Shown here one piece after another: positions 1 to 50,354 of a stretch of 50,354 nucleotides of DNA. Origin of the DNA: an uncultured Bacilli bacterium (GTDB lineage: Bacteria; Bacillota_I; Bacilli_A; RF39; UBA660); NCBI GenBank assembly GCA_947627435.1, contig CANQWB010000005.1, positions 1-50,354 on the forward strand, in the 5' to 3' direction. Both the position numbers and the translations under genes were made by a program. Below the pieces are notes generated by a model. It searched no databases. It had not been told where the DNA came from and saw only the letters and a list, made by a program, of their open reading frames with translations. Positions within the stretch are counted from its first letter, which is position 1, and every line of letters begins with the position of its first letter.

Positions 1-40
1 GTTCTTGTTTTAATTCTAATGTTTCGGATTCTACATACAT
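1..40 (-). CDS. 5' end of an unidentified leftward gene running off the window edge (MYVESETLELKQE...)
   Basis: ATG at 40..38 (minus) is preceded by GGTGA (51..47) with a 6-nt spacer. The frame stays open to the window edge. Only 13 codons are visible. Confidence 0.3.
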   Translation of the reverse strand, partial: MYVESETLELKQE

Positions 41-57
41 AAATTATCACCAATATT

Positions 58-86
58 AGTATAAACAATTATAATAAATTTATCAA
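58..86 (-). promoter_or_regulatory. Candidate sigma-A promoter for the leftward edge gene
   Basis: On the minus strand: TTGATA (86..81), 17-nt spacer, TATACT (63..58). An alternative -10 TATAAT lies at 73..68, which would place the -35 inside the 11-bp repeats. Confidence 0.4.
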
Positions 87-88
87 TA

Positions 89-121
89 TTTTCGGTCACT
101 TTTCGGTCACTTTTCGGTCAC
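89..121. repeat. Three perfect head-to-tail copies of an 11-bp unit (TTTTCGGTCAC; GTGACCGAAAA on the minus strand)
   Basis: Read directly: 89..99, 100..110 and 111..121 are identical. The array abuts or overlaps the -35 of the leftward promoter. Confidence 0.95.
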
Positions 122-197
122 TATATTTTTTAAAATCAAATTATAGAAAATTATTTTATCAATTTATTCGGCAATTTTTTGGCAACCTTTCAGCAAC

Positions 198-221
198 AAA
201 AAAACGAACCATAATGGTTCG
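198..221 (-). terminator. Orphan intrinsic terminator (minus strand)
   Basis: Stem CGAACC/GGTTCG (205..210 / 216..221) with loop ATAAT. An A7 run at 198..204 becomes a U7 tail on the minus strand. No credible ORF lies upstream of it. Confidence 0.5.
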
Positions 222-336
222 AAAGAAATATATTTGAATATTCGAAAAGTTCGAATAAAATTCCCAACTGGAATAGTTCATGATAATTGATATTATAAAT
301 AATTTAGATAAACAAGACCAAAAGCAAGACCAAAGC

Positions 337-362
337 AAATAAAAACCCTTATAAAATAAGGG
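337..362 (-). terminator. Intrinsic terminator after tRNA-Gly
   Basis: Stem CCCTTA/TAAGGG (346..351 / 357..362). It is followed on the minus strand by a U-rich tail, the complement of AAATAAAAA at 337..345. Confidence 0.6.
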
Positions 363-374
363 TAAAATACATAA

Positions 375-448
375 TGGAGCAGATGAGGAGAATCGAACTC
401 CCGCACCGACCTTGGCAAGGTCGTATTCTACCATTAAATCACATCTGC
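375..448 (-). tRNA. tRNA-Gly (anticodon GCC)
   Basis: The reverse complement folds as a cloverleaf: acceptor GCAGATG/CATCTGC, anticodon stem CGACC/GGTCG with loop TTGCCAA, T-arm GGGAG-TTCGATT-CTCCT, discriminator U, encoded CCA. Length 74 nt. Confidence 0.93.
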
Positions 449-482
449 AAATAAAAACTGTAAATACAGTTTTATTTTTATA

Positions 483-556
483 TGGAGGATCCGACCGGAT
501 TTGAACCAGCGATCAGGGAGTTGCAGTCCCATGCCTTACCACTTGGCTACGGATCC
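483..556 (-). tRNA. tRNA-Cys (anticodon GCA)
   Basis: Reverse complement: acceptor GGATCCG/CGGATCC, anticodon loop CTGCAAC, T-loop TTCAAAT, discriminator U, encoded CCA. Length 74 nt. Confidence 0.9.
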
Positions 557-573
557 GTTTTGTGAACAAATTC

Positions 574-602
574 ATTATAACAAATAAATTTTTGATTGAC
601 AA
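574..602 (-). promoter_or_regulatory. Promoter of the tRNA-Cys/tRNA-Gly unit
   Basis: On the minus strand: TTGTCA (602..597), 17 nt, TATAAT (579..574). It sits about 18 nt upstream of the tRNA-Cys 5' end. Confidence 0.65.
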
Positions 603-676
603 TATATTTTATTCGTTATTTTTGATTTTGTGATTTAGCCGATTGTCAAATATGAAAAAATTTATACTATGAACAG

Positions 677-705
677 TTGTCTAAATTAAAAAAAATAGTT
701 ATAAT
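677..705 (+). promoter_or_regulatory. Candidate promoter of the LCP gene
   Basis: TTGTCT (677..682), 17 nt, TATAAT (700..705). Confidence 0.5.
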
Positions 706-736
706 AATAAAAGATTGAGAGAGGAGCTCATACTCG

Positions 737-2821
737 ATGATAAAATATTTTAAAAAAAATCCTAAAAAGTGTATTATTTTATCTATACTTTTTGTTATAT
801 TAACAGTAGCATCTATTTATTTAATATATGCATTATCATTATTGGTGGGTATTGAAAACCGTATTCGTTTTTTAGTTGTACTTATGATAGTGTTGTTTTG
901 GATTGGATTTACACTTGGATATATAAGATCGGGAACGCGCTTAAAGACAAAATATATATTTTATATTCCAGTTACCATTGTTTATTGTAGCGTGTTAATC
1001 ACTATGGGATTTTATATTATAAAAACTTATCAAGTAGTAGATCGGATGACAACAAATGAAAATTACTACTATAGTAGTTTTGTTGTTTTGAGTAAAAATA
1101 AAGCAGATAAGTTGGAAGAATTTGGGAATGGTTTTATCGGACTTTTAGGAGATTCTACTAGTATAGAAGGAAATCAAATTCCAAAAGAAGTAATTGCAAG
1201 TAAAAAATTGAAAAATCAAATTAAAGAATATGAAAATTATGTTACTTTGATTCAAGCTTTATATGATGGAGAAATCGAAGGCGCATTTTTACCAAGTGGA
1301 TATGTGACTTTATTTCAACGTACAGAAGGGTATGAATTTGGCAATATTGCCAGTGAAACTAAAGTTATTTTTCAAGAAAAAAGAGAAGTAAAAAATAAAT
1401 CTACCAATCAAAATGCCTCTTTAAAAGAACCATTTACAGTGTTACTTATGGGAGTAGATTCTGAATTAGAACAAATTTCTAATAGTATATTCAATGGGGA
1501 TTCTCTTATGTTAATCACATTTAATCCATCGACTTTGAATACAACATTGTTAAGTATTCCAAGAGATAGTTTCGTACCTATTGCATGCGTTTCTGGAAAT
1601 CCGAGAAGTAAAATTACACATGCTGCTTCTTACGGACAACAATGTATGATTGATACCATTCAAAACTTTACAGGAATTCATATTGATTATTATGTCAAAA
1701 TGAATTTTAAAGGAGTTGTGAAATTAGTTGATACATTGGGTGGTGTCGATGTAGATGTACCATTTGCATTCTGTGAGCAAAATAGTAATCGCCAGTGGGG
1801 TGAAAATACAGTTTATGTGGAAAAAGGATTTCAAACTTTAAATGGAGAACAAGCACTTGCCTTTGCTCGTCATAGAGAAGATTATTGGTCTTCTATGTTC
1901 TGCCCATCTAGATATGTTGGACAAGGAGTAGTGAATGATTTTGTACGTGGACAGCACCAACAATTGGTTGTTCGAGCACTTTTAAATAAAATGAAAACAG
2001 TAAGAAATATTAATACTGTATATCAACTACTAGATACCGTAAGTAACAATATGGAAACCAATATGTCAAATAGTCAAATATTCTCTTTATATAATATTGG
2101 TAAAGATATTATTGCCAAAGCATCAGGAGAAAATGTAGAAGATTTACTTGGAATTCATAAATTGTATTTGAGTGGAGCGGATGCTTATATGTATGATCCA
2201 CTTATCAGTTTAACAGTATATGAATATCTTGTTTACGAAGATAGTTTAGCAGAAGTTGTAGAAGCCATGAAACAAAATTTAGGACTTTCTGAAGTAATCA
2301 TCTCTAAAGAATTTTCATTTGATATCAATGAACCTTACGTAGAAACAATACCAGGACAGAGTGGAAAATATAGTAAATTACCAAAAGGAAATGTTCCAAG
2401 TTTTATTGGAGATACCGAAGCAGAAGCGCGTAGCTATGCGAGGAAGTATGGAATCTCTATTTCATTTGAATATACGAAAGTAGGTTCTGGAACAGTAGGT
2501 ACCGTTATTTCTCAAAATGTAAAAGCGGGAACAAGCTTGGATAAAGTAGGAACAGTGGTATTAACTGTTTTGCAAGAAGCACCATCTAAACCTAAAGAAG
2601 ATGATGATAAAGAAACTTCTACAAAACCTAAGGATGACAAAGAAACTTCCACAAAGCCAAAAGAAGATGAAGAATCCTCTACAAAACCAAAAGAAGACGA
2701 GTCTTCTGAATCTCCTAAAGATCCTACCGATGATGATGAACAAACATCTCCTAAGAATCCAGATGATGAAGATACTGAAATAGAACAAATTCCTGGTTTG
2801 GATTTAACAGAAGAAGAGTAA
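737..2821 (+). CDS. LytR-CpsA-Psr (LCP) family protein with N-terminal TM segments, a C-terminal PASTA domain and an acidic K/E/P/T-rich repeat tail
   Basis: LCP core motifs are present (LLMGVDS...GDSLMLITFNP...LLSIPRDS...LNGEQALAFARHR). A PASTA-like segment reads VPSFIGDTEAEARSYARKYGISISFEY...GTVISQNVKAGTSLDKVGTVVLTV. The tail has KETSTKPK(E/D)D repeats. GGAG lies 10 nt upstream of the ATG. Confidence 0.85.
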   Translation: MIKYFKKNPKKCIILSILFVILTVASIYLIYALSLLVGIENRIRFLVVLMIVLFWIGFTLGYIRSGTRLKTKYIFYIPVTIVYCSVLITMGFYIIKTYQVVDRMTTNENYYYSSFVVLSKNKADKLEEFGNGFIGLLGDSTSIEGNQIPKEVIASKKLKNQIKEYENYVTLIQALYDGEIEGAFLPSGYVTLFQRTEGYEFGNIASETKVIFQEKREVKNKSTNQNASLKEPFTVLLMGVDSELEQISNSIFNGDSLMLITFNPSTLNTTLLSIPRDSFVPIACVSGNPRSKITHAASYGQQCMIDTIQNFTGIHIDYYVKMNFKGVVKLVDTLGGVDVDVPFAFCEQNSNRQWGENTVYVEKGFQTLNGEQALAFARHREDYWSSMFCPSRYVGQGVVNDFVRGQHQQLVVRALLNKMKTVRNINTVYQLLDTVSNNMETNMSNSQIFSLYNIGKDIIAKASGENVEDLLGIHKLYLSGADAYMYDPLISLTVYEYLVYEDSLAEVVEAMKQNLGLSEVIISKEFSFDINEPYVETIPGQSGKYSKLPKGNVPSFIGDTEAEARSYARKYGISISFEYTKVGSGTVGTVISQNVKAGTSLDKVGTVVLTVLQEAPSKPKEDDDKETSTKPKDDKETSTKPKEDEESSTKPKEDESSESPKDPTDDDEQTSPKNPDDEDTEIEQIPGLDLTEEE

Positions 2822-2839
2822 TTTAGATTACTTTTTTTC
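2817..2839 (+). terminator. Intrinsic terminator overlapping the LCP stop codon
   Basis: Stem AGTAAT/ATTACT with loop TTAG, followed by T7. Confidence 0.6.
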
Positions 2840-2877
2840 TTTTTTGTGGTAAAATAATAATACTTGAGGTGATGCAA

Positions 2878-3627
2878 ATGGGCTTACTTTTTACATTAAT
2901 AACTGGTCTTTTTATGTTGCTAGGTATGGTAGTTGTTTTGCTATCTAAAAATAATCGTAAAATTGTTGATTTTTCTATCAGTATGGCATTTGGTGTCATT
3001 GTATCATTAATCCTAGCTGAATTGTTGCCAGAATCTTATGAAATTATGAATGAAACATTTTCTTTCCCAAGAAGTATTCTTATCTTAATCGTGTTGATTG
3101 GTTTAGGAATTATACTTTTAAAAGTATTAGATTTATTTATTCCTGATCATGATCATGATTCTCAAAAAGAAGCAAGTACTGAAAATTTAATGCATATCGG
3201 AATTGTATCTAGTGTGGCATTAATCTTACATAACATCATTGAAGGAATGGCCATCTATAGCGCAGCAACAACCGACACTGCTATGGGCTTTCTAATGACA
3301 GTTGGAGTTGGATTACATAATATTCCAATGGGAATGATTGTAACTTCTACATTGTATCAATCAAGTACTAGTAAAAAGAAAACAATTTTATTTGTATTCA
3401 TCACTGCATTTTCTACATTTGTAGGTGGTATTCTGATGTTTCTTTTAAGTAATACAATTTCTGACTTTATTTTGGGTATTTTACTTTCTATTACATTAGG
3501 TATGCTCGTTTACATTGTATTATTTGAGTTACTTGAACAAGTAATCCATAATCATCATCCAAAAATTACATTTTTTGGAATTATAACAGGTATATTTATC
3601 TTTTTCTTGACACTCTTTTTTGAATAA
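2878..3627 (+). CDS. ZIP-family divalent metal (zinc) transporter
   Basis: Polytopic membrane protein with a His-rich loop (PDHDHDSQ) and ZIP signatures (LHNIIEGMAIY, GLHNIPMGM). The start was moved to ATG 2878, 8 nt after GAGG; the ORF track opens at 2869. Confidence 0.8.
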   Translation: MGLLFTLITGLFMLLGMVVVLLSKNNRKIVDFSISMAFGVIVSLILAELLPESYEIMNETFSFPRSILILIVLIGLGIILLKVLDLFIPDHDHDSQKEASTENLMHIGIVSSVALILHNIIEGMAIYSAATTDTAMGFLMTVGVGLHNIPMGMIVTSTLYQSSTSKKKTILFVFITAFSTFVGGILMFLLSNTISDFILGILLSITLGMLVYIVLFELLEQVIHNHHPKITFFGIITGIFIFFLTLFFE

Positions 3628-3684
3628 ATTTACATTCGTTGACTTTCCCATTATTTTATAATAAAATGAACGTAAGGTGATCAT

Positions 3685-4029
3685 ATGAAAAAAGGATTTA
3701 CTTTGTTAGAATTATTGGGTGTGATTGTATTATTAGGATTGCTGGTATTGATTTCATATCCAGTTGTGATAGAACAAGTGGAAAAGAAACAAAAAGAAGT
3801 AGATAATGCACGATTAGAATTAATATATAGTGGGGCAGATACCTATATAAAAGAAAATGTAGAAGAATATCCTTATCGCATAGGAAGTCAATATTGTATA
3901 TCATTAGATACTTTAGTTAGTGACAATAAAATTGCAATTGACATTTCTGATATCACACAAAAAGGTGTGCAAGTAAATATGGGAAGTAATCATAATTATA
4001 CTTATCGATTGATTGAACAATGTAAGTAA
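3685..4029 (+). CDS. Small type IV pilin / ComGC-like pseudopilin (prepilin N-terminal cleavage/methylation motif)
   Basis: The N-terminus MKKGFTLLELLGVIVLLGLLVLI matches the class III signal (G|FTLxE plus a hydrophobic helix). 114 aa. AAGGTGA RBS. Confidence 0.8.
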   Translation: MKKGFTLLELLGVIVLLGLLVLISYPVVIEQVEKKQKEVDNARLELIYSGADTYIKENVEEYPYRIGSQYCISLDTLVSDNKIAIDISDITQKGVQVNMGSNHNYTYRLIEQCK

Positions 4030-4070
4030 GAGGGGTTTCCATTTTCAAAAAAATATGCTATAATGAAATT

Positions 4071-4236
4071 ACCAGAAAGTGGTCGATAGAAAAACCTACT
4101 AATTTATGACATTGGGAATCTAATTCGAGTTGGTGTTGAATACTTATGTTTACATAAGAATCCTAAAAACTTTGATGTGATGCCCACCTGGGAGATCAGG
4201 TTTTGTCATTGTTGCCACTTTCTGGCTTTTTTTTTT
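4071..4236 (+). ncRNA. Candidate stand-alone structured sRNA, rod-like with an internal bubble (possibly 6S RNA)
   Basis: Extended -10 TGcTATAAT lies at 4056..4064. 5' CCAGAAAGTGG (4072..4082) pairs with CCACTTTCTGG (4215..4225), followed by T10. Inner helices are AAAACCT/AGGTTTT and TGGG/CCCA, with an apical hairpin CTTATG-TTTA-CATAAG. There is no coding potential. Confidence 0.45.
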
Positions 4237-4284
4237 ATTTTTTCTATGGTATAATTTGTCTAGAATATGCAGGAGGTCTTCAGC

Positions 4285-6501
4285 ATGGCAAAAAAGAAGA
4301 AAAGAAAAGAAACAAAGAAAAAAGGGACGGGTTATCAAACAGAACTAGTTGGTGTATTATTAATTATTATTGCTGTTATTGGATTTCTTCCCAATACCGG
4401 TATTGTAGGCAATTTTATCAGTAGTTTTGCTGTATTCTTAGTTGGAACTTGGTATAATCCGCTGTTAATCGCTGTGATGTTAATTGGTGGATATATGATT
4501 GTAAAAAGAGAAAAACCAGATTTTTTTACTTCCAAATTAATTGGTTTTTATATTTTCCTAGCTGCTATTTTAATTTTTTCTCATATCAAATACCTACAAA
4601 ATGAAACATTAAAAGGTTTTGATATTGTGGTAGAGACAGTCAATAACTTTATGGCTAGCCCTAATAATCGTATGAATTTAGGTGGGGGAACTTTAGGTGC
4701 TATATTATCTGCTTTGTGTATGTGGGGATTTGACATCAATGGAACTAAGATAGTAGCATGGGCTCTTTTGATTTGTGGATTCATTTTATTTACTGGATTT
4801 TCTTTCTATGATATAGTCAAATGGTGTATCGCAAAAATGAAGCAAGGCATTCATTTTGAGAAGAAAGAAAAGAAGAGTAAACATATTAAAGAAGTAGAAG
4901 AACAGTATGAAAACGATAATAAAATTATAGTTTCTTCTGTAGATGAATTAATTCATATTAATGATGATAGAGATAGCAAAGAAGATAAAATGAAAGTCAA
5001 CGAGGAAACGGATGAAACTCTAGCAGAATCTTCCACGAATCATTATGTATATCCTCCAATGAGTTTATTATCGAAACCTCCTAAAAAGCAAAATGGTGAA
5101 AATAAAGAAATTATCAATCATAATGTGGAAGTGTTACATCAAGTGTTATTGGACTTTGGAGTGGAAGCAAAAGTAGTTGCAATTAATCCTGGACCTGCTG
5201 TAACACAATATGAAATGGAAGTACGTTCTGGGACAAAGCTCAGTAAAATTGTAAGTTTGCATAGTGAAATTGCGCTTGCTTTAGCTGCAAAAGATGTTCG
5301 TATTCAAGCACCTATTCCAGGTAAATCGACCATTGGGGTTGAAATTCCAAACAAAGTAACCACAATGGTAACAGTACGTGAAATCTTAGAAAGTGTTCCT
5401 TCGCAACTTCGAGAATCTAAATTATTAGTTGCTTTGGGACGCGATATTATGGGAAGACCACAATATTGCGAAATTAACAAAACGCCACACTTACTGGTTG
5501 CTGGTAGTACAGGAAGTGGGAAATCGGTTTGTATCAATAGTATGCTGGTATCTATCTTAATGCGTAGTAAACCAGATGAAGTAAAATTGGTACTTGTCGA
5601 TCCCAAAAAAGTAGAACTTTCTATGTATAATGGGGTACCACATTTACTTGCACCAGTTGTAACAGACCCTAAAAAAGCAAATATTGCACTGAAAAAAATT
5701 GTAGCTGAAATGGATGACCGTTATGAACGCTTTAGCCGTACAGGTACCAAGAATATAGCGGGTTATAATGCGTATATTGATCAGAAAAATGCGTCTTTAC
5801 CAGAAGAAGATAAAATGAAACATATGCCATTTATTGTAGTTGTAATCGATGAACTTGCAGATTTAATGCTGGTAGCTGCCAAAGAAGTCGAAGATTCTAT
5901 CATGCGTATTACACAAATGGCACGTGCAGCTGGAATTCACTTAATCGTCGCAACACAAAGACCTAGTACCGATGTCATTACAGGGGTAGTTAAAGCCAAT
6001 ATTCCATCACGAATTGCTTTTGCGGTTTCCAGTGGAATTGACTCTCGAACGATTTTAGATGAAGTAGGAGCTGAAAAATTATTAGGAAAAGGGGATATGT
6101 TATTTTCGCCACAAGGTGAAAATATTCCCATTCGTATTCAAGGAACCTATCTTTCTGATGAAGAAATTAAAGCAGTAGTCGATCATACTATCAAACAACA
6201 AATCGCAAAATATGATGAAACCTTACTTATGGATGAGGAAGAAATGCATGCGACTACTATGCAAGAAAGTGGTGGCCACGGTGATTATGAAGAACCTCTT
6301 TATAATGAAATTGTGGAATTTGTTGTAACACAAGGAAAAGCAAGTGCCTCTTTATTACAAAGAAGATTCCGTTTAGGATACAATCGTGCGGCAAGATGTA
6401 TTGATTTATTAGAAGAACGAGGAATTATAGGACCTAGTAATGGTTCAAAGCCAAGAGAAGTACTAGTAAAATTAGAACAAAATGGGGAAGAAGAAGACTA
6501 A
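4285..6501 (+). CDS. ftsK: DNA translocase FtsK/SpoIIIE
   Basis: N-terminal TM segments, Walker A (GSTGSGKS), a VVVIDELADL box and a C-terminal gamma/winged-helix region (LLQRRFRLGYNRAARCIDLLEERGIIGP). The start was set at ATG 4285, 8 nt after AGGAGG; the ORF track opens at 4267. Confidence 0.93.
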   Translation: MAKKKKRKETKKKGTGYQTELVGVLLIIIAVIGFLPNTGIVGNFISSFAVFLVGTWYNPLLIAVMLIGGYMIVKREKPDFFTSKLIGFYIFLAAILIFSHIKYLQNETLKGFDIVVETVNNFMASPNNRMNLGGGTLGAILSALCMWGFDINGTKIVAWALLICGFILFTGFSFYDIVKWCIAKMKQGIHFEKKEKKSKHIKEVEEQYENDNKIIVSSVDELIHINDDRDSKEDKMKVNEETDETLAESSTNHYVYPPMSLLSKPPKKQNGENKEIINHNVEVLHQVLLDFGVEAKVVAINPGPAVTQYEMEVRSGTKLSKIVSLHSEIALALAAKDVRIQAPIPGKSTIGVEIPNKVTTMVTVREILESVPSQLRESKLLVALGRDIMGRPQYCEINKTPHLLVAGSTGSGKSVCINSMLVSILMRSKPDEVKLVLVDPKKVELSMYNGVPHLLAPVVTDPKKANIALKKIVAEMDDRYERFSRTGTKNIAGYNAYIDQKNASLPEEDKMKHMPFIVVVIDELADLMLVAAKEVEDSIMRITQMARAAGIHLIVATQRPSTDVITGVVKANIPSRIAFAVSSGIDSRTILDEVGAEKLLGKGDMLFSPQGENIPIRIQGTYLSDEEIKAVVDHTIKQQIAKYDETLLMDEEEMHATTMQESGGHGDYEEPLYNEIVEFVVTQGKASASLLQRRFRLGYNRAARCIDLLEERGIIGPSNGSKPREVLVKLEQNGEEED

Positions 6502-6630
6502 AATCTTCTTTTTTTTACAAAAAATGAAAAAAAAGTATGTTTTTTTTCATTTTTGTGTTATACTAATGATGATATTATGGTAGTAAACCATATTAGGAAA
6601 GAATAAAGGAATAAAAAGGGAGATGTTTTT

Positions 6631-7626
6631 ATGAACGAAAATACAAATGAAATGGCTCAAAATTTAGATGTAAATCAAGTTCCTGTAACAGATGCGGATG
6701 ATTTTTTCTATGAAAATGATGATATCGTTGATGTAGATGATTCTATGGTTCAAGATATTGAGACTCCAACTGAAGTTACAATTCCAGAAGAAATTCAAAC
6801 TCCAACCGAAGTTACCAATCCAGAAGAAGTTCAAACTGAAAGTACAACTGAAACTAAAGCTCCTGAATCAACACCAGTACCAGAAGTACCAAACATGACC
6901 TTATCAGAACAAGATATTGATAAAATGTTAGCAGAAGAGGAAAGTGGAGATCAAAAGGATTTAGATGATAGCTATGTATTATCTAATTTTGATGTTTTAT
7001 TTGATAGTCTTTATAATGATGTTGCTGGAGCAAATAATTTCATTTCTAATTTGATTGAACAAAAGAAAACAGTGAATGTCAATGAAGCTGAGTTAAATGA
7101 ATTAAAAGAAAAGTTGGAAAAAGATAGACAAGAATTTGAAAAATATATGGATACACAAAGAAATAGTTTGGAGTTAGAAAAACAAGAAGTCAATGAATAT
7201 GTAAAAAATCAAAAAATCCGTATTCAAAACGAAGAAGAAAAATTCAATGCTGATTGTGATGCTACAAGAGCAGAAATTGCTTTAGCAGAACAAACATTAA
7301 AAATTGCGAATGAAAAATTAGATACCGAAAAAGAACAATTTGAACAATATAAGCAATTAGAAGAAGAAAAATTAAACACTGATAGAGCCAAATTACAAAC
7401 TGAGAGAGAACAATTTTCTAAAGAAAAAACCATTGCTGAAGAAAAAATTAAGAATGGTCAAAGAGAATTACAAACGCAAAAAGAACAATTTGCAAAATCC
7501 AAAGAATTAGAAGAAAAGAAATTAGAACTTGAAAGTAAAAATTTATCGCAAAGCTGTGCAAGATTTAAAGAATTAGTAGCACAATTCAATTCTGGTTTCC
7601 AACAATTACCTGAAAATAATGACTAG
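6631..7626 (+). CDS. Acidic N-terminus plus long coiled-coil protein of unknown function
   Basis: The N-terminal D/E/T/P-rich region has short repeats (ETPTEVTIPEEIQTPTEVTNPEEVQTE). The remainder is heptad-like and E/K/Q-rich. The C-terminal FKELVAQFNSGF motif is shared with the next ORF. Confidence 0.6.
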   Translation: MNENTNEMAQNLDVNQVPVTDADDFFYENDDIVDVDDSMVQDIETPTEVTIPEEIQTPTEVTNPEEVQTESTTETKAPESTPVPEVPNMTLSEQDIDKMLAEEESGDQKDLDDSYVLSNFDVLFDSLYNDVAGANNFISNLIEQKKTVNVNEAELNELKEKLEKDRQEFEKYMDTQRNSLELEKQEVNEYVKNQKIRIQNEEEKFNADCDATRAEIALAEQTLKIANEKLDTEKEQFEQYKQLEEEKLNTDRAKLQTEREQFSKEKTIAEEKIKNGQRELQTQKEQFAKSKELEEKKLELESKNLSQSCARFKELVAQFNSGFQQLPENND

Positions 7627-7628
7627 GA

Positions 7629-8363
7629 GTGTCTTCTTTGGAAGAAACTATAGTAAATGATATTGTCGATGTAGAGCCAGATACGAGTAGCGATACAAGC
7701 CAAAAATATACAAGTTTTGATTTGTTAACGACCGATAGTTTTGAAGTTTCAAAAAAACGTGATCAAGAAGAAACTGTAGTAGATTCTAGTAGTTCTAAAG
7801 CCGAAATAGCCAAAGATGATTTGAAAAATATATTTGAGATTGCCAATAATAATGTACGTGAAGCAACTAATATATTTAATAAAAATCTAGAAATGAAAAA
7901 GAAACTAGAGGACGAAAAAAAAGAAATTGATCGTGTTCGTAATGAACATTCTGAGAAATGTAAAGAAGAAATTCGTAAAGTAAAAGAATATAAAGCAGAA
8001 GTATATGAAAAATTAAAAGCCAAAAAAGAAGAAGTAGAAAGTCAACTACAATCACTTAAAGATACACAAGCAAACTTTAATTTAGAAAAAAATAAATTTG
8101 AGTTCTATAAAAAGAATGAAATGGATAAAATTAAGAAACAAGAAGAAAAACGTCAAAGCGAACTTGATGCGAGAGAATCTATTTTAGAAGAACGTGAACA
8201 AGAATTGTTCCGCCGAGAAAGTGAATTAGATGAACAAAAAGAACAATTGGAAAAAGATCGTTCTAAATATGAATCAGATATGAATGAATTAAGCAATAAT
8301 CTTTTAAAATTTAATGAGTTAGTTGGGGAATTTACTTCTAATGTGGAAAAAATAAGTGAATAA
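7629..8363 (+). CDS. Paralogous acidic plus coiled-coil protein of unknown function
   Basis: Same architecture as the preceding ORF, with a C-terminal FNELVGEFTSNV motif. The start is uncertain: GTG 7629 overlaps the SD, while TTG 7638 lies 8 nt after GGAG. Confidence 0.55.
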   Translation: MSSLEETIVNDIVDVEPDTSSDTSQKYTSFDLLTTDSFEVSKKRDQEETVVDSSSSKAEIAKDDLKNIFEIANNNVREATNIFNKNLEMKKKLEDEKKEIDRVRNEHSEKCKEEIRKVKEYKAEVYEKLKAKKEEVESQLQSLKDTQANFNLEKNKFEFYKKNEMDKIKKQEEKRQSELDARESILEEREQELFRRESELDEQKEQLEKDRSKYESDMNELSNNLLKFNELVGEFTSNVEKISE

Positions 8364-8402
8364 TCAAGGTAACTTGATTATTTTTTGTAAGGAGCGTTTT
8401 AT

Positions 8403-9227
8403 ATGATAAAAAATGTCAATTTACAACTTTCAAATATCTATCATAAAAAGATAGCTGTATTTTCAGATATTCATTACGTAAAGGGATATTCTTTAAAAAA
8501 ATTAGAATGTATTTATCAGAATTTAAAGAAAAATAAACCTGATTATATTTGTATTGTAGGAGATTTGTTAGATAAAGGAAATGTATTAGAAGATCCTCTC
8601 AGTAAACATTTATTTATTACTTGGCTTCGAAAATTATCCAAACTTGCTTCTGTAATCATTTCGTTAGGTAATCATGACGTTGCTATATACACATCTCATT
8701 GGGAATATCGTCATCCTAAAGAATTATTAGAAGAGATTACACAAATACCTAATGTTCATGTTTTAAATAATACAGTTTATCAAGATAATCATATTTGCTT
8801 TATAGGATATACTCCAGCATTTTCATATTATTTTAAATCATCAGAAAACCCAGATAGCTATATAGAAGACTTTAAAGAAAAAATATTATCCGTTCTTTCA
8901 AAAGATAATTATAATGTTTTACTTTGTCATACTCCCATTTATGTAACATATCCCAAACTTACGAGTGATTCATTGTTTTCATCAATTCATCTAGTATTAT
9001 CAGGCCATATGCATAATGGTATTATTCCTATTTCATTAAAAGGAAATTATGGAATTATTTCTCCTTGTAAAACTTTTTTTCCAAAATATGCGAGAGGTAA
9101 TTTCCAAATAGGAAATACGCAATACTACATAAGTGGTGGGGTAATTACTTTTTCTAAAGTATCACCAAAATTATTACATCTATTGAATTGTTGTTTCCCA
9201 ATTCATATTGAATATATTGAAATTTAA
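8403..9227 (+). CDS. Calcineurin-like metallophosphoesterase
   Basis: Signature blocks are present: FSDIHY, IVGDLLD, GNHD, GHMHNG. AAGGAG RBS. Confidence 0.8.
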   Translation: MIKNVNLQLSNIYHKKIAVFSDIHYVKGYSLKKLECIYQNLKKNKPDYICIVGDLLDKGNVLEDPLSKHLFITWLRKLSKLASVIISLGNHDVAIYTSHWEYRHPKELLEEITQIPNVHVLNNTVYQDNHICFIGYTPAFSYYFKSSENPDSYIEDFKEKILSVLSKDNYNVLLCHTPIYVTYPKLTSDSLFSSIHLVLSGHMHNGIIPISLKGNYGIISPCKTFFPKYARGNFQIGNTQYYISGGVITFSKVSPKLLHLLNCCFPIHIEYIEI

Positions 9228-9414
9228 AAAATATAACGATTGATGTTATTTTGAAATGTACAGAATCTAGAATGAAAAAAGTATAAAATTTATTCATGTA
9301 AAGTATGATAAAGAATCTTGCAATCAAGATTCTTTTTTGTTATAATTGAGATGTCAAATAAATCATAGAATAGTTTGTAAGTAGGAGATATTTTTGTATT
9401 TGCTATTTGTAAAC

Positions 9415-9423
9415 GGGGGGGGG
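9415..9423 (+). repeat. Homopolymeric G9 tract (followed by TAACCCTC and T7)
   Basis: Counted directly. The partner copy has G10 and T6. Confidence 0.95.
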
Positions 9424-9439
9424 TAACCCTCTTTTTTTA

Positions 9440-9482
9440 TTGTCTTGCAAAAGGAAATAAAATATAGTACACTGATAGTGTA
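9440..9482 (+). promoter_or_regulatory. Promoter plus inverted-repeat operator of modular pilin gene 1
   Basis: TTGTCT (9440..9445), 17 nt, TATAGT (9463..9468). A perfect inverted repeat TACACT-GAT-AGTGTA (9468..9482) overlaps the -10/TSS. All of this is conserved at 42191..42233. Confidence 0.55.
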
Positions 9483-9535
9483 TATAAGAATAAAAGAATA
9501 GAAAAAGTATCAAAATAGAAGTAGGAGAGATGTAT

Positions 9536-11059
9536 ATGAAGAAAAAAGGATTTACATTAATAGAATTATTGGCGGTAATTGTAATACTCGCAATTATTGC
9601 ACTAATTGCAACGCCAATGATTATGGGCGTAATAGAAAATGCAAGAAAGAAAGCAGCAATTCAATCAGTGAATGGCTTATTAGAAGCAGGAGAACAATAT
9701 CAAGTAGAATCTATGATGGATGGAGCAAGAGAAACTGAAATCGATTTAACTGGTGATACTTTAGATATAAAAGGAAGTAAACCAGATAGTGGAGAACTCA
9801 TCTATGATAGTTTAGGAAATATGAGTATTATAGCAAAATACGGAAAATACTGTATCGAAAAGAAGTTTTTAGATGAAGAACCAACCATAGTCACAAGAGA
9901 AGAATGTGAGATGAAAGCATCAGAAAAAGAAAATATAACAACAAAAATATATGGAATAAAAAGAGATATCAATACAAGTGAAACAACATGGGAAAGAATT
10001 GAAGATGCAGAAGAATTAGAAGCAAATGCCATCAAAAGTGAAAGTGAATTAGAAACTGGTGTAAGAAATGACTTTGATGAAATCTATCCATGGAGTGATA
10101 TAGAGACATATACATATGATGTAGAGAAAAAAGAAGTGACTAGTTGGTATAATGATAATCCAGAAGGATTTGAATTTGATGGAAGTAAAGGAGAAGTACT
10201 AACATATATACCAACATTTTATTATAAAAGATATCAAGAAGATGGATATGAATATATTTTAATAAGTAATAAAAATTTAGAGGGATATACAAGAAGTGAT
10301 GAATTTTCAATAGGAAGATATACGATGTCAGGAGATAGCAACGCTATTCATAGTAAAAGTGGTGAAACTCCATTGGTAAAAATAACAATTACACAATTTA
10401 GAGACTATGCAAGAAAGTTAGGTAGTGAATTCAGTCAATTAGATTATCATTATTTTATAATCCAATTATTATATTTAGTAGAATATGCAGATTATAACTC
10501 ACAAGAAAAGTTAGGATTATCAAATACAAATAATACTGTAACCATTACAAGTGGAGGCTGTGATGAATTAGGAATGAAATCTGGTACTTTAAATAATGAT
10601 GGAAAACATTCCATGATTTACAGAGGAATAGAAGATATTTATGGAAACGTATTTCAATTTGTAGATGGAATGAATATTAAAAGTGGAGTAACATACATAT
10701 GTTATGATCCAAATCAATATAAAATTGGTACATTTGATGGATATTATCAGAAATTAGGTTATGTAAATACAACTGATGGAGGATATATCAAAAAACTAGG
10801 ATATGATGCTACCAATTCATTAATTGCACTACCAATAGAAGTAGGAGGTAGTACAAATACTTACATAACGGATTACGGCGAACCATATTTAGGTACAACA
10901 ACCCCTTGCGAGTCAGAAACTGGATGCATTCCTTCGGTCGGGGGAGCTGGTTTTGGTGGTGGGTCCAATAAACAAGCTGGTTTTTGGTATTGGAGATTTT
11001 TTAATTCTTCCTCTGGGCTTAGTAATGACCTTGGATCCCGCCTTATCAAATATCAATAA
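9536..11059 (+). CDS. Modular type IV pilin-like protein: prepilin N-terminus plus large C-terminal module (divergent FGE-sulfatase / C-type-lectin-like suspected)
   Basis: Class III signal in MKKKGFTLIELLAVIVILAIIALIATP. The C-terminal module has RGIEDIYGNVFQFVDG (compare the GNVWEW motif of SUMF1/FGE domains) and a terminal ..GSRLIKYQ. The start was set at ATG 9536, 8 nt after AGGAG. Confidence 0.7.
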   Translation: MKKKGFTLIELLAVIVILAIIALIATPMIMGVIENARKKAAIQSVNGLLEAGEQYQVESMMDGARETEIDLTGDTLDIKGSKPDSGELIYDSLGNMSIIAKYGKYCIEKKFLDEEPTIVTREECEMKASEKENITTKIYGIKRDINTSETTWERIEDAEELEANAIKSESELETGVRNDFDEIYPWSDIETYTYDVEKKEVTSWYNDNPEGFEFDGSKGEVLTYIPTFYYKRYQEDGYEYILISNKNLEGYTRSDEFSIGRYTMSGDSNAIHSKSGETPLVKITITQFRDYARKLGSEFSQLDYHYFIIQLLYLVEYADYNSQEKLGLSNTNNTVTITSGGCDELGMKSGTLNNDGKHSMIYRGIEDIYGNVFQFVDGMNIKSGVTYICYDPNQYKIGTFDGYYQKLGYVNTTDGGYIKKLGYDATNSLIALPIEVGGSTNTYITDYGEPYLGTTTPCESETGCIPSVGGAGFGGGSNKQAGFWYWRFFNSSSGLSNDLGSRLIKYQ

Positions 11060-11206
11060 ATTAAAAATAAACTCAATTTTTAAAAATTAAAGTTTGAAAA
11101 AATAAATAACATTGACATTCTAACATTTATGTGTTAACATGTATGTAGACACGAATTTCAGTGTTTTTTATTTGAAAAAAAGCATATGATGAAAAGAGGG
11201 TGTAAT

Positions 11207-11386
11207 ATGAAAGCATTAGCAAGATTTTTAGTAGGGGTCAAACAAGAAATGAAGAAAGTAAAATGGCCAAATAAAAAAGAAATGATTACATATTCTACAG
11301 CAACGATAGCATTTATACTTATTTTTGGTTTATTTTTTGCGGGCTTAGATTTTATTATTTCTGGTCTTAAAATGGTGGTGAAATAA
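11207..11386 (+). CDS. secE: Preprotein translocase subunit SecE
   Basis: The sequence reads KQEMKKVKWPNKKEMITYSTATIAFILIFGLFFAGLDFIISGL, a single TM helix. It sits directly upstream of nusG and overlaps it (TAATG). The start was moved to ATG 11207 after the GAGGGTG RBS. Confidence 0.85.
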   Translation: MKALARFLVGVKQEMKKVKWPNKKEMITYSTATIAFILIFGLFFAGLDFIISGLKMVVK

Positions 11387-11919
11387 TGGAAAAAGAATGG
11401 TACGTTGTTAATACATATTCTGGACACGAAAATAAAGTAAAAGAAAAATTAGAAATGCGTGCAAACTCCATGGGAATGGAAGATTATATCTTTCGTGTAG
11501 TCGTTCCTGAACAAAAAGAAATTGAAGTCAAAGATGGAGTACAAAAAGAAAAAATAAAGAAAATGTTTCCAGGCTATATTTTAGTAGAAATGATTATGAC
11601 TGATGAAGCTTGGTTCATTGTGCGTAATACCCCAGGTGTTACTGGATTTATTGGTTCATCTGGTAAAGGAGCAAAACCATTTCCACTAACAACACAAGAA
11701 GTAGATAAAATTTTAGGTAGTATGGGTATGAGTCGCCTTGAAATTGGAAATACTCTCAATGTAGATGATATGGTAAAAGTAGTTGGTGGACCATTTGCCA
11801 ATATGTTTGGTAAAGTCAAAACTATTGATATGGAAAATCAAAAATTAGAAGTTGCTTTAGATTTATTTGGACAAGAAACTATTGTCGAACTTGCTTTAAC
11901 AGAAATAGAAAAAGCATAA
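11386..11919 (+). CDS. nusG: Transcription termination/antitermination factor NusG
   Basis: NGN domain (WYVVNTYSGHENKVK, PGYILVEM) and KOW domain (VKVVGGPFANMFGKV). Conserved synteny. Confidence 0.95.
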   Translation: MEKEWYVVNTYSGHENKVKEKLEMRANSMGMEDYIFRVVVPEQKEIEVKDGVQKEKIKKMFPGYILVEMIMTDEAWFIVRNTPGVTGFIGSSGKGAKPFPLTTQEVDKILGSMGMSRLEIGNTLNVDDMVKVVGGPFANMFGKVKTIDMENQKLEVALDLFGQETIVELALTEIEKA

Positions 11920-12062
11920 TAAAAAATAAAATAAATATTTACAAAACCACAACTTTGTGGTATCATGAGTTCGCTATATATTTTATATATAGATAAAGTG
12001 GGAGATGTTTCATGCGGATGTCATTTGAACCACTCGCGAAAAAAATATAGGAGGTGTTTTTC

Positions 12063-12494
12063 GTGGCAAAACCAATTACGAAGATTATTAAATTACAAAT
12101 ACCTGCAGGAAAAGCTACACCAGCTCCACCAGTTGGAACTGTATTAGGACCAGCAGGAATTAATTTACAAGAATTCTGTACAAAATATAATGATGCAACG
12201 AAAGATAAAATGGGAGATATCTTACCAGTTGAAATTTCTGTATATGAAGATAGAACTTTCGATTTCGTAATTAAAACTCCACCAGCTGCATTCTTAATTA
12301 AGAAAGTAACAGGAATCAAAAAGGGATCAACAAAAGGTTCTAATGAAACTGTTGGAACTTTAACACAAGCACAATTAAGAGAAATTGCTGAAACCAAATT
12401 GCCAGATTTAAACGCTTATGGTATCGAAGAAGCTATGAAAATAGTTGCTGGTACTGCTCGTAATATGGGCGTTAAAATCGAAGGTGAAGAATAA
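12063..12494 (+). CDS. rplK: 50S ribosomal protein L11
   Basis: The sequence (M)[33 protein letters not shown] is diagnostic. GTG start at 12063, 8 nt after AGGAGG; the ORF track opens 9 nt earlier. Confidence 0.95.
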
Positions 12495-12571
12495 GAAAAA
12501 AGATTTACACATATAGGTAATTACCTATGTGGGAGGAAAAAATCCGCATATACCACATAAGGAGGTAAAAA

Positions 12572-13267
12572 ATGAAAAAAGGTAAAAAATATGTAGAAGC
12601 TTCAAAGAAAGTAGATAAAGCAAAATTATATACTGTAGAAGAAGCAATTAATTTAGTGAAAGAAACTTCAATTACAAATTTTGATGGTTCTGTTGAACTT
12701 GCTATTCGTTTAAACTTAGACACCAAAAAAGCAGATCAACAATTAAGAGGTGCATTAGTACTTCCAAATGGAACAGGAAAAACCAAAAAAGTTTTAGTTA
12801 TTGCTAAAGGACAACAAGCTGAAGCTGCAAAAGCAGCAGGAGCTGACTATGTTGGAGATAACGATTTATTAGAAAAAATTGAAAAAGAAAATTGGTTCGA
12901 TTTTGATACAATGATTGCAACTCCAGATATGATGCCAGCCTTAGGAAAAATTGGTAAAGTATTAGGTCCAAAGGGATTAATGCCAAACCCTAAAACTGGT
13001 ACTGTTACAATGGATACTAAGACTGCTGTAGAAGAAGTTAAAAAAGGACGTATAGAATATCGTACAGATAGTTTTGGTAATGTTCATGTTATTATTGGTA
13101 AAGTATCATTTGATGCAGCTAAATTAGTTGAAAATTTAAATGCCTTTGTATCATTGATTTTAAAATCAAAACCAGCTGTTGTAAAAGGAAAATACATTTT
13201 GAATGTATCTGTCGCATCAACAATGGGTCCTGGCATTAAAATTGATACAAATAGTTTTGACAACTAA
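12572..13267 (+). CDS. rplA: 50S ribosomal protein L1
   Basis: Contains [15 protein letters not shown]...[26 protein letters not shown]. Confidence 0.96.
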
Positions 13268-13279
13268 TCAAAACTGTGG

Positions 13280-13437
13280 TATAATGAACTCGTTCGTGAA
13301 ATAAAATATAATGTACCGTAGACAGTAGGTGTGAATTTCCACTTAATTTCCTACCGAGGAACTTGAAAATATTTTTCAGTCTTTCGGCTCTTACGGTATT
13401 TCTGTAAGAGCTTTTTATACGGAACAGTCAGAAGGAG
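13280..13437 (+). promoter_or_regulatory. rplJ promoter and L10-leader-type autoregulatory 5' UTR with attenuator hairpin
   Basis: Extended -10 TGgTATAAT (13277..13285), then a ~145-nt leader. Terminator-like hairpin GCTCTTAC/GTAAGAGC (13387..13411) plus T5 sits just upstream of the rplJ SD. The position matches the L10 leader of Firmicutes. Confidence 0.6.
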
Positions 13438-13446
13438 GTGCGAAGA

Positions 13447-13941
13447 GTGGCAAACCAAAAAATTATTGAACAAAAAGCTTCTATTGTAGAAGAAATTGCT
13501 GATAAAATGAAATCATCAGCATCTTATGTATTCTTTGAATACCGTGGACTTACTGTTTCAGAAACAAATGAATTGAGAAGAAAATTAAGAGAAACAGGTT
13601 CTGAATTTAAAATTTATAAGAACACATTAGCACTGAGAGCTTTAAATAGCTTGAATGTTGCGATTGATGAACTTGCAGGTCCAAAGGCCATTGCTTTTGG
13701 TGAAGATGCAATTGCTCCAATTAAAACGTTAAGTGATTTCGCAAAAGATCACAGTGCACTTGAAATCAAAATTGGAGTAGTAGATGGTGAGATAGTAGAT
13801 CAAGATACATTAAAAAAACTTGCTGCATTACCATCAAGAGAAGGATTGCTTACAATGTTTGCAAGTGGTCTTATGGGAATTGCAAGAGACTTTGCAATAT
13901 GCTTAGATTTACATGCTAAGAATTTAGAAAAAAATAATTAA
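13447..13941 (+). CDS. rplJ: 50S ribosomal protein L10
   Basis: Begins (M)ANQKIIEQKASIVEEI...; synteny is conserved. GTG start at 13447, 8 nt after GGAGG; the ORF-track start 13438 overlaps the SD. Confidence 0.93.
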   Translation: MANQKIIEQKASIVEEIADKMKSSASYVFFEYRGLTVSETNELRRKLRETGSEFKIYKNTLALRALNSLNVAIDELAGPKAIAFGEDAIAPIKTLSDFAKDHSALEIKIGVVDGEIVDQDTLKKLAALPSREGLLTMFASGLMGIARDFAICLDLHAKNLEKNN

Positions 13942-13953
13942 GGAGGAATTATA

Positions 13954-14328
13954 ATGGCAAAATTAAGCGCAAAAGAAATTATTGATTCTTTAAAAGAAAT
14001 GACTCTTTTAGAACTCAAAGAAGTAGTAGATTTAATGAAAGAAGAATTTGGTGTAGATCCATCTGCAGTAGCAGTAGCTGCTCCAGTAGCTGGTGGAGCT
14101 GCAGCTCAAGAAGAAGGTCCAAGTACTGTAAATGTTGTACTTACTTCAGCTGGAGCTAACAAAATTGCAGTTATCAAATTAGTTCGTGATTATACTGGAC
14201 TAGGATTAAAAGAAGCAAAAGATATTGCTGACAACGGTGGAACTGTTAAAGAAGGAGTTTCTGCTGACGAAGCAAATGAAATGAAAGCTAAATTCGAAGA
14301 AGCTGGCGCTACAGTAGAATTTAAGTAA
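13954..14328 (+). CDS. rplL: 50S ribosomal protein L7/L12
   Basis: Ala-rich hinge and C-terminal [16 protein letters not shown]...EAGATVEFK. Confidence 0.96.
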
Positions 14329-14346
14329 TCGATAAAAAATGGTTAG

Positions 14347-14372
14347 GCCTATACTAAGAAATTAGTATGGGC
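14347..14372 (+). terminator. Partial terminator/attenuator hairpin after rplL
   Basis: 11-bp stem GCCTATACTAA/TTAGTATGGGC (one G-U) with loop GAAA. Only a weak T tract follows. Confidence 0.45.
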
Positions 14373-14412
14373 TTTCGCCGTTTAATGATAAAGCAGTATT
14401 ATAGGTGAGACT

Positions 14413-15000
14413 ATGGCACATTATTTTGAAAATGATGAGACATTAAAACACGATATACAAAAAAGTGTTGCAATCATTCACAATAAACAATTTATCTTTT
14501 ATACGGATCGTGGAGTATTTTCTAAAAAAGGACTTGATTTTGGAACAAGAACATTATTAGAAACGATAGATTGTAATCAAATTCATGGAAAAGTATTGGA
14601 TTTTGGGTGTGGATATGGACCAATTGGTATCTACATAGCTCATGAATCTGATGCCGAGGTTCATATGATTGATATCAACAGAAGAAGCTTGGAATTGGCA
14701 AGAAAGAATGTTAATACCAATCATGTGAATGTTCAGATCTATGAAAGTAACCTATATGAAAATGTGGATGATGTATTTGATTATATCATCAGTAATCCAC
14801 CAATTCGCGTTGGTAAAACAATACTTTATCAAATATTAGAAGAAGCAAAGAAACATTTAAAGCCACATGGACAATTATGGATTGTGATTCATAAAGATCA
14901 AGGGGCTAAAACGACTATGGAATTTTTAAGTCAATTTTATTCTGTAGAACTCAAAAATAAGAACAAGGGATTTTATATTATTTGTGGGACAAATAATTGA
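14413..15000 (+). CDS. Class I SAM-dependent methyltransferase (RsmC/YbxB-like small-domain rRNA methyltransferase)
   Basis: SAM motif VLDFGCGYGPIG and catalytic NPPIRVGK. It lies between rplL and rpoB, as ybxB does in Bacillus subtilis. Confidence 0.8.
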   Translation: MAHYFENDETLKHDIQKSVAIIHNKQFIFYTDRGVFSKKGLDFGTRTLLETIDCNQIHGKVLDFGCGYGPIGIYIAHESDAEVHMIDINRRSLELARKNVNTNHVNVQIYESNLYENVDDVFDYIISNPPIRVGKTILYQILEEAKKHLKPHGQLWIVIHKDQGAKTTMEFLSQFYSVELKNKNKGFYIICGTNN

Positions 15001-15094
15001 CATCTAGACTTAACTTTGTTAAAATTATAAATTGACGCATACACTTATTTTTAGGTTTATGTTCTTTTTGCAAATATAGTTATAGGGGTGACAC

Positions 15095-18000
15095 ATGGCT
15101 TATACAGTTAAAAAATTTGGAGATTATCGCGAAAGAAGAAACTACGCAAAAACAAAAAATGCAATTGAATTAGGTAACTTACTAGAAATTCAAAAAAAAT
15201 CATATGATTGGTTTATTCAAGAAGGAATCAAAGAAGTATTTGAAGATATTTTTCCTGTAGAGAGTTTTACAGGAAATTTAGCGTTAGAATTTGGAGATTA
15301 CTCTTTTGAAGAACCAAGATATTCAATTAAAGGATGCAAGGAAAGATATGCAACTTATGCTGCACCTTTAAAAGTAGCAGCTAGACTTTATAATCATGAA
15401 ACAGGAGAAGTCAAAGAACAAGATATTTATCTTGGTGATATGCCAATTATGACCGAATCAGGAACGTTTGTCATCAATGGTGCAGAACGTGTTATTGTTT
15501 CACAATTGGTTCGTTCACCTAGTGTTTATTTTGGAAATGAATTAGACAAGAATGGCCGTAGAGTGATTACTAGTCAAATTATACCAACACGTGGTACTTG
15601 GTTAGAATATGAATTGGATGCGAGAGATGTCATCTATGTTCGTATTGATCGTACGAGAAAAGTACCAATTACCACATTATTACGTGCTATTGGTTTATCT
15701 AGTGATCAAGATATCATGGATTTATTTGGAGAAAATAAATATATTGAAAATACAATTCATAAAGATGCAAATAAGAATACGGATGAAGCTTTAATTGATA
15801 TTCACTCTAAATTAAGACCAGGAGAACCATCTACTTTAGATAGTGCGAAAAATCAATTGATTACACGTTTCTTTGATGCTTTTCGTTATGATTTAGCACG
15901 TGTAGGACGTTATAAATTTAATCGTAAGTTAAATGTGACAGATCGTTTACTTGGATGCGTACTTGCAGAAACCATCAAAGATGGAAAAAAAGTAGTTGCA
16001 GAAAAGGGAACTGTTATTACGAAAGAAATTTTGGAAACATTAAAACCTGTATTTGAAAAAGGTTATGGTGTAAAAGAAGTGTTAATTAATCGTGAACTGG
16101 ATACTTATGACAAAGTACAAATTGTTCATGTATATTCTAAAAATAATCCAGATCAAATTATTCCTGTTATTGGAAATGATCAATCTATCAATATCAAACG
16201 TTTGACGATTTCTGATATTTATGCATCTGTTTCTTATTACTTAAATTTATTAGAAGGAATTGGAAACTATGATGAAATCGATCACTTGTCTAATCGTCGT
16301 GTTCGCCAAGTGGGTGAATTGTTACAAAATCAATTTAGAATTGGTATTAGTCGTATTGAAAGAGTTATTCGTGACCGTATGAGTACGCAAGAAGTAACAG
16401 AGGTAACTCCAAAATCACTCATCAATATTAGACCATTAACAGCTGCCATCAAAGAATTTTTTGGTAGTAGCCAATTATCACAATTTATGGATCAAACCAA
16501 CCCAGTTGCGGAACTTACAAATAAAAGAAGACTTTCTTCTTTAGGACCTGGTGGTTTATCGAGAGATCGTGCTGGAATGGAAGTACGTGATGTTAATCCA
16601 TCACATTATGGTAGACTTTGTCCTATTGAATCTCCAGAAGGACCAAATATTGGATTGATTACTTCTTTAGCAAGTTATGCAAGAGTAAATGAATATGGTT
16701 TCATTATGACTCCATATCGTAAAGTGAAAGATTCTGTATTGACAGATGAAATCGTTTATATGACAGCTGATGAAGAATTAGATTATTATATTTCACAAGC
16801 AACTGTCAAAGTAGATAGTAACAACTGTATCATAGAAGAACGTGTACCAGTTCGTTATCATGGAGATACCATTATTGTCGAAAAAGAAAAAGTAGATTAT
16901 GCGGATGTGTCTCCACAACAAGTTGTATCGATTACGACTTCTGGAATTCCATTCTTGGAACATGACGATGGAAAACGTGCTTTGATGGGTGCTAACATGC
17001 AACGTCAGGCAATTCCACTTTTGAAAGCAGAAGCCCCACTTGTTGGAACAGGTGTCGAAGCAATTGCTGCAAGAGATTCAGGAGCAGTTGTCATCGCTAA
17101 AGCAGATGGTGTAGTAGATTATGTGGATGCACGTAAAATTTTAATTAAAACAGCTGGTGGAATCGATACATACTATTTAAATGGATTTGAAGAAAGCAAC
17201 GCTGGAACTTGTTATCATCAAGTACCAATTGTCAAATTAGGTGACAAGGTGAAAAAAGATCAAGTGATTGCAGATGGTCCATCAACCGATCAAGGAGAAA
17301 TGGCTTTAGGAAAAAATGTAACTGTTGCCTTTATGAATTATAATGGGTATAACTACGAAGATGCTGTTATCTTGAATGAACGTTTGGTAAAAGACGATGT
17401 ATATACTTCAATTCATATTGAAGATTATCAAATTGAATGTCGTGATACCAAATTAGGACCAGAAGAATTTACAAGAGATATTCCAAATGTAAGTGAAGAA
17501 TCTCGTAAAAATCTAGATGAAAATGGTATTGTACGTATTGGTACCGAAGTAAAAGATGATGATATCCTAGTTGGTAAAGTTACACCAAAAGGTATGGCTG
17601 AATTAACGAGTGAAGAAAAATTATTACATGCTATTTTTGGTGAAAAAACACGTGAAGTAAGAGATACTTCGTTAAGAGTTCCACATGGTGGAGAAGGAAT
17701 TGTCCACGATGTAAAAATCTTTACAAAAGAAGATACAGATGAACTTCCAGCAGGTGTATCTAAGATTGTACGTGTGTATATTGCGCAAAAACGTAAAATC
17801 TCAGTTGGAGATAAAATGGCTGGTCGTCATGGAAACAAAGGTGTTATTTCACTTGTATTGCCAGAAGAAGATATGCCATATTTAAGCAATGGTAAACCAG
17901 TTGATATCTTATTAAATCCACTTGGTGTACCATCTCGTATGAATATTGGACAAATTTTGGAAATGCATTTAGGAATGGCTGCCAAAGAATTAGGTATTTA

Positions 18001-18706
18001 TGTTGCAACACCAGTATTTGATGGTGCAAGTAGAGCAGAAATCATCGATGCATTAAAAGAAGCTGGTTTAGACGAAGATGGAAAAGCAGTACTTTATGAT
18101 GGACGTACTGGAGAGCCTTTTGATAATCGTATCAGTGTAGGTGTTATGTATATGATTAAACTTCACCACATGGTGGATGATAAATTACATGCACGTTCTA
18201 CAGGACCTTACTCACTAGTAACACAACAACCATTAGGTGGTAAAGCACAATTTGGTGGACAACGTTTTGGAGAAATGGAAGTTTGGGCATTATATGCATA
18301 TGGTGCTGCTCATGTTCTTCAAGAAATGATCACCATTAAATCGGATGATGTAGTAGGTCGTGTGAAAGTATACGAAGCATTAGTCAAGGGACATCCAATT
18401 CCAAATTCTGGTATACCAGAAAGCTTTAGAGTACTTATTAAAGAATTCCAAGCTTTAGGATTAGATATTACAGTTTTAAATAAAGAAGGAAATTTTGTGG
18501 ATTTAAAAGAATTGGAAGAAGCCGAAGAAGAAAGTTTCTTACCAGTAGATGATATAGAATTTCCAGAAGTTCCTGAAACAGAAGTAGAAGAAGAATCTAC
18601 TACTGAAGAAGAAACAGAAGAGGAATTTTATGAAGATAGTTTAGATGATCTTACCGATGAAGATTTTCTAAATGATGAGACTGATATGGAAGGGGATGAA
18701 GACTAA
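15095..18706 (+). CDS. rpoB: DNA-directed RNA polymerase subunit beta
   Basis: Full-length conserved RpoB ([38 protein letters not shown]). It carries a ~70-aa acidic C-terminal tail. The stop overlaps the rpoC start (TAATG). Confidence 0.98.
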
Positions 18707-21700
18707 TGGATGTAAATAACTTTGAAGGGTTAAGAATCTCCATCGCTTCCCCTGAAAAAATCAGGGAATGGTCTCATGGGGAAGTAAAAAAAGCAGAAAC
18801 CATTAACTACCGTACATTAAAACCAGAACGTGATGGTTTATTCTGCGAAAAAATATTTGGACCAACTAAAGATTTCGAATGTTCTTGTGGAAAATATAAG
18901 AGACTTCGTTATAAAAATATCGTTTGTGATCGTTGTGGTGTAGAGGTCACTCGTTCTAAAGTACGTCGTGAACGTATGGGACACATTGAACTTGCAACAC
19001 CCGTATCACATATTTGGTTCTTTAAAGGAATTCCATCTCGTATGGGATTAGTGCTAGATATGTCACCAAGAGATTTAGAGGAAGTATTATACTTTGTTTC
19101 TTATGTTGTCTTGGATCCAGGACCTGCACCTTTAGAGAAAAAACAAACAATTAGTGATAAAGAATACCGTGCTTATTATGAAAAGTATGGAAATACGTTC
19201 CGTGTAGGTATGGGTGCAGAAGCAATTAAAGAATTATTAGAACAAGTGGATTTGGAAAAAGAAGTTGCTGATATTAAAGCTGAAATTGAAGAAATTAAGG
19301 ATTCTGCAAGTCAAAAACGTGTACGTTTAATCAAACGTTTAGATGTACTCAATGCTTTCTTGGAATCTGGAAACAAACCTTCTTGGATGATTTTAGATGC
19401 ACTTCCAGTGATTCCACCTGAACTTCGTCCTATGATTCAATTAGATGGTGGTCGCTTTGCTACATCTGATTTAAACGATTTATACCGTCGTGTCATCAAT
19501 CGTAATAATCGTTTGAAAAAATTGATGGAACTTGGAGCACCTTCCATTATTATTCAAAATGAAAAACGTATGTTACAAGAAGCTGTTGATGCTTTGTTTG
19601 ATAACGGTCGTCGTGGTCGTAATATCACAGGCGCAGGTAATCGTCCATTAAAATCACTTTCTAGTATGTTAAAAGGAAAGCAAGGACGTTTCCGTCAAAA
19701 CTTACTTGGAAAACGTGTCGATTATTCAGGTCGTTCTGTTATTGTCGTAGGACCAACTTTAAAAATGTATGAATGTGGTATTCCAAAAGAAATGGCACTT
19801 GAATTATTTAAACCACATGTTATCAATGGCTTAGTATCTAAAGAAATTGCTTCTAATATCAAAGCAGCAAAACGTATGATTGAAAATCAGGATGAACGTG
19901 TTTGGGATATTGTTGAAGAAAAAATTAAAGAACATCCAGTTATGTTAAACCGTGCGCCAACATTACACCGTTTGGGTATTCAAGCATTTGAACCTAAATT
20001 GATTGGTGGTCGTGCCATTCGTTTGCATCCACTGGTATGTACCGCATTCAATGCTGACTTCGATGGAGACCAAATGGCTGTCCATGTACCAATTAGTATT
20101 GAAGCACAAACAGAAGCACGTGTCCTTATGTTAGGTGCTAACAATATTCTATCTCCAAAAGATGGAAAACCTATCGTTACTCCAGGGCAAGATATGGTAT
20201 TAGGTAATTATTATTTAACCATTGAAAAAGCTGGACTTCCTGGAGAAGGTAGAGTGTTTAAAAATACAGATGAAGCATTGATGTCCTATGAAAGAAGAGA
20301 AATTACGCTTCATACTCGTATTGCTTTACCAATTCGTGGATTCAAACATAAATTATTCCCAGATTCTTATATGAATCAATATTTGGTAACTACTCCTGGT
20401 AAAATTATCTTCAATGAAATTTTCCCAGATTCATTCCAATATATCAATGAGGGAACAGATGAAAATATTGAAGGAATTACTCCTAAAAAATATTTAATTG
20501 CTCCTGGTAAAAATATTAGAGAAGAAATTGCCACAATGCCACTTGTGAAACCATTTAATAAAGGTGTATTTAGTAAGTTGATTGCGCAAATCTATAAGAG
20601 ATATCAAACAACGGAAACATCTATCATGTTGGATAAATTGAAAGATTTAGGATTTAAGTATTCTACATTATCTGGAATTTCCATTTCCATTGATGATATC
20701 AAAGAAAGTGAAAAGAAAGATGAAATCGTTGCGAAGAGTCAAGAAATGGTAGATCAAGTAAACAAACAATTTAAGCGTGGTTTAATCACTGATGAAGAAC
20801 GTTATAATAAAGTAATTGATATCTGGACGAATGCGAAAGCAGAAGTTTCTAAGGAATTGGAACAATGGGTAAAAGATAATAAAGAAAATTCTGTTTCAAT
20901 GATGATTGACTCTAAGGCTCGTGGAGATATTGGTTCTTTAACACAATTAGTAGGTATGAGAGGACTTTTCAGTAAACCAAATGGTCAATCTGAAGAAATC
21001 CCAGTATTATCTAACTTTAGTGAAGGTGTAACCATTAGTGAATTCTTCTTATCTACTCACGGTGCTCGTAAGGGTGCTGTAGATACGGCCTTAAAAACAG
21101 CAGATGCAGGATACTTAACAAGACGTTTGGTCGATGTAGCGCAAGATATTATTGTTAAAGAAAATGATTGTGGTACAGAACAAGGTGTTGTTGTAGAAGC
21201 ATTCTATAATACAGATGGTACTTTAATTGAATCTTTACAAGATCGTATTGTTGGACGTTATACCAATAAGAAAATTATCCATCCAGAAACAAAAGAAGTT
21301 ATTGCGGAACGTAATACTTATATTACAGAACAACTTGCCGATAAGATTATTCAAGCAGGTATTACCAAAGTACCAATTCGTACAGTATTAACTTGTAAGA
21401 ATGATCATGGTGTTTGTCGTTATTGTTATGGTCGCAACTTGGCAACTGGTCAAATTGTTGAGATTGGTGAAGCTGTAGGTATTATGGCTGCGCAATCTAT
21501 CGGAGAACCTGGTACACAACTTACAATGCGTAACTTTAATACTGGTGGAGTTGCTGGTGGAGACGATATTACACAAGGTCTTCCTCGTGTACAAGAGTTA
21601 TTTGAAGCACGTAATCCAAAAGGAAAAGCAACAATCTCTGAAATCAATGGTGTTGTATCTGCAATTGATGAAGAAAATGGTAAATTTGTCATTTCTGTTC

Positions 21701-22341
21701 AAAATGATGTAGAAACAAAAAAACATACTTCAAACTATGGTGCGAAGTTAGCTGTTGAAAAGGGAGAGGAAGTAAAAGCAGGACAACGTTTGACGCATGG
21801 TGCTATCAATCCAAAAGAATTGTTGATAGTAACAGATCCTATTACCGTACAACAATATATCTTACTTGAAATTCAAAAAGTTTATCGTTCTCAAGGTGTT
21901 GACGTAAGTGATAAACACGTTGAAGTTATGGCAAAACGTATGATTTCTCGTATTAAGATTGTCAATTCAGGTGATTCTTTATTCTTACCTGGAACTATGA
22001 TTAACATCAATGAATTTACAGAAGTTAATAAGAACTTGATTCTAGAAGGAAAACGCCCAGCAACTGGTCGACCAGTATTGTTAGGTATTACAAAAGCTTC
22101 TTTGGAAACAGATTCCTTCTTATCTGCAGCTTCATTCCAGGAAACTACTCGTATCTTAACCGATGCCGCAATTCATGGTAGAGTAGATCACTTGAATGGG
22201 TTAAAAGAAAATGTCATTATTGGTAAATTGATTCCTGCAGGTACTGGTGCAAGAGAATATAGAGACGTGAATTATGAATTAGAAGTACCTTATATTAAGG
22301 ATGAACCATTAGAGGCATTAGAACAAGAATTAATGGAATAA
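18706..22341 (+). CDS. rpoC: DNA-directed RNA polymerase subunit beta'
   Basis: Zn finger [23 protein letters not shown], catalytic [12 protein letters not shown] and the trigger-loop region. Confidence 0.98.
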
Positions 22342-22366
22342 AAGACTGAAATTTCAGTCTTTTATT
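22341..22366 (+). terminator. Intrinsic terminator after rpoC
   Basis: Palindrome AAAGACTGAAATTTCAGTCTTT followed by a T-rich tail. Confidence 0.7.
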
Positions 22367-22389
22367 GTTGTTTACAAATTGTCATTTTC

Positions 22390-22418
22390 TTGACAAATTG
22401 TGTATAAAATACTATAAT
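22390..22418 (+). promoter_or_regulatory. Consensus sigma-A promoter of the Nudix-regulator gene
   Basis: TTGACA, 17 nt, TATAAT (exact consensus). Confidence 0.65.
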
Positions 22419-22446
22419 GTAGAGGATATGAAGGTAGGGAAGTACA

Positions 22447-23112
22447 ATGGATATAGATAAAAGATATATTAATCAAATTCAAGTCATTATTAGTATGTTT
22501 ACGATTAAAGATGGTAAATTGAAGGTATTATTATTTCGTCGTGATGAGGAACCTTTTAAAGGCTATTGGATGTTGCCTAGTAATTTATTAATGGTAAATG
22601 AAACATTAGAGGAATGTGCAAAGGCAACAATGGATGAATATATTGGTATTGATGATGTTTATTTAGAACAATGTCATTTATATAGTGAAGTTGGTAGACT
22701 TCCAAATGATCGTATTTTGGCTAGTTCTTTTATTGCTTTAGTAGATAGTAAAACATTAGAGTTAAAACGTAAAAATAGAGAATTTCATAGTGAATGGTTC
22801 CCAATTGATGAAATTCCAAAGATGGTTTATGATTATGCCAATATTGTTGAAAATGCGATTCAATTTTTGAGAAAAAGAATGTTAAGTAGTTCCATTTTGA
22901 TCCATTTATATCCAAGTGATTTTACATTACCAGAATTACAAGTATTATATGAACAGGTATTAGGAAAAATGTTGGACCGCAGAAATTTCCGTAAAAAATT
23001 TCTACATTTAGAATTGTTAGAAGATACTGGTTATAAAACGGGTGGACATAATGGTAGACCTGCAAAGTTGTATCGTTTTAAAGAAAATATAGGTGAGAAA
23101 ACACTATTCTAG
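22447..23112 (+). CDS. NrtR-like regulator (degenerate Nudix domain plus C-terminal winged helix)
   Basis: Nudix-fold N-terminus (GYWMLPSNLL...EECAKATMDEYIG) in which the RExxEE box looks degenerate. The C-terminal LDRRNFRKKF...GRPAKLYRF is typical of NrtR-type wHTH domains. Confidence 0.6.
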   Translation: MDIDKRYINQIQVIISMFTIKDGKLKVLLFRRDEEPFKGYWMLPSNLLMVNETLEECAKATMDEYIGIDDVYLEQCHLYSEVGRLPNDRILASSFIALVDSKTLELKRKNREFHSEWFPIDEIPKMVYDYANIVENAIQFLRKRMLSSSILIHLYPSDFTLPELQVLYEQVLGKMLDRRNFRKKFLHLELLEDTGYKTGGHNGRPAKLYRFKENIGEKTLF

Positions 23113-23124
23113 GTAGGTGAAACG

Positions 23125-23583
23125 ATGAATCGAAGAGGTTTTGGTTTAATTGCAATGTTGCTATTTTGTAGTTTTTTAGGTCTTTGTTTACTAACATCAT
23201 TTTATTATTATAATCAATTGATACATCCGTCTAGTGATTATAAATTGAAAAATACAAATAGTAGTAAAAATACCCATTGTATGCAAAATGATTATAGTGG
23301 TGTATCTACCGTATCTGTATCTTTGAATGAATACTATACATTAGAAAGACAATTGCAACAAGCTGCAAAGAATTATGTACAAAGTCATCCTATTATTGGT
23401 GAAAATCAGGTAGTAATTACAATGCAAACATTACAGACACAAAAAATCATAGATGTCCTCTATGATTCGAATGGATATCGTTGTAATGGTTACGTCCTAT
23501 ATCATCCTATTACGCAATTGTATACACCATATATTCGCTGTGGAACATATGCAACTGTAGATTATGTCAATCGTCTGGAATAG
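23125..23583 (+). CDS. Small membrane-anchored hypothetical protein with a degenerate pseudopilin-like N-terminus
   Basis: MNRRGFGLIAMLLFCSFLGLCLL resembles a class III signal but lacks Glu+5. The stop is embedded in terminator hairpin AATCGTC/GACGATT plus T7. Confidence 0.5.
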   Translation: MNRRGFGLIAMLLFCSFLGLCLLTSFYYYNQLIHPSSDYKLKNTNSSKNTHCMQNDYSGVSTVSVSLNEYYTLERQLQQAAKNYVQSHPIIGENQVVITMQTLQTQKIIDVLYDSNGYRCNGYVLYHPITQLYTPYIRCGTYATVDYVNRLE

Positions 23584-23684
23584 ACGATTTTTTTAATAAA
23601 ATCAAAAAATAGGATATAAAAATATACAATGAAAAAAGAAGAAAACTATAAAATACCTACTTTTTATTGTAACAAATATGGAAT

Positions 23685-23713
23685 TTGACATTCGATATAT
23701 TTTATTCTATAAT
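23685..23713 (+). promoter_or_regulatory. Consensus sigma-A promoter of the HA-repeat gene
   Basis: TTGACA (23685..23690), 17 nt, TATAAT (23708..23713). Confidence 0.65.
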
Positions 23714-23746
23714 ATGTCCATATAATTTTTAAAAGGGGGAAATTAT

Positions 23747-24802
23747 ATGAAACATGAGGATAATTGGAATTTCTATTATACCTTAGCCAAACAATTTTAT
23801 GAACAATATCATCATTTAAATATTCCATATAATTATGAAGTAACGGTTGAAGATCAAATATATAAATTAGGGGTATGGATTATTAATCAACGTAGTGCTT
23901 ATAATGGTACGATATCAACCGTATTGACAGATAATCGTATTGAAAAATTGAATCAAATTGGAATGATATGGAATCTTCATGATTATCATTGGAATTTTTA
24001 TTATGAATTGGCGAAACAATTTTATGAGCAATATCATCATTTAAATATTCCATATAATTATGAAGTAACGATTAAAGATCAAATATATAAATTAGGGGCA
24101 TGGATTATTAATCAACGTAGTGCTTATAGTGGTACGGTACCTACCATGTTGACAAATCAGTGTATTGAAAAATTAAATCAAATTGGAATGATATGGAATC
24201 TGCATGATTATCACTGGGATTTTTATTATGAATTGGCGAAACAATTTTATGAACAATATCATCATTTAAATATTCCACATAATTATGAAGTAACGATCGA
24301 AGATCAAGTATATAAATTAGGGGTATGGATCCGTAATCAACGTAATGTTTACAGTGGTACGGTATCAACAGTGCTGTCAGATAAACGTATTGAAAAATTA
24401 AATCAAATTGGAATGATATGGAATTTTTATGATTGTCACTGGGATTTTTATTATGAATTGACGAAACAATTTTATGAACAATATCATCATTTGAATATTC
24501 CATATAATTATGAAGTAACGATTGAAGGTCAAATCCACAAATTAGGGGTATGGCTTTATAGGCAACGGATTCAATATCGTGATGGACATCTTTTAAAACA
24601 TCGAATTGAACAATTAAACCAAATTCAAAAGGATTGGGATAAAGTGATTAAATCTACAGCAACAATCATTACGAAACAAACAAGTATGAAATTGAATCAT
24701 CAATTGAACAAAGTGCTATTGAAGTTTAATCCAGATGAGATATTTCATGATATACAGGATGTCAAGAATGTAGAAAAAGCTTTTGTAAAAAAATTAAAAT
24801 AA
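23747..24802 (+). CDS. Protein made of four tandem helicase-associated (HA) domain-like repeats, with no helicase core
   Basis: A 75-aa unit, W(N/D)FYYxLAKQFYEQYHHLNIPxNYEVT..DQIYKLGxWIxNQR....G.....L...RIEKLNQIGMIW, occurs four times. This W..x..F....GH..VP..../LG.W...QR pattern is the HA-domain signature. Confidence 0.65.
   Translation: MKHEDNWNFYYTLAKQFYEQYHHLNIPYNYEVTVEDQIYKLGVWIINQRSAYNGTISTVLTDNRIEKLNQIGMIWNLHDYHWNFYYELAKQFYEQYHHLNIPYNYEVTIKDQIYKLGAWIINQRSAYSGTVPTMLTNQCIEKLNQIGMIWNLHDYHWDFYYELAKQFYEQYHHLNIPHNYEVTIEDQVYKLGVWIRNQRNVYSGTVSTVLSDKRIEKLNQIGMIWNFYDCHWDFYYELTKQFYEQYHHLNIPYNYEVTIEGQIHKLGVWLYRQRIQYRDGHLLKHRIEQLNQIQKDWDKVIKSTATIITKQTSMKLNHQLNKVLLKFNPDEIFHDIQDVKNVEKAFVKKLK
23765..24664 (+). 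repeat. 4 x 225-bp in-frame tandem repeat (the last copy more diverged)
   Basis: The unit-initial TGG codons sit at 23765, 23990, 24215 and 24440, an exact 225-bp period. Long identical DNA stretches are shared between units. Confidence 0.9.
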
Positions 24803-24838
24803 AAAAGTTCTGAAATTTCAGAACTTTATTTTTTTATA

Positions 24839-24929
24839 TGGCGGAGTAGAGAGGATTTGAACCTCCGCGCCAGTTACCCGACCTACACCCTTAGCAGGGG
24901 CGCCTCTTCAGCCTCTTGAGTACTACTCC
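24839..24929 (-). tRNA. tRNA-Ser (anticodon GCT)
   Basis: Reverse complement: acceptor GGAGTAG/CTACTCC, anticodon loop CTGCTAA, long variable arm, T-loop TTCAAAT, discriminator G, encoded CCA. Length 91 nt. An upstream minus-strand promoter reads TTGACA-17-TAAAAT. Confidence 0.9.
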
Positions 24930-25078
24930 AGCACATTTACAATTTTACAAGATATTAGTGTTTCTGTCAAGATAAGAGACAAAATATTACAAAAATATTA
25001 GTTGAATCATTTAGATAGTTATTTTCTATCTAATTGTTAAAATATTTCTATCCATCAAAAAGAAGCATTATACTGCTT

Positions 25079-25942
25079 CTAGTGGTAAAGTTCATTTTTT
25101 AATTGTTCAATATTCTTGTTGAACAAAGTAATATAGTTTTCTTTTTCAGAACTTTCTTTTTCTGTTAAATTTGAAAGAGAATGTAATTCAGCAATTTTAA
25201 CAGATGTTTCTTCTACTAAAGTAGATACTGTACTATTTAAATTGTCTTGATCAAATGTAAAAATATAATGTACATCTCCACTTGCAATTAAAGATTTCAC
25301 ATCGCTAATTGTTTTTTGTGTTAAATTCGCATCTTCTTCTAAAGAAATGATTGTAAATCCATATTTTTCTAAAAATTTCCAAGCACTATTATCGACTACA
25401 ATTGTTTTATAATTGGCATTTTCACTTAATAATTTTAAATTCGCATCCATATTGGATATTTCAATTTTTAAATTTTCATAATTGGTTTCAATTTCTTCTG
25501 CAAGATAGTGGTTACTAATATATTCTAGTAATCCATTTTTAATATTGAGTGCTAACATTAAAAAATTGGATGGATCTAACCATAATTCTTCTTGATGGTC
25601 TGTTTCTTCCATACTAAGCGTAGTATCAATAATCATTAAGTGTTTATTGTATTGAAACATTTGTGCTACATAATCTTTTTCTTTCCCAAAGCCATCAAAG
25701 ATATACATATTTCCTTTACTGTAGTCTTTGATTTGTTTATCGGTTAATTCATAATCTGTAAAATTAACACCACTCGGGTAAATACTATAAATAGTACTAT
25801 GTTCTCCATACAATCTTTCTGTGATATATTTAATGGGATGTACGGTTGTATAAATGGTAATATCTTCTAGATTATCTCGCTTGATACAACCAGTCGTTCC
25901 AATGAATAAAATCATTGTGATAATATATAATATTTTTTTCAT
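25079..25942 (-). CDS. Lipoprotein, ZnuA/TroA-like (cluster A-I) solute-binding protein fold, with no adjacent ABC partners
   Basis: Lipobox LFIGTTGC. The block order is like metal SBPs (IYTTVHPIKYI..., ELWLDPSN, HYIFTF...). The start overlaps the yidD stop (ATGA). A terminator overlaps the stop (GAAGCA/TGCTTC plus T5). Confidence 0.55.
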   Translation of the reverse strand: MKKILYIITMILFIGTTGCIKRDNLEDITIYTTVHPIKYITERLYGEHSTIYSIYPSGVNFTDYELTDKQIKDYSKGNMYIFDGFGKEKDYVAQMFQYNKHLMIIDTTLSMEETDHQEELWLDPSNFLMLALNIKNGLLEYISNHYLAEEIETNYENLKIEISNMDANLKLLSENANYKTIVVDNSAWKFLEKYGFTIISLEEDANLTQKTISDVKSLIASGDVHYIFTFDQDNLNSTVSTLVEETSVKIAELHSLSNLTEKESSEKENYITLFNKNIEQLKNELYH

Positions 25943-26160
25943 TTTTTCTTCCTTTCTGGGATAGGGTCATATCCACTGGTTCCCCAAGGGTTACACCTTA
26001 ATATTCTTTTTATAGTATAAAAACTTCCTTTAATACTTCCATAAGTTTCAATTGCTTGTATACCATATTCAGAACAAGTTGGAATATGTCTACAATTTTG
26101 ATGGAAGTTACCGGGTATTTTTTGATAAATTCGAATCAATTTAATTAAGATATGCTTCAT
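25939..26160 (-). CDS. yidD: Membrane protein insertion efficiency factor YidD
   Basis: LIRIYQK...CRHIPTCSEYGIQAIETYG...RILRCNPWGTSGYDP is the YidD signature. Confidence 0.9.
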   Translation of the reverse strand: MKHILIKLIRIYQKIPGNFHQNCRHIPTCSEYGIQAIETYGSIKGSFYTIKRILRCNPWGTSGYDPIPERKKK

Positions 26161-26309
26161 ATTGACACCACTATCATTATACTAAATTCTAATAAGGTTG
26201 TAAATAAAGGAATTGGAAGATTGTATTCATTTCATTTTTGTTGATACAAATTGTTAAAACAGGTTTTCAATTTCTACAATTTTTGATATAATAAATAAAA
26301 GGTGAATGT

Positions 26310-27332
26310 ATGAAAAATATATATGGGTTAACATTAGAACAATTAGAACAATATTTTTTATCGCATAACGAAAAATCCTTTAAAGCAACACAAGTATTTG
26401 AGTGGTTATATAAAAGAAGAGTTTCCTCTTTTGAAGAAATGACCAATATCAAAAAAGAGACATTAGAACAGATGCAAAAAGATTTTAATATGACATCGAT
26501 TCATTTATTGACAAAGACTGAAGGAAAAGATGTTGTCAAATTTCTCTTTGGTTTGGAAGATTCCAATAAAGTAGAAGCTGTTTTAATGAAACATGATTAT
26601 GGAAATAGTCTTTGTGTATCTACGGAAGTTGGATGTAACATGGGGTGTGCTTTTTGTGAAAGTGGTCGTTTAAAAAAAGTACGACATTTAGAAACACATG
26701 AAATGGTATTACAAATTCTTGCCGTAGAAGCTTGCTTAAATATTCGCATTTCCCATGTTGTATTGATGGGAATTGGAGAACCATTTGATAATTATGATAA
26801 TGTAATTGATTTTATATCCATTATTAATAGTGGCAAAGGAATTGATATTGGTGCTAGACATATTACAGTATCCACTTGTGGAATTGTTCCAAAAATTGAA
26901 GCATTTATGGAAATGGATAAGCAAGTGAATCTTGCAATTAGCTTGCATGCACCCAATAATACCTTAAGAAATCAATTGATGCCTATTAATAAAGTGTATC
27001 CAATTGAAAAATTAATCGATATTTTAAAAAAATATATTGAAAGGACAAATCGTCGTGTAACTTTTGAATATATATTATTAGAAAATGTAAATGATACCGA
27101 TGCCTGTGCTTTGGAACTTGCGAATTTATTAAAAGGCATGAATTGTTATGTCAATTTAATTCCATATAACGAAACAAGTCATATTGAATTTAAAAAAAGT
27201 AAGCAAGATACTATTATGCGATTTTATGATATTTTGAAAAAAAATAAAATTAATGTCACAGTAAGAAGAGAATTTGGTAGCAAAGTAATGGCAGCTTGTG
27301 GGCAATTACGTTCGAATTATGAGGAGGCATAA
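26310..27332 (+). CDS. rlmN: 23S rRNA/tRNA A2503 C2-methyltransferase RlmN (radical SAM)
   Basis: Radical-SAM CNMGCAFCESG, a C-terminal AACGQL motif, and synteny with stp-prkC. Confidence 0.92.
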   Translation: MKNIYGLTLEQLEQYFLSHNEKSFKATQVFEWLYKRRVSSFEEMTNIKKETLEQMQKDFNMTSIHLLTKTEGKDVVKFLFGLEDSNKVEAVLMKHDYGNSLCVSTEVGCNMGCAFCESGRLKKVRHLETHEMVLQILAVEACLNIRISHVVLMGIGEPFDNYDNVIDFISIINSGKGIDIGARHITVSTCGIVPKIEAFMEMDKQVNLAISLHAPNNTLRNQLMPINKVYPIEKLIDILKKYIERTNRRVTFEYILLENVNDTDACALELANLLKGMNCYVNLIPYNETSHIEFKKSKQDTIMRFYDILKKNKINVTVRREFGSKVMAACGQLRSNYEEA

Positions 27333-27333
27333 A

Positions 27334-28074
27334 ATGGAGTATTCATATTTAACAGATCCTGGAAAAGTAAGGGATCATAATGAAGATAGTGTTATTATTG
27401 TAGAAAATTTAAATAAAGAAATTTTACTGGCCGTCGCAGATGGTATGGGCGGTCATTTAGCAGGGGAAGTTGCATCTAGTATTGCGATTTCTCATGTAGG
27501 GAAACGTTTTAAGGAATTGAGTTCTATTGGAACAAAAGAAGATGCCATTCATTGGTTACAAGAAACGGTAAGTGAGGTAAATGTTTTAATTTATAAATAT
27601 ACGACCGATCACCCAGAAAGCAAAGGTATGGGAACGACCTTTGTCACTGCTATTTTAACACCAGAATTCTTGTTGTTTGGTAATATTGGAGATTCATCAG
27701 GTTTTGTCATGAAGAAAGGTCAATTGCATAAAATCACAAATGATCATACTTTAGTGAATTTATTAGTGAAATCAGGAGAACTTACAGAAGAAGAAGCCAA
27801 AGAACATCCGCGAAAGAATGTGCTGATGAAAGCTTTAGGTGCAACTACAAATGTCGATATGGATATCTTTGATGTCGATACAGATGTAGATGGTATTATG
27901 CTTTGTAGTGATGGACTTACCAATATGCTCGATTTTGAACAGATTGGTAGAGTATTGAGCGAAGAATTAACTGCGGAAGAAAAGGTTGAAAAATTGATTC
28001 AAAAATGTAATAACCGTGGAGGAAATGATAATGTTTCTGTCGCATATTTATGTAAAGGTGGTAATGTAAAATGA
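27334..28074 (+). CDS. stp: PP2C-family Ser/Thr phosphatase (Stp/PrpC)
   Basis: Contains DPGKVRDHNEDS, ADGMGGH and LCSDGLTN..GGNDNVS. The start was set at ATG 27334 after AGGAGG; the ORF track opens inside rlmN. Confidence 0.92.
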   Translation: MEYSYLTDPGKVRDHNEDSVIIVENLNKEILLAVADGMGGHLAGEVASSIAISHVGKRFKELSSIGTKEDAIHWLQETVSEVNVLIYKYTTDHPESKGMGTTFVTAILTPEFLLFGNIGDSSGFVMKKGQLHKITNDHTLVNLLVKSGELTEEEAKEHPRKNVLMKALGATTNVDMDIFDVDTDVDGIMLCSDGLTNMLDFEQIGRVLSEELTAEEKVEKLIQKCNNRGGNDNVSVAYLCKGGNVK

Positions 28075-29831
28075 TTACACGAGGACAAAAAATAAATGAT
28101 CGTTATCAGATTATTCGTACGATTGGTGAAGGAGGTATGGCCAATGTCTATTTGGCACATGACCTAATTTTAGATCGTGAAGTTGCTGTCAAAATCCTAA
28201 GAGGGGATCTAGCCAATGATGAAAAATTTGTAAGAAGATTTCAACGTGAGGCTATATCTGCTAGTAGTTTAACGCATCCAAATATTGTGGGTATGTATGA
28301 TGTAGGAGAAGACGATGGCAATTACTTTATCGTTATGGAATATGTAGAAGGAAAAACGTTAAAAAATCTGATTAAAAGAAGAGGAGCTTTAACATTACCA
28401 GAAGTAATTGATATTATGTTACAGCTTACAAGTGGCATTGCTTGTGCACATGATAGTTATATTATTCATAGAGATATCAAGCCACAAAATATATTAATCT
28501 TAGAAGATGGAACGGTAAAAATTACTGATTTTGGTATTGCTATGGCTTTAAATAGTAATGAATTAACACAAACCAATTCTGTTATGGGTTCTGTTCATTA
28601 TTTACCACCAGAACAAGCCAACGGCAATGGTTCAACGATTAAAAGTGATATCTATTCATTAGGAATTTTGATGTTTGAATTGTTGACTGGAAAATTACCT
28701 TTTAAAGGTGAAAATGCAGTTGAAATAGCGATTAAACAAATGAAAAATCCAATTCCAAGTGTATGTGAGATCAATCCAGAAATTCCACAAAGTATTGAAA
28801 ATATAATTTTAAAAGCTTGTGCCAAAAATCCAAAAAACCGTTATGAAAATGTCATGGAAATGCATGAAGATATTAAAACAGCTTTGAGTAAAGAACGTGC
28901 TGATGAGAAAAAGTGGGTTTACCAATATCCAGAACAAGAAGTAGAGGAAAAAGTGAATGTCAGTCGTTTCCGTAAAAATGAAGCAAAACGAAAAAATGAA
29001 AAAGAAGATAGTGAAAATAAAAAAGTCAATAAAGTAATATGGATATTAGGAATTATCTGTGCCATCGCTGCTTTAATTGTCGGTTTTGTCATTATGTTAT
29101 TCCCAAAATTGACTCGTGTTCCAGATATACAAATTCCAGATGTATCAAGAATGTCTGTCGTAACAGCAGAAAGTACTCTCAAAAAAGAAGGATTTGAAGT
29201 TGCAACAGAAGTAGAAGAAGAATACCATGTTGATATTGAAGAAGGTTTGGTCATTGGAACCAGTCCAAGTCAAGGTAGAAGTGTGAAAAAAGGCACTGTC
29301 ATTACTTTAATTGTTTCCAAAGGATTTGAAGGTGTTGTTGCTGAAAATTACGTTGGACAAAATATTAAATCAGTACAAGCTGAATTAGAAGCAACAGGCA
29401 TTGTCGTTTTGGTGGAAGAAAAAGAAGTAAAAGATACCGAAGATCAAAAAGAAGATATTATTTTAGAACAAGATCAAGCGGAAGGTACAAAATTAAAAAG
29501 AGGAGATACGATTGTATTTCAAGTATCTAAATTAATTACTGTATATCCAGATTTTGTGAACGAAGATTGGACATATGCTGCGATTGAAGAATTTTGTGCT
29601 GAACATAATGTAACAGTTGTGAGAGTAGATAAAGAAGATGCTACGGTTCCAGAAGGTACCATTTTAGCGCAAAGTCGTGCTGCTGAAAGTAAAGTAGTGA
29701 GTGGTGTACAAATTCGTATTACGGTTTCTAAAAAACCAGCTATAGTAACTCCACCAGTAGAAGAACCGAATACAGATCCAGAAGAAGAAACTTCTAAATC
29801 AGAAACACCAAGTACTAATACAGGTGAATAA
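28071..29831 (+). CDS. prkC: Ser/Thr kinase PrkC/PknB with TM segment and three PASTA domains
   Basis: Kinase motifs GEGGMANVY, HRDIKPQNIL and DFGIA. A TM helix is followed by three PASTA-like repeats. ATGA overlap with stp. Confidence 0.93.
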   Translation: MITRGQKINDRYQIIRTIGEGGMANVYLAHDLILDREVAVKILRGDLANDEKFVRRFQREAISASSLTHPNIVGMYDVGEDDGNYFIVMEYVEGKTLKNLIKRRGALTLPEVIDIMLQLTSGIACAHDSYIIHRDIKPQNILILEDGTVKITDFGIAMALNSNELTQTNSVMGSVHYLPPEQANGNGSTIKSDIYSLGILMFELLTGKLPFKGENAVEIAIKQMKNPIPSVCEINPEIPQSIENIILKACAKNPKNRYENVMEMHEDIKTALSKERADEKKWVYQYPEQEVEEKVNVSRFRKNEAKRKNEKEDSENKKVNKVIWILGIICAIAALIVGFVIMLFPKLTRVPDIQIPDVSRMSVVTAESTLKKEGFEVATEVEEEYHVDIEEGLVIGTSPSQGRSVKKGTVITLIVSKGFEGVVAENYVGQNIKSVQAELEATGIVVLVEEKEVKDTEDQKEDIILEQDQAEGTKLKRGDTIVFQVSKLITVYPDFVNEDWTYAAIEEFCAEHNVTVVRVDKEDATVPEGTILAQSRAAESKVVSGVQIRITVSKKPAIVTPPVEEPNTDPEEETSKSETPSTNTGE

Positions 29832-30685
29832 TGCAAGGGAGAATTATTAAATTAATCAGTAATGATTACACTGTAGAAGCAAATGGTACACAATATATTT
29901 GTAAAAGTAGAGGAAAGTTTCGTAACTTACATATCACCCCATTGGTGGGAGATTATGTAGAATTTGATGACAAGAACAATTATATTTTAGATATTCAACC
30001 ACGTAAAAATGAACTGATTCGACCACCCGTTGCGAATATCGATCAAGCTTTTTTAATCACAAGTGTAAAACATCCAGATTTCTCTACACATTTGTTAGAT
30101 AAATTATTAACAATTATTGAATTTCATCATATTCAACCTATTATTTGTTTTACAAAATTGGATTTATTAGATGCTGATGCAATGAAACAAATAGAAAACT
30201 ATATATCTTATTATCGTCATATTGGTTATCCAGTATATCTCAATACGGATTTAGAAGCAATTCAAGCAACATTTGTTGGAAAGACCAGTGTCTTTACGGG
30301 GCAAAGTGGAGCAGGGAAATCCACTTTACTCAATCGCTTGGATGAACAGTTACAACTGAAAACAAATGAAATTTCAGTAGCTTTAGGAAGAGGAAAGCAT
30401 ACGACCAGACATGTGGAATTGATTCCATTATATGGTGGCTATGTTGCCGATACACCAGGATTTTCTGCAGTTTCCTTTTTGGATATGACTGATGCCGATA
30501 TTCGCGATCAATTTATAGAATTTAATGAATATCGAGAGGAATGTGAATATCGTGATTGTATGCATTTGAATGAAACCAATTGCGCAATTAAAAAAAAGGT
30601 AGAAGAAGGAATTATTTGTAAAAGTCGATATGAAAATTATATAAATTTTATTACAAAGAAAGAGAGAAAAAAAGAATGCAAGTAG
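29831..30685 (+). CDS. rsgA: Ribosome small-subunit-dependent GTPase RsgA (CpgA)
   Basis: Circularly permuted GTPase motifs (TKLDL, GQSGAGKSTLLN) and Zn-knuckle cysteines (CEYRDCMHLNETNC). Confidence 0.92.
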   Translation: MQGRIIKLISNDYTVEANGTQYICKSRGKFRNLHITPLVGDYVEFDDKNNYILDIQPRKNELIRPPVANIDQAFLITSVKHPDFSTHLLDKLLTIIEFHHIQPIICFTKLDLLDADAMKQIENYISYYRHIGYPVYLNTDLEAIQATFVGKTSVFTGQSGAGKSTLLNRLDEQLQLKTNEISVALGRGKHTTRHVELIPLYGGYVADTPGFSAVSFLDMTDADIRDQFIEFNEYREECEYRDCMHLNETNCAIKKKVEEGIICKSRYENYINFITKKERKKECK

Positions 30686-31308
30686 CAGTATCCATTTTAA
30701 GTATTACCGAACAACTTCAGGAAAATATAAAAAAAATTGAACAAACAGATTGTGAATACTTTCATTTAGATATTATGGATGGTATATTTGTCAAAAACCA
30801 TACAATGGATGATTCTATATTATTGAAATATGTTCAAAATGTAGCGAAACCAATTGATATTCATTTAATGGTTTCTAATATTCCAAAATATGTTGACATA
30901 TATCAAACATTACATCCAAAATATATTACTTTTCATTATGAAGCCACAAATGATATTGCCAATTGTATTCAAATGATTAAAGCAAAAGGAATTGGTGTAG
31001 GGGTTTCGGTAAAACCATCCACTCCTATTTTTGAATTGATGCCTTATTTACAACAATTGGATCTTGTTCTCGTTATGAGTGTGGAACCAGGTCAAGGTGG
31101 GCAAACATTTATAGGCGATGTCGTACCAAAAATAGAACAATTAAAAACATTGCGTGAACAGAATGCTTATCATTATATGATTGAAGTAGATGGTGGTATC
31201 AATGCCCATACGGTTTTACAAGTACAAGATGCAGATATTGTGGTAGCTGGTAGTTTTATCACGAAAGAGAATAACTATCAAGGACAAATTGATCAATTAA
31301 GAAGATAG
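30676..31308 (+). CDS. rpe: Ribulose-phosphate 3-epimerase
   Basis: Contains HLDIMDG, IDIHLMV, VLVMSVEPGQGGQ.F and VDGGIN. Synteny is as in Bacillus yloN-prpC-prkC-cpgA-rpe. Confidence 0.9.
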   Translation: MQVAVSILSITEQLQENIKKIEQTDCEYFHLDIMDGIFVKNHTMDDSILLKYVQNVAKPIDIHLMVSNIPKYVDIYQTLHPKYITFHYEATNDIANCIQMIKAKGIGVGVSVKPSTPIFELMPYLQQLDLVLVMSVEPGQGGQTFIGDVVPKIEQLKTLREQNAYHYMIEVDGGINAHTVLQVQDADIVVAGSFITKENNYQGQIDQLRR

Positions 31309-31389
31309 AATCTAAAAAAAAGATTCTTTTTTTATTTTCAAAAGGGATTTTCATTTTTATATTATATGTTAAAGATAAGGAGGAAAATT

Positions 31390-34300
31390 ATGCATAAAAA
31401 AATCATAAAAAGTTTGATTATATTTATTGGTATTCTATTGCTTGGCTTTCATTCTGAAATTGTGAAAGCACAAGCTACAAATGATTATTTTTACAATGGA
31501 AATTATATTTCGAATACTTATGTCAAGAAAGTCAAAAGTGATGGTACAGAAAGATGGGAAACCGCTATTATTTTAAAAAGATCCGACGGTTTATTTGCAT
31601 ACTGTCTTCAACCATTTTTAGATTTTAAGGAAGGAAATATTCAAGTAGCACATGATAGTGACTATGCTTTAGTAACCCATATGACACAAGAACAGTGGAA
31701 TCGTGTTTCACTATTATCATATTATGGATATGGTTATGGGACGCATAAAGATGATAAATGGTATATTATTACACAGATGATGATTTGGCAAACAGTAGAT
31801 CCAACTGGTGATTATTTTTTCACAAAGACTTTGAATGGAACTCGTATTACACGTTACGAAGATGAAATGGCTGAATTAGACCATTTAGTATCCAATCATA
31901 GTGTAATACCAAGTTTTAGTGGAACCCATCATACACTTTCCATTGGGTCATCTCTAACACTTACAGACCAAAATGGAGTACTTTCGGAATACTCTATGAT
32001 ATCAAGATCGAATGCATTTATTACAAAGGATGAAAATAGTTTGCATATTACGGGAACAGAAGTAGGAAATTATACGGTAGAACTCGTTAAAAATGCTACT
32101 TATTATAATGCCCCACCAATTGTCTATGTGGATAGTGAAGGGCAAGATATGTTGGTTGCAGGTAATTATTCACCAATTTATACTCATTTTTCAGTACAAG
32201 TGGTTGGTGGAAGAATTCAACTGACGAAAGTGGATAATGAAACCAATGCGACAACTGCTCAAGGAGAGGCTACTTTAGTAGGGGCTGTTTATCATGTATT
32301 TGATTCTAAAAATAATGTAGTTGCACAACTTACTATTGATGAAAATAAAACAGCAATTACAGACATACTACCCTTTGGAGAATATACAATTCGTGAAGTA
32401 TCTAGTAGTACAGGCTATTATCTAGATGGTACGGTTTATTCTGTTACAGTTGATTCTACTGCTACCAAAAATGTAATGGTCAAAGAACAGGTCATCAAAG
32501 GAAGAATTCAACTCACAAAAGTAGATAGTGAAACAAACCAATGCAAGGCACAAGGAGAAGCAACTTTGGTAGGAGCGAAATATGGAATTTATGACTCGCA
32601 AAATCGTCTTGTCGATACTTTGACCATTGGAAGTGATTGTCAAGCAACTTCAAAATTATTACCTTATGGAAATTATACAATAAAGGAACTTACAACATCT
32701 ACAGGTTATAAAATAGATGTCAATGTTTATTCTGCACAGATTACAAGTGATCAAACGGTAACCGTTCTATCAAAAGAATCTGTCATTAAAGGAAGAATTC
32801 AACTGACAAAAGTAGATAGTGAAACAAACCAATGCAAGGCGCAAGGAGAAGCAACTTTAGTAGGAGCAAAATATGGAATTTATGACTCGCAAAATCGTCT
32901 TGTCGATACTTTGACTATCGGAAATGATTGTCAAGCAACTTCAAAGTTATTACCTTATGGAAATTATACCATTCGCGAACTCAAAAATAGTCAGGGATAT
33001 TATATCAATACTGAAATTTATTTTACCAAGGTGGAAAACGAAGAAGTTTATTCTATGACTGTTACGGAAGATGTCATTCAAAATGATTTTGTATTCTATA
33101 AATTTTATGGAAATTTGGCAACTGGCTTTATTTATGCCGAACCAGCTGCTGTATTTGAAATTTTCAATTGGAAAAATGAACGTATGGAAACTTTCCAAAC
33201 CGATAGCAATGGTTATGCGAAAGTCACATTACCTTATGGAAAATATCTCGTCAAACAAATATCAGGTTTATCTGATTATAAAATGATGCAACCATTTTCC
33301 ATTGATGTAAATGAAACGACGGCATTAACACAAGTCAATTATATAAAAAATGGACCAATTACAGCGCGACTCAAATTAATCAAAAGGGATTTTGAAACGA
33401 AAGAAATCATTCCGATGGCGGGTGCCAAATTTAAAATAAAAGACATTAAGACAAATCAATATGTTTGTTTTACAACCAATCAAGTGATTTGTGAGTTTGA
33501 AACAGATGAACAAGGAATTATGATTACACCACTTCCTTTGTTTGGAGGGGATTATATCATTGAAGAAATGCAAGCTCCAGATGGATATCTATTGTCTACA
33601 GAACCTGTTCCGTTTTCTATAAAAGAAAATACAAGCGTAATAGAAGATTCTGTTTATGGCTCTATTATAGAAGTTGTGTTTGAAAATCAAGCAGTAAAAG
33701 GAGTAGTAGAAATTCAAAAAATAGGGGAGCAAGTTGTGATAGAAGATGGTCGTTTTACTTATCAGGAAGTTCCACTTTCTCATGTGAAATTTGGTCTATA
33801 CGATGTTTTTGAAAATCTAATTGGCATCTATGTTACAGATTTTAATGGTTACGTAAAAATAGAAAATTTAAAATTAGGAAAATATTTCTTAAAAGAGTTA
33901 GAAACGGCAGATGCATATCTTTTAGACCCTGAAATATATGCATTTGAATTAAAATATCAAGATCAACAAACGCCGATTGTGTATCAACAATTGCGACTCA
34001 AAAATTATTTGAAAAAAGGAACTCTCGAGTTTATGAAAAAAGATATTGATACAGGTGAAGTAATACCAAATGTAACAATAGAAATTTATACAGAAGAGAA
34101 TGCACTTATTTTTTCAGGTACTACAGATAGCAATGGAATGATCAGACTTCCACATTTATGGGTTGGACGATTCTATATCATTGAAACAGAGCCAATGACG
34201 GGCTATCAATTTAGTAATGATAAAATCTATTTTGAAATCAAAGAAAATGATGAAGAAGTCAAAGTCGAAATGTCAAATGAAAAAATAAAAGGAACTCTGT

Positions 34301-34677
34301 CATTTACAAAGATAGATGCCACGACAAAAGAAGTTTTACCAAATGTTTGGATTGAAATATATAATGCCAAAACCAATACACTAGTTTGTTCTCAAAAAAC
34401 AGATGAAAAGGGCCAAATTGTCATTCATGATTTAGAATATGGAGATTATTATCTATTAGAAAAAGAAGCACCAACTGGTTATACTTTGTATCAAAATAAA
34501 ATCTATTTTGAAATCAAAGAAAATGGTGAAGAAGTCAAAGTTGAAATGTCAAATGAGAAAATAGTGGAAGTACCCGATACAGCGATACATACGCGTTCTT
34601 TCCTTTCTATTCTTGGTAGTTTTTGCTTTTGTATTGGACTTGGATGTATTCGATATGCGAAAAAAACCATATCATAA
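31390..34677 (+). CDS. Cell-wall-anchored adhesin: N-terminal thioester domain (TED) plus multiple Cna-B/SpaA-like (prealbumin-fold) repeats, with C-terminal VPDTA sorting signal
   Basis: Signal peptide MHKKIIKSLIIFIGILLLGF. Candidate thioester Cys in FAYCLQP and Gln in ITQMMIWQ (TQxxIW). Repeated GRIQLTKVDSETN...LPYGNYTI(K/R)E...GY modules. The C-terminus is VPDTA, then a hydrophobic helix, then RYAKK. The start was set at ATG 31390 after AGGAGG. Confidence 0.8.
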   Translation: MHKKIIKSLIIFIGILLLGFHSEIVKAQATNDYFYNGNYISNTYVKKVKSDGTERWETAIILKRSDGLFAYCLQPFLDFKEGNIQVAHDSDYALVTHMTQEQWNRVSLLSYYGYGYGTHKDDKWYIITQMMIWQTVDPTGDYFFTKTLNGTRITRYEDEMAELDHLVSNHSVIPSFSGTHHTLSIGSSLTLTDQNGVLSEYSMISRSNAFITKDENSLHITGTEVGNYTVELVKNATYYNAPPIVYVDSEGQDMLVAGNYSPIYTHFSVQVVGGRIQLTKVDNETNATTAQGEATLVGAVYHVFDSKNNVVAQLTIDENKTAITDILPFGEYTIREVSSSTGYYLDGTVYSVTVDSTATKNVMVKEQVIKGRIQLTKVDSETNQCKAQGEATLVGAKYGIYDSQNRLVDTLTIGSDCQATSKLLPYGNYTIKELTTSTGYKIDVNVYSAQITSDQTVTVLSKESVIKGRIQLTKVDSETNQCKAQGEATLVGAKYGIYDSQNRLVDTLTIGNDCQATSKLLPYGNYTIRELKNSQGYYINTEIYFTKVENEEVYSMTVTEDVIQNDFVFYKFYGNLATGFIYAEPAAVFEIFNWKNERMETFQTDSNGYAKVTLPYGKYLVKQISGLSDYKMMQPFSIDVNETTALTQVNYIKNGPITARLKLIKRDFETKEIIPMAGAKFKIKDIKTNQYVCFTTNQVICEFETDEQGIMITPLPLFGGDYIIEEMQAPDGYLLSTEPVPFSIKENTSVIEDSVYGSIIEVVFENQAVKGVVEIQKIGEQVVIEDGRFTYQEVPLSHVKFGLYDVFENLIGIYVTDFNGYVKIENLKLGKYFLKELETADAYLLDPEIYAFELKYQDQQTPIVYQQLRLKNYLKKGTLEFMKKDIDTGEVIPNVTIEIYTEENALIFSGTTDSNGMIRLPHLWVGRFYIIETEPMTGYQFSNDKIYFEIKENDEEVKVEMSNEKIKGTLSFTKIDATTKEVLPNVWIEIYNAKTNTLVCSQKTDEKGQIVIHDLEYGDYYLLEKEAPTGYTLYQNKIYFEIKENGEEVKVEMSNEKIVEVPDTAIHTRSFLSILGSFCFCIGLGCIRYAKKTIS
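32209..33081 (+). repeat. 3 x 291-bp in-frame tandem repeat inside the adhesin (copies 2 and 3 nearly identical)
   Basis: GGAAGAATTCAACT starts at 32209, 32500 and 32791. A second 276-bp pair lies near 34221/34497. Confidence 0.9.
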
Positions 34678-35233
34678 GTTATGTTTCTTTTTTGGCTTGT
34701 TCGCTTGTGGTATAGGAATGCTTTGTTGGTGCTATCCAGTTTGTAAAAAACAAAAAGAAATACAAATTGAGCAACAAAGATTTGATCAGTTTTTTCAAAA
34801 AAATGCATATGCAGAAAAAGAAGATCTTTATATTGCAGTGATTGAAATACCTAAAATTCATTTAAAAAAAGGTTTGTTTCCAATTCATCATCCGCAAAAT
34901 CAAGTCAATCGAAATATTACCATTTTAAAAGAATCTGATATGCCAGATCAACAAAAGGGAAATTTTATTCTAGCAGCACATTCTGGTATTGGTGAAGTCG
35001 CTTATTTTAATCATTTAACCCAATTAACTCTTGGAGATTCTATTTTCATTTATTATCACGGTATTCAATATATTTATCAAGTCAGTCAAATTTATGATGT
35101 GGAAAAAACAGGCTATATTTCGATCGACCGGGATATCCAATATCCAACATTGACAATGATTACATGTAAATATCCAACCAACAAACAGTTGATTGTAATT
35201 GCCAAACAAATTGATTCCAAACCATATACATAA
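34655..35233 (+). CDS. Sortase (class D-like inferred from the substrate motif)
   Basis: N-terminal TM anchor, His motif LAAHSG, catalytic TLxTC as LTMITC. The 5' end overlaps the adhesin 3' end by 23 nt. The start was set at ATG 34655. Confidence 0.8.
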   Translation: MRKKPYHKLCFFFGLFACGIGMLCWCYPVCKKQKEIQIEQQRFDQFFQKNAYAEKEDLYIAVIEIPKIHLKKGLFPIHHPQNQVNRNITILKESDMPDQQKGNFILAAHSGIGEVAYFNHLTQLTLGDSIFIYYHGIQYIYQVSQIYDVEKTGYISIDRDIQYPTLTMITCKYPTNKQLIVIAKQIDSKPYT

Positions 35234-35323
35234 GAAGATATCTATCTTCTCTTTTGTTGATGGTAAAATGGTAAAATCATTCATAAATAATAGGCATGTG
35301 AATAATATGATATAGGTGAAATT

Positions 35324-36238
35324 ATGGACAAAGTTAGAATTGGCATTCCACGAAGCATTCATTATTACTATTATGGGGAATTATGGAAATATTTTTTTGA
35401 ACAATTAGGTTGTGAAGTTATAATCAGTCCAAAAACAAATTATGAAATAATGGAAAATGGAATTCGCCTTGCAAATGATGAAATGTGTCTTTCCATGAAA
35501 AATTTAATAGGTCACATTTTTTATTTACAAGGAAAATGTGATTTTATTATGGTACCTCGTATTGATAATTATGGTATTCAAAATCAAACTTGTACCAATT
35601 TTTTAGCAATTTATGATATTGCAAGTAATCTTTTTTCTACACCTATTTTAAATTATAATGTTGATGTTGCACATCATCAAACAGAAGAAAAAGGAATGAT
35701 ACAGATAGGAGAACAACTTGGATTTTCAAAAAAACAAGCAACACAAGCTTATCATGAAGCCAAAACGCATGCTTGGCAACATAAAGATAGACAAATTCAA
35801 AAAAATATAGAGCGATTAAAATCCAATCAACAGAAAGTTTTAATGATTGGACACCCTTATAATTTATATGATGAAACTATTGGCAAACCCATCGCTTCTT
35901 TTTTAAAAAAACTAGGTGTAGAAGTCATTTATAGTGATCTATTTTATCCTAATATTACAAATCGAATGTCTAAACAACTTTCACAAGAACTATACTGGAA
36001 GTTCAATAAAGAAAATATAGGAGTCATTCCGCTTGTTCAAGATCAAGTAGATGGTATTCTTTTTTTATCTACTTTTCCGTGTGGACCAGATTCTTTGGTA
36101 AATGAACTCGTTATGCGCAAAATTCATCTGCCATATTTAAATTTAATTTTAGATGACATGGATGGTATGGCAGGGTTTGAAACAAGGTTAGAAAGTTTTG
36201 TAGATATTATACAAGAAAGGAAACAAAAAAATGTCTAA
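35324..36238 (+). CDS. Acyl-CoA dehydratase activase-related protein (DUF2229-like)
   Basis: The N-terminus RIGIPRSIHYYYYGELWKYFFEQLGCEVIISP...DEMCLSMKNLIGH matches the pattern of the uncharacterised domain fused to CoA-enzyme activases. Conserved Cys residues are present. Confidence 0.6.
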   Translation: MDKVRIGIPRSIHYYYYGELWKYFFEQLGCEVIISPKTNYEIMENGIRLANDEMCLSMKNLIGHIFYLQGKCDFIMVPRIDNYGIQNQTCTNFLAIYDIASNLFSTPILNYNVDVAHHQTEEKGMIQIGEQLGFSKKQATQAYHEAKTHAWQHKDRQIQKNIERLKSNQQKVLMIGHPYNLYDETIGKPIASFLKKLGVEVIYSDLFYPNITNRMSKQLSQELYWKFNKENIGVIPLVQDQVDGILFLSTFPCGPDSLVNELVMRKIHLPYLNLILDDMDGMAGFETRLESFVDIIQERKQKNV

Positions 36239-37298
36239 AAAAACCATTTCATTCCCACATATGGGTAACTATAGTATTCCTGTTTCCTATTTATTACAAC
36301 ATATCGTAAATGCTAATGTCATGGTTGCGCCCAAAATTACAGCAAGGACAATCGAATTGGGAACTAAATACAGTCCAGAATTTGTTTGTACACCTTTTAA
36401 ATATACATTAGGTACTTTTATCGAAGCCCTTGATTTAAAAGCGGATGTTTTAATCCAAGCGGGTGGAGGTTGTCGATATGGTTATTATAGTGAACTTCAA
36501 AACCAAATTTTAGAAGATTTAGGATATCAATTTACATATATTAACCTAGTCAGTCAAGGCAAGACGGATATTAAAAAAATATATCATGAATTTAAAAAAA
36601 TCGATCCTAAATTTCATATTGGAAGAGCGTTATATTATTTATTCATTACTTCTAAGATGGTGAAATATATGGATAGAGTAGATAATTATATTCGAGAAAA
36701 TATTGGCTTTGAAGTACAATCAGGATCTTTTGAATCTGAAAATCAAAAGATGTTACAAGCATTTTCCAAAACCAAAGGGGTATTTTCTTTATATCGTATG
36801 TATCGTAAGCATTTTAAAAAAATCAAACAAATTTCTATTCAAAAGCCAGATCACTGTTTAAAAATTGGTGTCATTGGAGAACTGTATACGTTAATGGAAC
36901 CATTTGCCAATTATAACTTAGAAATGACATTAGCGCATTATGGAATTGAAGTAAAACGATATACGAATGCACATTATCTTTTATTTGAAAAGAAAAAAGA
37001 AGTAAAAAAATATCTGAAGTATGCAAAGGAATATATTCAATATAGAATGGGTGCCGATGCAGCAGATAACATTGGTAGAACCAAATACTTGTGTACGCAT
37101 GGCTATGATGGCATTATTCATATTAAATCCTCTTTTTGTACTCCAGAGATTGGAGCGATGCCAATTATCAGTAAAATATGTAATGCGTATGATGTGCCAG
37201 TTATATTCTTTTCTTTTGATGCCAATACTTCACAAGTAGGAATTGAAACTAGACTGGAAGCATTTTATGACATGATAGAAATGAGGCGAAAAAAATGA
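36231..37298 (+). CDS. 2-hydroxyacyl-CoA dehydratase (HgdB/D-component)-like subunit
   Basis: Contains FPHMGNYSIPVSYLL...SPEFVCTPFKYTLGTFIEAL...QAGGGCRYGYY...SFCTPEIG. Translationally coupled on both sides. Confidence 0.55.
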   Translation: MSKKTISFPHMGNYSIPVSYLLQHIVNANVMVAPKITARTIELGTKYSPEFVCTPFKYTLGTFIEALDLKADVLIQAGGGCRYGYYSELQNQILEDLGYQFTYINLVSQGKTDIKKIYHEFKKIDPKFHIGRALYYLFITSKMVKYMDRVDNYIRENIGFEVQSGSFESENQKMLQAFSKTKGVFSLYRMYRKHFKKIKQISIQKPDHCLKIGVIGELYTLMEPFANYNLEMTLAHYGIEVKRYTNAHYLLFEKKKEVKKYLKYAKEYIQYRMGADAADNIGRTKYLCTHGYDGIIHIKSSFCTPEIGAMPIISKICNAYDVPVIFFSFDANTSQVGIETRLEAFYDMIEMRRKK

Positions 37299-38230
37299 AA
37301 CCATGTTATTTAGGAATTGATATTGGATCTATTTCCACCAAAGGCGTTATCATCGATGAACACCATGAAATTATTCGTTCTTTGTATTTGTGGACGGAAG
37401 GAAATCCAATTGATGCTGTTAAAAGACTATTAAAAGGATTAAAAAGTGATTTACCAGATTGTTATGAAATCAAAGGGATTGGAACAACAGGAAGTGCACG
37501 AAAATTAATTGGTCTTATGGTAGATGCCAATATTGTAAAAAATGAAATTACTGCACATGCTGTAGGAACATTGTCTTATTATCCAGATGTTCGTACCATC
37601 TTAGAAATAGGTGGACAAGATTCTAAAATTATTTTAATTGACAACGGCATTATTACAGATTATTCGATGAATACTTTGTGTGCAGCTGGTACTGGTTCTT
37701 TTTTGTCCAGTCAAGCCAAGCGTTTAGGAATTCCGATTGAAGAATTTGGAGAACTTGCTTTACAAAGTGAAAATCCCGTTAAAATTGCTGCACGTTGTAC
37801 AGTGTTTGCAGAATCGGATTTAATTCATAAAGCACAGCTTGGGTATGAAAAACAGGATATTGTCGCTGGATTATGTAAAAGTATCGTCTTAAATTATTTA
37901 AACAATGTTGGAAAAGGAAAAAAATTAAAAGGCCCTATTGTCTTTCAAGGTGGCGTAAGTAAAAATAAAGGGGTTGTCAAATATTTTGAAGAAGTACTAC
38001 ATGAAAAAGTAATTGTGGATAAGAATAGTCATTTGATGGGAGCGATTGGAATTGCTATTTTAGCACATAATCATCAAAGTGGTAAGACATACTCTTTCAA
38101 TATTCAAGATATTTCTTTTGAAACCAAAGGACAGGAATGTAATAGATGTAGTAATCATTGTGAGTTACTCAAAATTTATAAAGATGAGAAGTTAGTGGAT
38201 TCTTGGGGGAGTAAATGTGGTAAGTATTAA
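37295..38230 (+). CDS. BadF/BadG/BcrA/BcrD (HgdC-type) ATPase, CoA-substrate-specific enzyme activase
   Basis: Contains YLGIDIGSISTKGVII, GTTGSARKL, EITAHAVG, LEIGGQDSKII, CAAGTGSFL and RCTVFAESD. There is an extra C-terminal Cys cluster (CNRCSNHC). Confidence 0.85.
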   Translation: MKPCYLGIDIGSISTKGVIIDEHHEIIRSLYLWTEGNPIDAVKRLLKGLKSDLPDCYEIKGIGTTGSARKLIGLMVDANIVKNEITAHAVGTLSYYPDVRTILEIGGQDSKIILIDNGIITDYSMNTLCAAGTGSFLSSQAKRLGIPIEEFGELALQSENPVKIAARCTVFAESDLIHKAQLGYEKQDIVAGLCKSIVLNYLNNVGKGKKLKGPIVFQGGVSKNKGVVKYFEEVLHEKVIVDKNSHLMGAIGIAILAHNHQSGKTYSFNIQDISFETKGQECNRCSNHCELLKIYKDEKLVDSWGSKCGKY

Positions 38231-38289
38231 ATAATTGACATTTTAAATGGAATAGTGTATAAATGTATTGATTAAAAGGAAGTGGCATA

Positions 38290-40317
38290 ATGGCAAAAAA
38301 ATTAGTGATTGTGGAGTCCCCTGCAAAGGTAAAACCAATTGGAAAATATTTAGGTAGTGATTATTTAGTAGCTTCTTCAAAAGGACATATTCGTGATTTA
38401 TCTACGAAAGGGAAATATGGACTTGGAGTGGATATTGAAAATCATTTTCAACCAAATTATGTAACAATTAAAGGGAAAAAGAATGTTATTGATGAACTCA
38501 AAAAAGATGTGAAAAAAACCGATTTTGTTTATCTTGCAACCGACCCAGACCGTGAAGGAGAAGCAATCAGTTGGCATTTGTATGATGTGTTGGGACTCAA
38601 TGAAACCAATTCGGAACGTATTGTCTTTAATGAAATTACCAAAAATGCTGTCTTGGAATCTATCAAACATGCACGAAAAATTGATCAGAATTTAGTCAAT
38701 TCTCAAGAAACAAGAAGAATTTTAGATCGTATTATTGGTTTTCGTTTGAGCCGATTGATGCAATCAAAAACTAGTGGTTCTAGTGCAGGACGTGTTCAAA
38801 GTGTTGCTTTAAAATTGATTGTAGATCGTGAACGTGAAATTGAAGCATTTGTCAAAGAAGAATATTGGACTGTAACAGCCCATTTTGCCGAGATGGATGC
38901 TGAACTATATGAATACAATCATAAAAAATTGGAAATTAAAGATGAAGTTGCATGTAATGAGATTTTAAACCACTTAAGCAATGCTTTTCAAATAGAAAGT
39001 GTAGAAAAAAAAGAAAAAGAAAAAAATAGTCCAACTCCTTTTACAACGAGTACTTTACAACAAGTGGCATCTTCCAAATTGGGTATGCGTGCCAAAAAAA
39101 CGATGTCTATTGCCCAAAAATTATATGAAGGAATTGAATTAGGAGATGAAACAGTCGGTTTAATCACTTATATGCGTACTGATTCCATTCGTCTTTCTAA
39201 TGATTTTATTCAAGATACATTCCATTATATTGAAAGTAAATATGGAAAAGAATATATTGGTGTAGTCAAGAAAAGTAAAAAAACAGAAAATGTTCAAGAT
39301 GCTCATGAAGCCATTCGTCCAACTAGCATTGAAAGAACACCAGAAAGTGTAAGGTCTTATTTATCAGACGAAGAATATAAATTATATCGTTTAATCTATT
39401 ATCGTGCATTGGCTTGTTTAATGCATCCTGCTAAAACCAATAATACAACAGTTGTTTTAGACAATAATAATTATCAATTTAAAGCAACCGGTCAAGTAAT
39501 TGTTTTTGATGGATATTTAAGAGTATATGCAGATTATGAAGATACGACAGAATCGATACTTCCGCCACTGGATTCTTATCAATCTAATGTACTAGTATCC
39601 AATTCTATTGAAAAAGAACAACACTTTACTCAACCACCTGCTCGTTATACTGAAGCAAAATTAGTACGTGCCATGGAAGAGTTAGGCATTGGACGCCCTA
39701 GTACTTATGCCAAAACCATGGATACAATTCAATCTAGAGGATATGCAAATTTGGTGGACAAAAAATTTGTTCCTACTGAAATTGGCATAGAGGTAACCGA
39801 TAAATTACAAGAACATTTTAGTCATATCATTAATGTAAAGTATACAGCGGATATGGAAACTGATTTAGATAAAATAGCCGAAGGAAAACAAATCTGGTAT
39901 GAAACATTAGAAAAATTCTATCATGATTTTGATCCAGCACTCAAAGATGCATTTGATAAAATGGAGAAAAAAGAACCAGAAAAAACGGGTGAGGATTGTC
40001 CAAATTGTGGGAATCCACTGGTTATTCGCAAAGGAAGATATGGTACTTTTGTTGCTTGTAGTAATTATCCAGAGTGTAAATATGTAAAATCTGAGCCAAA
40101 ACAAGTAATCGAAATTTGTGATTGTCCCAATTGCGATGGAAAAATTGTTGAGAAAAAAAGTAGAAAAGGAAAAATATTCTATGGTTGCGATCATTACCCA
40201 GATTGTAAAATAGCTTATTGGGATAGACCTACAGGGGAAACATGTCCAGAATGTGGTAATATGTTAACCGAGAAAAAAAATAAAATCAAATGTAGTAGTT
40301 GTGACTATGAAAAATAG
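38290..40317 (+). CDS. topA: DNA topoisomerase I
   Basis: TOPRIM (LVIVESPAKVK, ATDPDREGE), active-site region (ITYMRTDS) and three C-terminal Cys4 zinc ribbons. Confidence 0.96.
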   Translation: MAKKLVIVESPAKVKPIGKYLGSDYLVASSKGHIRDLSTKGKYGLGVDIENHFQPNYVTIKGKKNVIDELKKDVKKTDFVYLATDPDREGEAISWHLYDVLGLNETNSERIVFNEITKNAVLESIKHARKIDQNLVNSQETRRILDRIIGFRLSRLMQSKTSGSSAGRVQSVALKLIVDREREIEAFVKEEYWTVTAHFAEMDAELYEYNHKKLEIKDEVACNEILNHLSNAFQIESVEKKEKEKNSPTPFTTSTLQQVASSKLGMRAKKTMSIAQKLYEGIELGDETVGLITYMRTDSIRLSNDFIQDTFHYIESKYGKEYIGVVKKSKKTENVQDAHEAIRPTSIERTPESVRSYLSDEEYKLYRLIYYRALACLMHPAKTNNTTVVLDNNNYQFKATGQVIVFDGYLRVYADYEDTTESILPPLDSYQSNVLVSNSIEKEQHFTQPPARYTEAKLVRAMEELGIGRPSTYAKTMDTIQSRGYANLVDKKFVPTEIGIEVTDKLQEHFSHIINVKYTADMETDLDKIAEGKQIWYETLEKFYHDFDPALKDAFDKMEKKEPEKTGEDCPNCGNPLVIRKGRYGTFVACSNYPECKYVKSEPKQVIEICDCPNCDGKIVEKKSRKGKIFYGCDHYPDCKIAYWDRPTGETCPECGNMLTEKKNKIKCSSCDYEK

Positions 40318-40365
40318 TCACTTTTTTATTTCAAAAATTATGATATAATAAATATAGGTGATTGT

Positions 40366-41160
40366 ATGGCAAGGTATTGTTTGAATATACAGGATGGTTA
40401 TTCCAATCATTTTTATGTACCTATGGGACGTGGTAAGGAACTGGCACGTGAAAAAGCAGAGTTGTATGAAATTGATTTAATTACAACGACTTTAGGAGAA
40501 AATGATTTTATTGACAAGTTAAAGGAATTACATATTGCACCTATGCAATTTGATTGGAACTTCGTAGAAGGTTCTGTGCAATATATAGTCAATCAAGAGG
40601 TTCACTGTTTACCACTGATATTTGAACGAGATCCTTTATTATTAAAAATAATTCAAGTGCATAATAAATATCGTTATCATTTGGGTATGAGTGAAGCACA
40701 ACTTATCCATAAGATTACAGAACCAGGAGCACAATTGCCATATGATTTAATTGATATGTTACATTCTATTATCCACTATCGTGATGATATATTACAATTG
40801 GTATCTCAAAATAAAGAACTTTTGAATGATCCAAATTTATCTAAAAAATTAAAAGAACTCATATATGTATGGATGCAATGTAATACTTATGATGAAAAAA
40901 GAGAATACGAACATGATCTTTTGAGGCAGATGTTATCTTATATTAATTTACGTAGATTAAAAGCCATGGAATATGGGATTCATATGTATCAAGCGATTGT
41001 AGATATACCACAAGTATCAAAAAATAATCTAACCCAACCATATGGTTTTCCAGAAAAGGATGATTCCGTTGATCCAGATGAATATGCTTTTTTAACAGAA
41101 GAAGAGTTAGCTCAAATGTATGGTGAAGTAGAAGAGGATGAAAAATCACATGGAAGATAA
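40366..41160 (+). CDS. Hypothetical protein (264 aa, acidic C-terminus)
   Basis: Good RBS (AGGTGA). No motif recognised by eye. Confidence 0.5.
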   Translation: MARYCLNIQDGYSNHFYVPMGRGKELAREKAELYEIDLITTTLGENDFIDKLKELHIAPMQFDWNFVEGSVQYIVNQEVHCLPLIFERDPLLLKIIQVHNKYRYHLGMSEAQLIHKITEPGAQLPYDLIDMLHSIIHYRDDILQLVSQNKELLNDPNLSKKLKELIYVWMQCNTYDEKREYEHDLLRQMLSYINLRRLKAMEYGIHMYQAIVDIPQVSKNNLTQPYGFPEKDDSVDPDEYAFLTEEELAQMYGEVEEDEKSHGR

Positions 41161-42043
41161 ATATTTACATTTATTTTTAGATTTTTTGCAACGAAAGAAT
41201 CAGTCTAATTATACTCTGATATCTTACCGAAATGATTTAATCCATTTCTTCCATTTTTTAAATACAGAATCTATAGCATTAAAAAATACTGATTACAAAG
41301 TTATTCGTAATTATTTGGCTTATTTATATTCAAAAAATTATTCGAAACGTACGATTGCAAGACATATTAGTTGTTTACGTAGTTTTTATAAATATTTAAT
41401 GCAAGAACATATCATTTCTAAAAATCCTATGAAATTAATATCCAATCCTAAATTGGATCATACTTTACCTAAATTTTTATATTTTCAGGAATTGGAATCA
41501 TTATTATCCATTCCAGATCAAAGTACACCATTTGGATTGCGTGATGCAGTTATTTTAGAATTATTATATTCTACAGGTGTTCGTGTGAGTGAACTTGTAT
41601 GTATCCAGATAAAAGATATTGATTTTTATGATAAAAAAATAAAGGTATTTGGAAAAGGCAGTAAAGAACGATATGTTTTGTATGGTACTCAATTACAAGT
41701 ATTACTCCAAAAATATCTTTCAGGTTCAAGAAATGAATTGTTGAAAGGAAAACAACATGATTTTCTTTTTCCCAATCATTTAGGGAATCCTCTTACGACT
41801 GCGGGTATTCGTACTATTTTAAATAAAGTGATACAACAAGGTGCTTTAAAGTTTCATATTAGCCCCCATGTACTTAGACATACTTTTGCGACACATATGT
41901 TAGATGAAGGCGCAGATTTAAAAAGTGTGCAAGAGTTGTTAGGCCACGAAAATTTATCGACAACACAAATTTATACGCATGTATCCAATGAACATTTAAG
42001 ACAAGTGTATTTGAGTGCTCATCCTAGAGCAAATCATAAATAA
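41138..42043 (+). CDS. xerC: Tyrosine recombinase XerC/XerD family (CodV-like)
   Basis: N-terminal SAM-like domain. The catalytic region reads GVRVSEL...HVLRHTFATHML..GADLKSVQELLGHENLSTTQIYTHV. The start is ambiguous (ATG 41138 or 41150). Confidence 0.85.
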   Translation: MKNHMEDKYLHLFLDFLQRKNQSNYTLISYRNDLIHFFHFLNTESIALKNTDYKVIRNYLAYLYSKNYSKRTIARHISCLRSFYKYLMQEHIISKNPMKLISNPKLDHTLPKFLYFQELESLLSIPDQSTPFGLRDAVILELLYSTGVRVSELVCIQIKDIDFYDKKIKVFGKGSKERYVLYGTQLQVLLQKYLSGSRNELLKGKQHDFLFPNHLGNPLTTAGIRTILNKVIQQGALKFHISPHVLRHTFATHMLDEGADLKSVQELLGHENLSTTQIYTHVSNEHLRQVYLSAHPRANHK

Positions 42044-42165
42044 TTATGTAAAGTATAGAGGATTATTGTTGCAAATAAAGAATAAATATGATAATATGAA
42101 AATGTCAAATAAAATCATAGAATAGTTTACGGATGCATAAGATTTCAAGTATGCTATTTGTAAAC

Positions 42166-42175
42166 GGGGGGGGGG
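42166..42175 (+). repeat. Homopolymeric G10 tract (followed by TAACCCTC and T6)
   Basis: Counted directly. Confidence 0.95.
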
Positions 42176-42190
42176 TAACCCTCTTTTTTA

Positions 42191-42233
42191 TTGTCTTGAA
42201 AAGAAAAATAAAATATAGTACACTGATAGTGTA
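42191..42233 (+). promoter_or_regulatory. Promoter plus inverted-repeat operator of modular pilin gene 2
   Basis: TTGTCT (42191..42196), 17 nt, TATAGT (42214..42219). Inverted repeat TACACT-GAT-AGTGTA at 42219..42233. Confidence 0.55.
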
Positions 42234-42286
42234 TATAAGAATAAAAGAATGAGAAAAGTATCAAAATAGGAGTAGGAGTGATGTAT

Positions 42287-44041
42287 ATGAAGAAAAAAGG
42301 ATTTACACTAATTGAATTATTGGCGGTAATCGTAATACTAGCAATAGTTGCATTAATTGCAACCCCAATGATTATGGGAGTGATTGAGAAAGCCAGAAAA
42401 GGAGCTGCAATACAATCTGTCAATGGACTTTTAGAAGCGGCAGAACAATATCAAATAGAGATGATGCTAGAAAAAAATCCAACAAATACGATAGATTTAA
42501 CAAGTAATACCTTAAATGTAAAGGGAGGTAAACCAACAAGTGGAATGTTGATAATTGATACATTAGGAAATATGAGTATTATAGCAAAATATGGAAATTA
42601 TTGTATTGAAAAGAAATTTGATGAGATAAGCCCACAAATAGTTGAAAAAGAAGAATGTACAATGGAGAAAAGTGAATTAGAAAGTGCAATTAATTATAAA
42701 GAGGCTATTTTAAATGGAGCATATCCAGAATTGAAAGGTAATTTAATACCAGTAACTATAGATAGTGATGGAATAGTAAAAAAGGCAGATTTAAAAACAG
42801 TATGGTACTCATATGAGAAAAAACAATGGGCCAATGCGGTGATACTAAAAAGTGGAGAAACAATAGGAGAAGATGGGATAATATCAGAAGAAAAGATACA
42901 ACAATATTATGTATGGATCCCAAGATATAGATATCAATTATGGAATGTAAATAGTGAAAGAAAATATCCAAATGGAACAGAGGAACCAAGTGCTATACAA
43001 ATTGTATTTGAAGGAAAAAATACAGAAGTATCTAATGGTGATGCGAATGGAGAATGGTTAACACATCCAGCATTTACTTCATTTGATACCAATGGAATAT
43101 GGGTAGGAAAATTTGAAATTAGTTATGATGAAAATACATTTACAAATTCAACTACATTTTTAACAAGTAATCCTAATACTACAGTAGCAACAGACTCATC
43201 AAAAATATTAATTAAACCAAATGTAAGAAGTTTAACGAATAAATCAGTTAGTGAATTTTATACTTTAACAAAAGAAATGAATAGTGCATTAAATAGTCAT
43301 ATGATAAAAAATATGGAATGGGGAGCGATAGCATATTTAACTTATTCTAACTATGGAAAATGTACCAATACTTCTTGTGAGGAAGTATACATTAATAATG
43401 TAAATACTGGATATTACAAATCTTCTCCAACATTTTCCGGACAATGGTCTTATGGACCAACTGTAACAGGTTGTAGTGCTACAAGCACAAGCGAAGATGT
43501 AGCATATAACTTAAGTAGTTGTGCATCAGGATATGCATGGAATGACGTATCTAACAAAGCCAGTACAACTGGAAATATTACTGGTATTTATGACATGTCA
43601 GGTGGTTCTTATGAATTCTTTATGAGTGTATTAGCAGATAACAATAATAAGCCAATGAGTGGTACATCTGAAACACAAAACTCTGGTTTTAATGGAACTT
43701 ATGGTGATGGAAGTGGAATTCAAACAAAAGGTATTGATTTTCCTTTAGATGTTAGATACTATGATGTGTATAAAGGAAATGGAAAAATGAATGATGATAC
43801 ATGGTGGGATCATTATCAAAGCTCATATTTAGGAGATGCGGTTAAAGAAATGGTGGATGCAACCAATTATAGTTCTAGATTGTGGTTTAATGATGCAAAT
43901 TATTTTATTGTATCTAGTAAACCATGGTTACTTCGTGGCGGTGGTTATGATAGTTACACTGGTGGGGGTATCTTATATATGCAAAGAGATCAAGGACACT
44001 TACGTACGCATGTTTCTACTCGTGTTATACTTTCATTTTAA
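42287..44041 (+). CDS. Modular type IV pilin-like protein 2: same pilin module, different FGE-sulfatase / C-type-lectin-like C-terminal module
   Basis: The N-terminus MKKKGFTLIELLAVIVILAIVALIATP... is conserved with 9536..11059 for about 130 aa. The C-terminal module has HPAFT...GIWVGKFE, NMEWGAIAYL, GIYDMSGGSYEF (compare GxYDMSGNVWEW of SUMF1/FGE domains) and LLRGGGY...STRVIL. The start was set at ATG 42287. Confidence 0.7.
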   Translation: MKKKGFTLIELLAVIVILAIVALIATPMIMGVIEKARKGAAIQSVNGLLEAAEQYQIEMMLEKNPTNTIDLTSNTLNVKGGKPTSGMLIIDTLGNMSIIAKYGNYCIEKKFDEISPQIVEKEECTMEKSELESAINYKEAILNGAYPELKGNLIPVTIDSDGIVKKADLKTVWYSYEKKQWANAVILKSGETIGEDGIISEEKIQQYYVWIPRYRYQLWNVNSERKYPNGTEEPSAIQIVFEGKNTEVSNGDANGEWLTHPAFTSFDTNGIWVGKFEISYDENTFTNSTTFLTSNPNTTVATDSSKILIKPNVRSLTNKSVSEFYTLTKEMNSALNSHMIKNMEWGAIAYLTYSNYGKCTNTSCEEVYINNVNTGYYKSSPTFSGQWSYGPTVTGCSATSTSEDVAYNLSSCASGYAWNDVSNKASTTGNITGIYDMSGGSYEFFMSVLADNNNKPMSGTSETQNSGFNGTYGDGSGIQTKGIDFPLDVRYYDVYKGNGKMNDDTWWDHYQSSYLGDAVKEMVDATNYSSRLWFNDANYFIVSSKPWLLRGGGYDSYTGGGILYMQRDQGHLRTHVSTRVILSF

Positions 44042-44361
44042 TATTTTCGATATAAATTAAATATTATATTATATGATAATGCTAAAATATTTCAAAAAGC
44101 GACATAGTTGAAATTTCTTGCAACAGATTAAAAATGATAACATTCAAATTTTCTAATTGCAAATGGGTTACTTTTTATGCATAGAAGTAGAATAGACAAA
44201 TAAATGTAAAAATACCTATATAACTAAGTATTCTTGGCTGAGGTCAGATAATAAAATTACTTTTGTCGTCGATGAAAATTATAGTCACAGTTCTTGACTT
44301 AGTTTCTAGGAACTCATAATTAACTTGAGGTGTGACGCTCGTCTCATTAAATATAAATAAT

Positions 44362-44392
44362 AATAGTCAAGTAAATGACTATTTTCTTTTTT
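44362..44392 (+). terminator. Orphan intrinsic terminator about 320 nt downstream of pilin gene 2
   Basis: Stem AATAGTCA/TGACTATT with loop AGTAAA, followed by TTCTTTTTT. Confidence 0.55.
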
Positions 44393-44407
44393 AAATAAAA
44401 GTTTGTA

Positions 44408-44436
44408 TTGAATAAAGTAAATTGGTTTGTTATAAT
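44408..44436 (+). promoter_or_regulatory. ppdK promoter
   Basis: TTGAAT, 17 nt, TATAAT with a TGt extended -10. Confidence 0.55.
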
Positions 44437-44465
44437 GTTAATGCTAGACTAAAGGAGGATATAAT

Positions 44466-47099
44466 ATGACAAAATACGTATATTTATTTCGTGAAGGAAA
44501 TAAAGATATGAGAGATTTGCTAGGAGGTAAAGGTGCCAATCTAGCAGAAATGACGAATATTGGACTACCTGTTCCAAGTGGATTTACGGTTACAACAGAA
44601 GCTTGTAATCAATATTATCAAGATGGGGAACAAATTAGTGAAGATATTCAAAGTGAAATATTTCAAAAAATACAAGAATTAGAAAGTATGACTGGAAAAC
44701 AATTTGGAAATCCTGAAAATCCTTTGTTGGTATCTGTACGTAGTGGAGCACGTGCAAGTATGCCAGGTATGATGGATACCATTTTAAATTTAGGTCTTAC
44801 AGATGTTGTTGCGGAAGGGTTTACAAAAATCACAAACAATAAACGTTTTGTATATGATTCTTATCGTCGTTTCATCAGCATGTTTGCCGATGTAGTAAAA
44901 GGATTTGATAAAAACAAATTCGAACATATTTTAGAAGAACAAAAAGCGAAAAAAAATGTAGAATTTGATACAGAATTAAATGAAGATGACATGTATGAAA
45001 TTACACAAGCTTATAAAGAATTATATAATGAATTAGATGGAAATCCATTCCCACAAGATCCAAAAGTACAATTGATGGAAGCTATTCAAGCTGTATTTCG
45101 TTCTTGGAATAATGAAAGAGCAAAAGTATATCGTAAAATGAATGAAATTCCAGATGATTGGGGAACTGCTGTTAACGTTCAAGAAATGGTATATGGAAAT
45201 AGTGGGGAAACATCTGGTACTGGTGTTGCATTTACTAGAAACCCAGCAACTGGGGAAAAGAAACTTTATGGAGAATATTTGATTAATGCACAAGGTGAAG
45301 ATGTCGTTGCTGGTATTCGTACACCTGCAAGTATTGAAACTTTAAAAGAAGTTATGCCAGATGTATATAAGCAATTTACAGAGATTGCAACTACTTTGGA
45401 AAATCATTATAAAGATATGCAAGATATGGAATTTACAATTGAAAATGGTAAATTATTCATGTTGCAAACACGTAATGGAAAACGTACTGCATCTGCTGCT
45501 TTAAAAGTTGCGCTAGATTTATTAAATGAAGGTATGATTTCAGAAGAAGAAGCTGTATTACGCGTGAGTCCAAATGATTTGGATCAATTATTACATCCTA
45601 CATTTGAACCAAATGCATTAAAAGCTGGGAAAGTGATTGCACAAGGATTAGCTGCTTCTCCTGGAGCTGGAACAGGTAAAATTTATTTTCATGCCAAAGA
45701 TGTTATAGAAGCAAGTGAACGCGGTGAAGATACATTGCTAGTTCGTTTAGAAACTTCACCAGAAGATATTTCTGGTATGGCCAAAGCAAATGGTATTTTA
45801 ACAGTACGTGGAGGTATGACATCTCATGCTGCTGTTGTTGCTCGTGGTATGGGTAGATGTTGTGTATCTGGATGCAGTAGTTTAACTGTTGATGAAGAAG
45901 CAAAAACATTGGTTACACAAGATGGTACAACTTATCATGAAGGAGATTATCTATCAATTGATGGAAGCACAGGATATGTTTATGGAGAACAAATTGCGAC
46001 TGTAGATGCAAGTATCAGTGGCGACTTTGAAGTATTTATGAACATGGCTGACCGTTATCGTAAATTAAAAGTAAAAGTAAATGCCGATACACCTATAGAT
46101 GCTGCACAAGCCGTTCGTTTTGGAGCAGAAGGAATTGGTTTATGTCGTACAGAGCATATGTTCTTTAGTGATGAGAGAATTTTCCAAGTAAGAAGAATGA
46201 TTGTTGCAGAAACAAAGGAACAAAGAGTAGAAGCATTAAATCAATTGTTAGAAATGCAAAGAGGGGACTTTGTTGAACTATTTCGTACTATGAATGGACT
46301 TCCTGTAACAATTCGTTATTTGGATCCACCATTACATGAATTTTTACCTCATACAGATGAAGAAATTCAAGCATTGGCTACTTCTTTAAATATGACATTT
46401 GATTCTTTAAAAGATAGAATCGATTCTTTAAAAGAGTTTAATCCAATGATGGGACATAGAGGTTGCCGTTTGGATGTAACCTATCCTGAAATTGCAGTTA
46501 TGCAAACACGTGCGGTATTAGAAGCTGCTATTATGGTATCTAGAGAAGGAATTGAAGTACATCCACAAATTATGATTCCATTAATCGTTGATTTAGTAGA
46601 ATTAAAATATGTTAAAAATTTAGTAACAGAAACTGCTGATAAAGTATTAGAAGTAAACCAAGCAAAAATTGACTATAAGGTGGGTACTATGATTGAAACA
46701 CCTAGAGCTTGTATGTTAGCAGATGAACTTGCTGAAGAAGCGGAATTCTTCAGTTTTGGAACAAATGATTTAACTCAATTAACATTTGGTTTTTCAAGAG
46801 ACGATGCTTCTAAGTTCTTAAAAGATTACTATGAAAAGAAAATATTTGAAAATGATCCATTTGCAAGAGTTGATCAAAAAGGTGTAGGTCTTTTAATGGA
46901 ATATGCAATTACATCTGGAAGAAAAACAAGACCTGATATTGAATTAGGTATTTGTGGTGAACATGGTGGAGATCCAAGTAGTGTTGAATTTTGTAATATG
47001 ATTGGACTTGATTATGTATCATGTTCTCCATATCGTGTTCCAGTAGCACGTTTAGCTGCAGCACAAGCCGCTATTAAAGAAGGGATGAATAAGGAATAA
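44466..47099 (+). CDS. ppdK: Pyruvate, phosphate dikinase
   Basis: Contains GGKGANLAEM, phospho-His region GGMTSHAAVVARG and C-terminal PEP-utilising domain (GLCRTEHMF, FFSFGTNDLTQ, CGEHGGDP). Confidence 0.97.
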   Translation: MTKYVYLFREGNKDMRDLLGGKGANLAEMTNIGLPVPSGFTVTTEACNQYYQDGEQISEDIQSEIFQKIQELESMTGKQFGNPENPLLVSVRSGARASMPGMMDTILNLGLTDVVAEGFTKITNNKRFVYDSYRRFISMFADVVKGFDKNKFEHILEEQKAKKNVEFDTELNEDDMYEITQAYKELYNELDGNPFPQDPKVQLMEAIQAVFRSWNNERAKVYRKMNEIPDDWGTAVNVQEMVYGNSGETSGTGVAFTRNPATGEKKLYGEYLINAQGEDVVAGIRTPASIETLKEVMPDVYKQFTEIATTLENHYKDMQDMEFTIENGKLFMLQTRNGKRTASAALKVALDLLNEGMISEEEAVLRVSPNDLDQLLHPTFEPNALKAGKVIAQGLAASPGAGTGKIYFHAKDVIEASERGEDTLLVRLETSPEDISGMAKANGILTVRGGMTSHAAVVARGMGRCCVSGCSSLTVDEEAKTLVTQDGTTYHEGDYLSIDGSTGYVYGEQIATVDASISGDFEVFMNMADRYRKLKVKVNADTPIDAAQAVRFGAEGIGLCRTEHMFFSDERIFQVRRMIVAETKEQRVEALNQLLEMQRGDFVELFRTMNGLPVTIRYLDPPLHEFLPHTDEEIQALATSLNMTFDSLKDRIDSLKEFNPMMGHRGCRLDVTYPEIAVMQTRAVLEAAIMVSREGIEVHPQIMIPLIVDLVELKYVKNLVTETADKVLEVNQAKIDYKVGTMIETPRACMLADELAEEAEFFSFGTNDLTQLTFGFSRDDASKFLKDYYEKKIFENDPFARVDQKGVGLLMEYAITSGRKTRPDIELGICGEHGGDPSSVEFCNMIGLDYVSCSPYRVPVARLAAAQAAIKEGMNKE

Positions 47100-47236
47100 A
47101 TACAATATCTGTATTTATTCTAGTAATTATTGGAGAAAAAGTAATTTATAGAAAATACTTCTTAGATAATTACAATGTTTATCAAACCCAAAAAAAGTGA
47201 AATTTATATAAAATAGAAATTTATATAAAATATTTC

Positions 47237-47276
47237 AGACTAAGATGATTTAATATTGGAATCTTAGTCTTTTTTT
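47237..47276 (+). terminator. ppdK intrinsic terminator (T1)
   Basis: 10-bp stem AGACTAAGAT/ATCTTAGTCT plus T6. It is preceded by a 2 x 17-bp tandem duplication (47199..47232). Confidence 0.75.
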
Positions 47277-47408
47277 GCTAGTGCAACAAGATTTAGGAAG
47301 TATAAAAAATGTGATTACTATATACTAATACTAAACCAGAGTTTGAAGATTTATCTCAAGGCATAAGGATATCATTACTAGGCATTAAAAACTTATAAGT
47401 ACATTGAA

Positions 47409-47436
47409 AAAATCTACCTATTTTATGGTAGATTTT
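47409..47436 (-). terminator. Hairpin immediately after the ABC gene stop
   Basis: Stem AAAATCTACC/GGTAGATTTT. The flanking T/A tracts are weak. Confidence 0.4.
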
Positions 47437-49178
47437 TAATCTATGGCTTCGCTTTTATAAAGATTTTGATATACTTTCGATTTTTTCATAAGTTCATCGT
47501 GAGTACCTGACTCAAATATGCATCCTTTATCGACAACATAGATAATATCAGCATCTTGAATTGTTGAAAGACGGTGAGCAATAATTATAATTGTATGATC
47601 ATGTACTAAATTATCGATAGCCTTTTTTATATATTCTTGCGATTGGTTATCAAGTGCAGATGTTGCTTCATCTAATAAAATTACTTTAGAATCTTTAGAC
47701 AAAGTTCTAGCAATTGCTAATCTTTGTTTTTGACCTCCTGATAAATTAACACCACCTTCACCTAAAATCGTATCATATTTTTTAGGCAGTGATTCAATGT
47801 AATCGTCTAAATACGCCATTTTAGTATATTTGCGAACATCAGCTAATTTGATTTTTTCGTCGATTAGACGAAAATTATCCATTATCGACCTATTAAAAAT
47901 AAAAGGTTCTTGTCTGATAATCGAGATATGACGTCTTAATTCGTCTTCAGTTAAGTTTTTGATATTTACACCATCCAGTAAAATTTCTCCTTCATTAGGA
48001 TCAAAAATACGTGTAAGTAAATTAAATAATGTTGTTTTACCTTGACCCGATGCACCAACAATCGCAATTTTTTTTCCAGGCTCTAAAGTTATACTAAAAT
48101 TATTTAAGGTTGAATCTTCATTTGGATAATTAAAAGTAACATTTTTAAATTCAATTTTGCCAATAACATTGTTTATAGTTTTATCACCAAAGGTAACATC
48201 AGGATATAATCTATTTTCCAATAATTCATTAACTCTTTCTAAAGACACAACAACCTTTTGATATGTTTCGGAAATATCATTGATACTTTCGATAATCCAT
48301 GTGAATCGGTAAATATAGTAAGTCATCGCGATGAAGAATGTTAAATTAGTTTTTCCTTGATAAAGTAGAATTAAACAAGTCAAAAAACATCCTACTTCCA
48401 AAGTGCTTCTTAAAATTTGAGAGATAAAATTGAAATTTTTTTGAATATCAGTTTCTTGTAAAGATGCTCTATAGATATCTTTATTAATATTTTTAACATC
48501 TTTAAGTAAATGATTTTTAATACCTAATGTATTTAATTCTCTTATACCTCTAATTGATTCATTTACAATTGTTATAAAGCGATCTTGTTCTTTTTTTCGA
48601 TTCTTTTGAGAATTTTTAAGTTGAATATTAAATTTTTTTACAAAAAATGCAAAAATAATAATAAAAACAATTATTTCTATGGCAATTATCCATGAATTAA
48701 AGATAATATAAATAAATATAGCTATTGTTCCTAATAAATAAGTAAACATATTTAATAATCTTCCTATTATAGAGGATAAACTATCAGCATCACTCACAAT
48801 GCGATTGATTATTTCTCCACTTGATTTTTCTTCATAAGCTACTGCCGGTAAATTAAGAGCTTTAGCATATGTGTTATAACTCACTTTCCTCGTTATACGG
48901 GATTCAATTTTTAATAACATCGTTGAAGCCCAATTATTTAGAATCGCATTTGCAATAATGCTTATAAAAAAATAAATAAGTAAGTAAGTCATTGCTAATT
49001 TTAAATTCAGGTTAGTAATTGCTTCCACTGTAGCGCCATTTAAATAACCAGTAAGGGTTTCTGAAGCAGCTACAATAATATAGGCAATAACAGCAATAAT
49101 TAACTTCAATTTATCTGTTTCTAAAAAAGTAAGTAAGGAAATGAGTTCATTCTTGTTCTTTTTCTTTGCTTTTTTCAT
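47436..49178 (-). CDS. ABC exporter, fused permease-ATPase (MsbA/multidrug/peptide-exporter type, no C39 peptidase domain)
   Basis: Six-TM N-terminal half. Walker A GASGQGKTT, signature LSGGQKQRLAIAR, Walker B ILLDEATSALD. Confidence 0.9.
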   Translation of the reverse strand: MKKAKKKNKNELISLLTFLETDKLKLIIAVIAYIIVAASETLTGYLNGATVEAITNLNLKLAMTYLLIYFFISIIANAILNNWASTMLLKIESRITRKVSYNTYAKALNLPAVAYEEKSSGEIINRIVSDADSLSSIIGRLLNMFTYLLGTIAIFIYIIFNSWIIAIEIIVFIIIFAFFVKKFNIQLKNSQKNRKKEQDRFITIVNESIRGIRELNTLGIKNHLLKDVKNINKDIYRASLQETDIQKNFNFISQILRSTLEVGCFLTCLILLYQGKTNLTFFIAMTYYIYRFTWIIESINDISETYQKVVVSLERVNELLENRLYPDVTFGDKTINNVIGKIEFKNVTFNYPNEDSTLNNFSITLEPGKKIAIVGASGQGKTTLFNLLTRIFDPNEGEILLDGVNIKNLTEDELRRHISIIRQEPFIFNRSIMDNFRLIDEKIKLADVRKYTKMAYLDDYIESLPKKYDTILGEGGVNLSGGQKQRLAIARTLSKDSKVILLDEATSALDNQSQEYIKKAIDNLVHDHTIIIIAHRLSTIQDADIIYVVDKGCIFESGTHDELMKKSKVYQNLYKSEAID

Positions 49179-49201
49179 AATAATTTTTCCTATCTGCTAT
49201 T

Positions 49202-49230
49202 ATTATAAATAACAAAATTTTTATTGTCAA
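49202..49230 (-). promoter_or_regulatory. Consensus promoter of the ABC exporter gene
   Basis: On the minus strand: TTGACA (49230..49225), 17 nt, TATAAT (49207..49202). Confidence 0.6.
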
Positions 49231-49355
49231 ATATTGCGATTATTATTTTATAAGTAGTCGATTTTAGAATAGAGTTCTATTTTTGTGCAATAAATTCTTA
49301 GTTTTATATCTTATCTATTTCCAATAAGATTATGGCATTATGTTATGGCATTATG

Positions 49356-49391
49356 GCACAAGTCGCTATTAAAGAAAAACAAGCAAAATAA
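49356..49391 (+). pseudogene. Remnant of a ppdK 3' end (AQVAIKEKQAK-stop)
   Basis: 49356..49376 matches ppdK 47061..47081 at 20/21 nt, in the same reading frame, and reaches a stop 5 codons later. The intact gene reads AQAAIKEGMNKE-stop. Confidence 0.6.
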
Positions 49392-49506
49392 TAAGTAATT
49401 AGGGATAAGTAAAAAATGGTATTTAGTCTTTTTTCTTTAAAAAAGATGAATTTTGTTTGTAAGAATTAACTAAACTAGAATTGCATATATTATATATGTA
49501 TACTAT

Positions 49507-49535
49507 TTGACATTTTCATAAAAATATAGTATATT
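49507..49535 (+). promoter_or_regulatory. Promoter of the repeat-RNA/toxin operon
   Basis: TTGACA (49507..49512), 17 nt, TATATT (49530..49535). Confidence 0.65.
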
Positions 49536-49558
49536 TATATTGCACTTAAAAGTGTGAA

Positions 49559-49660
49559 AATGTTTCTCGCTTCCGGGTGGCTAGCGAGTAATAAATAATC
49601 CCGGTCGACAATGTTTCTCGCTTCCGGGTGGCTAGCGAGTAATAAATGATCCCGGTTGAA
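49559..49660 (+). ncRNA. Candidate type III antitoxin RNA: 2 (plus about 0.1) tandem 51-nt repeats with hairpin/pseudoknot potential
   Basis: Units 49559..49609 and 49610..49660 are 48/51 identical. Each has stem CTCGCT/AGCGAG, and loop CCGGG is complementary to the downstream CCCGG. There is no ORF. The repeats sit between a promoter and a terminator, upstream of the toxin-like ORF. Confidence 0.7.
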
Positions 49661-49670
49661 AATGTAGAAT

Positions 49671-49704
49671 AACTCTATCTTACGATGGAGTTTTCTTTTG
49701 TTTT
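49671..49704 (+). terminator. Intrinsic terminator between the repeat RNA and the toxin ORF
   Basis: 9-bp stem AACTCTATC/GATGGAGTT (one G-U) with loop TTAC, followed by TTCTTTTGTTTT. Confidence 0.75.
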
Positions 49705-49733
49705 ATGGTATATTATTTATGGAGTTGATGACA

Positions 49734-50195
49734 ATGGAAATAAGAACAGGATATTTATATCACATCAAGGATGAATATTTTGATGTCGTTAATGATGAAA
49801 ATTTAATGCAAAACCATGAAAGAGGGAAAAAAAGGCCCACTTATTTTACAATTAAAGACAAAAATATTTTATGGTTTATTCCCATTAGTTCTAAAATTGA
49901 TAAATATCAAAAAATAGTTAACAAAAAAATAGAAAAATATGGTTTTTGTAATACTATATTAATAGAGAAGATTTTTGATGAGGATGCTGCTATATTATTA
50001 CAAAATGCTTTTCCAACCTTAGAAAAATATATTGATCATGTACATACAGTAGATGGGAAACCAGCTAGAGTTCCCGAAAAATTAGAAAAAATTATACTTA
50101 AAAATTTTGAAAATTTAATGAAACTTCATATGAGAGGAATCAAAGTGTTTTTCACTGATATTGATAAACTAAAAGATAAAATGAATAAGGCATAA
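49734..50195 (+). CDS. Candidate type III toxin (ToxN/AbiQ/CptN-like endoribonuclease), 153 aa
   Basis: GGAG lies 9 nt upstream of ATG 49734; the ORF-track start 49698 lies inside the terminator tail. The N-terminal pattern is YLYHIKDEYFDVV...RPTYFTI....ILWFIPISSKIDKYQK. As I recall them, ToxN/AbiQ read Y.I...Y..YL...RP..G....YLAPLTSPK. The protein is small and basic. Confidence 0.65.
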   Translation: MEIRTGYLYHIKDEYFDVVNDENLMQNHERGKKRPTYFTIKDKNILWFIPISSKIDKYQKIVNKKIEKYGFCNTILIEKIFDEDAAILLQNAFPTLEKYIDHVHTVDGKPARVPEKLEKIILKNFENLMKLHMRGIKVFFTDIDKLKDKMNKA

Positions 50196-50248
50196 TAAAT
50201 AATCTAGTTTCGTACTAGTGTGGCTATTAAACTTAAAAGAAATAATAG

Positions 50249-50286
50249 AAGCTAAGATGATTGAATATAAATCTTAGCTTTTTTTA
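50249..50286 (+). terminator. Intrinsic terminator after the toxin gene (T2), sequence-related to T1
   Basis: 10-bp stem AAGCTAAGAT/ATCTTAGCTT plus T-run. It shares CTAAGATGATT.AATAT..ATCTTAG with 47237..47276. Confidence 0.75.
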
Positions 50287-50354
50287 TATATTAGGAATTT
50301 GCTTGGTAAAGACAAATAAATATATTATGAGTTAAATACAACACAAAAGAGTAC

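Follow-up and report, generated by a model that had tools for sequence, protein, structure and literature searches.

The window, a 50,354-nt stretch of contig CANQWB010000005.1 from an uncultured Bacilli bacterium, contains two pilin-like genes that are each preceded by a pair of homopolymer runs. Copy 1 of this arrangement reads AAAC-G9 (9415-9423)-TAACCCTC (9424-9431)-T7 (9432-9438)-A-TTGTCT, and copy 2 reads AAAC-G10 (42166-42175)-TAACCCTC (42176-42183)-T6 (42184-42189)-A-TTGTCT. The sequence is exactly as described in the original prediction, which had reported a G9/T7 versus G10/T6 pair at 9415-9438 and 42166-42189. These two are the only runs of at least eight G in the 50 kb window, which is 31% G+C (0.19 such runs expected from shuffles). 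Both copies are contained in a ~300-nt duplicated unit with 86% identity, and the duplication extends from about 9296 and 42047 into the first ~400 nt of the two pilin-like genes. Its upstream part has a 5′ conserved block, ATGTCAAATAAA(A)TCATAGAATAGTTT; a middle of ~23 nt that is almost entirely different between the copies; and a 3′ conserved block, TGCTATTTGTAAAC-Gn-TAACCCTC-Tn. The features at the two sites, with promoters and hairpins as predicted, are:

9310..9335, + strand: AU-rich terminator hairpin of the upstream metallophosphoesterase gene (identified by Pfam), an 11-pair stem followed by a T run
9318..9346, + strand: leader promoter P1 of copy 1, TTGCAA-17-TATAAT with a TG extension, 10 of 12 consensus positions matched
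9353..9372, + strand: unpaired 5′ leader tail of copy 1, with AAUCAUAGAAUA at 9361-9372 conserved in the alignments
9373..9414, + strand: hairpin 1 of copy 1, 12 bp with several G·U pairs; 5′ arm GUUUGUAAGUAG at 9373-9384, variable tip at 9385-9402, 3′ arm CUAUUUGUAAAC at 9403-9414
9415..9438, + strand: terminator hairpin of copy 1, G9 at 9415-9423, loop UAA, CCCUC at 9427-9431, U7 at 9432-9438
9440..9468, + strand: doubtful promoter-like match of copy 1, TTGTCT-17-TATAGT, 9 of 12 positions matched
9536..11059, + strand: pilin-like gene 1, 507 aa, N-terminal methylation motif and a large C-terminal module; gene-caller start at 9536
42069..42097, + strand: leader promoter P1 of copy 2, TTGCAA (42069-42074)-17-TAATAT (42092-42097)
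42105..42124, + strand: unpaired 5′ leader tail of copy 2
42125..42165, + strand: hairpin 1 of copy 2; the 5′ arm GUUUACGGAUGCAUA is unlike that of copy 1 and pairs with the same 3′ arm
42166..42189, + strand: terminator hairpin of copy 2, G10 at 42166-42175, UAA, CCCUC at 42179-42183, U6 at 42184-42189
42191..42219, + strand: doubtful promoter-like match of copy 2, TTGTCT-17-TATAGT
42287..44041, + strand: pilin-like gene 2, 584 aa, N-terminal methylation motif; the C-terminal module differs from that of gene 1

The window copies are direct repeats lying 32.7 kb apart, with rpoB/rpoC between them. Upstream of copy 1, the loop of the hairpin at 9310..9335 holds the -35 element (TTGCAA) of the leader promoter, and copy L013 is arranged likewise. 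The TATAAT at 9341-9346, previously noted as a -10-like element, is part of this putative promoter, TTGCAA-17-TATAAT with its TG extension. In copy 2, P1 stands at the same distance from the conserved block, and its -10, as read from the sequence, is weaker.

The element is not confined to the window. Searches of MAGs and metagenomes from rabbit and other guts identified 21 further copies. In a scan of one genome per species, true copies numbered 13, spread over five MAGs whose labels read uncultured Bacilli, Bacillales or 'Clostridia' and whose records are named MGBC, SRR-derived bins and 'Lapin'. The other eight all come from one metagenome assembly and were found with a pattern anchored on the 5′ block and CTATTTGTAAAC, in which the G run was deliberately not required. 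At least six copies are present in CANSPQ01 and four in CAJTIX01. A covariance model built from 19 copies (R1) scores 69-102 bits on 21 copies, the window's two included, and 32-37 bits on two divergent copies that precede sugar transferase genes; it detects none in the window beyond the two. Word depth in the rabbit metagenome is consistent with repetition, at ~13 on unique flanks and 90-460 on the conserved blocks of the element. The sequencing runs found to contain the window locus did not include an RNA run. Across ~200 kb of window and related loci, all G or C runs of at least seven lie in the element, with the exception of L009. This last site, in a Clostridia MAG, carries its G10 inside a 24-codon ORF with its own RBS, has flanks unlike the family and does not match R1; about one chance match is expected, by estimate, for the pattern that found it, and it was rejected. 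The 19 pattern matches in viral contigs, none of which matches R1, were likewise dismissed as chance. The element is multi-copy, putatively cis-acting, and belongs to an uncultured gut Bacilli clade of ~30% G+C.

The structural data concern what the element would form as RNA. A terminator scan returned seven overlapping matches at each window site, where 0.1-0.2 are expected. In both window copies the G run is predicted to pair with CCCUC and the first U's, with the remaining U's following, which places a G/C stem-loop directly before a U-rich tract, the definition of an intrinsic (Rho-independent) terminator. All 19 aligned copies are predicted to fold alike: a 20-nt unpaired tail, hairpin 1, and the abutting G-run hairpin. 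One proposal of the original prediction is strengthened by this alignment, namely that Gn/CCCUC and the U run can form a short intrinsic terminator at the end of a conserved segment of ~75 nt following the -10 element: the promoter-leader-hairpin-terminator layout recurs in 19 of 19 aligned relatives. The fold is specific to the sense strand, with a mean energy over the 19 copies of -22.8 kcal/mol as compared to -8.3 kcal/mol for the antisense strand, a gap that arises because several of the pairs are G·U. The terminator stem is still predicted to form with 3′ arms reading CCCUC, CCCCU or CCCCC, and one of its pairs is changed on both sides, in a part where the alignment is poor.

Within hairpin 1, 93.9% of alignment cells are paired, as compared to 37-47% in controls with the partners slid. 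All 16 counted one-sided changes leave a standard pair, either G to A opposite U or C to U opposite G. Two-sided covariation was not found in hairpin 1 and could not be expected, since each of the search patterns prescribed the 3′ arm and the clade offers little divergence (effective sequence number 2.37). All members come from this narrow clade, and some of their conservation may stem from recent duplication or from gene conversion.

No Rfam 15 model, c-di-GMP-I and -II included, matches the site at the gathering threshold or at E ≤ 10 as a credible family member; the best overlapping match is rteR, at 15.8 bits against a threshold of 72 bits (E = 7.5). Inspection of the alignments for an antiterminator showed neither a C/U-rich stretch that could pair with the G run nor a purine stretch that could pair with CCCUC over more than 4 bp. 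This counts against regulated read-through, for which mutually exclusive antiterminator and terminator folds would be expected, and the hairpin could be a constitutive terminator that stops transcription without regulation. Three copies, L004, L016 and L020, are alone in having a strong helix (z -3.2 to -4.2) that joins the 5′ tail to sequence beyond the U run; the window copies do not form it.

The surroundings of the copies suggest a role at the 5′ end of genes. Most copies have a good predicted promoter 12-30 nt upstream of AATCATA, equal to or better than that of copy 1; in the relatives it consists of TTGACA or TTGCAA, a 17-nt spacer, and TATAAT or TATACT, and TG is often present. Wherever a gene could be called after the element, the two have the same orientation. 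The downstream genes mostly encode proteins with a prepilin N-terminal methylation motif (N_methyl) and diverse C-terminal modules. L001 and L008 instead precede a gene for a Bac_transf sugar transferase of the exopolysaccharide-priming type, L003 one for a small DUF4190 membrane protein, L002 one for a 299-aa product that matches Spo0A_C weakly, and L014 and L015 one for an uncharacterized protein of 396 aa. The layout is that of a leader, running from promoter to ORF in the sense orientation and recurring before several genes. Ten of the copies have only 37-57 nt from GTAAAC to the start codon, and their RBS directly follows the U run, so there is no space for a second promoter.

A different spacing, with ~100 nt between terminator and start codon, is observed in L013, in the L005/L010-12 group and in both copies of the window. 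This stretch contains a promoter-like match and apparent decayed remnants of an RBS and start. The homopolymer pair had originally been placed just upstream of the pilin -35. The TTGTCT hexamer is indeed present, but as part of TTGTCT-17-TATAGT it matches 9 of 12 positions, which is chance level in such AT-rich DNA (8 sites found, 5.0 ± 2.5 expected), and a -35 at this position is absent or impossible in the 10 relatives with the short spacing, so the context described for the window is not the conserved one. In metagenome variants of copy 2, positions 42197-42273 are missing and TTGTCT leads straight into the RBS. As ~100 nt and a promoter-like site intervene in the window copies, the leader there may not control the pilin gene at all.

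The reading we favor, with moderate confidence, is that the G run forms the 5′ side of a Rho-independent terminator hairpin closing a short leader, and that this leader acts in cis as an attenuator on pilin and other surface genes. In the proposed sequence of events, a sigma-70-type promoter (TTGCAA-17-TATAAT) would start a transcript of ~85 nt. This RNA would comprise an unpaired A-rich tail with AAUCAUARAAUA, a 12-bp G·U-rich hairpin whose tip varies freely, and the abutting terminator hairpin, in which a 3-6-nt loop separates the G run from CCCUC or CCCCU and 5-8 U follow. RNA polymerase would be expected to stop at the G/CU hairpin unless some factor permits read-through into the gene that follows in the sense direction, typically one for a type IV pilin-like protein and in other cases for a sugar transferase or membrane protein. 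The conservation of the tail, together with a G·U-rich helix conserved in sequence, suggests that a protein or small-molecule partner may be involved. In the window copies, the ~100 nt between terminator and pilin start may supply a second promoter.

An alternative with little probability is that the unit is a stand-alone sRNA of ~85 nt with its own promoter and terminator, which would act on other targets in trans, hairpin 1 with its variable tip being one possible means. A complete promoter and terminator, a variable segment held between invariant ones, and many copies per genome would all suit such an RNA, as would the distance of ~100 nt to the pilin start in the window copies, with a possible separate promoter there. 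Against this, every copy is close to the next gene and in the same orientation, and the 10 copies with an RBS within ~20-40 nt and no other promoter visible are arranged as a 5′ leader would be. The variable tip also has no established complementary partner.

The tract itself varies in length. Comparison among assemblies and metagenomes, as originally suggested, showed that lengths differ, from 6 to 11 among paralogues: pure tracts are G6 (n=1), G7 (n=2), G9 (n=8), G10 (n=7) and G11 (n=1). Three tracts are interrupted (those of L018, L021 and L022; the sequences are GAGGGGG, GATGGGGG and GGGAGGGGA). All three are predicted to fold with CCCUC, and in L021 and L022 the interrupting A's can pair with U's. 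The terminator is lost in L017. In the sample that is unbiased with respect to the G run (n=8), four tracts are pure, three interrupted and one degenerate. The G9 and G10 of the window, like the family mode of 9-10, exceed eight, the length from which a homopolymer can slip; the tract is neither in a conserved ORF nor between a -35 and a -10.

The locus of copy 1 was recovered by exact-protein look-ups of flanking genes from four independent assemblies of one study. Three have G9/T7, as in the window, and ERZ27249266 has G10/T7; the extra G is the sole difference from the window in 3782 nt, and it rests on a single ~9.5x Illumina assembly. Illumina sequencing is known to make errors in long G tracts (PMC9187656). 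The copy-1 tract is thus either mutable or error-prone in sequencing. A copy-1-like allele with G10 is also present on a contig from another study. Copy 2 has G10/T6 in the window and, identically, in an independent assembly (ERZ27249022); contigs found by look-up of pilin 2 begin past the tract. Since G9/T7 and G10/T6 recur in independent assemblies, they are not one-off errors of the window assembly. Unitigs (k=31) with one G more and one G fewer both exist, as do T-run variants of one more or fewer, and they cannot be assigned to a locus because such unitigs collapse on the multi-copy repeat. Nowhere else does the locus vary as much as in the tract, while each paralogue has a reproducible modal length.

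These observations bear on a second alternative, that the element is a contingency locus acting on DNA. Here, slippage in the G and T runs would shift the spacing or phasing of upstream elements relative to the TTGTCT -35 and UP region, and would switch or tune each paralogue independently. Tracts of 9-11 G are in the classic slippage range, and G9 versus G10 as the sole difference in 3.8 kb, with 6-11 among paralogues, is what such a locus would generate. Precedents are found in Bordetella fim, M. catarrhalis uspA1 and H. pylori sabA, the last with a T tract adjoining the -35 (PMC4081817). The total length of the tracts is also kept in three pairs of related copies (window, 24/24; L004/L016, 25/25; L014/L015, 27/27). 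The preserved spacing reported for the window therefore holds for its 24/24, but it is not general: totals are unequal between L024 (G10/T7) and the other copy-1 sequences, in L010/L011 (G10/T5 and G9/T5), in L013, which is one base shorter than the window, and in L020 as compared to L004. The +1 G and -1 T compensation is probably coincidental. The distance from P1 to downstream positions is likewise unconstrained, because the loop of hairpin 1 varies in length, its tip differing by up to 17 nt among copies. The G run is moreover retained in the 10 members without room for a promoter past the T run, the promoter match it would adjust is at chance level, and the tract length is G9 in three of four assemblies plus the window for copy 1 and G10 in both copy-2 sequences. 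In view of this, a contingency locus on DNA seems unlikely.

For the attenuator reading, the effect of tract length can be estimated from the predicted hairpin energy, which falls from -6.0 kcal/mol at G5 to -9.4 at G8 and -11.9 at G13. Between G8 and G13, each additional G contributes about 0.5 kcal/mol, as extra G's are predicted to pair with more U's. This near-flat profile and the existence of interrupted tracts speak against the sharp ON/OFF switch through termination that the original prediction had entertained. At most, tract length may tune termination in a graded fashion. Surplus G's would pair with the U tail by G·U wobble, so the length could drift by slippage between 6 and 11 with the hairpin intact. 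A tentative extension, which we would hold with low confidence, is a slippage-adjustable attenuator: a hypermutable terminator arm would give each surface paralogue its own heritable setting, in an undescribed class of cis-regulatory leader whose repeat switch lies in an intrinsic terminator instead of an ORF or promoter spacer.

Two further explanations carry little weight. In one, the transcribed G tract would form an R-loop or G-structure and act as a recombination hot spot for gene conversion among pilin paralogues. A predicted promoter would read through the G run just upstream of the pilin genes, the loci look mosaic, with a common leader and N-terminus, differing C-terminal modules, a 77-nt block that some have and others lack, and apparently decayed traces of an RBS and start, and the pilin N-terminus reaches a depth of ~1000 in rabbit-gut runs as compared to ~13 for unique sequence. 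A single run of G9-11, however, is incapable of an intramolecular quadruplex, the same element also precedes non-pilin genes, no recombination junctions were seen at the tract, and crossover between the window copies would be lethal, with rpoB/rpoC between the direct repeats; this model is very improbable. Equally remote is a leader peptide or frame switch in which a mini-ORF, M-(Y-L)-L-F-V-N-G-G-G, crosses the G run and the stopping point of the ribosome with respect to the terminator depends on tract length: copy 1 does offer AGGAG, 8 nt and TTG TAT TTG CTA TTT GTA AAC GGG GGG GGG TAA, with a same-frame ORF in copy 2 and eight other members, but in five members the tract is not crossed by any ORF, in others the frame is another one (MLAICKRGG...), most members have TAG as the in-frame codon preceding CTA, and neither start codons nor RBS are conserved, so that a conserved peptide through the G run was rejected for its inconsistent frames and starts and the members that lack it.

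A recombinase gene lies upstream of copy 2 and was considered as a shufflon-type enzyme. This candidate was set aside, as gene order and the span of essential genes point elsewhere. The gene is the second one after topA, the first being a 264-aa ORF. This order resembles that of topA-trmFO-codV in B. subtilis and is suggestive of a housekeeping gene of the XerC/CodV type. Exact-protein look-ups with pilin 1 and with the 301-aa form of the recombinase gave no match.

The element can be compared with known systems. It is like the terminator-platform leaders of Firmicutes (riboswitch, T-box and protein-dependent attenuators) in the order promoter, leader, hairpin/U tract, RBS and gene, in its sense-strand-specific fold, and in one leader type being common to several operons. 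It differs from them in having no Rfam 15 counterpart and no antiterminator found by inspection. Its terminator arm is also distinctive, a pure G homopolymer that pairs in part by G·U with its own U tail, whereas the window's ordinary terminators are AU-rich, as at 9310-9335. In Neisseria, a four-run G4 element with a cis-acting sRNA upstream of pilE drives recombination. The resemblance lies in a promoter that reads through a G-rich element before a pilin gene and in the many pilin copies; the present element has a single run, which pairs with the following C/U arm as a hairpin.

The pilA1 c-di-GMP-II riboswitch of C. difficile likewise places a type IV pilin behind a leader RNA in a Gram-positive gut bacterium, and the c-di-GMP riboswitch regulon of this species has a similar theme of pili, surface and polysaccharide genes (PMC6200980). 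The element does not match c-di-GMP-I or -II in sequence or structure and is far simpler, consisting of a tail and one hairpin before the terminator.

Other precedents concern the tract. The C-stretch of Bordetella pertussis is likewise a G/C tract upstream of paralogous fimbrial genes (fim2, fim3 and fimX), and its length differs between paralogues and strains (PMC1891110). That tract is inside the promoter and sets activator-to-promoter spacing (PMC1891110), whereas the tract here is in the arm of a putatively transcribed terminator, and in many copies there is no promoter downstream of it. Moraxella catarrhalis uspA1 similarly has a G tract upstream of a surface-gene ORF, there an adhesin, and a graded, high-to-low transcriptional output has been proven for this G(n) tract (PMC7302503). 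uspA1 is a single locus of a Gram-negative organism with its tract outside any terminator hairpin or repeated leader, and in the present element, by comparison, any effect of tract length is putative. In the gut commensal Bifidobacterium breve, G10-12 tracts at sortase-pilus genes are heterogeneous within populations (PMC9187656). Those tracts are intragenic and act by frameshift (PMC9187656), in contrast to the non-coding tract described here. We regard the element as a candidate for a new leader motif whose poly-G terminator arm is both unusual and polymorphic, its tract positioned unlike those of Bordetella, Moraxella and B. breve.

If it is a real attenuator, the element would unite genes for pili, exopolysaccharide and small membrane proteins into one regulon, in a gut clade known only from metagenomes, and would be an RNA motif new to Rfam. 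If G length tunes termination, the terminator stem would be a new site of action for contingency repeats, and this could explain individual expression of the many pilin paralogues per genome. Even if neither holds, a homopolymer pair beside an apparent '-35' can be the terminator arm of a repeated promoter-leader cassette. Such repeated cassettes also break short-read assemblies at exactly the tract.

Unitig depth (word depth in the rabbit-gut metagenome runs X1-X4 that contain window DNA) reaches ~1000 over the pilin N-terminal coding regions (window 9536-9620 and 42287-42370), versus ~13 in the unique flanks. Such pilin genes therefore form a very large family in the rabbit metagenome. Assemblies break at the leader element, which comprises a promoter, an unpaired tail, hairpin 1 and a G-run terminator hairpin: contigs L010-L012, L016, L018, L020, L028 and L029 end at the element or begin just past it. 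The features considered here, in the window and in pattern-matching loci (L-numbers), include:

Window 3685-4029: third pilin-like gene, small (114 aa), with an N_methyl motif
Window 9310-9346, and L013 around 1880-1925: overlap of a terminator and the leader promoter
Window 41150-42043: tyrosine recombinase gene directly upstream of leader copy 2, with Phage_integrase and SAM-like N domains
L017 10695-10790: degenerate leader copy, tail and hairpin 1 retained, AGGGGGAATGGCAC replacing the terminator
L009 2490-2620: Clostridia MAG, 39% G+C; 24-codon ORF (MYNANYPVFVNGGGALYPRFNVMR) with an in-frame G10

The third pilin-like gene closely precedes the 6S RNA gene (4067-4231) and is without a leader element. 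Neither of the C-terminal modules of the two leader-associated window pilins is recognised by Pfam. Comparison of window 9980-10300 with L006 (a secreted protein) and L004 (a pilin) defines the C-terminal module of pilin 1 by the motif NDFD.IYPW.DI.(S/T)Y.YD ... IPxFYY(K/R)R. In L006, this module follows an ordinary signal-anchor rather than a prepilin N-terminus. Modules are swapped between pilin and non-pilin carriers.

The segment between leader and pilin gene also varies. At copy 2, a 77-nt block (42197-42273) contains the promoter-like site and most of the 5' UTR; some metagenome variants are without it, and in these the TTGTCT hexamer that shortly follows the terminator T run is joined to the RBS via AA or GA. 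The block behaves like an optional module.

At its upstream edge, the leader promoter overlaps the preceding gene's terminator hairpin (AAAGAATCTTGCAATCAAGATTCTTTTTTGTTATAAT), the loop of which holds the promoter -35 hexamer. L013 and metagenome loose ends retain this overlap. In L004, L016 and L020, the leader tail AAAUAAAUC(A/G)UAAAA pairs over 15-16 bp (z -3.2 to -4.2) with UUUUAUGGUUU(A/G)UUU, located after the terminator, past the U run; pairing is preserved despite sequence differences among the three loci. The predicted helix, which is absent from both window copies, would close the entire leader of any transcript that reads through the terminator. Downstream of the degenerate leader in L017 lies a C-5 cytosine DNA methylase gene.

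The order of genes near copy 2 is topA, a 264-aa ORF and the recombinase, which resembles the B. subtilis topA-trmFO-codV arrangement. Because of this resemblance, the recombinase is probably the XerC/CodV-like enzyme with a housekeeping role and not one that shuffles pilins.

The L009 ORF is unrelated to the leader family. It is preceded by a strong promoter and RBS, and it could encode a frame-variable small peptide.

Further repetitive gene content of the window consists of a 1103-aa SpaA-repeat/thioester-domain adhesin with 291-nt internal repeats (31366-34677) and a 351-aa protein composed of four 225-nt 'helicase-associated' (HA) repeats (23747-24802). An intergenic tandem pair of G+C-rich 51-nt units, 94% identical, lies at 49556-49657 (GAAAATGTTTCTCGCTTCCGGGTGGCTAGCGAGTAATAAATAATCCCGGTC); each unit holds the inverted repeat CTCGCT...AGCGAG.

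Follow-up and report, generated by a model that had tools for sequence, protein, structure and literature searches.

Positions 49507 to 50195 of the window, by which we mean the whole 50,354-nt stretch of DNA analysed here, hold on the plus strand a promoter, two tandem repeats, a terminator and a toxin gene, in that order. The promoter, repeats, terminator, GGAG-ATG start and basic 153-aa open reading frame (ORF) described in an earlier note on this DNA all lie where it had placed them. DNA similarity to other loci is restricted to approximately 49460..50183, a module of ~720 bp, within which the repeat array forms a local GC island (48%, versus 31% for the whole window). The elements recognised in and next to the module are the following.

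49507..49535, plus strand: promoter P1 of the cptI antitoxin RNA, predicted from sequence (-35 TTGACA at 49507-12, 17-nt spacer, -10 TATATT at 49530-35).
49542..49555, plus strand: leader 5' hairpin GCACU-UAAA-AGUGU, directly before the first unit junction, present in both the MFE and the centroid fold.
49558..49608, plus strand: CptI antitoxin unit 1, 51 nt, assigned from Tandem Repeats Finder (TRF), a CptI(Er)-like layout and covariation in both helices; its parts are the 5' tail AAAUGUUU, S1 (49566-71/49583-88), L1 (U49572), S2 (49573-77/49600-04), the A-rich L2 (49589-99) and the 3' tail UCGA.
49609..49659, plus strand: CptI antitoxin unit 2, 51 nt, beginning CAAUG where unit 1 begins AAAUG.
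49660..49665, plus strand: third junction AAAUGU, where a third unit begins; it would supply the 3' processing site of unit 2.
49671..49704, plus strand: intrinsic terminator between cptI and cptN, with a 9-bp stem (49671..49692), a UUAC loop and the U-rich tail TTCTTTTGTT.
49706..49714, plus strand: candidate toxin promoter P2, an extended -10 element TGgTATATT (TGGTATATT; hexamer at 49709-14) without a good -35.
49721..49724, plus strand: ribosome-binding site (RBS) GGAG, 9 nt before the ATG, conserved in related loci.
49734..50195, plus strand: cptN toxin gene, encoding a predicted endoribonuclease of 153 aa (plus stop) with the catalytic motif S52-S53-K54.
50250..50286, plus strand: probable terminator 3' of cptN (AGCUAAGAU...AUCUUAGCU, 12-nt loop, then a T-run), read from sequence.

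Type III toxin-antitoxin families are defined by toxin sequence, and the window protein belongs to CptIN by its similarity to CptN. The kinship with a type III toxin family anticipated in the earlier note was borne out by a profile search, in which the protein (pI 9.1) matched the NCBIfam equivalog model NF047359, "type III toxin-antitoxin system CptIN family toxin", along the whole 150-position profile, scoring 159.6 bits where the curated cutoff is 90 bits (E 4.7e-47). The single PDB match in a sequence search was 4RMO_A, the CptN of Eubacterium rectale, hereafter CptN(Er) (E 1.3e-20, residues 3-148); pairwise BLASTP gave 38% identity to the same protein over 147 aa (E 4e-25). A total of 2622 homologues were found. 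The kinship with ToxN that had also been suggested did not hold, as a Pfam scan at E<=10 returned no ToxN_toxin (PF13958) match and just two sub-threshold zinc-finger matches, and no PADLOC model matches the window toxin. Together with the layout of the locus and the two RNA helices described below, this homology leads us to regard the locus, with high confidence, as a chromosomal CptIN type III toxin-antitoxin module.

The active site of CptN(Er) comprises a Ser-Ser-Arg triad together with Asp81, Ser85 and Tyr104 (Rao et al. 2015, PMC4627078), and a HMMER alignment places S52-S53-K54, D82, A85 and H104 of the window protein at these positions. S52-S53 and D82 are thus conserved with CptN(Er), whereas Arg53 is replaced by Lys54, so that the triad reads Ser-Ser-Lys, Tyr104 by His104 and Ser85 by Ala85. 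Position 85 is Ala in the window protein and Ser in the clade consensus; S52, S53, K54 and H104 are invariant in 29 relatives. The window motif FIPISSK had been likened to a region of ToxN/AbiQ: it does align with a catalytic motif, but with the Ser-Ser-Arg motif of CptN(Er), the protein having no ToxN match, and it is therefore a catalytic motif of the CptN type. An AlphaFold2 model of CptN, built from a shallow alignment of 29 sequences of close relatives, reached a mean pLDDT of 42.6, too low for the model to be usable.

TRF detected one array, at 49556..49665 (period 51, 2.2 copies, 93% matches, score 199). As had been described, its two 51-nt units are identical at 48 of 51 positions, the three differences (49609, 49648 and 49657) all falling outside both helices; unit boundaries are uncertain by about 2 nt. 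In register the unit reads AAAUGUUU-CUCGCU-U-CCGGG-UGGCU-AGCGAG-UAAUAAAUAAU-CCCGG-UCGA, which is an H-type pseudoknot layout of S1, a short L1 (1 nt), S2 and a long A-rich L2 (UAAUAAAUAAU). The repeats are, as the note had it, without an ORF; the one frame present, a TTG frame of 21 aa on the minus strand, is trivial. When the whole window was searched for additional cptI-like units, just the two known ones were returned, and Rfam gave no relevant family for the repeat RNA at E<=10, cis-regulatory families included.

This RNA closely resembles that of E. rectale, whose 45-nt CptI(Er) unit is AAGUUUACCACUGACCGAUAUGUGGUAUAUAAAUGGUCGGGUUGA (primer table of Rao et al. 2015, PMC4627078); the residues named in that study (G13, A27, A29, U30, G35, G44 and A45) all fit this sequence. 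As a positive control, metagenomic E. rectale-type loci were found to hold AAGUUUACCACUGACCGAUAUGUGGUAUAUAAAUGGUCGGGUUGA exactly twice, head to tail, 5' of a terminator and cptN. The window locus shares with CptIN(Er) a toxin homologous over its full length, the promoter-repeats-terminator-toxin order on one strand, a chromosomal location and an array of exactly two units. The order of RNA elements is likewise shared, namely a single-stranded 5' tail ending in UUU, S1, a 1-nt L1, the S2 5' arm, the S1 3' arm, an A-rich L2 containing AUAAAU, the S2 3' arm and a YGA tail (GGUYGA at the 3' end), with a 5' tail of the AAxUUU type common to both (AAxUGUUU in the window). The units differ in length, 51 nt in the window (49-52 nt in its clade) versus 45 nt in CptI(Er), and the six extra nucleotides are distributed over the 5' tail, an additional S1 pair, the segment separating the stems, and L2.

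A GTDB scan with one genome for each species identified at least 410 genomes encoding a relative, the best 80 of which were fetched; these are MAGs of uncultured gut Bacilli or Bacillota, with 72-92% protein identity. Upstream tandem repeats accompany the homologous ORFs, as the pairing of repeats and toxin proposed earlier implies: of the 71 related loci whose upstream sequence spans 200 nt or more, 67 have an array with a period of 49, 51 or 52 nt and ~2.1-2.2 copies. Splitting 70 related arrays into single units yielded 54 distinct sequences, which were aligned for covariation. Standard pairs fill 96.5% of the cells of the pseudoknot on this alignment, compensatory (both-side) changes occur at six of its 11 pairs (55 cells), and the observed covariation score was reached by none of 500 shuffles. 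As a control, sliding the partners by 1-3 columns gave 27-48% pairing and zero compensatory changes. The pseudoknot helix S2 is 99.3% paired and compensated at four of five pairs, with the variants CCGGG/CCCGG, CUGGG/CCCAG, CCGAG/CUCGG, CCUGG/CCAGG, CUGGA/UCCAG, CCAGG/CCUGG and CUAGG/CCUAG; those of S1 are CUCGC/GCGAG, UUCGC/GCGAA and UCCGC/GCGGA. Covariation supports both pseudoknot helices, and with them the two helices and the core type III reading put forward in the earlier note. An apparent break of S2 in the 49-nt loci is an artefact of the TRF consensus blending two units, since unit-by-unit complementarity is perfect.

Repeats that lie in the 5' region of a gene and are followed by a terminator might instead act in cis as a regulatory leader, for example an attenuator or an element that binds a protein or a ligand, rather than as a trans-acting antitoxin. 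The 3' arm of the terminator recurs in the RBS region AUGGAGUU, which makes alternative pairings conceivable. We consider such a leader extremely improbable, because the unit layout and junction motif are those of the RNA crystallised with the homologous toxin, because tandem duplication and invariant junctions fit processing into monomers, and because no Rfam cis-regulatory family matches.

A trans-acting CptI antitoxin encoded beside its toxin is the preferred reading, and the module has an ordinary chromosomal setting. Its neighbours in the window include pyruvate phosphate dikinase (PPDK), topoisomerase I, a Xer-type recombinase, BadF/HGD-type enzymes, a SpaA-domain surface protein and an ABC transporter, which are ordinary chromosomal or housekeeping genes with no defence genes among them. 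The module immediately follows ppdK in 33 related loci; the window alone has an ABC transporter gene between the two. In one related locus (L005) the module is followed by a small ORF and then by what appears, from its translation, to be an aspartyl-tRNA synthetase gene. At the DNA level, PLSDB plasmids yielded no match. We also weighed a phage origin and rejected it, as just one IMG/VR contig carries a relative, and the neighbours of that relative, a HerA/DUF87 ATPase and an LPD28 domain, appear conjugative and not viral. Across loci, CptN identity (74-91%) exceeds that of the adjacent PPDK (60-71%) and the two are uncorrelated, which suggests either strong constraint or exchange of the module between lineages.

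This setting, with housekeeping genes on either side, would also suit a reading of the locus as a decaying or domesticated remnant that has lost RNase activity and keeps the repeats just as a structured leader. The three substitutions in the window protein (Arg to Lys, Tyr to His and Ser to Ala) do fall at active-site or base-specifying positions of CptN(Er). We nevertheless judge a remnant very improbable: Lys for Arg is a conservative change, the motif residues and H104 do not vary among the 29 relatives, full-length ORFs occur in at least 410 species-level genomes, the RNA helices are kept by compensatory changes, and the toxin is more conserved than the neighbouring PPDK. Invariant residues, full-length ORFs, compensated helices and a conserved toxin together argue for purifying selection on both parts of the module.

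The earlier note had regarded a 51-nt repeat as unusually long and as the possible mark of a distinct subfamily, a view resting on a range of 34-45 nt that proved too narrow. Published units span 40-48 nt in 33 cptIN loci (mean 44.8 nt; 1.9-3.4 copies), 31-62 nt in toxIN and 39-57 nt in tenpIN (Blower 2012, Table 2, PMC3401426). At 51 nt, the window unit is 3 nt past the 2012 cptIN range and well inside the type III range, and approximately two copies, likewise taken for unusual, are the norm for cptIN (exactly two in E. rectale). The locus belongs to the already described CptIN family, with an RNA repeat slightly longer than in published examples, and is otherwise ordinary.

Other type III families resemble the window locus in part. 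ToxIN of Pectobacterium and Bacillus and AbiQ/antiQ have the same genetic layout, an analogous position of the catalytic Ser/Thr-Ser motif and, presumably, the same logic, in which a repeat RNA is processed into inhibitory pseudoknots by the very endoRNase that it inhibits. ToxI differs, having units of ~36 nt in more copies and 3:3 triangular complexes, and the lack of a Pfam ToxN_toxin match rules out membership of ToxIN/AbiQ. ToxIN and AbiQ have proven abortive infection activity, whereas CptIN is so far without it: two CptIN loci assayed in E. coli conferred no phage resistance (efficiency of plating ~1; Blower 2012, PMC3401426). The abortive-infection role that the earlier note had thought possible for the window locus draws no support from these results. 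CptIN(Er) has been reported to stabilise a plasmid. TenpIN is similar in its long repeats (39-57 nt, mean 50.9 nt), approximately two copies, A-rich loop and reported non-identical units, the last also seen in the 49-nt sub-clade described below (Blower 2012; Sci Rep 2025, PMC12283969), but its toxin belongs to another family, and CptIN is the sole NCBIfam model matched by the window toxin.

The repeat junctions are strongly conserved in the related loci. The 5' tail AAUGUUU is invariant in all extracted units, as expected for a processed tail in contact with protein. The first and third junctions read AAAUG (at the third, 62 of 69 loci have xAAAUG). Every one of the 69 arrays whose second unit is complete has the C of CAAUG at its middle junction. 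E. rectale, by contrast, has A at all three junctions, its middle junction reading GA|AAG versus GA|CAAUG in the window clade. Alignment to E. rectale suggests cleavage at GA^AAAUG; AA^AUG is an equally possible cleaved bond, because some loci have T or G immediately before the motif while A2 and A3 of the unit are invariant. In a sub-clade with 49-nt units, 9-14 positions distinguish the two units of an array, each of which has an S2 helix of its own that is internally complementary, and unit differences with compensation also occur in relatives of CptN(Er) at 78-80% identity. The literature stresses non-identical repeats for tenpIN and describes cptIN repeats as nearly identical.

Promoter P1 matches 11 of 12 consensus positions in its hexamers. 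Promoter-like matches are common in AT-rich DNA (17 in the window at 31% GC, against 13.7 expected from shuffles), and P1 is credible mainly because it is near-invariant across ~60 related loci, nearly all of which keep both hexamers and their spacing. The arms of the leader hairpin, a putative functional element at the 5' end of the transcript, covary between loci (CACUU/AAGUG, GUAC/GUAC, CUACUU/AAGUAG and CCAUU/AAUGG); the hairpin is not present in the E. rectale loci compared. Two terminator-like sites were found in a scan, compared with 0.4 in shuffles. The stem of the terminator between cptI and cptN folds at -9.7 kcal/mol, and a hairpin with a U-tract, its arms covarying, is found at this position in 66 of 69 related loci. 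The probable terminator after cptN lies outside the conserved module and is absent from the scan output because the scan limited loops to 8 nt.

In type III loci, described in reviews as operons with a single promoter, the toxin would be expressed by read-through of the terminator. The clade studied here may, however, give its toxin a promoter of its own after the terminator. P1 and an efficient terminator would then produce CptI alone, toxin mRNA would start from the extended -10 element at 49706-14, which overlaps the terminator end, and the antitoxin:toxin ratio would be set by two promoter strengths and not by terminator leakiness. Although a simple promoter scan missed candidate P2, the pattern TGnTAyAyT recurs at a fixed offset after the terminator in 52 of 69 loci, and its columns behave as expected for a -10 sequence: conservation is 95% or higher at TG and at positions 1, 2, 4 and 6 of the hexamer (T1, A2, A4 and T6), with variation at the intervening base and at position 5. 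Divergent loci drift toward the consensus (TGTGCTATAAT, TGATATAAT), and six loci with long spacers have a complete TTGACx-17/18-TAyAyT promoter between terminator and toxin. The element is not a generic by-product of the layout, since in the archetypal E. rectale locus the U-tract adjoins the RBS and leaves no room for it; like the leader hairpin, this extended -10-like motif distinguishes the window clade from E. rectale. On the other hand, the -35 position in the window matches at just three of six bases, and the predicted start at ~49720-22 coincides with the GGAG, so that the mRNA would have hardly any leader. Since the loci are closely related, the conservation could also be inherited or reflect a constraint at the mRNA level, and reviews give type III loci one promoter. 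We hold separate transcription of toxin and antitoxin to be a real possibility, though the less favoured one.

The mechanism that we propose for the window CptIN, including processing, the exact cleaved bond, stoichiometry, toxicity and biological role, follows by homology from the described systems. P1 would drive a short non-coding RNA consisting of the 5' hairpin, the two 51-nt CptI units and the intrinsic terminator. CptN, a small basic endoribonuclease, would be translated from terminator read-through and/or from transcripts starting at the candidate extended -10 promoter, and, by homology with the E. rectale complex, would cut the repeat RNA after an adenine within the invariant (A/C)AAUG junctions. 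Each 51-nt product is predicted to fold as an H-type pseudoknot with a 6-bp S1, a 1-nt L1 and a 5-bp S2, its A-rich L2 probably sitting in the S1 minor groove. The single-stranded tails would stay in the active sites and so form a closed, inactive protein-RNA complex, probably 2:2, the E. rectale CptIN crystal being a heterotetramer (Rao 2015, PMC4627078). Were the supply of antitoxin to fall, the unstable RNA would decay and free CptN would cut cellular RNA and stop growth.

A further, rather unlikely proposal is that CptIN has been rewired twice in this clade, the two CptI units having become non-interchangeable, separately evolving partners and a toxin promoter having become embedded in the terminator. 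The notion of distinct partners draws on the invariant middle-junction C and on the 49-nt loci, whose units have different, compensated S2 helices. If it were true, the units would suit a 2:2 complex with one RNA of each kind or, alternatively, a dimer left uncut at the middle junction would tether two toxins, and a separate toxin promoter would uncouple toxin and antitoxin transcription.

The details of this clade, namely the middle-junction C, non-identical compensated units, a putative toxin promoter and a module whose conservation exceeds that of its housekeeping neighbours, leave the understanding of type III systems unchanged. The toxin is already covered by an NCBI equivalog model, whereas the RNA half, for which Rfam has no model, is missed by gene-only annotation. 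The locus represents a large clade, found among uncultured gut Bacilli in 410 or more species-level genomes, that is added to the small set of described CptIN systems, and the natural covariation of its repeats independently supports the pseudoknot of the single CptIN crystal structure.

The cptIN type III toxin-antitoxin locus, in which two 51-nt RNA units (cptI) precede the toxin gene cptN, is accompanied in the window by the following features.

41138 to 42043: tyrosine recombinase of 301 aa (Phage_integrase with a SAM-like N-terminal domain), adjoining topoisomerase I
47436 to 49178, minus strand: ABC transporter gene (ABC_membrane and ABC_tran, 580 aa)
49202 to 49230, minus strand: perfect 12/12 consensus promoter, TTGACA-17-TATAAT, preceding the ABC transporter gene
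49329 to 49358: short tandem repeat, either ATTATGGC in about four copies or a 13-nt unit in two
about 49498 to 49532: 8-bp inverted repeat, TATACTAT...ATAGTATA, flanking the -35 element and spacer of P1, the promoter of the cptI RNA
49542 to 49555: hairpin located where the cptI transcript is predicted to start
49706 to 49714: extended -10-like motif, TGnTAyAyT, directly 3' of the cptI terminator

The recombinase is probably a XerC/D-type chromosomal enzyme and not a marker of a mobile element. Among the loci compared, only the window carries the ABC transporter gene between ppdK (pyruvate phosphate dikinase, PPDK) and cptIN, and the tandem repeat is intergenic, located between the promoter of this gene and the cptIN module. 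In many loci, motifs resembling GTATAC are found repeatedly, both 5' of P1 and beyond the terminator; these and the inverted repeat could represent an operator, or merely -10-like AT-rich sequence.

The two CptI units retain separate identities throughout the clade. The middle junction of the array reads xCAAUG in all 69 related arrays (window position 49609, the first base of unit 2), as opposed to xAAAUG at the first and third junctions. In the sub-clade with 49-nt units, the two units differ at 9-14 positions, with S2 helices (S2 being the second stem of the pseudoknot) that are different yet compensated. The first S2 pair is A opposite A in unit 2 of locus L078 and in both units of L081 (IMGVR_UViG_3300011008_002676), the sole 'viral' contig found to carry a relative. 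Its two-unit cptIN, also with 49-nt units (4820 to 5480), adjoins HerA/DUF87, LPD28 and SpaA-domain genes, and the contig has the appearance of an integrative conjugative element, not of a phage.

Two elements distinguish the window clade from the described Eubacterium rectale cptIN loci, which lack both. The arms of the 5' leader hairpin covary among loci, and this structure may make the 5' end of the transcript more stable. The TGnTAyAyT motif, situated at the same offset in L002-L080, is kept in 52 of 69 loci with a -10-type column pattern, and a full promoter occupies this site in the long-spacer loci L036, L038, L039, L044, L055 and L071. Judged from sequence, the toxin gene may have its own promoter at this motif.

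Comparison with L003-L080 delimits a cptIN module of ~720 bp (window ~49460 to 50183). CptN identity (74-91%) exceeds that of the adjacent housekeeping PPDK (60-71%), and the two are uncorrelated across loci, which suggests that lineages have swapped the module at a constant chromosomal position or that it is under unusually strong constraint.
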